A stretch of DNA of 43,650 nt from a virus (lineage: Duplodnaviria; Caudoviricetes): IMG/VR virus record IMGVR_UViG_3300048857_000042, positions 1 to 43,650 of that record. One strand, given 5' to 3'. The notes beneath the pieces were generated by a model. It was not told the origin of the DNA and searched no databases. It saw only the letters and a list, made by a program, of their open reading frames with translations. A program made the position numbers and the translations under genes. The first letter of the stretch is position 1, and each line of letters starts with the position of its first letter. Below, piece after piece: positions 1 through 43,650 of the stretch.

Positions 1-353
1 TCATTCAAGCGCGTTCTCCGCCGCCAGGATGTTGCACCACCCGGCTTCCACGACCGGGCAGCCCGTGCTGGTGTGCGCTATAACGGCTTCTACCTGTTTC
101 AAGTCACAGCCCGAGCAATCTCTGGCGGGCAATCTGCTCCCCGGTGCAGGGCGGGAGCACCAGAAGTCTGCGACTGAGCAAGCTGCCAGGACCCACTGCA
201 AGACGGCAAAAGGGCGCTGCCATAGGAAAGACCCTACACCGGGTTCGTACAATTGCCACAAAGTCCCGCTGCGTTGCACACAAGAGACCCGGAACAAGGG
301 CGAGGATGTAGGGGCATTCAGCGGCCATGCGTGCCGCCAACGAGAGTGTCTCA

Positions 354-560
354 ATGCAAGTTCTGCTCCCGACCGATGCCTCAGCAGCCACGCCTCCTTT
401 TCCACCGGAGAGCACGTTGAGCCAAGGGCTGGGCTCCGACGAACTTCAGATGCTTGGGGACCGGCTGCGGCTGACCTATAGGCCGGTTGAAGCTCCTCTT
501 CCGGTTCGGCTGGCAGAGCTTGTGGAGCGGCTCGCACGACGGGAGCAGGCCAAGGATTAG
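354..560 (+). CDS. NepR-like anti-sigma factor domain small protein
   Basis: C-terminal LGDRLRLTYRPVEAPLPVRLAELVERL resembles the NepR core (IG.QLR..Y..V..EP.P.R...LL..L); ATG at 354 chosen (ORF track starts at 327). Confidence 0.55.
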   Translation: MQVLLPTDASAATPPFPPESTLSQGLGSDELQMLGDRLRLTYRPVEAPLPVRLAELVERLARREQAKD

Positions 561-827
561 GTGAGCGCTGGTCAACTCCTTGGGTTTCGGCCTCAATGGG
601 CACGTTTCGCCCTCTCCTCTGAGCCTCTTATAGCAAAGGCGAGCGTATATCGCCGGTCAAGGCTAATATTGCTAAGCTTAGCGTCTAGAAGCGCTTTCAG
701 CAGCATTAGGACTAATGACTGAATATTTAGGGCTTTTGGCTGACAGCTTTGGTCGGGTTTCTGACAGACAAGCCTCCTGCAGCCTGTTTACCTTCTGTCG
801 GCGGAAGAAGTTAAACAGGAAGCATAG

Positions 828-1592
828 ATGGCTGCGCAAACGCTGACGCTTGTACATGATCGCTCGTCGGATACTGACTCCCTGTCTAGCAGTCTCACCC
901 CAGCGATCCCAACGGTTCTGATCTGTGGTAACTCCCTGCTGCGTTCGGGGCTTCAACAGATTCTGGCGGGAAGCTCCTTCGTCATTGCCGAGGCAGCTTC
1001 TGTCGCTGGATCAAAACGGTTCCAAAGGTTGGTTCCGGAGGCTGCCTTGGTCCTGATCGAGGCCAGCCGGAACACCGGTCGCGTACTTGAGATAGTCAGA
1101 CAGGTGCGAGATCAGGCTCCAGAAGCTCGCATCGTTGTTCTAGCGGATGAATACGACCTCGACTTCTTGCGGCTGGGGCACAAGGCAGGCGTGGACGGCT
1201 TCTGTCTCGCCGCCAGTGCTCGCGAGGTTCTGATCAAATCGTTTGAATTGGTCATGCTTGGCGAGACTATGGTGCCTTCGGCGGTCCTGCACTCCATCGC
1301 GAATGGCGCTGGCCAAAATCGGAACCAGTCGCGCCAGGACAACACGGCAGAGCCGAACCTCTCTGATCTGAAGGCTTGCAAGCTCTCGGCGCGGGAGATG
1401 GAAATCCTGGGTTGCCTGCGCGAGGGAGCGCCCAACAAGGTCATCGCCCGCAAGCTGGATATCACGGAGGCCACCATCAAGGTTCATGTCAAAGCCATCC
1501 TGCGCAAAATCGGGGCGTCGAACCGCACCCAGGCTGCCATGTGGGCGTCTCAGCGCCTGCCGATGCGAGTGGGAGCAGTCCAGCACGTCTGA
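828..1592 (+). CDS. NarL/LuxR-family response regulator (degenerate receiver + LuxR HTH)
   Basis: C-terminal LSAREMEILGCLREGAPNKVIARKLDITEATIKVHVKAILRKIGASNRTQAA is a canonical LuxR HTH; N-terminal receiver-like region lacks clear acidic pocket residues. Confidence 0.9.
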   Translation: MAAQTLTLVHDRSSDTDSLSSSLTPAIPTVLICGNSLLRSGLQQILAGSSFVIAEAASVAGSKRFQRLVPEAALVLIEASRNTGRVLEIVRQVRDQAPEARIVVLADEYDLDFLRLGHKAGVDGFCLAASAREVLIKSFELVMLGETMVPSAVLHSIANGAGQNRNQSRQDNTAEPNLSDLKACKLSAREMEILGCLREGAPNKVIARKLDITEATIKVHVKAILRKIGASNRTQAAMWASQRLPMRVGAVQHV

Positions 1593-1879
1593 TGGAGCGG
1601 CTCTGAAGATTGCGTCGAAGAATAGTCCGCATTTATGATCATCCGCGCGGCCTTGGAATGAGCTTTCCCAATGGGAAGGGGCGAGCCCAGTTAGTGTGAC
1701 CGCCTGTGTGGTTTGTGCTTGTGGTGAATGTCACTTTCGAGATCATCTTGACCGGACCCAGCCAAACAAGTCCGATTTTGTACCTTTGCTCTGGAACTGC
1801 CAATTGCTCCTTCAGAATCTATCCTAAGCATCGGGAGTGGAACGGGACTTGGTGTGTTCTTCTGGCGTGATGGTGAGCA

Positions 1880-2089
1880 ATGGAAATGGCCCCTACGAAT
1901 GGCCGAGTGCGTTTTCATGCCGTCAGAAATGATGGCGGGGTTGATTTAACGGTGATCGTCGATGGCCGAACACTCGCTGTTATACGATTAAGCGCCTCAG
2001 AGCTTGAGGATATGGTCAGGACCATAGATGACGCTCTTAACATCAGACCTGACAGGGGGGACAACGGCCCAGCAGACGATGAGGGGTGA
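1880..2089 (+). CDS. hypothetical protein
   Basis: 69 aa ORF with protein-like composition and purine-rich sequence upstream; no family recognised. Confidence 0.4.
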   Translation: MEMAPTNGRVRFHAVRNDGGVDLTVIVDGRTLAVIRLSASELEDMVRTIDDALNIRPDRGDNGPADDEG

Positions 2090-2354
2090 TCTTGTATTCC
2101 CGAGCATGGGTGAATGTCAGGAAGTCCGCCGACGTGGGGGGCTTGATTGCCGCGCTCTTTGGGCGGCAGAAATAAGCAGGAGCCACCTGCCAAGAATTAG
2201 CAGGACGGAGTTCTCGTTTTGTCGGCATTCAGACAGACACAATGACGTGCTGTGATTAACAGGTGGCGACGCATCAGCGGGCAGAGGCTACCAGTGTAAG
2301 CCGGAAGTCTACTTGTAGGTTGGCTGGGGCTTTGGCTAGAACAATGAACCTAAG

Positions 2355-2430
2355 AAAAAGGCCACCCTTGCGAGCGGCCTGAAGTTTAGGGAGGAAACGC
2401 CCAAGAAGGGCAGCAACGCGGCGACGCCAA
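2355..2430 (-). ncRNA. suhB/alpha-r8 (MmgR-like) small RNA
   Basis: Minus strand reads GCCCTTCTTGGGC hairpin, TTTCCTCCCT anti-SD core, then AGGCCGCTCGCAAGGGTGGCCTTTTT terminator, the architecture of the alphaproteobacterial suhB/MmgR family; 5' end approximate. Confidence 0.75.
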
Positions 2431-2439
2431 TCGCCATAT

Positions 2440-2448
2440 TGCACTGCA
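2440..2448. promoter_or_regulatory. PhaR/AniA-type TGC-N3-GCA box upstream of the MmgR-like sRNA
   Basis: TGCACTGCA (minus strand TGCAGTGCA) immediately upstream of the sRNA. Confidence 0.5.
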
Positions 2449-2977
2449 AAATATAGTTCTTGCCTGAACAATCGGCAAGCTCAAACGTGCAGCATCGCTG
2501 CCCATTTTTGTTGCTGTTGTCATGCAGCGGGCGCATGACGGTGTGTTGCAGCGAGCCCCGGCCTTCTCTTAATACCACGGCAGGAACTTTCCCACCTCTT
2601 CAGCGGGCTTACGGGATTCGCACTTCATGCGGACTGCAAGCTCAAGCAGCCTCTGCCTTGATGGTTGGCGCGGTGGGAAGCGGCATCCAGCACGTGGGCT
2701 CCAGGCGCTTCGGGCGCTCGTTGACATGGCGCTGATCCCGAGACAGCCACCGGCCTGAGATACTGCTGAATTATCCGATCTCAACGCGCCCTACCCAGAG
2801 AAGGACATCATTCTCGTTCCTCGGTGCGGTCTCCATCGGCAGCCACTCGTCCATTCATCCTGTCCTGTAAGTCAGTCGTGAACGGTCAAGCTAGAGGGAT
2901 CGCATCCGTGGTAAAGACTTGACAGGACATTGCACCGTCCAGGGAGGGGGAGGTCCAGTTGGCTGGACCTCCCGAAT

Positions 2978-3292
2978 TCAACCCTTCCCACCCCGGATGA
3001 CCATCAGCTTGCGCATCATCGGCGGGAGGTCCGGGGGAGGGCGGCTGGTCGCTTCCAGGTCGGTGAAACGAGCCTTGCACCTGGGATCATATTGATTCGG
3101 AGGTCGCTCCCACGGCAGGGCCTTCCTCGGACAGTCGAAGGCAATCCTATCGAGAAGTTCGAATAGCTCGATGTCGGCCCCAAACTTCTCGACCAGTCGG
3201 GCCAACCGGTACTGGCCCCTGCGGTGTGGGCAATGGGGACAATCAACCCGGACGATCACCCATGGAAAATCTGACAGCCGCTCGACCATCAT
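2978..3292 (-). CDS. small Cys-rich (CxxC...C...C) hypothetical protein, probably SOS-regulated
   Basis: VRVDCPHCPHRRGQYRLARLVEKFGADI...DCP...RCKARF; LexA box about 25 nt upstream. Confidence 0.7.
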   Translation of the reverse strand: MMVERLSDFPWVIVRVDCPHCPHRRGQYRLARLVEKFGADIELFELLDRIAFDCPRKALPWERPPNQYDPRCKARFTDLEATSRPPPDLPPMMRKLMVIRGGKG

Positions 3293-3316
3293 GGCCCAAA
3301 CAAAATTGGGAAGTTA

Positions 3317-3331
3317 GAACGTATAGAGAAC
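3317..3331 (-). promoter_or_regulatory. alphaproteobacterial LexA (SOS) box
   Basis: GAAC-GTATAGA-GAAC = GTTC-N7-GTTC on the minus strand, upstream of 2978..3292. Confidence 0.75.
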
Positions 3332-3513
3332 GAATATGTTGAGATCAGGTTCAACCGGCTGGGATCATAGAACCCAACAACGAAGGCGCACGGTGAGAAA
3401 GATGGCCTCAACAGGACGTGGCGATATAGGGAGGTTTTTCGGGAAGATTTTCGGGAAGGATTTTTGCCCTAGCGCCAATCTTTTACTAAGGCTTTGATTC
3501 TGCGGGAGAAGAT

Positions 3514-3568
3514 TGGTCGGAGTGGCAGGATTTGAACCTGCGACCCCCACGTCCCGAACGGGGTGCGC
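3514..3568 (-). pseudogene. 3' half of tRNA-Pro(CGG); prophage att core
   Basis: Minus strand GCGCACCCCGTTCGGGACGTGGGGGTCGCAGGTTCAAATCCTGCCACTCCGACCA: anticodon loop CGG, T-arm and CCA end present, 5' acceptor/D-arm missing; lies about 110 nt downstream of the integrase. Confidence 0.85.
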
Positions 3569-3680
3569 CACGCGCAAACCCCTTATTTTGAGCCATTTTG
3601 CTTGATCGCCGTGGACCGTTTTCTACCCAGAAATACGCTGACTCGGTCCATAACCGGTCCACCGTTCGCAGATGTTCTGA

Positions 3681-4856
3681 TCAGGCCTTTCGGGTGATGT
3701 TCTCCGCCGCCTCGGACTGGAAGTCGGGATGATGGTGACCATACACCCGCTCTAGGGTTTCGGCCGTCATCCCCAGCCAGCCAGCGGCTTCCCACATATC
3801 CGTCCCTCGCTGCATGAGCCAGGTCGCGGCGGTGTGGCGCAACACGTGCGGGGTGACGTCCTTCAGCCCAGCGTCCTCACAAGCACGCTTGAACGCCTTC
3901 TCCACTCCTGTGCCGACCGGTTCGCCAAGCCACTCGACGGCGTACATCTGACCGTTCTTGTGCCAGCGTTTCATATGCGCGAGAAGTCGGGCCGGGAGCC
4001 TCACCGGCGGCTTCCGCTTCTTGGTTTCCTTCTCGGCCGAGGCCTTCCGGTAGAAGACGCCGCGTTCCAGATCGACCCAGCCGGTATGTGCCGCCGGCAC
4101 GAGCGAGGCACCGCAGACGGCGCTCGCCCGCGTGCCGGTGTAGAGCCCCACGAGGATGAAGCGGGCGATGTGCTGGCGTGAGCGGCGACCGGTTGGCGAT
4201 CCCTTCTGAACCTCCCGATAGCGCCAGGCCGCCCAGATCAGCTTGGCGGCTTCCTTCCGGGTGAGCCAGCGATCGCGTGGCGCTCCGGCCTCAGGCAGCA
4301 CGACCTCCACCACTTCGCGGCAGAGGCCTTCCTTCCGATGATGGTTGATGGCAGCCCGCAGGTCCTCGAGCTCGCGCCGCGCGGCGCCGATTCCTGTCGT
4401 CAGGGCAGCATCGGCCTTTTTCAGCCGCGCCTTCCGCCGCTCGATCTCCTGCTCTCGCCTGTGATCGACATAGGCCCGGCATGTCCGGCCAGTGACCTGG
4501 GCAAGCGTCTTGTCCCCCCAAAATGACAACAGCGCCGTACAGCGCTGTGCCACTTCCTCGGGCCGCGCCTGGAGTGGGGCGCGGTCCTGCAGATAGATGT
4601 TGATCACGTCGGCGACGAGGACGGCCGCTGCATCGCGACCACGTTCCCGGTTAACCTGCCTTTTGCTGACGATGTAGGCCGCGAGGGCGTCCTGGGCTTC
4701 TTGCGGAGGCTTGCCGCGGCGCGCAGCGCGGATTCCCGTGCTAACTCTAACTCCCCCATCATCTTTGATGACCCAGTAGCCTTGGGCCCGGGTACCGTCG
4801 GCGAGCTTGTTACCTCGCTTGAACCAGAGTCGGGGGCCTTTGGGTTCGACCGGCAT
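3681..4856 (-). CDS. int: phage integrase (tyrosine recombinase)
   Basis: YTGTRASA (catalytic R), HVLRHTAAT (HxxR), WLGMT...ERVYGH (catalytic Y); adjacent to the tRNA att. Confidence 0.95.
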   Translation of the reverse strand: MPVEPKGPRLWFKRGNKLADGTRAQGYWVIKDDGGVRVSTGIRAARRGKPPQEAQDALAAYIVSKRQVNRERGRDAAAVLVADVINIYLQDRAPLQARPEEVAQRCTALLSFWGDKTLAQVTGRTCRAYVDHRREQEIERRKARLKKADAALTTGIGAARRELEDLRAAINHHRKEGLCREVVEVVLPEAGAPRDRWLTRKEAAKLIWAAWRYREVQKGSPTGRRSRQHIARFILVGLYTGTRASAVCGASLVPAAHTGWVDLERGVFYRKASAEKETKKRKPPVRLPARLLAHMKRWHKNGQMYAVEWLGEPVGTGVEKAFKRACEDAGLKDVTPHVLRHTAATWLMQRGTDMWEAAGWLGMTAETLERVYGHHHPDFQSEAAENITRKA

Positions 4857-5044
4857 AGTTCTCGCATCCTCTCGATATCGGCCAGGGTGGTATAGACACG
4901 GTTGCCGATCTTCTCGATAGCGAGTCGGCCACGGGCTGCTTCCCGACGCAGGATCAAAGCTGTCATGTTCCCGCTTGGGAAGGCAAGCCTAGCTGCCACG
5001 TCCAGGAGGAGGGGGGTAGTGGGTGTGATCTCCTCGCGGGTCAT
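4604..5044 (-). CDS. excisionase-like winged-HTH protein
   Basis: MTREEITPTTPLLLDVAARLAFPSGNMTALILRREAARGRLAIEKIGNRVYTT; directly upstream of and overlapping int. Confidence 0.7.
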   Translation of the reverse strand: MTREEITPTTPLLLDVAARLAFPSGNMTALILRREAARGRLAIEKIGNRVYTTLADIERMRELCRSNPKAPDSGSSEVTSSPTVPGPKATGSSKMMGELELARESALRAAASLRKKPRTPSRPTSSAKGRLTGNVVAMQRPSSSPT

Positions 5045-5439
5045 TGCTCTTTCGCCTCCCACTGGATCAGAAGCCCTCGGAAGGGGATTGTCGCCCTGTC
5101 TGGTTCTCCGTGCGAGGCGAACCAGAACTGCGCCATGTCCTCAAGGCTCTGGAAGCTATCCTGCCAGGCGAAAATCTCCATGGCTCTCGGGCTGAGGTAC
5201 TGGCCATCCACCTCGAACAGTTCGGCCGGACCGTGGCGCGAGAAGACCAGACGCACTGGAACAACAGACTTGCACACTCTGCGTCCCAGGAGCCGGCAGT
5301 GCTTTGTTCGCATGCCGACATATAGCTGCAGCTCCTCACCTGGCCGGGCATGGCGCTTCCGAGGAGCCCGGATCGTCTGGCACTTGGTGCCAAGCTCAAT
5401 CGGCTCAGCGAAGCGCTTCTGGAAGGAATAGGCGACCAT
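5041..5439 (-). CDS. ASCH/PUA-like domain protein
   Basis: N-terminal YSFQKRFAEPIELGTKCQTIR matches the ASCH GxKxxTxR motif. Confidence 0.7.
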   Translation of the reverse strand: MVAYSFQKRFAEPIELGTKCQTIRAPRKRHARPGEELQLYVGMRTKHCRLLGRRVCKSVVPVRLVFSRHGPAELFEVDGQYLSPRAMEIFAWQDSFQSLEDMAQFWFASHGEPDRATIPFRGLLIQWEAKEQ

Positions 5440-5507
5440 TAGTGCGCCTCCTTGCCAAGGCTTACGGGCTGGTCGAAAGATGGCTGTGCATCAAAGAACA
5501 GCCCGAA

Positions 5508-6035
5508 ATGACACCGCTCAACAAACGCTTTGACCTGAATACCCCACGCGACCTCCTTCAAAAGCTTGCTTGGGAGATCGAGCAACAGAGCAAGTCGCAC
5601 TTCAGCTCGCCGGAGGAGGAAGCCTACCGAGCATGGAACTGTGCGGTAACGGCTTGGCAGATTTCGGATTGGGTTTGGCAGGCTCTTGACGACGCGGGCC
5701 GAGAGCTTGTGCGGAGCAAAAGCCCAAAACCGAAGGCTGAAGGCGCGACACCGCTGCAAACGCTTGTGATGGCTGAATGTCGCGAGATTGCTATCTGCCG
5801 CCAGCTTGCGACAGGCTCGAAGCACTTCGTTATAGATCGCCACGACGATCCAGAAGTCTCTTCGAGGCGGGAGCCCGGTTTTCACGTTCTTTGGAACGAA
5901 AAGGACGAGAGCTTTCTTCACGTCCCTGGCATCATGCATTTCATTTATGATGGCGAGAAGCCGTATGCACCCATTGCTCTCTTCCGAAGGGCCTACGAAT
6001 ACTGGGATGGCTTTCTTGGGAGATTTAGCCTCTAA
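5508..6035 (+). CDS. counter-oriented accessory protein, possibly degenerate HEPN-like
   Basis: MTPLNKRFDLNTPRDLLQKLAWE...AWNCAVTAWQISDW...CRQLATGSKHF; opposite strand to the early operon; ATG 5508 chosen. Confidence 0.7.
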   Translation: MTPLNKRFDLNTPRDLLQKLAWEIEQQSKSHFSSPEEEAYRAWNCAVTAWQISDWVWQALDDAGRELVRSKSPKPKAEGATPLQTLVMAECREIAICRQLATGSKHFVIDRHDDPEVSSRREPGFHVLWNEKDESFLHVPGIMHFIYDGEKPYAPIALFRRAYEYWDGFLGRFSL

Positions 6036-6037
6036 AG

Positions 6038-6283
6038 TCATGGGCGGACCTCAGCCAGATCAGCCCGCACGAACGGGCTGGTGATCTCAGGCAGCGGGCC
6101 CGTCATTCCCTTGTCGATCCACTCCGCCAGGTCGCCGGCGCAGAAGGCGTGATACCCGCGGCTGTGGACCCCGTGGACACGAGCGCGAAGGAGAGCCTCT
6201 TTCAGTATCTCGTTCTCCGCATCCAACTCCTTGAGGCGCTGCTGGTAGGGATAGACGTTCCCCTGGATGAAGTTCTCGATCAC
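6038..6283 (-). CDS. phage early hypothetical protein
   Basis: Part of a translationally coupled chain of minus-strand ORFs; GGAGG upstream. Confidence 0.65.
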   Translation of the reverse strand: MIENFIQGNVYPYQQRLKELDAENEILKEALLRARVHGVHSRGYHAFCAGDLAEWIDKGMTGPLPEITSPFVRADLAEVRP

Positions 6284-6516
6284 GAGCGCCCCTCCTTCCG
6301 GATCCGCACAACCTCATCACCAGCCATGAGCCGACCGTCCCGATAGGTGACCGGGCGCCCGCCGTAGACGCTCTGAAGCGTCGGCAGGCTGATGACTTGG
6401 GCACGCACTGGCTTCTCGGACTGCTCGACCTGAACGCGAAGGTCCTGACCGGCGTAGGCCTCGGCTTGGCGCGAGCGGGACCGGAGCATGCGGAGTGAAA
6501 CGTCATTTGTTGTCAT
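6280..6516 (-). CDS. phage early hypothetical protein
   Basis: Stop overlaps the next start (GTGA); operon context. Confidence 0.6.
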   Translation of the reverse strand: MTTNDVSLRMLRSRSRQAEAYAGQDLRVQVEQSEKPVRAQVISLPTLQSVYGGRPVTYRDGRLMAGDEVVRIRKEGRS

Positions 6517-6519
6517 AGC

Positions 6520-6807
6520 TCAGTGCTCCATTTCCGGGATCCGGACAGTGAAGCCGGCGCATGTGTTGACGGCCTGGACGATGCCGAAGGCGAGTAGGAG
6601 GGCGTCGTTGTCCGAAAGGTTCCGTCCGACATCGACGACACCCACGACCTTGCCTTTCGCGTCGTAAATGGTGCCGACCTCTTCATTCGAGATCGACCAG
6701 GGCAGGGGATGGTTGAGGGCCTCAATTCCGAACGCGTAGGCAGCAATCGAAGGCATGCTTGTGGAGGAGCCATTCGGGCTCCAGGTGATATCGAGGGCTG
6801 TCATCAA
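6520..6807 (-). CDS. phage early hypothetical protein
   Basis: HPLPWSI...IYDAKGKVV motif typical of small phage proteins; coupled to neighbours. Confidence 0.65.
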   Translation of the reverse strand: MMTALDITWSPNGSSTSMPSIAAYAFGIEALNHPLPWSISNEEVGTIYDAKGKVVGVVDVGRNLSDNDALLLAFGIVQAVNTCAGFTVRIPEMEH

Positions 6808-7124
6808 AAGAGATCCTCGGCTACGTATTCCGTTTCCTCGTTCGGCGCGGGCAGCGCGTATCGAGCGGGCGGCTCATAGGGCTTGTTCATGCGGAGGGCG
6901 GAGGCCTCATCCGTGAGCGTGAAGGAGAAGATGGAGGCGCCGCCGTAGTAGTGCGTCTCCCAGCCATTCGCCTCTGGGTCGCCCTTCACCGGGACATCGA
7001 TCCGAAGCATCTTTGCTCCGAACTTCTCTTCCTCTCTGGTCCGGCCGGCGTGGCGCCGATGGCCGAAGATTTCAACCACAGCCCATTCCCAGCCATCGTT
7101 CTGCTGGTTTGCTTCCTCTGCCAT
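6804..7124 (-). CDS. conserved phage hypothetical protein
   Basis: EWAVVEIFGHRRHAGRTREEEKFGAKMLRIDVP; ATG 7124 just after the RecT stop. Confidence 0.75.
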   Translation of the reverse strand: MAEEANQQNDGWEWAVVEIFGHRRHAGRTREEEKFGAKMLRIDVPVKGDPEANGWETHYYGGASIFSFTLTDEASALRMNKPYEPPARYALPAPNEETEYVAEDLF

Positions 7125-7128
7125 TGGC

Positions 7129-8292
7129 TCAGCCCTCCGCCCGTGCAGCAGCGGCCTCAAGGCCCTTGAGGGCTTCGTCCGTCAGCAGTTCGCGCTCCTC
7201 GGCCGAGAGCTTGCCCAGGAAGAACTTGAGCTTTTTCGGGCCGTTCATCGCTGCTTCGCGAGCGCGAGAGAGGAGCTGCTCGCGAGGTGTTTCATCCTCG
7301 TCGATCTCGTCGTCTTCCTGGTCCTGAGGCTGACGGCTGTCACCGTGTGCAATGCGCTTCTCGGCATCGGTCCAAGCATTCTCCGCCCGGGTGCGCAGCT
7401 CGCGGCCCATGAGGTGAGAGCGGTCGCCGTTGACGTAGGGAAGCAGCTCGGCCGCGCAGTCCTGAAGATCGTCGATGGTTTGTGCAGTCAGGGAATCTTC
7501 CTCGAACTGTTTCACCAGCGCCTCAAGGTCCGGCTCCTGCTCCGCAGGCTTTGTCTCGGACTTCTGCCTTGCAGGCTGCGGGCTTGCAGGGCGTTCAGCC
7601 GCTGGGGGCGTTGCGGGGCGTGACGCTGGAGGAGGCGACGAAAGGGCAGGGCGCTCAGTCGGAGCGGCGGGCGTCACGTCTCGGGCCCGAACAGCCTTCG
7701 CGCCCTCCTGCATGTCCACGAGCTCATCGTCCGTGTAGACGCCGAGCATTACACCAGGTGCGAAGAGACGCGCCCACTCACGGGAGCCGCGATAGGCGAG
7801 CATCAGCTTCGGCAGGGATCTCCACTGGTTGCTGACCTTGCCCTCCTTGTCTCGCGTCTGCCATTGGCCAACGGTCCCGTCGATTGTCTCAACCCGGCCG
7901 TCAGGGAACTGCCCGGAAACGACGACACCGAAGTCATCACCCCGCTTGTCATTCCACTCATAGCGCAGGCGTACACCAAGCTTCTGCTCGATCACGGCCG
8001 CGACCAGTTTGCCCTCGTAGCAGAGCTTGCCGCGGACAACGGAGACGCTCTGAGCGACGGCAAAGGGGTCCATGTTCCAGCGCACCGCCTGGTTCACAAC
8101 CAGGAAGCAGTTCGCCAGCGTCGTCTGAGGCGTATTGCCCTTGAGGGCGTCCGGGATCAGGCTGCAGGCAGCCATGGTGCCGGCGATGCGCTGCATATGC
8201 TCGAAGCGGCTGGTGTCGAGCAGCGGGATCGGATCATAGACCTGAATGGCCTCGTTGCGCTTCGTCGGGTCGATGGTGGACAGAGCGTTCAT
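7129..8292 (-). CDS. recT: RecT-family single-strand annealing recombinase
   Basis: NCFLVVNQAVRWNMDPFAVAQSVSVVRGKLCYEGKLVAAVI...MLAYRGSREWARLFAPGVMLGVYTDDEL, followed by a Pro/Ala-rich linker. Confidence 0.8.
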   Translation of the reverse strand: MNALSTIDPTKRNEAIQVYDPIPLLDTSRFEHMQRIAGTMAACSLIPDALKGNTPQTTLANCFLVVNQAVRWNMDPFAVAQSVSVVRGKLCYEGKLVAAVIEQKLGVRLRYEWNDKRGDDFGVVVSGQFPDGRVETIDGTVGQWQTRDKEGKVSNQWRSLPKLMLAYRGSREWARLFAPGVMLGVYTDDELVDMQEGAKAVRARDVTPAAPTERPALSSPPPASRPATPPAAERPASPQPARQKSETKPAEQEPDLEALVKQFEEDSLTAQTIDDLQDCAAELLPYVNGDRSHLMGRELRTRAENAWTDAEKRIAHGDSRQPQDQEDDEIDEDETPREQLLSRAREAAMNGPKKLKFFLGKLSAEERELLTDEALKGLEAAAARAEG

Positions 8293-8307
8293 GGAAGCCT
8301 CTTTGGG

Positions 8308-9234
8308 TTAGCGGGCGACTTGGTCGACGACGATCTCGATGCCGGGCGCTCCGGCACCGGCTCGCGCCATTCGATTGGCGATCTGCTGGAGCAGCTCGTT
8401 CATGTCGGGATGGGGCATGCGCACGAGGTAGAGAGCGAACTCCTCGGCATTGACGATCTTGCCCGTCTTGACGCTGGTGAGGGCGACCGTGCGCCCGATC
8501 GTGCCGGCCTTGGCACCTTTCGGCTTTGCGGGCTCCTGACCTTCAGCCGCCAGACGGGCACGCTCCTCCGCCTCCAGGCGCGCTTTCTCGCGCAGGTACG
8601 GTGTCATAGCTGCATCGATGGAGCGCTTCAGGGCGTCGGTGAGTTCGAGGGCTGGCTTGAAGCGCTTCTGGACGGCAGCGGCCGCTTCGTCGTGAGGCTT
8701 CTTCTCAGCCTTGCGCATTTCCTCGGCGCGCTTGGCGACTTCGACGATACGGCTCTTCCAGTTGGCGGCACGGTCCGCCTGGTCCTGGGTCTTGATGCCG
8801 TCCTTCAGGAATGCTTCGAGTTCGGCCTTCTCACCTTCCAACTCAATGAGGATGCTTTCGAGCGGATCACTGGGCAGGTTGGAGAAGTCGACATCACGAG
8901 TCGGCAGCTCATCCGGCCACTTCTCGCCATTCTCGACGACGGCACGCCACTGCTCCTCCGGGACCGGGTGCTTGATGCACCAGCCGAAGAGATCGGCAAT
9001 TTCATCGTAGTCGGTGATGGTCCGGCCGCCTTCGATCGCGACCAGGTCGGAGCCGCTGTAGAAGATCGCGACCGGGATCCAGATGCGCTCGCGGGTGCGC
9101 TTGTCCTTACCGGGCTTGCGGAAGAACCCGCACTCTGGGGTGCGAGGACGAACGTCAGGGTTCTTCCCGTCGAGAGCGGCGAAGTACCAATCATACGGGC
9201 TAACAGGTTCAGAGAGAGCAACAGCAGCGCTCAT
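8308..9234 (-). CDS. phage protein with coiled-coil C-terminus, upstream of RecT
   Basis: 308 aa, strong codon bias, operon context; family not recognised with certainty. Confidence 0.8.
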   Translation of the reverse strand: MSAAVALSEPVSPYDWYFAALDGKNPDVRPRTPECGFFRKPGKDKRTRERIWIPVAIFYSGSDLVAIEGGRTITDYDEIADLFGWCIKHPVPEEQWRAVVENGEKWPDELPTRDVDFSNLPSDPLESILIELEGEKAELEAFLKDGIKTQDQADRAANWKSRIVEVAKRAEEMRKAEKKPHDEAAAAVQKRFKPALELTDALKRSIDAAMTPYLREKARLEAEERARLAAEGQEPAKPKGAKAGTIGRTVALTSVKTGKIVNAEEFALYLVRMPHPDMNELLQQIANRMARAGAGAPGIEIVVDQVAR

Positions 9235-9240
9235 GAGGTT

Positions 9241-9519
9241 TTACTCCGCAGCTTTGGAAAGAGGTTCAGGGGTGGAGTTCTCCCGCAGCACGCGGGCTAT
9301 GTCGGCGACGATGGGACGTCTGACGACAGCGTTCACCGGGACGCGAATATTGGTGAACGTGCCGACGTGATCGGGCTCGATCGGCTCCAGGAAGGGCTCA
9401 AGTGCCTCTTCGCGCAGTCGCTCTTCCCGCCGGCGCCAGAGCCAGTTGGCCGCGAGGACACCGATGCCGGCGCTCGCAAGACATCCGCCGATGAAGGCGA
9501 CGTAGGGGAGAAGGGTCAC
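9241..9519 (-). CDS. small membrane-anchored phage protein
   Basis: N-terminal hydrophobic helix followed by WRRREER; coupled start. Confidence 0.65.
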   Translation of the reverse strand: MTLLPYVAFIGGCLASAGIGVLAANWLWRRREERLREEALEPFLEPIEPDHVGTFTNIRVPVNAVVRRPIVADIARVLRENSTPEPLSKAAE

Positions 9520-9758
9520 GAGCGAACCTCCGGCGGAAGATTGCGCTCAGCCAGAAAGGCATCAGCGATGGCGTAGCAGTCACGAGCCATCGTCGGGGCA
9601 TTGGTGTCGTGGATCTCGGTGTTCGCCACGTAGCCCGCGAGCGCCTGCCCAGCGAACCAGTCGCGGAGTGTCATGCCGGGCGCGCCGCCGTAGGCCTCGG
9701 TGAATTGTGCGTTCTGGATCGGGAAGGCTGGTCCGCCGTGGTTCGGATGCTGTGCCAT
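9516..9758 (-). CDS. conserved small phage protein (GGPAFP...GMTLRDWFA family)
   Basis: GGPAFP and GMTLRDWFAGQALAG...CYAIADAFLAER motifs common in lambdoid early regions. Confidence 0.8.
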   Translation of the reverse strand: MAQHPNHGGPAFPIQNAQFTEAYGGAPGMTLRDWFAGQALAGYVANTEIHDTNAPTMARDCYAIADAFLAERNLPPEVRS

Positions 9759-9759
9759 C

Positions 9760-10017
9760 TCAGCGGCCCTCCACAACAGCCCGAGCCGCTGCGAGCGTCG
9801 GGACGATGATGGGAGTGGTGCCTAGACGGCAGACGATCCACTTTGCGTTCCGGACTGAGCTATGACGCACCACCGTCCAGCCGTTGCCTAGATCCCACTC
9901 GTTCGGGAGAGCGCTTCCGGCCGGGTAGAACTTGTAAGCCCCGCCGCAGGAGGCTTGAGCATGGCAGCCGTGAGCAGTGCGGACGCGCTTTAAGCCTTTC
10001 ATTCCGCCAGCCATCAC
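9760..10017 (-). CDS. phage early hypothetical protein
   Basis: Coupled ORF in the leftward operon. Confidence 0.5.
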   Translation of the reverse strand: MMAGGMKGLKRVRTAHGCHAQASCGGAYKFYPAGSALPNEWDLGNGWTVVRHSSVRNAKWIVCRLGTTPIIVPTLAAARAVVEGR

Positions 10018-10385
10018 AGCACCCCCATGGCGATACGCACACCGAGCTGGGCGGCGTGGAAGCGGTGCTCCGCGTTCGGATCCTCGTACGGCTCATCAGC
10101 CAGGATCCGCTCAACGATGTCGTCGTGCGCCTCGCGGGAGAGGGCGTCGTCGACCAGCTTCCAGAGCGTACTGTGCCGGCGGAGATCCAGCTTCAGATCG
10201 CAGCCGCGGGCAGCCGCGCCGATTCGGTTGTTGTCGGCATCGAGCGAGATGCTCTCGACGTGCCAGTTGCCGTGATGGCCATAGGAGATGACGGCAGTGC
10301 CGGATTGACGCAGGGCGACGAACTCGCCTTCGCGGTGCAGCGGCAGGTCTTCGAAGGTGTAGGTGAGGTCGGGCATTCGGCTCAT
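10014..10385 (-). CDS. first gene of the leftward (PL) operon, hypothetical
   Basis: 123 aa ORF starting just downstream of the operator-flanked TTGACA promoter. Confidence 0.7.
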   Translation of the reverse strand: MSRMPDLTYTFEDLPLHREGEFVALRQSGTAVISYGHHGNWHVESISLDADNNRIGAAARGCDLKLDLRRHSTLWKLVDDALSREAHDDIVERILADEPYEDPNAEHRFHAAQLGVRIAMGVL

Positions 10386-10404
10386 CCATTACGTGATGAG
10401 CACA

Positions 10405-10454
10405 ATCCTGAACCGGTAAAATTACCGTGTCAAGCGAAAACGGTAAAATTACCG
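10405..10454 (-). promoter_or_regulatory. PL promoter with two repressor operators
   Basis: Identical near-palindromes CGGTAAAATTACCG at 10414-10427 and 10441-10454 flanking a perfect TTGACA (10428-10433, minus strand). Confidence 0.85.
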
Positions 10455-10546
10455 GAGTTGCGAAATCCGTCCTGATCTATGTCCTGTAACCCAGTTTGTG
10501 GACATCTGTGGAAAAGCCGTAAGGGACTCGACTCCTAAGAAAACGT

Positions 10547-10561
10547 GAACAGAATAAGAAC
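10547..10561 (+). promoter_or_regulatory. LexA (SOS) box inside the immunity region
   Basis: GAAC-AGAATAA-GAAC directly upstream of the AAGGAG RBS of 10580..10870. Confidence 0.75.
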
Positions 10562-10579
10562 AAAGACAAGGAGAAAAGA

Positions 10580-10870
10580 TTGTCTGTCCTGCTCCCGCCT
10601 TCCTCCCGCAGCGGCTCCGCTGTGCGTCCCATCCTTCAAGAACGGAAATTCCGCCTCTCTCTGAAATGCCTGGAATGCCAGCATGAGCATCCCTTCGAGA
10701 TGACTCTCTACGATGAGCCCGATGATCCGGCGACCGCGCACGACTTCTACGACAGCGGTGTCCTCGATCTGATCCAGTTCCAGTGCGAACGCTGCGGACA
10801 CCAGCACGCCAGCTATCGAGAGGTGGTGTTTATCGAGGACGCTACCACCGTCCGGAACTATGGGGGCTGA
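10580..10870 (+). CDS. zinc-ribbon protein (CxxC...CxxC)
   Basis: CLECQH...CERCGH; AAGGAG RBS before a TTG start. Confidence 0.7.
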   Translation: MSVLLPPSSRSGSAVRPILQERKFRLSLKCLECQHEHPFEMTLYDEPDDPATAHDFYDSGVLDLIQFQCERCGHQHASYREVVFIEDATTVRNYGG

Positions 10871-11180
10871 GTTGCGCGGATCGGATGGCACCCAACCGGC
10901 TCCCTGTTACGTCGTGCAGACCTTCACCGAACTCGACGGGGAGCTGGTCCCGGACATGCCACTTGACGCAGCCAGCGCATCGGAGGCCGCAAATTATGCG
11001 CTGGCCTTTCGGTCGTGCAAGGCGGGCGTCATTGCCTTCGAGTGGTCAGAGGAGTTGCGCCATTGTGAGCCGTTTGTGATCGCGGCTTTTGGTCAGATCC
11101 CCGACGAATGCTCGGCCTGGATCAGGGATGGCGATGAAGAGAAGACGCCTCGCAAAAGGCATCTGATGTTTTTGTGCTGA
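10860..11180 (+). CDS. hypothetical protein
   Basis: YVVQTFTELDGELVPD...GVIAF...PFVIAAFGQIP; overlaps the previous ORF and converges on cI. Confidence 0.7.
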   Translation: MGAELRGSDGTQPAPCYVVQTFTELDGELVPDMPLDAASASEAANYALAFRSCKAGVIAFEWSEELRHCEPFVIAAFGQIPDECSAWIRDGDEEKTPRKRHLMFLC

Positions 11181-11199
11181 GCGCTTTGAGATCGGCGGC

Positions 11200-11958
11200 T
11201 TAAACAGGCAGCGCCTGGTTATCGAAGACGAACCGAACCAGAGCGAGGATGGTGACCTCCTTGCCGTCGTCGGTGTGATAGTCCTTCTTCACGACGATGG
11301 GCTTGTAGGCCGGATTGCTTGAACGGGGATGAAACTCGGTGCGATCGGGAAAGACGCGTATCTCCTTTACGGAGCGCTCCCGGAGCTGGCCGTCCGCTGT
11401 GGTCTGCTGCACGACGACATTGAGACCATCCTTGGGCTCCAGGTCGAGATCCTCCCAGGCCGCGCAGATAATGTAATCGCCATCATTCATCGGCTTGGGC
11501 CGCGCCTGGTTCATGGAGTCGCCCTTGACCCGATAGGCCCGCTGCTTGGCGAACGGGAAAACCGGATCCCGCGGCGCTGAGACCACCTCACCTAGATCAT
11601 CATCAAAGACCTCAAGCGCCAGGAAGGCGCCGGCCTGCACTGAACCGTCGACCTTCGCAAGGCCAAAGGCTCCTCTGGCCGGCAGTTCCTCGATTGTGCT
11701 CCCCGACGTCGGTCCTGCCGATGCGCCGGCATCAGAAGCTTCACCTGTCAGCAGCCATGCGGCAGATGTCTGAAGGACAGGCGCGAGGGCTGTGATCGTC
11801 CTCGTGGAGACGCCTTTGCGGCCATCCGGCTCTTTCACAGCTCGCTTGAGATTGCGGATCGCATCTTCGCTCAAACCAGCCTGTCTTGAGGCGGCGGCAG
11901 CGCTTAATCCGACAACCCTAAGCCGTTCTTCAATTCGGGAGAGTACGTCCTGGAGCAT
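11200..11958 (-). CDS. cI: CI-like repressor (HTH + S24 autopeptidase)
   Basis: N-terminal HTH (GLSAAAASRQAGLSEDAIRNL), VQAG cleavage site, VKGDSM catalytic Ser, SVKEI catalytic Lys; ATG 11958. Confidence 0.9.
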   Translation of the reverse strand: MLQDVLSRIEERLRVVGLSAAAASRQAGLSEDAIRNLKRAVKEPDGRKGVSTRTITALAPVLQTSAAWLLTGEASDAGASAGPTSGSTIEELPARGAFGLAKVDGSVQAGAFLALEVFDDDLGEVVSAPRDPVFPFAKQRAYRVKGDSMNQARPKPMNDGDYIICAAWEDLDLEPKDGLNVVVQQTTADGQLRERSVKEIRVFPDRTEFHPRSSNPAYKPIVVKKDYHTDDGKEVTILALVRFVFDNQALPV

Positions 11959-11962
11959 GGGC

Positions 11963-12039
11963 CGGTAATATGACCGGCGGGGTGGAGTTTCGCGACCGGT
12001 AAGATAACCGTTGACCGCAGCGGTAAAATTACCGATATT
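11963..12039. promoter_or_regulatory. OR region: three operators and PR
   Basis: CGGTAATATGACCG (11963-11976), CGGTAAGATAACCG (11997-12010), CGGTAAAATTACCG (12021-12034); TTGACC at 12011-12016 with GATATT 17 nt later. Confidence 0.85.
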
Positions 12040-12046
12040 GGGCTCC

Positions 12047-12337
12047 ATGAGCGCGATTTCTCACCTTCTAGAACTGGCACGTGTCTATGGCGAGGCCGAA
12101 AAGATCGGCCCCTCCACAGTTAGCTGGCGTGTCTTTGGCGATACAAAGAAGCTCGGCGCCATCCAAAGTGGTGCCGATATTCAAGTACGGCGGCTTGAGA
12201 AAGCCCTTCATTGGTTCTCCGACCATTGGCCTGAGGGCGCTGAATGGCCTGAGGATGTGCCGCGGCCTGATCCGGAGCCGCAAGCTCCACCGCCTAGTCC
12301 GGGAAGCCTCGGTGCCGCCGCTGCTGAGGTGGCGTGA
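12047..12337 (+). CDS. Cro-like regulator
   Basis: Divergent from cI; STVSWRVFGDTKKLGAIQSGADIQVRRLEKALHWFSDHWPEGAEWP; ATG 12047. Confidence 0.8.
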   Translation: MSAISHLLELARVYGEAEKIGPSTVSWRVFGDTKKLGAIQSGADIQVRRLEKALHWFSDHWPEGAEWPEDVPRPDPEPQAPPPSPGSLGAAAAEVA

Positions 12338-12651
12338 TGGCTCGCCTCGTTCGCACGAATGCCCGAGGCGAGCGGGAGCACCTCGGGCCTGACGGCTGGT
12401 TTGTCGCTGATCATGCCCCTGAGCCTTCACGTCCGATCGCGCCCGATACCGGGCTTGGGGCCACGCTCCAGGAGCCGCTTAAGCTGGCGCCGGACGTGAG
12501 CCCGGATCTCACGGTCCGAGACACCCTGGCGCCGATTATCGGTACCGATCTCACTCTTCTTCTCTCCGTCATCTCCGCTCATGACGCCCCTCCGTCCGAG
12601 CCGGAACCTGCCACGCTTGATTTCGCGGAATTGCAAAATGTGGACCGCTGA
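12334..12651 (+). CDS. hypothetical protein
   Basis: Coupled to the cro stop, GAGG RBS. Confidence 0.5.
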   Translation: MMARLVRTNARGEREHLGPDGWFVADHAPEPSRPIAPDTGLGATLQEPLKLAPDVSPDLTVRDTLAPIIGTDLTLLLSVISAHDAPPSEPEPATLDFAELQNVDR

Positions 12652-13021
12652 GCGCGCCTTTTCCCGCGTCCATCCCAAACTGGTCGCCCTGATCGAGGCC
12701 GAGAAAGCCGTGTGCGGCTGCATGATGCTTGCCGTGAAGCAGGTGGCGAGACGCGTCGGTGCGTCTGAACACTGGGTCCGCCGTGTCACCGGCCGATACG
12801 GCGAGGTGAAGATCCAGGCTCATCACCTGGTCAACGTGCTGCGTGAGCACGTTCGGCTGCGCCGACGCCGCAAAAACACGAACGCCTCCGCCGGGCACCC
12901 GGAAGAGGCGTCGCGGGTCCGACCGTGGAAGCTTGGGGGCATCGTAGGGCGGAACACTAGCCTTGAAGCTAGCCCAACGCTCAGCGCTGTCGAGACCGGA
13001 AGCGGGTTACCTCGCCCGTAA
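12638..13021 (+). CDS. putative HTH regulator (CII position)
   Basis: AVKQVARRVGASEHWVRRV HTH-like segment; start uncertain. Confidence 0.5.
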   Translation: MWTAERAFSRVHPKLVALIEAEKAVCGCMMLAVKQVARRVGASEHWVRRVTGRYGEVKIQAHHLVNVLREHVRLRRRRKNTNASAGHPEEASRVRPWKLGGIVGRNTSLEASPTLSAVETGSGLPRP

Positions 13022-13061
13022 CTGATCACTCTCTTTCGAGGCAAACAGGAGCACTGAGCAC

Positions 13062-13574
13062 ATGGCAAAGCGTAAGAAAGCCAAAGAGCAGAAAACCATC
13101 AAGACGACGGCTGTCGATTTTCAGAATGCCGTCCGCGACGCCAATGGCGCAAAGCTGCGCGCCAAGAACGCGTCGAGCAGCAAGTCCACGGCCGTGACGG
13201 ACTTCTGCACCAAGAGTGGGTTCGCCAAGAAACCCTTCGGCATCATCCTGCAGCTCGCCGAGATGGAGGACAGCAAGCGCGATGAGACCGTGCGCCAGAT
13301 CCTGATGGGCTACGAGCTCATGGGCTGGGGCAAGCAGCAGGACATGTTCGACGACATTGGTGAGCGCATCGCCAGTGCTGCCCGAGCTGCCGAGGAGGAA
13401 GCGAAGGCCAGGAAGGGCCAGCCTAAGGGCTCTGAAGGCCTACCGCTCGACGAGGCCGCCAAGCGCTTTGGTCAGAACTCCCATAAGGCTCCGAAGGCCC
13501 AGCGTTCCGAGGATGCTCCGACCGTGGTGTTTCCTGATCCGCCGGCAGCCACGCGCACCGGCGCCGTTGCTTGA
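13062..13574 (+). CDS. divergent GapR (DUF2312)-like DNA-binding protein
   Basis: KSGFAKKPFGIILQLAEMEDSKRDETVRQILMGYELMG keeps the register of the GapR motif GFD.K..R.II.LRKM...ER.E...L..Y..ALG; AGGAG RBS. Confidence 0.55.
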   Translation: MAKRKKAKEQKTIKTTAVDFQNAVRDANGAKLRAKNASSSKSTAVTDFCTKSGFAKKPFGIILQLAEMEDSKRDETVRQILMGYELMGWGKQQDMFDDIGERIASAARAAEEEAKARKGQPKGSEGLPLDEAAKRFGQNSHKAPKAQRSEDAPTVVFPDPPAATRTGAVA

Positions 13575-14077
13575 TCCAGGAGGCTGGCTTGAGCAACGAC
13601 ATCATCACCATTCGTCTGGCGGGTGTCCCTGAAGGGAAAGGGCGCGCCCGCTCGACTCTGATCAAGCCTCGAGGCAAGCCAGCCTTCATCTCGAACTACA
13701 CGCCCGCCAATACGCGCCGGTATGAGAGCAATCTCAAGTTCGTGGCCCAGGAGATCATGGGCGGCCGTGCTCCGCTCGAGGGGCCACTGAAGGTCTGCGT
13801 CTTCGCCTCGTTTCCGGTACCGGCGAGTTGGTCGAAGAAGAAGCAGGCCGCGGCGCTTTCCGGTGAGGTCCGGCCCACCACGAAACCCGACGCCGACAAC
13901 CTGATGAAAGTGCTCGACGCGCTCAACCAGGTGGTCTGGCGCGATGACTCGCAGATCGTCGATGGCTTCGTGCGCAAGTTCTACAGCGAGACGCCCGGCC
14001 TTGTCGTGACGATTGAGCACGCTTTTCCTGTCGCGGTGCCGGCGCAGCCGACCCTTTTCGCAGGGGAGGCGGCATGA
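13571..14077 (+). CDS. rusA: RusA-family Holliday junction resolvase
   Basis: PEGKGRAR...KPDADNLMKVLDALNQVVWRDDSQIV. Confidence 0.92.
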   Translation: MIQEAGLSNDIITIRLAGVPEGKGRARSTLIKPRGKPAFISNYTPANTRRYESNLKFVAQEIMGGRAPLEGPLKVCVFASFPVPASWSKKKQAAALSGEVRPTTKPDADNLMKVLDALNQVVWRDDSQIVDGFVRKFYSETPGLVVTIEHAFPVAVPAQPTLFAGEAA

Positions 14078-14373
14078 CCTACGATCCCTACAATCCGCCG
14101 ACAGCCGTTCCGCTTTGGCGCCAGGCCGAAGTCCTCAAGATCACGGATGAACAGGCGCTCGAAGGCTACTTCAACTTCGTGCGGACCCGCGAGACCAAGG
14201 CTGAGAAGTACCCGGATTTCGTGCTGGCTCGGAAGGCTGCCAGCCATACCCTGAAGCGGCTCTCCACCATGGCCGAGCAGGTCAGCGAAGAGTGGGTCGA
14301 GAACTGCCTCTCCACCATGGAGGGCAAGGCTCAGGAGATCGCAGAGCAGAAAGAACAGGGGAGGGCGGCGTGA
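14074..14373 (+). CDS. hypothetical protein
   Basis: ATGA-coupled ORF with GGAGG RBS. Confidence 0.7.
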   Translation: MTYDPYNPPTAVPLWRQAEVLKITDEQALEGYFNFVRTRETKAEKYPDFVLARKAASHTLKRLSTMAEQVSEEWVENCLSTMEGKAQEIAEQKEQGRAA

Positions 14374-14951
14374 TCAACCTGCCTCTGTTCTCATACGACG
14401 TCGTTATGTGCGATCCGCCATGGCGCTGGGAGGCCTACTCAGCCAAAGGGCATGAGAAATCGCCTGAAGCGCAGTACGGCACGATGTCCTTTGAGGAGAT
14501 CGAAGCCCTGCGAGTTGGTGATCTTCTTGCTCCGGGTGGCGTGTTGTTCCTCTGGTGCACCTGGCCCCTGGTAGAGCGACAGGCCGCCGTCATGCGTCGA
14601 TGGGGCATCGAGCCGAAGACCGGGGGGGCATGGGCCAAGCGCACGCCTTCGGGAAAGCTCCGCTGGGGCACTGGATACACTCTGCGGAGCGTATGCGAGC
14701 CCTTTCTTATCGGCTCACTTCCAGATGCCGGCCTGAACGGATCCTCACTCACCAACCTCATCGAGACCGTCGATCATTCTCTCGTGGATGGCGTCGCCCG
14801 GGAGCATTCGAGGAAGCCGGAAGAGGCTTACTCGCTGCTCGAAGCGCTGTCTCCGAACGCACGCCGCGCGGACATCTTCTCCCGCCAATCGCGCCCTGGT
14901 TGGGATGGCTGGGGCAACGAGTCCACCAAGTTCGACGAGGTGGCGGCGTGA
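14370..14951 (+). CDS. MT-A70-family N6-adenine methyltransferase
   Basis: YDVVMCDPPW, LFLWCT, WAK, GTGY...CEPFLIG, REHSRKPEE, DIFSRQSRPGWDGWGNE; GTG 14370. Confidence 0.92.
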   Translation: MINLPLFSYDVVMCDPPWRWEAYSAKGHEKSPEAQYGTMSFEEIEALRVGDLLAPGGVLFLWCTWPLVERQAAVMRRWGIEPKTGGAWAKRTPSGKLRWGTGYTLRSVCEPFLIGSLPDAGLNGSSLTNLIETVDHSLVDGVAREHSRKPEEAYSLLEALSPNARRADIFSRQSRPGWDGWGNESTKFDEVAA

Positions 14952-16417
14952 ACAACACCGATAATATCGTTCGCCTTGACCAGGCCCGCCAGGGCGACCG
15001 CTACGACCGGAATCCCGCCGTCAACACGGATGTGGAGATGGAGGTCCTCGCTGCGCTCCTGGCCGTGCCGGCGGAGATCGCACGCGTTCAGACCATCCTG
15101 AAGCCGGAATACTTCTTCGAGCAGATTCACCAGCTGACCTACACCGCGATTATAGAGATTGCGGAGGCCGAGGGACTGCCGACGGGCGGACAGCTCTATC
15201 AGCGCTTGGGGCCGAAGATCAGCGAGACCGCGATCACCGAGGATGTCAATGTTCGGCAGTACCTCGCTGAGCTCGCCCGCATCGGTGGTATGCCCGGCGC
15301 TCCGCTGCTGACGCATGCCCGCATGATCCGGGATCTCTACATCCTCCGGCATGTCGAGGCTATCGGCACCGAGATCGGACAGAAGCAGGGCTACGACCCG
15401 TGCACCTTCCTGGATGAGCGCTTCGAGAAGCTCGATGAGGTTCGGGCTCTCCGGATGGATAAGCAGCTCAAGACCGTCACTCTCTCAGCCGCCGGAGCCG
15501 CTCTCATGGCCATGATCGAAGCTGACCTGAAGGGACAACGCCCGGTTCTGGCATCGACCGGCATAGCCCGCTTTGACGCAGAGATCGGCGGCGGCCTGCG
15601 TCCTTCGTCCCTGACCACGCTCGCGGCCCGTACCAGCATGGGCAAGTCCATCGTCGGGCTCGAGGTGGTTCTCAATTCCGCGCGCCAGGGCTTCGGCTGC
15701 ATCTACCATTCGCTCGAAATGCCCAAGGAGCAGGTGATGGCGCGCCTTGCTTCCTCCTGGATGGAGCACAAGGGCCAGCGCATCCCCTTCGCCCGGATCA
15801 TGGCTCCTAAGGGTCTGACGGTACCGGAGGCCGAGCAGGTGGCGCATGCCATCCACGACCTTGCGCCGCTCCACATGATGATCGAGGACGGCGGCGGCCG
15901 CACGATTCAAGAGATCGCCGTTTCCTCAGAGCGGCTGATGAACGCCTCTGTCCGCAAGGGCATTCAGCCCGGCCCGATCGTCATCGACCATGCTCACATC
16001 GTCCGGCCCGGTCGGAAGTACAATCGTGAGGACGAGGGCCTGAAGGAAGTTGCCGACGGCTCTCTTGCGCTGGCGAAGCGCCTCGACGTGCCGGTGCTGC
16101 TGCTCGCCCAGTGCAACCGCAACACGGAAGGGCGCGACGACAAGCGTCCGTCTCTGGCGGATGTCCGCGGCGCCGGCGCGTTCGAGGAGAACTCGGACGC
16201 CGTCGTGTTCCTCTACCGGCCTGCCTATTATATCGAGCGGTCCGCGAAATTCCGGGAAGGCGACATCGCCACCCACGACGAATACGAGGCGGCGAAGCAC
16301 GCTCTCGAAATCATCATCGATAAGAACCGCGCCGGGCGCTCCAACCAGGTCGTGCAGGCCTGGGTCGATCCCGCTCTGAACGCGGTCCGCAATCTCCAGA
16401 ACCGGTACGGGGCATAG
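14948..16417 (+). CDS. DnaB-like replicative helicase
   Basis: Walker A AARTSMGKS, SLEM, IVIDH, LLAQCNR, RPSLADVRGAGAFEENSDAVVFLYR; GTG 14948 coupled to the methylase stop. Confidence 0.92.
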   Translation: MNNTDNIVRLDQARQGDRYDRNPAVNTDVEMEVLAALLAVPAEIARVQTILKPEYFFEQIHQLTYTAIIEIAEAEGLPTGGQLYQRLGPKISETAITEDVNVRQYLAELARIGGMPGAPLLTHARMIRDLYILRHVEAIGTEIGQKQGYDPCTFLDERFEKLDEVRALRMDKQLKTVTLSAAGAALMAMIEADLKGQRPVLASTGIARFDAEIGGGLRPSSLTTLAARTSMGKSIVGLEVVLNSARQGFGCIYHSLEMPKEQVMARLASSWMEHKGQRIPFARIMAPKGLTVPEAEQVAHAIHDLAPLHMMIEDGGGRTIQEIAVSSERLMNASVRKGIQPGPIVIDHAHIVRPGRKYNREDEGLKEVADGSLALAKRLDVPVLLLAQCNRNTEGRDDKRPSLADVRGAGAFEENSDAVVFLYRPAYYIERSAKFREGDIATHDEYEAAKHALEIIIDKNRAGRSNQVVQAWVDPALNAVRNLQNRYGA

Positions 16418-16419
16418 TC

Positions 16420-17427
16420 ATGGTTGCCTTCTACAAGCACGACATCCCGGCCTGGATGGATGGTACCGAAGGTCTCAGCGACGGGACCTATCGCGTCTAC
16501 CACGTGATCTGCCAGCTCATCTATCTGAACGAGGGGCCGATCATGCTCAACGAACGTGGCATCGCTGGTCGCTGTAACCAGTCGATGAAGACTTTCCGTA
16601 AGCATCTCGACGAGCTGCTCGCCCTCGGAAAGCTGTCCATGGTCGACGGACGGATTGCCAACGCACGCGCCGCCGTGGAGTTGGAATCCGTGCAGAAAAA
16701 CCGGGAAAATGCTGGGAAAGGTGGACGAAACTCCGGGAAATCTCGGGAAAACCCTCAGGAAAACTCCGGAAACTCTGGGAATTCGTCAGGAAACGCCGAA
16801 CGCGAGCCCGATAAGTCATTGAAAAATAACGATGCGGGTGAAGCGGCGCTTAAAACGGATCGAAGCCTAAAAGAGAAGAAAAGAGAAGAGAAGACTAGAG
16901 AAGAGCAGCATAGCGTTGAGGTATCAGAGACGTCGGCTCGAAAGCCGATGCTCGATGACCGAACGTTGGAGGCTGCGCTGCGCGAAGCTGCCGGCATGGT
17001 CGATGATCCGAGCCCAAACCTGTTCGTCGTGGGTCCAGTCCATGCGCTGATCGGCGAGGGCTACGACCTCGAACGCCACATCCTGCCGGTGGTGCGCAGC
17101 CTGAAAGCGCAAGGAAAACGCTGGTCGAACTGGCGCTACATCGTCCCGGCTGTCCGCGAGCAGAACGCCGCTCCGGCCGCTCCGGACAAGGCCCAGGCTG
17201 CTGCTCCCGTCGACGAAGCCAAGATCCGCCGCGGCATGATCTCGATGGCCAAGGGCTACGTGCTCGATGACCGCTGGTCCGACAGCTGGGGGCCACGTCG
17301 TGGCGAAGCAGGATGCCGGATCCCGGAGGAAATCTGGCGGGAAGCCGAACAGATCATCCAGGCCGAGAAGGCCGCACTCGAGGAGGCGCTGCGTGGCAAG
17401 TCCAACGGTGTCGTTGCTCACCACTGA
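16420..17427 (+). CDS. replication initiator (YdaU/DUF1376-like N-terminus)
   Basis: FYKHDIPAWMDGTEGLS...YHVICQLIY; internal iteron-like repeats and an A-rich tract as in lambda O-type genes. Confidence 0.8.
   Translation: MVAFYKHDIPAWMDGTEGLSDGTYRVYHVICQLIYLNEGPIMLNERGIAGRCNQSMKTFRKHLDELLALGKLSMVDGRIANARAAVELESVQKNRENAGKGGRNSGKSRENPQENSGNSGNSSGNAEREPDKSLKNNDAGEAALKTDRSLKEKKREEKTREEQHSVEVSETSARKPMLDDRTLEAALREAAGMVDDPSPNLFVVGPVHALIGEGYDLERHILPVVRSLKAQGKRWSNWRYIVPAVREQNAAPAAPDKAQAAAPVDEAKIRRGMISMAKGYVLDDRWSDSWGPRRGEAGCRIPEEIWREAEQIIQAEKAALEEALRGKSNGVVAHH
16696..16902. repeat. iteron-like repeats and purine-rich tract (putative phage ori)
   Basis: About eight imperfect (C/T)(C/T)(G/A)GGAAA copies in 16696-16793, then AAAAGAGAAGAAAAGAGAAGAGAAG near 16869-16902. 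Confidence 0.65.
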
Positions 17428-17782
17428 CGTCGTGCCGCAGTGGACGCCGGAGCTCGTGTGCCAACGCATGATCGAAGCCTTCCGCAAGCTGCCGAAGGTC
17501 CCGGTCTACAGCCCACGTCCTGAGGTGCTCCAGGTGGCATTGCCTCGCCAACGCAAGCCCGCGGAGCTGGATCTGATCTCCATGTCGGCGCACTACCTGC
17601 CGCGGAATTCCGATGAGCGCCGCTTCCTCCTGGCCTGGGCCTCGGCTCGGGCCTCTGGCCGTTCGGTGCGGGAGGTCTGCCGGGAAATGCACTGGCCGCG
17701 GGAGAATGTCCGGCGCAAGCGGCACAAGGCCTGCCGGGTGATCGCGGACGGCCTGAATCGGGATGGTATCCCGGCGTTCTAA
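17393..17782 (+). CDS. DUF6362-like putative transcription regulator
   Basis: WTPELVCQRMIEAFRKLP...RSVREVCREMHW (sigma-region-4-like HTH); GAGGAGG RBS before GTG 17393. Confidence 0.7.
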   Translation: MASPTVSLLTTDVVPQWTPELVCQRMIEAFRKLPKVPVYSPRPEVLQVALPRQRKPAELDLISMSAHYLPRNSDERRFLLAWASARASGRSVREVCREMHWPRENVRRKRHKACRVIADGLNRDGIPAF

Positions 17783-17864
17783 GGATGTTCTACTTTCCTG
17801 TTGAAAGTGGGTCCACTCCTCACGGACATTGCTCCTAACGACAAACTTAGCCGTGGGGGCATCC

Positions 17865-18428
17865 ATGAAGGCCAGAAAGCTGGCAAAGCTCGGGCGCAAG
17901 CGTGAGCAGGGTGAACGCGAGCCCAATGGCCGTCTGAGCCGGGCCACGAAGAAGGAAATTGAGGCCAAGAACCCGAACGAGATGAAGCGCCTCAGGGATG
18001 CTGCCATTCTCGGCATGCGGGATCCGCTCTGGGGTTCGGAGATCGGGAGGCTCTTCCTCAAGGGTCGCATCGATGAGGTTCAGTTCGAGGCCGGCAAGCG
18101 CTGGCGCAACTTGGTCGATGCCTGGCGCAAGAACCAGGTCGGACCGCAGATCGATCCGAAGTCCGGACTGGCCGTGCTCTTCGTCGAGAACAGGGGGCGG
18201 GGACGGGACCGGACCTACGACCCCGATGTGGTGGCAGCGACCCAGGAGACGGATCTGGCTCTCCGGCATGCTCTCGATGCCTTGAACGAGGCCGGGCAGC
18301 TGGAGAGCCGGACGGTTCGGGATTGCTGCGAGATGGACATTCCCATCATCGGCCTGAGTGAGATCTGGTGGCTCAGGGATGGATTGGATGCCCTGGCCAC
18401 TCACTGGCGTCTGCGGGATCGCAGGTAG
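17865..18428 (+). CDS. putative late regulator / hypothetical protein
   Basis: GRKREQGEREPNGRLSR...GSEIGRLFLKGRIDEVQFEAG...LRDGLDALATHW; lies at the end of the early operon (Q-like position). Confidence 0.7.
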   Translation: MKARKLAKLGRKREQGEREPNGRLSRATKKEIEAKNPNEMKRLRDAAILGMRDPLWGSEIGRLFLKGRIDEVQFEAGKRWRNLVDAWRKNQVGPQIDPKSGLAVLFVENRGRGRDRTYDPDVVAATQETDLALRHALDALNEAGQLESRTVRDCCEMDIPIIGLSEIWWLRDGLDALATHWRLRDRR

Positions 18429-18449
18429 CCGCAACCTGAGGAGAGAGCG

Positions 18450-18794
18450 ATGACTACGGAACCGAAGGTAAGCCTCGATGAGGCTCAAGCCATCGTCGAG
18501 ACCAAGACGGCGCCACGCGTCACGAAGGAATCGATCGAGGCGAAGATCCGCGAGACCCGTTACTTCTTCGACGGCACTCTGACTCTCGCTGTGATCGAGA
18601 TGAAGAACGGCTTCAAGGCCGTCGGCAAGGCTGCGCCGGCAGACGCCCGCAATTTCGATCCTGAGGTTGGAAAGCGGTTTTCCTATGAGGATGCCTTCCG
18701 CAGCCTCTGGCCGCACGAGGGTTATCTTCTGTGCGAGCAGCTGAGCGTTGCTCCAGATCCGGCGAGCTATCAGGACGCCGTACGGGTTGCTTGA
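18450..18794 (+). CDS. Phage_gp49_66 family protein (Acb4-like nucleotide sponge candidate)
   Basis: APRVTKESIEAKI...TLTLAVIEMKNGFKAVGKAAPADARNFDPEVGKRFSYEDAFRSLWPHEGYLL is the N4 Gp49/Sf6 gp66 signature. Confidence 0.85.
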   Translation: MTTEPKVSLDEAQAIVETKTAPRVTKESIEAKIRETRYFFDGTLTLAVIEMKNGFKAVGKAAPADARNFDPEVGKRFSYEDAFRSLWPHEGYLLCEQLSVAPDPASYQDAVRVA

Positions 18795-18828
18795 CATTTC
18801 TGACATCGGTATGTCAGTTAAATAGCGT
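18791..18828 (+). promoter_or_regulatory. putative late promoter with a palindromic site
   Basis: TTGACA at 18791-18796, then the inverted repeat CTGACAT-CGGT-ATGTCAG (18800-18817). Confidence 0.5.
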
Positions 18829-18838
18829 CCACAGAAAT

Positions 18839-18875
18839 GCGCCCCGGCCTCACGGCTTTGGGGCGCTTTCTTTTT
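18839..18875 (+). terminator. intrinsic terminator
   Basis: GCGCCCCGGCC-TCAC-GGCTTTGGGGCGC followed by TTTCTTTTT. Confidence 0.8.
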
Positions 18876-18900
18876 CGGCCTCCCTCACAATGTATCGGCT

Positions 18901-19167
18901 ATGAGCATCTTCGACACGTGCGCCGCCGAGCTGCGCGCTCTTGCCGATGAGGCGAGGCGTCTTCCTCCACCGAGCAATCGAAACCCGCACGCGTTCCATG
19001 AGGCGCGCGACGAGCTCGCATTGCGCATTTCAGAGATTGCGAACGTGTTATCCGGAAGTTTTCAGCTCGGCCGGTCAAAGCCGGAGACTTCCATCAAGCC
19101 AGGTTTCATCCGCAATGCGAAGGGCAAGGTCGTGCAGGTCGATTTTCGCGGACGTAGGCGAAGCTGA
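18901..19167 (+). CDS. hypothetical protein
   Basis: 88 aa, RRLPPPSNRNPHAFHEARDELA. Confidence 0.6.
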   Translation: MSIFDTCAAELRALADEARRLPPPSNRNPHAFHEARDELALRISEIANVLSGSFQLGRSKPETSIKPGFIRNAKGKVVQVDFRGRRRS

Positions 19168-19413
19168 GTAGCTCTGTTCCATTTCGGCGACAGAGCGGCT
19201 GGTTTGAACAATGTCCGAGGGGTAAGTATTCAGAAGCGCCTTGAAAGCCTGGAACCCTGCTTTCTCAGTTTCGAAGTGCTCTTCTACCAAGCGCCGTTCT
19301 GCCTCAAGGCAGTGCGATAGCAACATGGCTGAATAAGGATTGGGCGGCGGAATATCGTAAGCCAGTTTCTTTACTTCCTGGATGAAGTCGTCGATCCATG
19401 CGCGGTTCGTCAT
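19075..19413 (-). CDS. counter-oriented hypothetical protein
   Basis: 112 aa, lower-GC sequence, protein-like composition; 3' end overlaps 18901..19167. Confidence 0.5.
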   Translation of the reverse strand: MTNRAWIDDFIQEVKKLAYDIPPPNPYSAMLLSHCLEAERRLVEEHFETEKAGFQAFKALLNTYPSDIVQTSRSVAEMEQSYSASPTSAKIDLHDLALRIADETWLDGSLRL

Positions 19414-19649
19414 GCCCGCCCCCTGCTATCTCAGCCCTAACCTAAGAATATCGCAGGGTTGAGTAGGGTCATACTCCGCCAAAATAGCCGACTATCGGAT
19501 ACAGTTCATACCGAAGAGCAATCTACGATTTAGTTAGTCAAAGCGGGTCTGATTACTCACGATAACGGCCCTTCCCATGACTAACCGGGAATGGCTGAAA
19601 TCTAAGCACGATAAGATTTTCAGCCTCATTCGAGGTAGCAAAAATTAAC

Positions 19650-20612
19650 ATGCACACTCTGCCGGTGCCGGTCGCGCCGGCGGACAACGCGCCGACACTC
19701 ACGGATGCACTGAGGTCGGCCGCGGAGTACGCCCAGTCGGAGAAGGCTGACGCCACCCGGCGGGCGTATCTCTCCGACTTCCGAGATTTCCACACCTGGT
19801 GTGAAGCGGTGCAGGCCTCGGCGCTTCCAGCGTCGATCGAGACGACGGCCGCCTACCTCGCCCAGCTGGCCGACAAGGGACTGAAGGCTTCGACCATCAA
19901 CCGCCGCGCAGCCGCCATCGGTTACGTGCACCGGGCGAAAGGGTTCGAGCCGCCAACGAATGCGGAGCCGGTCAAGGCCGTGCTCCGGGGGATCCGCTGC
20001 CGCTTAGGGGCAGCCGTGACTCGCAAAGATCCGGCAACGGCATCGGCCATCGCAAGAATGGTGCGGCGGATCCCCGATAACCTTCAGGGCAAGAGAGACA
20101 GGGCGCTCCTGCTCCTCGGCTTCGCCGCCGCGCTCCGCCGCTCCGAGCTGGTCGCGCTCGACGTGGTGGACTTGGAACGGATGCCGGAGGGCATTCTAGT
20201 CCACATCCGCAAGTCCAAGACGGATCAGGAGGGCGAGGGCCACCAGGTGGCAGTGCCGCGGGGCTCGAAGCTCAAGCCCGTTGAGGCGCTCGAGGACTGG
20301 CTCCGCTCCGCCGCCGTGGAAACCGGTCCGGTCTTCCGGTCAATCAAAAAAGGCGGAAAGGCAACCGCGCAGCGCCTGTCTGAGGGCTCAGTCGCCTCGA
20401 TTGTAAAGCGCTATGCCGAAGCGGCCGGGCTCGACCCTGACACCATGTCAGGCCACTCGCTGCGCGCCGGCTTCGTCACCTCCGCCCTTGAGGCCGGCGC
20501 TGACCTCTTGAAGGTCATGGACGTCACCCGCCACCGGGAAGTGAAAACCCTCAAGGCCTACGACCGCCGAGCGAAGGCCTTCAAGAACCATGCCGGCAAG
20601 GGATTTCTCTAG
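19650..20612 (+). CDS. Cre-like tyrosine recombinase/resolvase
   Basis: SAM-like N-domain (TRRAYLSDFRDF), RDRALLLLGFAAALRRSEL, KSKTDQ, SGHSLRAG, TRH...KAY. Confidence 0.92.
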   Translation: MHTLPVPVAPADNAPTLTDALRSAAEYAQSEKADATRRAYLSDFRDFHTWCEAVQASALPASIETTAAYLAQLADKGLKASTINRRAAAIGYVHRAKGFEPPTNAEPVKAVLRGIRCRLGAAVTRKDPATASAIARMVRRIPDNLQGKRDRALLLLGFAAALRRSELVALDVVDLERMPEGILVHIRKSKTDQEGEGHQVAVPRGSKLKPVEALEDWLRSAAVETGPVFRSIKKGGKATAQRLSEGSVASIVKRYAEAAGLDPDTMSGHSLRAGFVTSALEAGADLLKVMDVTRHREVKTLKAYDRRAKAFKNHAGKGFL

Positions 20613-20674
20613 ATGCCAATCGGCGGGACTCGCAAAGCTTAACCGCAACTCCTATCTTAGCTCCAACCAAAACG

Positions 20675-21151
20675 GTGGAGTTAGAAGTGGACGAGACTGA
20701 AAAGAAAATCGCTGCCTTCAATGCGTCGCGTCAAAAGCTGTACCAAGATAGAGCCGCACAAGAGCAGGATGCTCAAAAGGCTGAGCAGGAACGGCTGAGG
20801 ATCATGGAGAAAGCGAAAGCCGCAATTCCGCAGTTCTCCTACACAGCGGAGGCGTCAGCAGCGAGTACCCAGCTGAAGCTCCAAGAGGGTTTCATTGCCG
20901 TTGATTTCTCCGAGCGGCCGCCCATGGGAGACAAGGTTATCGCCGAGTACACGGTGACTGTGCGTGACACCAAAGCTCCGGCGACTGGCCGAGCCATGAC
21001 TTGGAAGGTCTTCGAAGACGGCAGGCTCATTATCAGAGTTCCCGAGCCACATGATAAGGCGGTAGTAAAACCAGAGATTTCCGTGTTCGATTATGATCAA
21101 AAGCGTCTCGAAGCTTTGATCCTCGATTTCGCATTCGCTGTTTATTCGTAG
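20675..21151 (+). CDS. accessory hypothetical protein
   Basis: 158 aa ORF with a coiled-coil N-terminus, followed by its own terminator. Confidence 0.65.
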   Translation: MELEVDETEKKIAAFNASRQKLYQDRAAQEQDAQKAEQERLRIMEKAKAAIPQFSYTAEASAASTQLKLQEGFIAVDFSERPPMGDKVIAEYTVTVRDTKAPATGRAMTWKVFEDGRLIIRVPEPHDKAVVKPEISVFDYDQKRLEALILDFAFAVYS

Positions 21152-21177
21152 TATCGAGCTCGAATTCGCAACACGAG

Positions 21178-21205
21178 AGCCCCGGTTGTACCCGCCGGGG
21201 CTTTT
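21178..21205 (+). terminator. intrinsic terminator
   Basis: AGCCCCGG-TTGTACCCG-CCGGGGCT then TTT. Confidence 0.7.
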
Positions 21206-21251
21206 CATTTCTGGACACAGTCCGGTGCAACTGGACGATCGATGCTTATTT

Positions 21252-21563
21252 TCATTCTTGACCCTCACACTGGTTTGAACCTCTCGCTCGCCTCTCAGTC
21301 CGAAGTGCTCACCGAGGATTTGGTGGAGCTCGCATAATGTGTCACGCGTGAAAGGCCCACATCAGCAGCAGCCCAACAAGCCCGACGATCAGGATCAGGA
21401 TGAGCGCTATCCAAAATTGTCGCTGTCCGCTGGGCAAATCGCCGAACATAGCCGCCTCCAAAGGCACTCACGTCACGTCTGACAAGTAGGGCAGAGATAG
21501 CCCCGAGGCTTGGCTGATGCTCATTCTCGACCCCCGCACCGGCTTGAGCGTCTCGCTCGCCTC
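21252..21563 (+). repeat. 43-bp imperfect direct repeat (21252-21294 / 21521-21563)
   Basis: 36/43 identical by manual alignment; both copies read I-L-D-P-x-T-G-L-x-x-S-L-A-S in frame with an upstream ATG. Confidence 0.8.
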
Positions 21564-21580
21564 CATCACCCGTGGCACCC

Positions 21581-22303
21581 ATGGCACTGACCGACAAGCA
21601 AAAGAGGTTCGTCGAGGAATACCTCGTGGACCTGAACGCCACGCAGGCGGCCATTCGGGCGGGCTACAGCGAGCAGACGGCCCACGTCCAAGGCCCGCGC
21701 CTGTTAGAGAATGTTAGAGTCCAGGAGGCGATTGCAGCGGCCCAGGAAGCCCGCTCTGCCCGGGTGGAAATCACTCAGGACATGGTGCTTCAGCGCTGGT
21801 GGGAGATCGCCACAGCTGATCCAAACGAGCTGATCCAGCTGCGCCGAACCTGCTGCCGCTACTGCCATGGGATCGATCATCAGTACCAGTGGACTGAGCG
21901 GGAGTACTTCGAGGCCGTTGGTGCTTCGAGCAAGGCTGAACAGCCGTTGCCCTCTGACGCCGGCGGCTTTGGATATGACCGCACCCGCGATCCTCATCCC
22001 AATTGCCCGGAGTGCCATGGCGAAGGGCGAGAAGACGTCTTCGCAAATGATACCCGCAAGGTGAAAGGCGGCGCCCGCTTCCTCTATTCGGGCGTGAAGG
22101 TCACGAAGGACGGCATCGAGATCAAGATGCAGGACCAGGGCAAGGCGCTTGAGAACGTCGCCCGCCATCTCGGCATGTTCAAAGAGAAGGTGGAGCACGA
22201 GCACACCGGCAAGGACGGCGGCCCGATCGAAATGGATGCGACGGACCGGGAGCGCGCCAAGGCTCTGGCGGCCCTGATCGCAAAGGCCAAGAGCTCGAAG
22301 TGA
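21581..22303 (+). CDS. terminase small subunit with Cys-rich insertion
   Basis: MALTDKQKRFVEEYLVDLNATQAAIRAGYS; CCRYCHG...CPECHGEG; KALENVARHLGMFKEKVEHEHTGKDGGPIE. Confidence 0.92.
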   Translation: MALTDKQKRFVEEYLVDLNATQAAIRAGYSEQTAHVQGPRLLENVRVQEAIAAAQEARSARVEITQDMVLQRWWEIATADPNELIQLRRTCCRYCHGIDHQYQWTEREYFEAVGASSKAEQPLPSDAGGFGYDRTRDPHPNCPECHGEGREDVFANDTRKVKGGARFLYSGVKVTKDGIEIKMQDQGKALENVARHLGMFKEKVEHEHTGKDGGPIEMDATDRERAKALAALIAKAKSSK

Positions 22304-23940
22304 GCGACGTCATCGCAGAGCTTGAGGCTCTGATCAAAGGTATGTCCGAGGAGGATAAGGCGGAGCTCGACAAGCTCATCCTGCCCGAGCTGAAGGCCAT
22401 CTGGCTGCCTAATCCCGGCCCGCAGACGTCGGCCCTCCACTCCGAGGCTGATATCCTGCTCTACGGCGGTGCCGCCGGCGGCGGTAAGTCGGACCTGCTC
22501 ATCGGCGCTGCCCTCACACAGCATGATCGGACGGTCCTGTTCCGCAGGCAGTTCACGGATCTTAAGGGCTTAGAGCAGCGCCTGTTCGAGATCGCCGGCC
22601 GCTCTGGCTGGAACGGCCAGGATCACGCCATGCGGCGGCCCGACGGCCGCGTGATCGAATTCGGCGCTCTTGAGAAGCCGGAATCGGAGAAGAGCTGGCA
22701 AGGACGCCCACACGATCTCATCGGCTTCGACGAGGGCGCGCAGCTCCCTGAAGCAAAGGTCCGGTTCGTGATGGGCTGGCTTCGCTCTGCCAAGGAGGGC
22801 CAGCGCTGCCGCGTGATCATCGCCTCGAACCCACCCATCGGTGCGGAGGGCGACTGGATGGTTGTCTGGTTCGCTCCATGGCTCGATGCCGCCTTCGACA
22901 ATCCGGCTGCACCTGGTGAGCTGCGCTGGGCTGTGATCGCGCCCGATGGCTCGACGGTCTGGGTCTCGGGCCCAGGCTATTACGTCGTCAGCGCCAATGA
23001 GAACGGCGCTCTTCAGTGCCGAGAGGCCACTCCTGAGGAGGTGGCAGACGCTGAGCTGGGCAAGGGCGATGCACTCAAGGCCATGTCGCGGACCTTCATC
23101 CCGGCCCGGCTCGACGACAACCCGTATCTGAGGACCACGAACTACCGCGCCAGCGTCATGGCGCTGCCTGAGCCTCTCCGGTCGAAGTTGCTCAAGGGCG
23201 ACTTCATGGCCGGCAAGGAGGACGCCGCCAACCAGGTCATCCCCACGGCCTGGATCGAAGCGGCCATGGAGCGTTGGAAGCAGCGGTCGAAGCCTACATG
23301 CCCGATGACGACGCTGGGCGTGGACGTGGCTCAAGGCGGCTCGGACAAGACGGTGCTCGCGCCGCTCTATGACACCTGGTTTGGTGAACTGGTCCGCAAG
23401 GATGGCGTCGACACCAAGAATGGTGCTGCCGTCGGCGCTCTGGTCATCGAGCACATGAGGGACAAGTGCCAGGTCAATATCGACCTGACCGGCGGCTGGG
23501 GCGGCGGTGCGCAGACCCACCTCGAAGACAATGTGCCGGGCATCAGGGTTGAGCCTGTCGTGTTCTCCGAGGGCTCACCAGGCGAGCGTACCCGGGAAAG
23601 CCAGCTCGAGTTCCTGAACAAGCGGGCAGAGCTCTGGTGGCGCTTCCGCGAGGCTCTCGACCCGGTTCATGGCGATGACATCGCGCTTCCGCCCGATCGG
23701 CGGCTCGCTGCGCAACTCGCCTCACCGACCTGGTGGTTGAAGTCGCGCTCGGGCGCGGCCGCCATCCAGATCGAACAGAAAGACGAAATTCGTAAGCGGC
23801 TCGGATCGTCCACCGACGACGCCGATGCCGTGATCATTGCTTGGTACCGCCGCCGGCAAGCGCTTTCGCGCATCGGTGGCAGCGAGCGACGGAGCCGACG
23901 CCGCGGCGCACGGGGCGGCAGTGGCTGGATGGGTGCCTGA
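22300..23940 (+). CDS. terminase large subunit
   Basis: Walker A YGGAAGGGKS, Walker B LIGFDEG, ASNPP, nuclease GVDVAQGGSD and STDDADA. Confidence 0.95.
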   Translation: MSDVIAELEALIKGMSEEDKAELDKLILPELKAIWLPNPGPQTSALHSEADILLYGGAAGGGKSDLLIGAALTQHDRTVLFRRQFTDLKGLEQRLFEIAGRSGWNGQDHAMRRPDGRVIEFGALEKPESEKSWQGRPHDLIGFDEGAQLPEAKVRFVMGWLRSAKEGQRCRVIIASNPPIGAEGDWMVVWFAPWLDAAFDNPAAPGELRWAVIAPDGSTVWVSGPGYYVVSANENGALQCREATPEEVADAELGKGDALKAMSRTFIPARLDDNPYLRTTNYRASVMALPEPLRSKLLKGDFMAGKEDAANQVIPTAWIEAAMERWKQRSKPTCPMTTLGVDVAQGGSDKTVLAPLYDTWFGELVRKDGVDTKNGAAVGALVIEHMRDKCQVNIDLTGGWGGGAQTHLEDNVPGIRVEPVVFSEGSPGERTRESQLEFLNKRAELWWRFREALDPVHGDDIALPPDRRLAAQLASPTWWLKSRSGAAAIQIEQKDEIRKRLGSSTDDADAVIIAWYRRRQALSRIGGSERRSRRRGARGGSGWMGA

Positions 23941-26051
23941 TGGCTGACGAAACCAAGAAATCTGTCGACGTCGACGGTACCGACAAGGACACCGACTTCC
24001 ACCGTGAGGCCGTGGCGAGGTACGACGCCGCTTGGCAGCGCGAGCAGGAGAACATCACGGCAGCCTATGAGGATCTCGAATTCCTCACCGGAGAGCAGTG
24101 GGACCTCATGATCAAGGCAGAGCGCGAGGCGGAGAACCGCCCGTGCATGACGATCAACGAGCTGCCCCAGTTCATCCGGCAGATCACGGGCGACATCCGC
24201 CAGATGCGGCCGGCCATTAAGTGCGTGGCGGTTGATGATCGCGGTGACCCGGACACTGCGAATGTGCTGGCTGGGATGATCCGCTACATCGAGAACCGCT
24301 CAAGGGCGTCATCGGTCTACTTCAAGGGCGCTGACAGCCAGGTGCAGGCCGGCATTGGACACTGGCGCGTGGTCACTGAGTACGCATCGGACACGACGTT
24401 CAACCAGGAAATCCGCATTGCTCGGATTGAGGATGGGGTGGGCGTTCTCTGGGATCCGGACGCGATCGAGCAGAGCCGCGAAGACGCGATGTACTGCTTC
24501 GTGCCGGTAGATATGAGCATCGGGGCGTTCGAGAAGAAGTACCCGCACGCCTCCACAGACAGCTTCGGCGACCAGCAGCATCGCGCCTATCAGGGCTGGT
24601 TCACGGATGATTCCGTGCGCGTGGCCGAATATTGGTACAAGGAGCCTATCAAGCGGAAGCTTCTGGTCATTGAGACACAGATCGATGACCTGACCGACGC
24701 GGATCCGGAGGAATTGGCTGAGGCTGAAGCTCTGGTAGCGAGCGCCTCAGCAGCCGGGCTCGATGCCCGGATCGAGGAGCGTGACGGATACCAAGTCATG
24801 TGGGCCGTGATCAGCGGCTCTGAGGTACTGGAGAAGCCCAAGAAGTGGCCCGGCCGGTTCATCCCGATCGTGCCAGTGATCGGTGAAGAGATCCAGGTTG
24901 GCCGCAAGCGCTTCCGGCATGGCGCCATCCGCTTTGCCCGCGATCCGCAGCGCCTGCTCAACTATTACATGTCTGCTGACACAGAGATCGTGGCGCTGCA
25001 GCCCAAATCGCCGTTCGTCGGGACGGAAAAGAACTTCGAGCGTTTCCAGGAGGAATGGGAGAACGCAAATAGCCAGAACCTGCCGTACCTAACCTATACG
25101 CCTGATCCGGCCAATGGCGGCATTCGGCCTGAGCGTGTCCAGCCGCCCGTCTCCTCGCAAGGAATCCGGGACGGCATTCAACTCGCATCCGAAAAGCTCA
25201 GAGCGACGACGGGCATTTACGACGCGTCACTCGGCCGCCAGAGCAACGAGACCAGCGGAAAGGCGATTGTGGCCCGTCAGCGTGAGGGCGATACCGGCAC
25301 CTACGTCTATGTCGAGAACTTCAGTCAGGCCATTGGCCATACAGGCAGCATCGTCGCCGACCTGATTCCACACATCTACGACACGGCGCGCACGGTCCGG
25401 ATTGTCGGCGAGGACGGCAAGGAGGAGCTGGTCAAGATCAACCAGCCCGTCGGCGTGGCTCTCGATGGTATTGCGGCGATTCAGCATGACGTCACGGTTG
25501 GAGCCTATGACGTCGTGATGTCCATGGGCCCGTCTTACAATACCAGGCGCGAAGAGGCCCGGGACGGCATGCAGGCTTTCCTCCAATCGAGCCCTGAGGT
25601 TGCCGGTGGCTTTATCGATCTTGTTGCCGATGCTCAGGACTGGCCGAACAAGGACAAGATCCGCGAGCGTGCCGAGCTGCTCCTCCCACCCCAGGTTCGG
25701 GCCGCCATAGCCCAGGAGAAGGGTGAGCCGCTTCCGCCGTCGCCTCAGGAGCAGGCCCACGCCCAGGCCGAGCAGCAGCAACAGGAGCTCGTAGGCCAGG
25801 AGCATCAGATGAAGCTGGCCGAGCTTCAGGTGAAGGGTAAAGAGCTACAGCTCAAGGAGGCCGAGCTCGAGGCGAAACTCGCCGCGCTCGCAATGCCGAC
25901 CCAGCCAGCCGCCGATCCGCGCGTTGAGCAGCTCGCCGCCACTGTTCAGGAAATGGGCCAGGTGCTGGGTGCGATCGTCCAAGCTTTACAGCCCGAGCAA
26001 CCTGCTCCGATGCCTGAACAAGCTTCATCGATAGCGCAGGCACAAATGTGA
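23940..26051 (+). CDS. P22-like portal protein
   Basis: EDLEFLTGEQW...NRPCMTINEL...GRFIPIVPVIGE...ARDPQRLLNY...SNETSGKAIVARQ; long Q/E-rich barrel; ATG 23940 overlaps the TerL stop. Confidence 0.92.
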   Translation: MADETKKSVDVDGTDKDTDFHREAVARYDAAWQREQENITAAYEDLEFLTGEQWDLMIKAEREAENRPCMTINELPQFIRQITGDIRQMRPAIKCVAVDDRGDPDTANVLAGMIRYIENRSRASSVYFKGADSQVQAGIGHWRVVTEYASDTTFNQEIRIARIEDGVGVLWDPDAIEQSREDAMYCFVPVDMSIGAFEKKYPHASTDSFGDQQHRAYQGWFTDDSVRVAEYWYKEPIKRKLLVIETQIDDLTDADPEELAEAEALVASASAAGLDARIEERDGYQVMWAVISGSEVLEKPKKWPGRFIPIVPVIGEEIQVGRKRFRHGAIRFARDPQRLLNYYMSADTEIVALQPKSPFVGTEKNFERFQEEWENANSQNLPYLTYTPDPANGGIRPERVQPPVSSQGIRDGIQLASEKLRATTGIYDASLGRQSNETSGKAIVARQREGDTGTYVYVENFSQAIGHTGSIVADLIPHIYDTARTVRIVGEDGKEELVKINQPVGVALDGIAAIQHDVTVGAYDVVMSMGPSYNTRREEARDGMQAFLQSSPEVAGGFIDLVADAQDWPNKDKIRERAELLLPPQVRAAIAQEKGEPLPPSPQEQAHAQAEQQQQELVGQEHQMKLAELQVKGKELQLKEAELEAKLAALAMPTQPAADPRVEQLAATVQEMGQVLGAIVQALQPEQPAPMPEQASSIAQAQM

Positions 26052-26052
26052 A

Positions 26053-26448
26053 GCGCCCCAGCTGAAGACCTTGTCAATAACATCAGCCAGGGCGCAGACG
26101 GAGTGGGGCAACACTCCGCATTTGTTCGGGCTGATACGCAACACGCCCGGTGAGATGATACTGATCGAACTCGGTAAACATTCAGTGTGTTGGGAACGCC
26201 CCAGCCGAGAGAGATTCGCTTTAACTCTCAGCCAGGGCGCCGTGACTTCCGTAGGGGCAACCACTTGAGCCACGCGGTAAATGCTAAGCGATCTCTTTTG
26301 ATCCGCAATTGAGCAAGCGAGGTGGGTCTTTGGTCCTGAAACTCGAACTCTCTGCTTTCAGGGGTAGCCCATAAAACTGAAACGCCCCGGCTGAGGGCTG
26401 TCTGAAACCTCAACCAGGGCGTCTAAGCGGTGCCGGTTGCAACACCGC
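26053..26448 (-). ncRNA. putative modular structured ncRNA / hairpin array (unknown family)
   Basis: Three CGCCCUGG(C/U)UGA-loop-UC(A/G)GC(C/U)GGGGCG hairpins (26382-26422, 26196-26240, 26053-26095), each preceded by a GUUGC hairpin; all non-Watson-Crick pairs in the conserved stems are G-U on the minus strand; own promoter. Confidence 0.7.
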
Positions 26449-26453
26449 GCAAC

Positions 26454-26481
26454 ATTTTACTCTCACTCATTTCAACGTCAA
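26454..26481 (-). promoter_or_regulatory. sigma70-type promoter driving the hairpin array
   Basis: TTGACG (26481-26476) - 16 nt - TAAAAT (26459-26454); predicted start near 26448 coincides with the first hairpin. Confidence 0.75.
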
Positions 26482-26482
26482 C

Positions 26483-26510
26483 GCCGCCCACAGAGGCGGC
26501 ATTTTCATTT
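26483..26510 (+). terminator. terminator-like hairpin
   Basis: GCCGCC-CACAGA-GGCGGC then ATTTTCATTT. Confidence 0.6.
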
Positions 26511-26559
26511 CCGAGCTTCACGTAGGCCGGTGCACGAGGTGCTGGCCGCGATGATGAGC

Positions 26560-26584
26560 AGCCGTCCAGAGGGGCGGCTTTTTT
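26560..26584 (+). terminator. intrinsic terminator upstream of the scaffold gene
   Basis: AGCCGTCC-AGAG-GGGCGGCT then TTTTT. Confidence 0.7.
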
Positions 26585-26597
26585 GTTGAGAAAACCC

Positions 26598-27455
26598 ATG
26601 AACGTGGATGACAACCAGGACAACGGGCTGGCGGACGAGGATCTGCTGGCCGGCGGCGAACAGTCTGAGGCTGACACCGAGGAGAACAACACCTCCGAGG
26701 ACGATGCCAATACAGAGACTGAGGACGAGGATGGCGCCGATGAAGCCGATTCCGATGCCTCGGATGACGAAAGCGACGAAGACGATCAGCCGAAGCGCAA
26801 GCGCCGCACCGGCAGTGAGCGTCTGAGGCGCCGTATCGAGGCTCTTGAGGCCGAAAACCAGTCCCTGCGCAGTCGCCCCCAGGTTGATGGCGCGGACTTG
26901 GAGAAGGCCGTTCTGGCTGAGATCGGCGAGCCCCCGAAGGAGTCGGACTATCCCGACTATCTCGCCTTCGAGCGGGCGATGATCGCCTATGAGGCTGACA
27001 AACGGGCGGTCACCCGTGAGGTCAAGCGCACCATGGCAAGCCAAGCGGCCAGTGACGCTGCCAGGCGGGCCGAAGTGTTCGAGGCCTACGATGATCGTCT
27101 TGAGCAAGCCGAGAAGGCTCTCCCGGGCCTGAAGGCGACCATTGCGAAGGCAGACGTTCAGATCCGTCAGCACGTGGTCGGTCTCATCGTCGAGAGCGAG
27201 AAAGGTCCTCTGATCGCTCATCATCTGGCGAAGAACCCCAGCAAAGCCGCCGAACTCAATCGCATGCCGCCTCTCGCGGCGGCGCGCGAAATCGGCCGTC
27301 TGGAGGCTCGCCTGTCTCTGCCCAAACCCAAAACCACAACCTCGGCCCCTCCGCCCATCACCCCTCCGCGGGGCTCGGCGGCTCCTGCCAAAGATCCTTC
27401 GAAGATGTCCAACGCCGAATACCGGGCGTGGCGTCAGAAGACCGGTAGGAAGTAA
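26598..27455 (+). CDS. capsid scaffolding protein
   Basis: Highly acidic N-terminus, coiled coils, GPLIAHHLAKNP...AAREIGRLEARL, C-terminal MSNAEYRAWR; between portal and coat. Confidence 0.85.
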   Translation: MNVDDNQDNGLADEDLLAGGEQSEADTEENNTSEDDANTETEDEDGADEADSDASDDESDEDDQPKRKRRTGSERLRRRIEALEAENQSLRSRPQVDGADLEKAVLAEIGEPPKESDYPDYLAFERAMIAYEADKRAVTREVKRTMASQAASDAARRAEVFEAYDDRLEQAEKALPGLKATIAKADVQIRQHVVGLIVESEKGPLIAHHLAKNPSKAAELNRMPPLAAAREIGRLEARLSLPKPKTTTSAPPPITPPRGSAAPAKDPSKMSNAEYRAWRQKTGRK

Positions 27456-27484
27456 CGGCCACATCGTGAAAGGCTAAAGAGCCC

Positions 27485-28720
27485 ATGGCTAACAAGCTCA
27501 TCACTCCACAGGTCATCGCCAAAGAGGCGCTGATGCAGGTGGAGAACAACCTGGTTTTCGGTAACCGGGTCCACCGCGAATACAAGAAGGAGTTCGTGAA
27601 GGTCGGCGACACGGTTTCCATCCGGAAGCCGGTGAAGTTCTATGCCGCTGATGGCGCGAACCTCCAGAAGCAGGACGTCGAAGAGGGCAACACCTCGATC
27701 AAGGTCGACCAGCGCAAGCACGTCGGCTGGGAGTTCTCGTCTCAGGACCTGACTCTCTCCATCGAGGAGTACTCGAAGCGCTACATCGAACCGGCCTGCA
27801 TCACGCTGGCTCAGGTCGTGGATCAGGCCATCGCAGGACAGTACTTCAAGTTCTGGAACTTCGTCGGTACGCCTGGCACCACGCCGTCTTCCTTCCAGCA
27901 TTTGGCGGCCGCCGCGCAGCGCATGGACGAGATGGCCGTGCCATCGAAGCCCCGCAATGCTGTCGTGAACCCGGCGGCTGGCTGGTCTCTCGCCGGTGGC
28001 CAGACGGCCCTCTACATGACGGACGTCGCTAAGGGCGCCTACCGCGAAGGCACCATCGGTGACATCGCTGGCTTCGATACGTTCCGCTCGCAGAACGTGA
28101 AGAACCACATCGTCGGCACCAAGGCGGGTGCACCGCTGGTCAATGGCGCGAACCAGAACGTCACCTATCAATCCGTCTCGTCTACCGGCAACAAGCAGAG
28201 CCTTGTGACCGATGGCTGGACGGCTGGTTCGGCGGTGCTGAAGAAGGGCGACGTGTTCACGATCGCCGGCGTCTATGCGGTCAACCCAGTCCCGGGCGAG
28301 GGCGCCACCGGCAAGCAGCAGATGCCCTATCTGCAGCAGTTTACCGTCTTGGCTGATGCCGTGGCGGATGGCACCGGCAACGCCACCCTGACGATCGCCC
28401 CGGCGATCATCACCTCGGGTGCCCAGCAGACCGTTTCGGCGGCTCCTGCGGACAATGCGCAGATCACGGTGGTTACCGGCAACGCAGGCCAGGCCTATCC
28501 GCAGAACCTGATGTTCGCCCGCAATGCGCTGGCGCTGGTCACGGTTCCGCTGATCATGCCGGACGGTGCGTCCTTCAAGGCTCAGGAGAGCCACGAAGGC
28601 CTCTCCATCCGCGTGATCAAGGACTACGACATCAACACCGATAAGGAGATCATCCGTCTCGATGTGATGTTCGGCGTCGAAGCCATCTACGCGGACCTCG
28701 GCGTCCGTATGACCGGCTAA
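27485..28720 (+). CDS. P22-type major capsid (coat) protein
   Basis: MANKLITPQVIAKEALMQVENNLVF...KVGDTVSIRKP...IRLDVMFGV. Confidence 0.92.
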   Translation: MANKLITPQVIAKEALMQVENNLVFGNRVHREYKKEFVKVGDTVSIRKPVKFYAADGANLQKQDVEEGNTSIKVDQRKHVGWEFSSQDLTLSIEEYSKRYIEPACITLAQVVDQAIAGQYFKFWNFVGTPGTTPSSFQHLAAAAQRMDEMAVPSKPRNAVVNPAAGWSLAGGQTALYMTDVAKGAYREGTIGDIAGFDTFRSQNVKNHIVGTKAGAPLVNGANQNVTYQSVSSTGNKQSLVTDGWTAGSAVLKKGDVFTIAGVYAVNPVPGEGATGKQQMPYLQQFTVLADAVADGTGNATLTIAPAIITSGAQQTVSAAPADNAQITVVTGNAGQAYPQNLMFARNALALVTVPLIMPDGASFKAQESHEGLSIRVIKDYDINTDKEIIRLDVMFGVEAIYADLGVRMTG

Positions 28721-28809
28721 AGCCTTGGAGGGGAGGGCTCAGCTCTCCCCTTTCGCCCGCAGGCGGCGCTCCGGCCTGCATTCCCGTGAAATCATGATGG
28801 AGGCCCACA

Positions 28810-29232
28810 GTGGCTGACGACAAGAAGACGCCCACCTGGGGCTATCATCCCGTAGAACCGGCGAAGATCTTCCACCTGAAGGCCGGCGAGAAGCTTCCTG
28901 AGGGCTGGCACGATGCACCTGTGGCCCAGGAGCCGGTGGCCGGCACCAACACCACGTCGGGCGAAGATCCCGGCAGGTCTCAGGCTCTCGAAGCTGCCAT
29001 CGCCCGCATCCGCGAGCTCGAGCAGATCATCGATCAGGGCAAGGCCGAGAACGCCGAGCTGCGCGAGGAGCTGAAAGGCGCAGACGAAGAGGCCGATGTG
29101 GCTGCCGTTCAGATCAAGACGCTCACCGAAGAGCGGGATGCTCTCAAGGCCCAGGCCGAGAAGCTGGCTGCTGAGAATGAGCAGCTGCGCACCGGCCACG
29201 TGGCAAAGCCCAAGACCAACAAGGGCCAGTAA
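28810..29232 (+). CDS. head-module hypothetical protein (coiled coil)
   Basis: TPTWGYHP...KIFHL...LPEGWHDAP followed by heptads; GGAGG RBS. Confidence 0.75.
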   Translation: MADDKKTPTWGYHPVEPAKIFHLKAGEKLPEGWHDAPVAQEPVAGTNTTSGEDPGRSQALEAAIARIRELEQIIDQGKAENAELREELKGADEEADVAAVQIKTLTEERDALKAQAEKLAAENEQLRTGHVAKPKTNKGQ

Positions 29233-29234
29233 CC

Positions 29235-29594
29235 ATGGCCCTGACCAAAGCGCAGCTCATCCAAGAGGTCCTTGAGGACCTGGTGGCCACCGGAGCCGGG
29301 CAGACCGCGACGGCCGAGGACACGGCTGCCGTTGAGCGGCGCTTTGGTCCGGCTTGTGAGGATCTCTTTCGCCGCAATATCTGCGACGTCTTCGATGAGG
29401 ACGATATCCCGCTGGAATACTTCAACCACTTGGTTGTGATCGTGAAGAACATCGCCGCTCCGAAGTTCGGAGGTGCTGACGACGAGGCGCAGCGTCTGCG
29501 AGCTGAGGATGCCTTGAGGCACATCAGCCGCCAGAACCAGCCGCGGCGCAAGCTGAAGGTTGATCGGGCCCTGCTGCCGAGGCGCCGCTCCTGA
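29235..29594 (+). CDS. head-to-tail adaptor (P22 gp4-like)
   Basis: Size, position and TKAQLIQEVLEDL...IPLEYFNHLVVIVKNIAAPKFG pattern. Confidence 0.7.
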   Translation: MALTKAQLIQEVLEDLVATGAGQTATAEDTAAVERRFGPACEDLFRRNICDVFDEDDIPLEYFNHLVVIVKNIAAPKFGGADDEAQRLRAEDALRHISRQNQPRRKLKVDRALLPRRRS

Positions 29595-30979
29595 TGCCTG
29601 CTGTCTCATTCCCGAAATCGTCCACGCCTGGCTTGCGGCCGGGTGAGGGTGAAGGGCGTCTCATCAACGCTTACGCCGAGAAAGCGGGCGATACGTTCTA
29701 CATCCGCCGTACGCCGGGACTGTTGGGCTTCTCATCCACGGGGCTGGCTGGTCTGCGGGGGCTCATCGACGTGAACGGCCTCATCTATGGCGTGTTCTCC
29801 AACGGCTCGGCCTTTGTCCTCTCCAATGGAGCGGCTGGTGTGATCGCAAGCGGCTCCATCCCTGGCGCTGATGGGGTCACCTTGGCCCGCAACAATCGGG
29901 TGACTAATGGAACGTCGACACCCGATGTCGTCGCCGTCCGTGAAGGTGGCGGCGCCTATATCGTCGCGTCTCATGCCATCTCGGCTTACCCAGATGCCGA
30001 TCTTCCGGCCACGGTGAACAGTGTCGCTTTCCTCGACGGGTTCTTCGTTTTCACGGTCCCGGATGGCCGGATCTTCGCCTCGCAGCTGAACAGCACAGCC
30101 ACAGAAGCTCTATCTTTCGCCTCAGCAGAGGCAAAGCCCGACGGGTTGGTTCGAGGCTTCGTCTATGCCGGCAACTATTACGCCATGGGAACGGAAACTA
30201 CTGAGGTTTGGAAGAACAATGGCGGCCAGCCGTTCCCACTCATCCGATTCCCGTCAATCATCCCGACCGGTCTGCTGACCACGATGGCGGTTGCTGGCTT
30301 CGAGCTCGGATGGGATCGAGAGCCGTATTTCGTCGCTCATGACGGGACCGTACGAGCTCTGAGGGGCTTTGACGCTCCGGAAGTATCGACGCCGGACGTA
30401 CGGGCCTTCATTGCAAGATCCACAGTCTCGACGCTCGAGGCTTGTGTCTACACCGCCAAAGGGAATGCCTTCTGGGTGTTATCGTCGGATCAGGGAACCT
30501 GGGAGCTCAATGTCACCACAGGCCAGTGGCACGAACGGGTAAGCCAGGGTGCGAACCGCTGGCGTGGAACCCGGTCGATGAAATCGAACGGCAAGTGGAT
30601 CGTCGGTGACAAGCTCTCAACGAACCTCCTATCCATTTCCGATACGCTGACGACAGAAGCTGGTGCGTCGGTCCCCTGGACCATCGAGAGCGCCCCGCTC
30701 AAGAACTATCCATCCCGTGTGGCGGTGCCGGCAGCCTTCGGTGAGTTTACCCAAGCCGATGGCGTGGATGTCCAGGTGTCCTGGTCGTTGGACGGCGGGA
30801 AAACCTGGGCCAATCCGCTAACCCGCAGCCTTGCCACAGCGGACAAACATCCGGTTCGGGTGAACCGCCTTGGGTTGTCGACGCAGCACGGCCTGCGCCT
30901 GCGGTATTCGTCGTCTTCGGCCGCTGATTTCTCATTCCTCGGCGCCTCCGTGCCCGCGCCGCAGGTGAGGGCTCCCTAA
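29594..30979 (+). CDS. tail hub / packaged DNA stabilisation protein (P22 gp10-like)
   Basis: RLINAYAE...RRTPGL, SVAFLDGFFVF, ALSFASAEAKPDGL, TTEVW, WHERVS, SWSLDGGKTW, RLG. Confidence 0.85.
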   Translation: MPAVSFPKSSTPGLRPGEGEGRLINAYAEKAGDTFYIRRTPGLLGFSSTGLAGLRGLIDVNGLIYGVFSNGSAFVLSNGAAGVIASGSIPGADGVTLARNNRVTNGTSTPDVVAVREGGGAYIVASHAISAYPDADLPATVNSVAFLDGFFVFTVPDGRIFASQLNSTATEALSFASAEAKPDGLVRGFVYAGNYYAMGTETTEVWKNNGGQPFPLIRFPSIIPTGLLTTMAVAGFELGWDREPYFVAHDGTVRALRGFDAPEVSTPDVRAFIARSTVSTLEACVYTAKGNAFWVLSSDQGTWELNVTTGQWHERVSQGANRWRGTRSMKSNGKWIVGDKLSTNLLSISDTLTTEAGASVPWTIESAPLKNYPSRVAVPAAFGEFTQADGVDVQVSWSLDGGKTWANPLTRSLATADKHPVRVNRLGLSTQHGLRLRYSSSSAADFSFLGASVPAPQVRAP

Positions 30980-31953
30980 TGGCGACCCAAGACGTTGATG
31001 CCCTGCTGAATACCCAGCCGCCGGCGCTTCCTGCCAATGTAGCCCGGGTAACAGCGGATGGGCGCCCAACCCAGCATCTGCTGAACTGGGAGCTGTTCCA
31101 GACTGACTGGTTCCGCTCCAATATCGTGGCGACCGACCAGCGCATTGATGCGGTGAAGGCGACGGCGGATGGTGCATCGGCGGCAGTCTCCACGGAAACG
31201 AATGCCCGCGTCAGCGCTGACGCGGCGCTCGCCGAACAAATCACCACTGTCTCGGCCACGGCCAACAGCGCAAACGGCAAGGCGAACCAGGCAACGGCGA
31301 GCGGGCAGATCTACTTCGCCGCCAAGGCAGCACCTGGCGGGGCTGTCGCGGCCTACGGGCTCTATCTCTCAGCTGGCAATGCCTTCGCCGGGATGGAGAT
31401 CCTGGCGGACAGTGGCGGCGGAGCTTCGATTGCGTTTTCGGCCACTGACTTCAAGCTAACCGATAGTGGAACGGCCCAGAACGTCTTCAACTATACGGGC
31501 GGTGTCTTCACCTTCAACGTCCCGGTTCAAGTGCAGACGATCGACATCGCTCAGGAGGCGGTCACAAAGCCGAGAACCGTGGCGATCACTTCCGCTTCAA
31601 CCGTTGGCAATACCAGCGGCGGCTGGGTCAACATCATTACTCACGGCGTCACTGCTGATAATGGTGCTTACCCTGCCCTTGTCATTGCCGATTTCGTGTA
31701 TCGCGTCGTGACGGGCTCAGGCACGTCCAGCGGCAACTGGAGACTGGTCAAGGACAGGGGCGGTGCTCTGACCGTTCTTCGGAGCGGTGACCTCACCGTC
31801 TTTACCAATTGGTTTCCCGTACTGACCGCTCGCCTTGTTACCGACGTTCGGGACAATGACACCTTCCGGCTTCAGGTCAGGGTCGGCGGCGACAGCACGG
31901 CTGCATTCGAGTTCGATGACAAGGCCATCCTTGTCGATCTCCGCAAGCGCTAA
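30979..31953 (+). CDS. tail needle / distal tail protein
   Basis: Coiled coil ETNARVSADAALAEQITTVSA followed by a beta-rich C-terminus; gp26 position. Confidence 0.65.
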   Translation: MATQDVDALLNTQPPALPANVARVTADGRPTQHLLNWELFQTDWFRSNIVATDQRIDAVKATADGASAAVSTETNARVSADAALAEQITTVSATANSANGKANQATASGQIYFAAKAAPGGAVAAYGLYLSAGNAFAGMEILADSGGGASIAFSATDFKLTDSGTAQNVFNYTGGVFTFNVPVQVQTIDIAQEAVTKPRTVAITSASTVGNTSGGWVNIITHGVTADNGAYPALVIADFVYRVVTGSGTSSGNWRLVKDRGGALTVLRSGDLTVFTNWFPVLTARLVTDVRDNDTFRLQVRVGGDSTAAFEFDDKAILVDLRKR

Positions 31954-31978
31954 TCACAACAGGCCCTAGGAGGCACCC

Positions 31979-32728
31979 TTGGCTTCACCTTTCTCCGGCA
32001 GCTCTGGCCGCAAGGCCTCTGTGGCGGTTATGGACTATCTTGGTCGCGCTCAGAACGACATCGACAAGCGCCTTTCGCAGGGCCAGAACAAGAGCATCAC
32101 GTCGATCGGCCAGGGCTATCATGACGCCCTGGATGCGAACAACAAAGAGTTCGCTCTCTACGAGCCCTATAAGACAACGGGTTTGGCAGCGTTGAGCGGC
32201 TACACGGATGCCATTGGCATGAACGGTGAGGCGGGCCATGACCGTGCCGTCGAGTCCTTCCGCACATCTCCCGGCTATGAGAAGCAGGTCGAGCAGGCGA
32301 CGGATGCCGTTGCGCGCAAAGCGTCATCCTTGGGCGTCCTCGGTTCCGGCAACACAATGGCTGCCATCACAGACCGTGCTTCGGACCTTGCTGACCAGGA
32401 ATGGGATGATCATCTCGACCGCCTCAACGGCGTGGTCAGCCTCGGCTACGACGCCACAGGCCGTCAGGCCGGTGTTCTAAGTGACCGGGCCGGACTTTAC
32501 ACACAGAAAGGCCGCGACAAGGCCGATGTGTACCGGGGCTTCACTAGCATGGACGTCAATTCTTGGCAGACCACGTCCGGCGCCATCGCCGAGGCCCTAC
32601 ACGGCGGAATGATGGCCGGCCAGAATGCTGCGGCCAACCGGTGGAATGCCGGCATGAGCCTGGCCCAGCTTGCGGCAGGATTCGCCGGTGGCGACGGCTT
32701 CAAAAATATCAAGAACCTGTTCGCGTAA
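31979..32728 (+). CDS. DNA ejection protein (gp7-like)
   Basis: PYKTTGLAALSGY...FRTSPGYE...GVLGSGNTMAAI; Gly/Ala-rich; AGGAGG RBS. Confidence 0.75.
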   Translation: MASPFSGSSGRKASVAVMDYLGRAQNDIDKRLSQGQNKSITSIGQGYHDALDANNKEFALYEPYKTTGLAALSGYTDAIGMNGEAGHDRAVESFRTSPGYEKQVEQATDAVARKASSLGVLGSGNTMAAITDRASDLADQEWDDHLDRLNGVVSLGYDATGRQAGVLSDRAGLYTQKGRDKADVYRGFTSMDVNSWQTTSGAIAEALHGGMMAGQNAAANRWNAGMSLAQLAAGFAGGDGFKNIKNLFA

Positions 32729-32734
32729 GGGGGG

Positions 32735-34588
32735 ATGAGCATGTCTGGTGGATACGGCCCTCCGCTCTTGGATTTCAGCCCGCTTGCTGGGCTGGCGGAT
32801 ACCTTCTTCAAAGCGAGGGAGAACGCCCGCAAGAGCAAGCAGGAAGAGGAAACCCGGGCAACTCTCGCCAGCCTTGGCCAGGGTGACGCGGATTACGATA
32901 CGGTGGGGCGCAAGCTCCTCTCACTGGGCGAGCTGCAGGGTGGCCTCGGCTTCCTCAAGCTGGGCCAGGAGACGAAGGACAAGGCTGCCCAGCGAAAGGC
33001 AGACAGCGCTGCGCTGAGCATCCTTGGTGGGGGCGCTCCGTCTTACGGCACGTCATCGGGGACATCCCGCGCCAACATCGAGCGTGGCACGGTCCACGTC
33101 GCTGAAGATGAAGACGATGTGCAGCGCCTTGAGCGCGCCACCGGCATGGCGGTGGACCAGGACCTCGATAAGGTCGTACGCACCGTCTACGGCGAGGCTG
33201 GCGGCGAAGGCATCATCGGGCAGCGAGCGGTGGCCAGCGTCATTGCCAACCGCGCTCGGGAGAGCGGCATGACGCCGACGGACGTGGTGCTTGCCAAAGG
33301 CCAATTCGAGCCCTGGTCAGATACAGAAGCCCGGGCCCGCATGGAAAGCCTCGACGCGAACTCGCCGGAGTACCGGCAGCTTTCCGACCTGGTGCGGCCC
33401 GTTCTCGCGGGACAGTCCGCTGACCCGACCGGCGGAGCAACCCATTTTTACGCACCGAAGGCTCAGGCTGCTCTCGGCCGCGACGCTCCCTCTTGGGACG
33501 ATGGTACCGGCCAGGATATCGGCAACCACCGCTTCTTCCGGCATGGCTATGGTCCGCAGGGTAAGGTTCAGGTGGCGCAGGCCGATGCTCCGGCGCCAGG
33601 CGCTCAAAACGCGCAGGGGTTCGCCATTCCAGGCCAGGAGCAGCCCTCTCTGATCCTCAAGCTCGAACAGGCACTTGCGAGCCCGAACCTCTCTGATGGA
33701 GCCCGCAAGGCCCTGGAGCGTCGTCTCGATCGCGAATACAAGCGTGCAGACGAGGCCGGGAAGCTGACGGATGAGCAGAGGGAGTATCAGATGGCCCGCG
33801 AGCAGGGCTACAAGGGTTCCTTCATGCAGTTCAAGACAGACCTGAAGAAGGCTGGTGCAACTACGATCAACAACAACGCCGGTGGAGCAGCTGTCGAACC
33901 GGAATTTAATAAGGCAACCGGTAAGGCCATTGGTGAGCGCTTCGATGCCATCTCGAAGGAGGGCGATACCGCACGCTCGGATCTCGCAATGGTCGACCAG
34001 CTCCGCTCTCTGGGCGGAGCCATCAATTTCAAGACCATGCCGGCCTTACGTGGCGAGCTCGCGAAGTACGGCGTGAAGATCGGTGACGACGTCGGCGAGA
34101 TCCAGGCCTACAACTCGATCATCGATAAGCTGACGCCGGCGCAGCGAATCCCGGGCTCGGGCGCCTCGTCCGACCTGGACGTGAAGATGTTCAAGAGCGC
34201 TCTGCCTCAGCTCATCAACACACCCGACGGCAACGGCCTGATCATGGAGATGATGCAGGCGCTGGGTGAGGACAAGATTGCAAGGGCAGTCATCGCTGAG
34301 AGGGCACAAACGGGCGAGATCACACCCGCTCAGGCAATCAACGAGCTTCGGGCGATGCCATCACCCCTCGCCGCCTACAAGCAGCGCTTAGACGACGTTG
34401 CGAAAGCCGCGGCTGCCGAGAATGGAGCTCCCGACCCGAACAAGCGCGTGCAGATCCCGCAGGGATACACCGCTTCTCGCGTCCTCTCGGAAGCCAAGGA
34501 CAGCTACGCCCGAGCCAGCGATGCTCAGAAGGCTCTCATCCGAGAGCGTGTCAGGTCCTATGGGATCGATCCTAAGAGGCTCGACTAA
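32735..34588 (+). CDS. DNA ejection protein with SleB/Hydrolase_2 cell-wall hydrolase domain
   Basis: VVRTVYGEAGGEGIIGQRAVASVIANR...VVLAKGQFEPW...DPTGGATHFY...IGNHRFF. Confidence 0.85.
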   Translation: MSMSGGYGPPLLDFSPLAGLADTFFKARENARKSKQEEETRATLASLGQGDADYDTVGRKLLSLGELQGGLGFLKLGQETKDKAAQRKADSAALSILGGGAPSYGTSSGTSRANIERGTVHVAEDEDDVQRLERATGMAVDQDLDKVVRTVYGEAGGEGIIGQRAVASVIANRARESGMTPTDVVLAKGQFEPWSDTEARARMESLDANSPEYRQLSDLVRPVLAGQSADPTGGATHFYAPKAQAALGRDAPSWDDGTGQDIGNHRFFRHGYGPQGKVQVAQADAPAPGAQNAQGFAIPGQEQPSLILKLEQALASPNLSDGARKALERRLDREYKRADEAGKLTDEQREYQMAREQGYKGSFMQFKTDLKKAGATTINNNAGGAAVEPEFNKATGKAIGERFDAISKEGDTARSDLAMVDQLRSLGGAINFKTMPALRGELAKYGVKIGDDVGEIQAYNSIIDKLTPAQRIPGSGASSDLDVKMFKSALPQLINTPDGNGLIMEMMQALGEDKIARAVIAERAQTGEITPAQAINELRAMPSPLAAYKQRLDDVAKAAAAENGAPDPNKRVQIPQGYTASRVLSEAKDSYARASDAQKALIRERVRSYGIDPKRLD

Positions 34589-36582
34589 TGCCTGGACTCT
34601 TTGATGACATCATGAACGAGGGCGGCAAGCCGTCCCTCGCCAATCCACCGAAGGGTGGCCTCTTCGACGACATCATGTCGAAGCCCAAGCGCGAAGTCGG
34701 TTTCCTTGAAGCTGGAAACCAGGGCATTCTGCAGGGTGTGACCCTCGGCTTTGGCGACGAGATCATGGCCGGCATGATGACGCCGGTCGAAGCTCTCAAA
34801 GGCACCATCACCGGCGAGGACAGCGGCAAGGGCATCGGCCAGCGCGTCGGCGATGCGTATGACCGCAATCTGACCCGAGAGCGCGAAAAGCTCGAAGGCG
34901 CTCGGGATCAGCACCCGATCATGACTGGTGCGAGTGAAGTCGCTGGCGGATTTGTAACCGGCGGTCAGCTCGCCAAGGGTGGTAAGACCCTTGTGAGGGC
35001 TGGGCAGAGCCTGCCGACCATGATTGGAGCTGGTGCCCTTGAGGGCGGCGCATATGGCGCCGTCGCAGGTTTTGGCGCAGGCGAGGGCGGCTTCGATGAG
35101 CGCGCCGGTGAAGCGGTCACGGGTGCCCGGAATGGCGCCATCATCGGCGGTGCAGCCCCGCTGGTCGCCCGAGGGATCGGGGCTGGTGCTTCCGCAGTGA
35201 GGAGCCGCATGGCAGCCTCACCGGGCCAGCGTCTGATCCTAGATGACCTGGCGGCTGAAGGACTGACGCCGGCGGAGATCGCGCAGCGAGCCAAGGACCT
35301 TGGACCTGAGGGCATGCTCGCCGATACCTCAGAGACGCTCCGCCTGAGGGCAGAGCAACTCGCTCAGTCCGACAATCCGGCTCGACCGGGCGTGATGGAG
35401 GCTCTCAAGAGCCGCAAAGCAGGCGCAGCGGACCGGACCCGGGCGGCGTTCGATGACACCATGGGCCAGAGCCCGAATGTCTACGAGACGGTCAAGGACC
35501 TCTCAGCCCGGACAAAGGCTCATGCTGATACGCTCTACGGCAAAGCAAAGGGCGAGGCCGGGCCCATTGATGTGAGCCGTGTCCTTCAGGCCATCGACGA
35601 CGAGATCATGCCAGGCGCCGCTCAGGTGGCTCAGCCAGGCCTCCCGACCCAGTTCCTGGATGATGCCGAGAAGCAGCTCATGTGGATCCGTGGTCGGCTG
35701 ACGGATGGTAAGTCCGTGGTCGCCGACTATGACCGGCTGCACAACCTTCAGTCCAAGATTCGCGAGAAGGCGTCAGCGGCGAAGAAGGCTGGCGACAAGT
35801 ACACGGCCGGCATGCTTGGGCGGGTTCGTGGTCAGCTCCTAGAGGCTATTGAGGGCGCGGCTCCGACGTATCGTGAGGCACGCCTCACATTCTCCGACGA
35901 TTCCGCTGTTCAGGACGCTTTCCAGTCTGGGCGTGAGATCTTCTCCTCCAAGCACCATCCAGACTTCTGGGCTGCAGAACTCGCCGACATGAGCCAGGCC
36001 GAACGTGAAGCGTTGAAGGTCGGTGTGCGCGCAGCGGTCGACGAGGCCATGGGGCGGGTGCGGAATGGTGCTCTCAAGGGACGCACGCTGCTCGATGCCG
36101 ACTGGAACGAGCGGAAGGTGATGGAGGCACTCGGCGAAGATGACGGCCAGAAGCTCCTGAGCCTGCTCCTGAGTGAGCAGGAGATGGCGGGTACCGCCAA
36201 CCAGGTGCTGGGCAACAGCGCCACCTCTCGCCGGATGGACAATCCATTCCGTCAGCAGCAGAAGACGGATGACCGATCTGGCATCATCCGCAACATCCTG
36301 AACCTGAAGTTCGGTGATGCTGGCGCCCGTGCCTTCCAATATGCACAGGATGCCTGGGCAGGGCGGGCTGCAAACAATCTCGCTCGCGATGTCGGGACTA
36401 TGGTTGTTGCGAAGGGTAGTCAGGCGGACCGTGTCGCTCAGTCTCTCATTGATGCGCAGTACCGCAGAACCGGCGTCCAGATCTCCCGCCCCGTTGTTGA
36501 GAGGGCCACACGTGAGCTGCTTATGGGTGGGGCTCGTTCGGCCGTTCCGCTTTCGGATCTAGGCGAAGGACTATCAAGGTAA
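34588..36582 (+). CDS. large DNA ejection protein
   Basis: QGVTLGFGDEI motif, Gly/Ala-rich membrane-like segment, helical remainder; third gene of the ejection cluster. Confidence 0.8.
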   Translation: MPGLFDDIMNEGGKPSLANPPKGGLFDDIMSKPKREVGFLEAGNQGILQGVTLGFGDEIMAGMMTPVEALKGTITGEDSGKGIGQRVGDAYDRNLTREREKLEGARDQHPIMTGASEVAGGFVTGGQLAKGGKTLVRAGQSLPTMIGAGALEGGAYGAVAGFGAGEGGFDERAGEAVTGARNGAIIGGAAPLVARGIGAGASAVRSRMAASPGQRLILDDLAAEGLTPAEIAQRAKDLGPEGMLADTSETLRLRAEQLAQSDNPARPGVMEALKSRKAGAADRTRAAFDDTMGQSPNVYETVKDLSARTKAHADTLYGKAKGEAGPIDVSRVLQAIDDEIMPGAAQVAQPGLPTQFLDDAEKQLMWIRGRLTDGKSVVADYDRLHNLQSKIREKASAAKKAGDKYTAGMLGRVRGQLLEAIEGAAPTYREARLTFSDDSAVQDAFQSGREIFSSKHHPDFWAAELADMSQAEREALKVGVRAAVDEAMGRVRNGALKGRTLLDADWNERKVMEALGEDDGQKLLSLLLSEQEMAGTANQVLGNSATSRRMDNPFRQQQKTDDRSGIIRNILNLKFGDAGARAFQYAQDAWAGRAANNLARDVGTMVVAKGSQADRVAQSLIDAQYRRTGVQISRPVVERATRELLMGGARSAVPLSDLGEGLSR

Positions 36583-36727
36583 GGAAGCCGCCGGCTACCA
36601 TGCCGGCGACAAAGACGGTGGCACTCCTCGGCAGAACCTCATCGAAGAGCCAGTCCACACCTTGGTAGAGCAGGGCCATGGTCACAAGGAACAGGACCAG
36701 CGTCAGCAGTCGCCAATAATCGAACAT
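36521..36727 (-). CDS. small two-TM membrane protein (superinfection exclusion candidate)
   Basis: MFDYWRLLTLVLFLVTMALLYQGV...TVFVAGMVAGGFLTLIVLRL; counter-oriented; TTGACG at 36769-36764 upstream. Confidence 0.65.
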   Translation of the reverse strand: MFDYWRLLTLVLFLVTMALLYQGVDWLFDEVLPRSATVFVAGMVAGGFLTLIVLRLDPKAERPNEPHP

Positions 36728-36778
36728 CGGTTCTTTATCCATCCCATCAACATGGCGGGCCTCCGTCAAACCCGCAAC

Positions 36779-36808
36779 AGCCGCTCCTCAGATGGCGGCT
36801 TTTTCTTT
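36779..36808 (+). terminator. intrinsic terminator
   Basis: AGCCGC-TCCTCAGATG-GCGGCT then TTTTCTTT. Confidence 0.7.
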
Positions 36809-36817
36809 GGAGCCATC

Positions 36818-37144
36818 ATGGCCAACGCTCCCTACGAGGTGAACGTCTCCGGCACGGACGACGAGACGTTCCACTTCGCCATTCCCTTCGAGAACGCCGA
36901 TGGCTCGGCCTTCCCCTTTGATCAATATGAGATCGAATATGCTCTGAGCCATTTCGGCGAGCGGCGTCTGTTCCTGAGCCAGGCTGCGGGCGTCACAATA
37001 GACAACCGCACCGTCGTCTTCAGCGCCGGCACGCCGCTTCAACAGGGCAATTATGAGCACGGCTGCCGCATTCGCCGGATCACGACCGGGCAACTGATTC
37101 AGGTCTTCGACGGCACGGTAACCATCGGCGAGGGGAATTTCTAA
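36818..37144 (+). CDS. tail fibre attachment/adaptor protein (BppU N-terminal-like)
   Basis: GGAG RBS; all-beta 108 aa ending VFDGTVTIGEG, coupled to the fibre gene. Confidence 0.65.
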   Translation: MANAPYEVNVSGTDDETFHFAIPFENADGSAFPFDQYEIEYALSHFGERRLFLSQAAGVTIDNRTVVFSAGTPLQQGNYEHGCRIRRITTGQLIQVFDGTVTIGEGNF

Positions 37145-38112
37145 TGAAGGTGCAGATCCGCCCTCGCGGGCCGTCCAGCGTCCGGCTCAAGTTTACGCCT
37201 GGCCTTCCCGGGCCGCAGGGTGAAAAAGGCGATCCGGGCGACATCACCCCTGAGTTCCTTGCCCTGGCTGCTCAGATCGGAGCGGACGCAGCGACTGCTT
37301 CAACCGGCGCATCTACGGCGGCGACAAAAGCAGGCGAAGCCGCCGGCTCCGCCTCATCGGCTTCGTCGCAGGCTGGCATTGCCATAACGAAGGCAGGGGA
37401 AGCGTCCACGTCTGCGGGGACAGCCAGTGCAAAGGCTGGCGAAGCGTCTGCTAGTGCTGCTTTAGCACAGGATTGGGCTATCAAGACGAGTGGCCCCGTC
37501 AGTGGGTCGGAATACTCGGCCAAGAAGCATGCACAGGACGCGGCGGCGAGTGCGGCGGCGGCAGCGACTTTCAACCCGGCGAACTATTGGGCCAAGAGCA
37601 GCGTAAGCCCATCCCGTCAGATCATCCTTGCCCCTCAAGCTATCCCGAGCAACTCGGCGTTCAATGACGTAACAATCCCGACCGGTTACAATCGCATCTT
37701 CATCAGCATTGATCATATTTACCCGGTCAGCTCAGCCCTTATAAGCGCTAGGTGCTTCATTGATGGAGTGGAAAAAACAGTCGGCTACCTCGAAGCAGTT
37801 AACTATACCCCCGCCGCCAATCAGATTGCTCGCGTCAATCGCGGCGTTGATCGCTTCCAGCTTGCCAATCCGGTCTTGGGGGACCAAACGAACAGCGCAT
37901 CAGTTTCCATTGAGATTGTGCAGGGCAGCGCCACCAAACGCATGTCTATGATGTGGACGGCAGTTCATTGGCAAAACGGCATTGGGTCTGCCGAATTTTT
38001 CCAAGGTGGTGGGTTCATGTCCGATCCCGGAACGCTCACAAAGTTCCGGATCTTCACGACCGTCAACCTGGCGGGTGGTACTGTGACAGTCGAAGGATTG
38101 AAGGTTCCGTAA
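37144..38112 (+). CDS. tail fibre / receptor-binding protein
   Basis: Collagen-like GPQGEKGDPG, (T/A)KAGEA Ala/Ser repeats, AQDWA...YSAKKHA, lower-GC beta-rich C-terminus. Confidence 0.8.
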   Translation: MKVQIRPRGPSSVRLKFTPGLPGPQGEKGDPGDITPEFLALAAQIGADAATASTGASTAATKAGEAAGSASSASSQAGIAITKAGEASTSAGTASAKAGEASASAALAQDWAIKTSGPVSGSEYSAKKHAQDAAASAAAAATFNPANYWAKSSVSPSRQIILAPQAIPSNSAFNDVTIPTGYNRIFISIDHIYPVSSALISARCFIDGVEKTVGYLEAVNYTPAANQIARVNRGVDRFQLANPVLGDQTNSASVSIEIVQGSATKRMSMMWTAVHWQNGIGSAEFFQGGGFMSDPGTLTKFRIFTTVNLAGGTVTVEGLKVP

Positions 38113-38438
38113 TGGCTGAAGAATTCAAATCCGTGGACGGTGTTGCCGTTCCCCTTACGCCTGAGGACGTTGCCTGGATTGAGGCTATCCGGTTTGCCCC
38201 GCCCATACCTGCGGTGAAGACCTGGACCCCTCTTCAGTTCATGGAAGAGTTCACGACAGAAGAGAGGATTGCTCTCCGAACTTTCGCCAAGTCTGATGTA
38301 CTGGCGGAGGACTGGCTCGATCTTCTCAAGGCTGCCAATGAAGTGAGGATGGATGACCCTCGCACCAGAGCGGGCCTGGACTACATGGTTTCGAAGGGGG
38401 TTCTATCCCAAGCCCGCATCGAAGAGATCTTAAGCTAG
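38112..38438 (+). CDS. tail fibre assembly-type protein
   Basis: TPLQFMEEFTTEERIAL...DDPRTRAGLDYMVSKGVLSQARIEEIL; directly after the fibre gene. Confidence 0.75.
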   Translation: MAEEFKSVDGVAVPLTPEDVAWIEAIRFAPPIPAVKTWTPLQFMEEFTTEERIALRTFAKSDVLAEDWLDLLKAANEVRMDDPRTRAGLDYMVSKGVLSQARIEEILS

Positions 38439-39265
38439 CGTTGCTCAAGACTTGCCAACAACATTGCCGGACTACTCTGGGCAATGGCGCTTCGCCCAAG
38501 GAAATTCAGCGGTCGACTGAATACGGGACGAACGTCAGGGCTGGATGCGAGCAAAAAACCGTCGAACGATGTGGACTCGTGGTCAAAGTCACATGAGACC
38601 TCAACCCGATATCCATGCGAGTTCATCTCTTCCACAACCTGTCGGTGGAGATCCTGGGAGTGGGTAGAGACCAGCACATAGTCAACCGCTCGCGCCTGTA
38701 GAGACTTGGTTGCCCCTTTGAGCATGCTCATCTCGTGGAGGTCGATATCCGAGTGCAGAACGTCCAGCTGCAGACCGGGCCGCGAGGCTAGAAAGGCATC
38801 GACCTCGAACTGACCGGGGCCGACAAAGGCCTGGATGAACTCCCCTGCGAAATCGTTTCGGCGGAAGTTCTCAACGCCTGCTCTCAGGTGGGTCTCATCG
38901 GCCTCAAGCATAATTGGAAACCCCTGCGGGCGGGCCTGTTTCAGCCACATTGAGTAATGAGCCCAATAGGCACCCAACTCCAGGCTAATCGGCGAGGCCG
39001 GCAGGAGCTTGATAAGTTCCTGAAAGACGAACTCCTCAAGAGGCTCGTGAACCCCTCGATTGATAACAAGGATCTGACTGAAATCGCCGAAGTAAGCACC
39101 GTCGCCTGCCAGTGGCACATAGATGCCGTTGTGCAGGCATACCATTCCGTTATCTACGAAGCCCGCCATCGGATCCCGCTCAATTAGGAGATTAAGGGGG
39201 TCTGACACGATTTCACGGAAACGGCCGAGGAAGTCGTCGGCTAGAGCTTTCGGCGGAATGGGCAT
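38435..39265 (-). CDS. FkbM-like SAM-dependent methyltransferase (moron)
   Basis: LELGAYWAHYS (motif I), MLEAD, LDVLHSDIDLHE, YVLVSTHSQDLH; counter-oriented; CTTGGC-N16-CTACAA promoter-like sequence upstream; ATG 39265. Confidence 0.8.
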   Translation of the reverse strand: MPIPPKALADDFLGRFREIVSDPLNLLIERDPMAGFVDNGMVCLHNGIYVPLAGDGAYFGDFSQILVINRGVHEPLEEFVFQELIKLLPASPISLELGAYWAHYSMWLKQARPQGFPIMLEADETHLRAGVENFRRNDFAGEFIQAFVGPGQFEVDAFLASRPGLQLDVLHSDIDLHEMSMLKGATKSLQARAVDYVLVSTHSQDLHRQVVEEMNSHGYRVEVSCDFDHESTSFDGFLLASSPDVRPVFSRPLNFLGRSAIAQSSPAMLLASLEQR

Positions 39266-39443
39266 GCGCTTCTCGCAGGAAATGTCTGGGCTGTTGTAGC
39301 CAGCCGGCGCCCCCATGCCAAGCGCAGCAAGAATTCATTTTGCACATCACGAGGACATCATGACGATGAGCCGCGCAGCCGTCGCTGCCCTGGCGCTGGC
39401 AACTGCTGCTCCGCCGGATGCCTACGCCACTGAGATCCCCACC

Positions 39444-39468
39444 AAGGCCGCTTTCGAGCGGCCTTTTT
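39444..39468 (+). terminator. intrinsic terminator upstream of the endolysin core
   Basis: AAGGCCGCT-TTCG-AGCGGCCTT then TTT. Confidence 0.75.
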
Positions 39469-39482
39469 CTTTGGAGCAAGAC

Positions 39483-40160
39483 GTGACCGCCTTAAATCGC
39501 AAAGCCTTCTTCGATGCCGTCCGCCAGGATCCTTGTGGCGGCTCCCTGACCATCGACCAGGTACGGGGCATGGACGCTGTCCTCGATGTCTACGAGGCAT
39601 CCTTTCGGAGCCGCACGTCACTTACCCAGTTCGCGTACATGCTTGGTACCGCCTTTCATGAGACGGCCTGCGTCATGCAGCCGATCCAGGAGTACGGCAA
39701 TGCGGCCTACTTCAAGCGCATGTATGACCTTAAGGGCTCCCGGCCCAAGGTCGCCAAGGCGCTCGGTAATATCCAACCGGGTGACGGCGCCAAGTTCCCG
39801 GGCATGGGTTATGTCCAGTGCACCGGCCGCGGGAATGCCCGTAAGGCCACCAAGCGCCTGCGCGAGCTCGGCGTCATCGGCCAGGACATCGACTTCGAGA
39901 AGACGCCCGAGCTGCTAATGCGGCCGGATCTCGCTGCAGCTGTAATGTTCATCGGTATGGAGGAGGGCTGGTTCACCGGCCTCGACGTCGACGACATCAT
40001 TGATGACCGGATCGACGGCGATGAGCATGCAGACTTCCTGCGCGCCCGCCGGATCATCAACGGCACTGATCGGGCGGAGAGGATCGCCATGCATGCCAGC
40101 GCCTTCCTCAAAGCGCTGATCGCGGCCTCAAAGCCGATCCCAGCTCTCAAGGTCGCCTGA
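39483..40160 (+). CDS. endolysin, glycoside hydrolase family 19-like
   Basis: AYMLGTAFHETA..MQPIQEYG, GDGAKFPGMGYVQCTGRGN, GMEEGWFTG, ARRIINGTDRA; GGAG RBS before GTG 39483 (ORF is open further upstream). Confidence 0.88.
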   Translation: MTALNRKAFFDAVRQDPCGGSLTIDQVRGMDAVLDVYEASFRSRTSLTQFAYMLGTAFHETACVMQPIQEYGNAAYFKRMYDLKGSRPKVAKALGNIQPGDGAKFPGMGYVQCTGRGNARKATKRLRELGVIGQDIDFEKTPELLMRPDLAAAVMFIGMEEGWFTGLDVDDIIDDRIDGDEHADFLRARRIINGTDRAERIAMHASAFLKALIAASKPIPALKVA

Positions 40161-40217
40161 AACCATCCCCAGCCGCCGGGGACAAGGCGGCGATTCCCTA
40201 AATTAAAAGGACCAGAC

Positions 40218-40685
40218 ATGTTCAGACTTCTCGGCTTGGCCGCGCTCGCCTGCGCGGCTTTCTTTGTGCCTGCGCTTGCGATGGCGGCCGACGGCACCTC
40301 CGTCGTCATCCCGTACGGTGACTACGTCATCGAGCTCGCCCATGTGGTCGGCAGCCTCGCGATCGCTCTCTTCCCGGTGGCGGTAGCCCTCCTGCCGGCG
40401 CCCGTGCGCCTGGTGGTCTCGGCCATCTTCGGCGAGCAGCTCATCCGCAACGCCCGGGACTATGCCCTGAACGCCATCGAGGGCGCAGCCAAAGGCAAGA
40501 CCCTGACAGTCGACGTGGGTAACCAGGTGCTGGCCCAGGCGGTGGAATATGCGGTGAGGGAAGGGGCGCCCTGGCTGGTCCGCTGGCTTGGTGGCCCTGA
40601 GGGCATTCGCCTGAAGATCTTCCGGCTCCTGGATCTCGATGAGCAGGCGTCGGCCGAGCAGCTCGGCCTCGCGGCTCCGAAGTAA
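40218..40685 (+). CDS. membrane protein in the lysis cassette (putative holin)
   Basis: Signal-like N-terminus plus a second hydrophobic helix; directly after the endolysin. Confidence 0.65.
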   Translation: MFRLLGLAALACAAFFVPALAMAADGTSVVIPYGDYVIELAHVVGSLAIALFPVAVALLPAPVRLVVSAIFGEQLIRNARDYALNAIEGAAKGKTLTVDVGNQVLAQAVEYAVREGAPWLVRWLGGPEGIRLKIFRLLDLDEQASAEQLGLAAPK

Positions 40686-40730
40686 CGACACCACAACCGA
40701 GCGGAGCCGCCCGTCAGAGGTGGCCCGCTC

Positions 40731-40919
40731 ATGGGGGCATCAATGATCAATGAGAAGATTACCAATGCGAGCGCTTGGGGAGCCGCGGCCTCGCCGCTCT
40801 GGCTGCCTTCCCTGGCCGATGTCTCGCAGATTTGCGCCACCGTCGCCCCGATCCTGGGTGTGGCGTGGCTGCTATTCCAGTTCGGGCTCAAGATCCGGGA
40901 CGAGATCCGGAAGCAGTGA
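40731..40919 (+). CDS. small holin-like membrane protein
   Basis: AASPLWLPSL...VAPILGVAWLLFQFGLKI; in-frame starts at 40731 and 40743. Confidence 0.65.
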   Translation: MGASMINEKITNASAWGAAASPLWLPSLADVSQICATVAPILGVAWLLFQFGLKIRDEIRKQ

Positions 40920-41004
40920 CTACAAACGTCATCTTACTGCCCAGGTTGGTCGGGAGGGTGCTCCTCCCACGGCGATGCAATTTCATCACCAAAACCTTTG
41001 ATCC

Positions 41005-41038
41005 GCCCCGCTGGCCTCAGGGCTGGCGGGGCTTTTTT
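41005..41038 (+). terminator. intrinsic terminator ending the late operon
   Basis: GCCCCGCTGGCC-TCAG-GGCTGGCGGGGC then TTTTTT. Confidence 0.85.
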
Positions 41039-41078
41039 GCTTTAGTGAAGTGGTGAGCGTCAGGAGACAGTGAGTTGT

Positions 41079-41801
41079 TCAAGTTGCCGGCTTCTTAGAA
41101 CTGCGGCGAGCATTGCGTGCGCGTTCGACCTGCTCTCGCTCCTCTAAGATCCCAGATCTAATGAAGCTAATCACCGATCTTGCTTCAGCCATTGCCGATT
41201 TCCGTTCAGAGGGATAGTCAGTAGTTATCTCCCGAAAGATCAACGAAACCTCGCCACCGAGGGTGAGCGTTTTATCGCCCAGGTCCCAGAGCGTTCTCAA
41301 GACGACTGGTGGGATTGAATCCGCCTCCGTACTGATGTGGGCAAGAACCTTGTTTCTAAGTGTTCTCAGTTTTGCTGCGCCATCCCCATTTAGACGCTCG
41401 TACTCCGCGACAAAGCTCTCAATTCGAGTCACCATGTCCTTGCGGGTAGCCTCTGCTCTGCTGGGGCCGTAGAAACCTACCGCACGTTCAATTAGTTGCC
41501 GCCGAATATCGTTGTCATGCAGGGCCTGCCCGAACGTTCCCAGCGAGACATCTGTTGGATAATGTGGACGAACAATTAGAGCATGCACTCGAATTGCGAT
41601 CAGGTGAATCTGATCGAACATCAAGGTACTGATTGCTCCAGTACCTCTACCTGACAAGTTCTCTGAACGAAGTTCATCGTTGAAGCCGTGAAAGACCCCA
41701 AGCGAGTGGGCCAAGTTGCGCATAGGTGTGTGGAGCGCGGTCGCCAACTTCTCTAGGTTGGATAAGGTGATCTTTGCCGTTGGAGCGCGCCCTTTGCTCA
41801 T
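41079..41801 (-). CDS. HEPN-domain protein (AbiU2-like)
   Basis: Helical protein with LRTLRNKVLAH (RNx4H); lower GC; ATG 41801 chosen. Confidence 0.7.
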   Translation of the reverse strand: MSKGRAPTAKITLSNLEKLATALHTPMRNLAHSLGVFHGFNDELRSENLSGRGTGAISTLMFDQIHLIAIRVHALIVRPHYPTDVSLGTFGQALHDNDIRRQLIERAVGFYGPSRAEATRKDMVTRIESFVAEYERLNGDGAAKLRTLRNKVLAHISTEADSIPPVVLRTLWDLGDKTLTLGGEVSLIFREITTDYPSERKSAMAEARSVISFIRSGILEEREQVERARNARRSSKKPAT

Positions 41802-41929
41802 GAAGAACCTTCTTGAAGAATAACTCAACAGAACATTCCGCTACGTGAGATTAGCGGGATGTTAAAAGATCCGATGACTGCAAGATTCAGCAATCAACCA
41901 CTGTCATCAAAAGAGTAACAGTCTACCCT

Positions 41930-43006
41930 TTAGGTGACCGACACCAATGTTGGTTTGCCTTGAGCACGAGACGGAGGTTGGATTTCACCCGCAAGGCCGA
42001 AGATCAGGTTCTCAACTTCGTCAGGAGGGAGATTGAGATCTGCTGCTATATGATCTCTGGTGACTTTGTCCTTCCAAAGTTCTGTAAGAACCATATTCCA
42101 GATGCTCGACCGCTCAGGAGGCAAGCCATCAGGCTCGGCATTCCTGCCGTATTCGCGGTTGATCTGAATTACAAAGGTCCGGTAGTTCCAGTCTGAGATG
42201 CGTCCAAGTTTGTGTAGACGGTAAGCCAAGGCCGAGACCGAAACACCCCAGCGCTTTTTAGCCTTAACCAGTTGATCCAGGTTGTAAACAACTGGAACGT
42301 GAGCGACCAAGTCGTCCTTCGGCATAAGGAAGCTGCTGGCAAACAGCTGGGCCTCCATCTCTGCCTGACGGCCTTGCTGAGGGCCGCCATGACGATGAAG
42401 AACTAAGTGACCCAGTTCGTGGGCGGCATCAAACCGACTCCGTTCAGCCGTCTTGAATGTGTTCAAGAAGATGTACGGTTCGCCATTGCGCCAACAGGAG
42501 AAGGCGTCGACGTTCTTCGTATCCTCCGCTAGCGAGAACACTCTGACCCCTTTGGTCTCTAGCAGCTTAATCATGTGACCGATGGGCCGCTCACCGATAC
42601 TCCAGTACTGCCTAAGTGCACGTGCCGCTGCTGCTGGATCTCGCTCATGGCTCAAGTCCAAGATGTCTGGCTCAGGCAAGTTAAAGCGATCTTGAACCCA
42701 ATCTGCCATTTCGAAGGCAAGTGATCCCGCCGCGAGGGCAGCATCACGCTCACGAGCAGTCATCAGTGTCAGGCTGCGAAAACTGGCAGCTGTCGAGTCT
42801 ACAGTATCGACTTCGTCCCGGAAAAAGAACTCACGCGGAAATCCCAGCGCCTGAATGAGCGCATCCTCAGTTGCAGGATCTGCGACTTGTGACCCGTTCG
42901 TTACCCGAGAAAGAGTGACCGGCGAAATGCCGGCCCTCTCTGCTAAAATTTTTGCTGAATACCGGCGCCGCTTCCGGGCCAGTTCAAGTCTGCTGATATT
43001 GAACAT
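41930..43006 (-). CDS. XRE-HTH + ImmA/IrrE (DUF955) zinc metallopeptidase; RosmerTA antitoxin-like
   Basis: N-terminal HTH (RLELARKRRRYSAKILAERAGISPVTLSR); RSRFDAAHELGHLVLH (HExxH), EMEAQLFASSFLMP, WGVSVSAL. Confidence 0.9.
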   Translation of the reverse strand: MFNISRLELARKRRRYSAKILAERAGISPVTLSRVTNGSQVADPATEDALIQALGFPREFFFRDEVDTVDSTAASFRSLTLMTARERDAALAAGSLAFEMADWVQDRFNLPEPDILDLSHERDPAAAARALRQYWSIGERPIGHMIKLLETKGVRVFSLAEDTKNVDAFSCWRNGEPYIFLNTFKTAERSRFDAAHELGHLVLHRHGGPQQGRQAEMEAQLFASSFLMPKDDLVAHVPVVYNLDQLVKAKKRWGVSVSALAYRLHKLGRISDWNYRTFVIQINREYGRNAEPDGLPPERSSIWNMVLTELWKDKVTRDHIAADLNLPPDEVENLIFGLAGEIQPPSRAQGKPTLVSVT

Positions 43007-43008
43007 CT

Positions 43009-43650
43009 CTATTTACGACTGATGATTGGTTCGAATTCCGCCGGCGGCGTATCCTCACCCCCTATGCCCATCAGCTTCGTCCATTCACCTTCACGGACGA
43101 TGAAGATTCTCTCTGCGAATGCTTCAAAATTACGCCCTGCGATTCCGGTGGGGCGCGAAAGCTCGGCCCGCACGTCCTCTCCATCAACTGATACACAGAA
43201 GAACCAGGTGCCGAACTTCAGATCTGACAGCGCATCTTGTGTGAGCGATACAAGCTCAGTGTCTGGGAACAGGGTGCCCTGACCAGCGCTGATCAAGCGA
43301 TCGGCTCCGGAGCCCTTGCCGGAAACTGCCTGAGGCGTATGGAAGAGGTTAGATGCTTGATCAACGCTCTGGTAGACGACGAGGAGGTTCCGATCGGGGT
43401 GTCTGACCGACTCGACGTTGTCCTCGCGGAATGACATCCAGCCTTTAGAGCGAAAGACCTGACGAAGGCGGCGGGTGCCATAGATGTAGGCAAACAGTCC
43501 CTCGGCAGAGAGAGGGTCATCCTCTACGGCGTCGGCACGTGCAGCAACCACGGTACGAACCACCTCGACGAGCTCCTCACGTGAGACACCGAAATCCTGC
43601 AGACGAGCATCAACTTCCCACTCTTCCCGATAAACCTTAGCCTGAGCCAT
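43009..43650 (-). CDS. partner of the ImmA/IrrE gene; RosmerTA toxin-like
   Basis: 213 aa ORF 2 nt upstream of the peptidase gene; AYIYGTRRLR...GW...NVE...KGSG...QGTLF...WFFCV...RAELSRP pattern as recalled for such pairs. Confidence 0.6.
   Translation of the reverse strand: MAQAKVYREEWEVDARLQDFGVSREELVEVVRTVVAARADAVEDDPLSAEGLFAYIYGTRRLRQVFRSKGWMSFREDNVESVRHPDRNLLVVYQSVDQASNLFHTPQAVSGKGSGADRLISAGQGTLFPDTELVSLTQDALSDLKFGTWFFCVSVDGEDVRAELSRPTGIAGRNFEAFAERIFIVREGEWTKLMGIGGEDTPPAEFEPIISRK

Follow-up and report, generated by a model that had tools for sequence, protein, structure and literature searches.

Small structured antisense RNAs with two exposed pairing regions are known from phages, as exemplified by C4 of P1 and P7 and CI of P4 (RF01695). 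Related architectures are known from other systems. Lambdoid prophages of EHEC carry AgvB and AsxR, short homologous anti-sRNAs that occupy moron positions antisense to the late transcript and act on host riboregulation (PMC4104026). In Caulobacter, SisA-D (alpha-r8/suhB/MmgR) are sibling sRNAs with independent promoters and a pyrimidine-rich seed, to which a G/A-rich stem-loop of the sponge CrfA is complementary (PMC12559287). Cuckoo/CcsR/alpha-r14 and AbcR/alpha-r15 are two-hairpin RNAs of about 70-80 nt with seeds in their loops, arranged in tandem clusters and present in varying copy number on alphaproteobacterial chromosomes and plasmids (PMC8034643, PMC3346310), while the type VIII toxin-antitoxin system SdsR/RyeA consists of complementary small RNAs (PMC8610362). 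The hairpin units analysed here belong to an uncatalogued, modular, multi-copy family resembling sibling sRNAs, which phages carry in clusters.

The window, i.e. the whole stretch of 43,650 nt that was analysed, is a P22-like provirus with genes for integrase, RecT, repressor, DnaB, terminase, portal, scaffold and coat. Its left flank shares 100% (positions 1-714) and 99% (2514-3571) identity with G018, which belongs to the same genus as Microvirga sp. VF16, and judging by this identity the prophage host is a Microvirga. Microvirga is a soil bacterium, and the genus includes nodulating and soil species. The host flank also contains an sRNA of the suhB/MmgR family (2344-2418, minus strand; Rfam E 5e-12), similar stretches of which are multi-copy in Microvirga. 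A second tyrosine recombinase/integrase gene (19650-20612, plus strand) lies within the prophage directly upstream of the packaging genes, and the right end (41079-43650, minus strand) combines a 213-aa ORF of no known kind with an HTH-IrrE/ImmA peptidase and an AbiU2-type HEPN protein, a three-gene block that looks like defence or regulatory cargo. The gap between the portal and scaffold genes holds three hairpin units on the minus strand, with the following features:

26583-27455, plus strand: head scaffolding gene (flank; phrog_8865), probable start ATG at 26598
26560-26579, plus strand: second terminator-like hairpin on the late-operon strand, upstream of the scaffold gene, conserved in the close relative L148
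26483-26500, plus strand: terminator-like hairpin on the late-operon strand, immediately beyond the cluster promoter, conserved in L148
26476-26481, minus strand: -35 box TTGACG of unit 1, at the same position in homologues
26454-26459, minus strand: -10 box TAAAAT of unit 1, 5 nt upstream of hairpin 1
26427-26448, minus strand: hairpin 1 of unit 1, loop type GUUGCAACC, a type found in 14 other units
26382-26422, minus strand: long hairpin of unit 1 with GACAGC in its loop, the loop being identical in 4 other units with a different hairpin 1
26373-26382, minus strand: U-rich terminator-like tail 3' of unit 1
26309-26372, minus strand: linker containing a block that is also conserved ahead of unit 2 homologues, a putative regulatory region
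26303-26308, minus strand: -35 box TTGCGG of unit 2, aligning with the conserved -35 of the chromosomal homologue
26281-26286, minus strand: -10 box TAGCAT of unit 2, 7 nt upstream of hairpin 1
26242-26273, minus strand: hairpin 1 of unit 2, homologous to the chromosomal sibling
26249-26260, minus strand: seed of unit 2, UUGCCCCUACGG, complementary to hairpin 1 of the T-family RNAs
26196-26240, minus strand: long hairpin of unit 2, loop type AAAGCGAA, the loop being unlike that of the chromosomal homologue
26158-26186, minus strand: conserved upstream block of unit 3, with TGTTTACC at 26180-26173 and CAGTAT at 26163-26158
26127-26150, minus strand: additional 5' hairpin of unit 3, its loop conserved
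26098-26119, minus strand: hairpin 1 of unit 3, loop GUUGCCCC
26053-26095, minus strand: long hairpin of unit 3, its end 2 nt from the portal stop
23841-26051, plus strand: P22-type portal gene (flank; phrog_156, E 8e-151), stop codon 26049-26051

Inspection of this tract recovered all three long hairpins that the initial annotation had reported on the minus strand, together with its observation that the stems deviate from Watson-Crick pairing by G-U pairs only: the 12 core pairs of the three copies comprise 10+2, 9+3 and 10+2 Watson-Crick and G-U pairs with 0 mismatches. The claim that the tract reaches the portal stop codon holds to within the 2 nt separating the last hairpin from 26049-26051. 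Small hairpins were indeed present ahead of each long one; that of unit 2 is better drawn as 26273-26242, and unit 3 carries an additional upstream hairpin (26150-26127) that was missing from the earlier description. A unit spans about 75 nt and consists of a short seed hairpin followed by a long hairpin. Folding of the tract gave a z of -5.4 for the minus and -3.0 for the plus strand, with 0/100 shuffles folding as well on either strand. The proposed minus-strand promoter TTGACG-16-TAAAAT (26481-26454) is the sole sigma-70-like site within 25800-26800 (shuffles 0.2 +/- 0.5). Likewise, the tract contains no credible ORF, as annotated, since the two ORFs crossing it had no Pfam match and no conserved ORF lies over the units in the 67 clusters described below. 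On the opposite strand, the two terminator-like hairpins in the portal-scaffold gap are predicted features past which late transcription would need antitermination.

Scanning with the long-hairpin pattern revealed its presence in other phage contigs, Microvirga plasmids and Microvirga loci. The scan of genomes returned 107 genome matches including Microvirga loci, most of the remainder being chance palindromes, which were removed before model building. The covariance model R1 was built from an alignment of 62 distinct units, in which both partners have changed at 17 of 23 pairs (10.8 +/- 1.2 in shuffles, 0/500 reaching the observed value; slid controls 8-12). In hairpin 1, which had served in unit picking only as a strand tie-break, all 7 of 7 pairs do so, the long stem being the weaker witness because it was selected for pairing. 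Both stems accordingly covary across the family, and the scaffold is conserved in sequence and not in pairing alone. Covariation in both stems and the lack of a conserved ORF agree with the earlier reading of a structured non-coding RNA on the minus strand with a constant scaffold. In the window the unit model gave exactly three strong matches, followed by opposite-strand shadows and then by E 0.29.

R1 matches occurred in 49 of 76 Microvirga genomes (0-36 per genome, counts into which opposite-strand shadows and, for G023, IS-associated false positives also enter); the 76-genome tallies take in one unpublished genome (G041), on which no claim rests. Where genomes are complete, the majority of matches fall outside the largest contig (G001 29/31; G017 18/21). 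Among 150 other genomes of the bacterial family, weak matches were obtained in 5 only; these were fetched and, judged by eye, rejected as IS-associated or unrelated hairpins. After removal of shadows and two duplicate loci, our census comprised 112 units in 67 clusters, namely 41 single units, 10 clusters of two, 13 of three and 3 of four. Neither a protein family generally accompanying the clusters nor a small ORF conserved on the strand opposite the units was found in these 67 clusters, and a Sib/Ibs-like type I antitoxin was rejected because no conserved small ORF lies on the opposite strand or in divergent orientation. When the window and 46 related loci were scanned with Rfam, no unit was matched, in keeping with the initial annotation, and matches in an annotated phage collection were short, covering 7% of the query or less. 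Literature searches on small RNAs in Microvirga and its prophages turned up neither sRNA work on the genus nor a description of the family, unnamed members in supplementary sRNA tables being possible.

Several small neighbours of the clusters were recorded in passing, among them type-specific small ORFs (L066:2942-3205, L005, L026, L028 and L112:17-208). An ORF of about 87 aa is convergent on 13 clusters, and a short hydrophobic peptide ORF lies upstream of a few clusters, without being general. An upstream ORF common to 6 of the 67 clusters, and thus not general either, is absent from the window and presumably DUF1127-like, judging by its motif, a DUF1127 gene (CIN1) being the neighbour of Cuckoo/CcsR/alpha-r14 RNAs; the one example tested had no Pfam match. 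A further multi-copy hairpin motif, GGCACGGATGGA(C/T)TGCC, gave 20 matches in 5 genomes (control 1; L584-L599, L026, L028), often lies 130-250 nt downstream of family units and is complementary over 7 nt to one loop-2 type.

According to the initial annotation, a single promoter drives a multi-unit transcript that may be processed into separate guides. To examine the upstream regions we applied the pattern TTG-N3, 15-17 nt, TA, ending 3-9 nt upstream of hairpin 1. Among 108 distinct upstream regions, 31 were scored as carrying the conserved block of the unit 3 type, a class that window unit 2 entered through a chance word, and the other 77 were tested for a promoter. A sigma-70-type promoter at fixed distance was present in 38 of the 77 units, compared to 0-1 at seven shifted positions and to shuffles that averaged 1.5 and never exceeded 6. 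Of these 38 units, 19 are cluster-internal, and 15 internal units have the conserved upstream block. An out-of-sample set of metagenome contigs chosen by the long hairpin alone, at least one of which repeats DNA already seen, yielded promoters in 15 of 23 testable units and 0 at seven shifts, the conserved upstream block being found in 25/50. In the window, unit 2 has its own promoter, TTGCGG-16-TAGCAT (26308-26281), and the conserved upstream block of unit 3 is probably a regulated promoter. As cluster units mostly have an upstream signal of their own and 41 of 67 loci hold a single unit, the single-promoter model found no support; processing of an array into guides fared no better, given that loop types recur and that members of the family are spread through Microvirga genomes rather than being phage-specific. 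U tails (at least 5 U within 8 nt 3' of the stem) follow 55 of the 112 units, while units 1, 2 and 3 of the window have 5, 3 and 2 U, respectively, within those 8 nt. Because the tails of units 2 and 3 are weak, read-through from the unit 1 promoter into these units would be possible.

These promoters also bear on the notion of a DNA repeat (REP/MITE-like) or of stacked terminators without an RNA product. Units are indeed dispersed, multi-copy and palindromic, and some weak model matches are IS-associated hairpins; however, the promoters are dedicated and at fixed distance, the G-U pairs fall on one strand, loop sequence is conserved at an orthologous locus, a genome holds at most a few dozen copies (0-36 matches), and the unit has no terminal inverted repeat. 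We consider a DNA repeat or stacked terminators highly improbable, and a REP/MITE repeat was rejected on copy number and promoters.

Analysis of the loop repertoire revealed that loop sequences, described initially as unrelated, are unrelated among the three window units, whereas each of them recurs elsewhere and is thus not unique. GACAG(C/U) is found in loop 2 of 40 of the 112 units, the hairpin 1 type of unit 1 combines with various loop 2 types in its 14 other units, and some motifs are found in either loop. The loops fit a small set of reusable seeds, shuffled between units, rather than acquired spacers. The view that the cluster is not a CRISPR array and has no effector gene beside it was borne out: loops recur, units have their own promoters, no effector was found in the window and no protein is common to the 67 clusters, for which reasons a CRISPR/TIGR-type guide array was rejected. 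The stems might instead present loop motifs to host or phage RNA-binding proteins or nucleases as decoys without a base-pairing target. Such decoys would account for short motifs such as GACAGC being kept while the surrounding loop bases vary, for a scaffold conserved in sequence as well as in pairing, and for most loops having no pairing target found. Yet several seeds are C-rich and anti-Shine-Dalgarno-like, no protein gene travels with the units, and the unit 2 seed has an exactly complementary RNA family with compensatory changes, as detailed below, so that we regard protein decoys as decidedly unlikely.

Ten phage contigs, including the window, carried clusters. In 9 of 10 (the window and 8 others) the cluster is antisense to structural genes, the flank of the tenth (L072) being left without a call. 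The carriers include unrelated phages, both P22-like and long-tailed, and in the latter the genes flanking the cluster are those for the head-tail connector and head completion. Morons are usually inserted antisense. Unit and loop content varies among related phages: the close relative L148 has kept units 2 and 3 and carries a unit 1 with different loops and promoter, and L008, with a portal 84% identical, has no unit within the fetched stretch.

This placement invites an explanation by phage immunity or superinfection exclusion, in which antisense RNAs of the C4/CI or guide type, possibly from one precursor, act against own or rival phage genes. Its appeal lies in the clusters being antisense in structural operons wherever resolved, in P22-like and long-tailed phages alike, in the swapping of units between close relatives, and in a chromosomal copy that is likewise antisense between terminase and portal genes. 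The search of the loops against phage genomes including this prophage, which had been proposed initially, gave a different picture, as loop complements in six phage genomes stayed near the reversed control (104 vs 87; 51 vs 44). An 11-nt complement of the unit 2 loop in the HTH-IrrE gene (42679-42689) was dismissed as within chance for 87 kb. The RF01695 model gave no match at E<=10 in G000, exact matching in partial phage genomes found no two cognate target sites of the C4/CI type (a/b), and the window cluster, unlike C4/CI, lies outside the immunity/antirepressor region. Furthermore, most copies reside on host plasmids, judging by their position off the largest contig, the units have their own promoters, and the antisense site is the usual one for morons anyway. 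Taken together, we judge an immunity function quite improbable.

A syntenic chromosomal locus was found to contain two divergent members of the family, which lie antisense to and between genes for terminase and portal (Pfam on L198), in what we take to be a gene transfer agent cluster. It matches 40 of 76 Microvirga genomes, 38 of them strongly, and was not found in the 301 genomes searched outside the genus. The second chromosomal unit aligns with window unit 2 over the -35, the -10, hairpin 1 and the long stem, with a differing loop 2. Both promoter boxes of the chromosomal locus are conserved while the spacer between them varies freely. An alignment of 27 syntenic orthologues with window unit 2 (28 sequences) shows pairing in 97.5% of its cells and both-side changes in 3 pairs (1/500 shuffles). 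On this alignment, window unit 2 and its promoter are homologous to a conserved gene of the chromosome. The cluster units were likely picked up from the host, a direction suggested by the wide syntenic conservation of the chromosomal copy.

The first chromosomal sibling (L222:1540-1760) has a GTCAT-N6-GTCAC direct repeat over its -35 region, which is presumably Pho-box-like, and further conserved hairpins lie 3' of it. A complementarity of 7 nt connects loop 2 of the second sibling with the first sibling's linker (L222:~1628-1634 and ~1933-1939); it is conserved in most orthologues, and the sole variant (L248) is not compensatory. Among sequencing runs with small shares of L222 we found 13, of which 7 are labelled RNA; they were found with that same stretch, two look like the same data, and their contigs show no strand. 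All six RNA runs inspected had a contig within ~1595-1755, covering the first sibling and the downstream hairpins, and none over the unit 2 homologue, whereas a probable DNA run had contigs over both siblings. The RNA contigs suggest a product of about 180 nt for the first sibling; one of them extends into the predicted -10 box, and for all these reasons run contigs were not used as evidence.

A search for CCGTAGGGGCAA, which is complementary to the unit 2 seed, gave 420 occurrences spread over 49 of 76 Microvirga genomes (about 85 for the reversed control) and near-background numbers in 301 genomes of the order. The sequence is part of two additional types of unannotated, predicted RNA, termed S and T, without Rfam match. 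In the S gene the seed is exposed in a loop and followed by a U-tailed terminator; in the T gene the seed complement forms hairpin 1, followed by its own terminator. Model R2 located T in 58 of 76 Microvirga genomes, and at 36 of the 58 T loci read an S gene is divergent from T at a distance of 127-263 nt. Comparison of the T and S 12-mers revealed 20 mismatches, compared to 26.0 +/- 1.9 with partners shuffled (P 0.008, a value inflated by related genomes, the covariation resting on few lineages). Five positions change on both sides while keeping the pairing and 17 single changes give G-U, against 3 double and 17 single changes that break a pair, two loci being one base out of register in the scoring. 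Calculated net binding of unit 2 to T averages -10.4 kcal/mol versus -3.3 +/- 2.7 for shuffled T, with values of 0.0 for unit 1 and -1.1 kcal/mol for unit 3. Thus, at the level of DNA comparison, the unit 2 seed is complementary over 12 nt to the T RNAs, and T changes in step with its divergent S. As the T and S 12-mers form a direct repeat at the DNA level, their similarity could also be maintained by gene conversion or by a DNA-binding protein. No T gene is present in the window, and a complementary partner for seeds other than that of unit 2 was not found in 1.26 Mb of partly overlapping loci.

S/T pairs were seen at L314-L343, L468-L521 and L217:2838-4430 and also in one genome outside the 76 (L470). 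At L324 and L327 the promoter interval is lost and S and T share one 12-mer. Hairpin 1 of T has 9 contiguous bases in common with the last 16S rRNA hairpin (L344:2136); mimicry of the 16S 3' helix is conceivable, and chance may also explain the match. The unit 2 seed likewise matches the 16S 3' hairpin over 9 nt, a match to which no weight was given.

The S/T arrangement raises the question of an RNA-only toxin-antitoxin system, in which T (or S) would be harmful and restrained by its divergent partner, phage clusters then serving as antitoxin-like panels against RNA or mRNA toxins of the host. The pairs are divergent, multi-copy and often on accessory DNA, their complementarity is kept, and phages carry the S-type seed while the window is without T; moreover, type VIII pairs consist of two complementary small RNAs (PMC8610362). 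On the other hand, 22 of the 58 T loci are without a divergent partner by our scoring rule (several being promoter-interval deletions), T has no conserved ORF, other seeds have no partner found, and one unit has kept a stable, syntenic position on the chromosome in 38 of 76 genomes. We therefore think toxin-antitoxin function unlikely.

Further possible targets were sought. No shared address motif was seen among 463 candidate start regions, and matches of C-rich seeds to start regions were discarded because they are built in by the Shine-Dalgarno filter. Complementarity to rRNA in one fetched operon was not enriched (loop 1: 103 vs 70, 74 and 114; loop 2: 106 vs 114, 101 and 90). As a source of host mRNA candidates, the pattern AGGGGCAA-N1-7-ATG gave 106 matches in 5 genomes, compared to 14 for a reversed control that ignores Shine-Dalgarno composition. 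Two starts recur among the 27 of 106 matches examined, which we take to be those of the glutamate synthase small subunit and of a receiver-domain protein, both being candidates. In these searches no target in phage, rRNA or mRNA sequence rose above its controls. With respect to a possible chaperone, 74 of 76 Microvirga genomes carry hfq, and at least 2 copies were counted in 23 of 75 genomes and in 15 of the 16 with at least 14 unit matches. Given genome size, the partial r between hfq copy number and unit number is 0.14, and a co-expansion of hfq with the units was rejected as largely a genome-size effect. Up to 8 hfq copies occur in Microvirga genomes, several of them on plasmids, with paralogues scoring below the core copy.

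On the structure, strand, promoters, modularity, unit 2 homology and 12-nt complementarity described above, all of them read from sequence, we consider it probable, if well short of certain, that the window units are separately transcribed base-pairing sRNAs or anti-sRNAs, likely of the Hfq type, carried as a moron. Transcription, Hfq use, targets and a benefit to the phage are what we infer, along the following lines. Sigma-70-type or regulated promoters would start each RNA at hairpin 1, and the long hairpin would act as a stability or terminator-like scaffold that also displays a second seed. Together with host Hfq, the exposed loop seeds, although many seeds lie partly inside stems, could base-pair with ribosome-binding sites rich in purines or with further small RNAs. 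Like the S RNAs, unit 2 would pair loop-to-loop with T, which might be a sponge or a target of the seed. The phage may thereby add new seed combinations to the riboregulation of the lysogen, as the EHEC prophage anti-sRNAs do. A bolder idea, which we hold to be rather doubtful, is a modular RNA code of Microvirga with two interchangeable seed loops per scaffold, drawn from a small repertoire and each with its own sponge or toxic partner, from which phages assemble panels that rewrite or disarm the RNA-RNA network of the host. The family offers a natural experiment in the re-programming and horizontal movement of sRNA specificity and a testable instance of phage editing of host riboregulation, and its seed/partner pair comes with natural compensatory variants (L325, L318/L328).

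The Microvirga units share some features with the described systems and differ in others. As in AgvB/AsxR, a conserved scaffold is combined with a variable pairing part, antisense at a moron site. In contrast to AgvB/AsxR, the Microvirga units have two seed loops with recurring, shuffled loop types (no sequence homology being claimed), and most of the family resides on chromosomes and plasmids of the host, with homology to a host gene in the case of at least one phage unit. The relation of T to the unit 2 seed resembles that of CrfA to SisA-D (PMC12559287). Unlike SisA-D, the units lack the alpha-r8 10-mer core, the RF00519 match of the window lying elsewhere (2344-2418); there are up to dozens of siblings with many seeds, and the partner family is multi-copy and divergent from the seed carriers. 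With alpha-r14 and alpha-r15 the units share the two-hairpin design, clustering, variable copy number and seeds in loops. However, the CCUCCUCCC loop of alpha-r14 was not seen in the 112 units, Rfam gave no ar14 or ar15 match, and siblings within a Microvirga cluster carry different loops, mostly have their own promoters and are phage-borne. In contrast to the SdsR/RyeA pair, the predicted T and S are divergent and non-overlapping and share only about 12 nt. Whereas known alphaproteobacterial sibling-sRNA families have few copies and one common seed, the Microvirga family reaches dozens of matches per genome with two swappable seed loops, has been taken up by unrelated phages at a consistent position, and has a complementary partner family.
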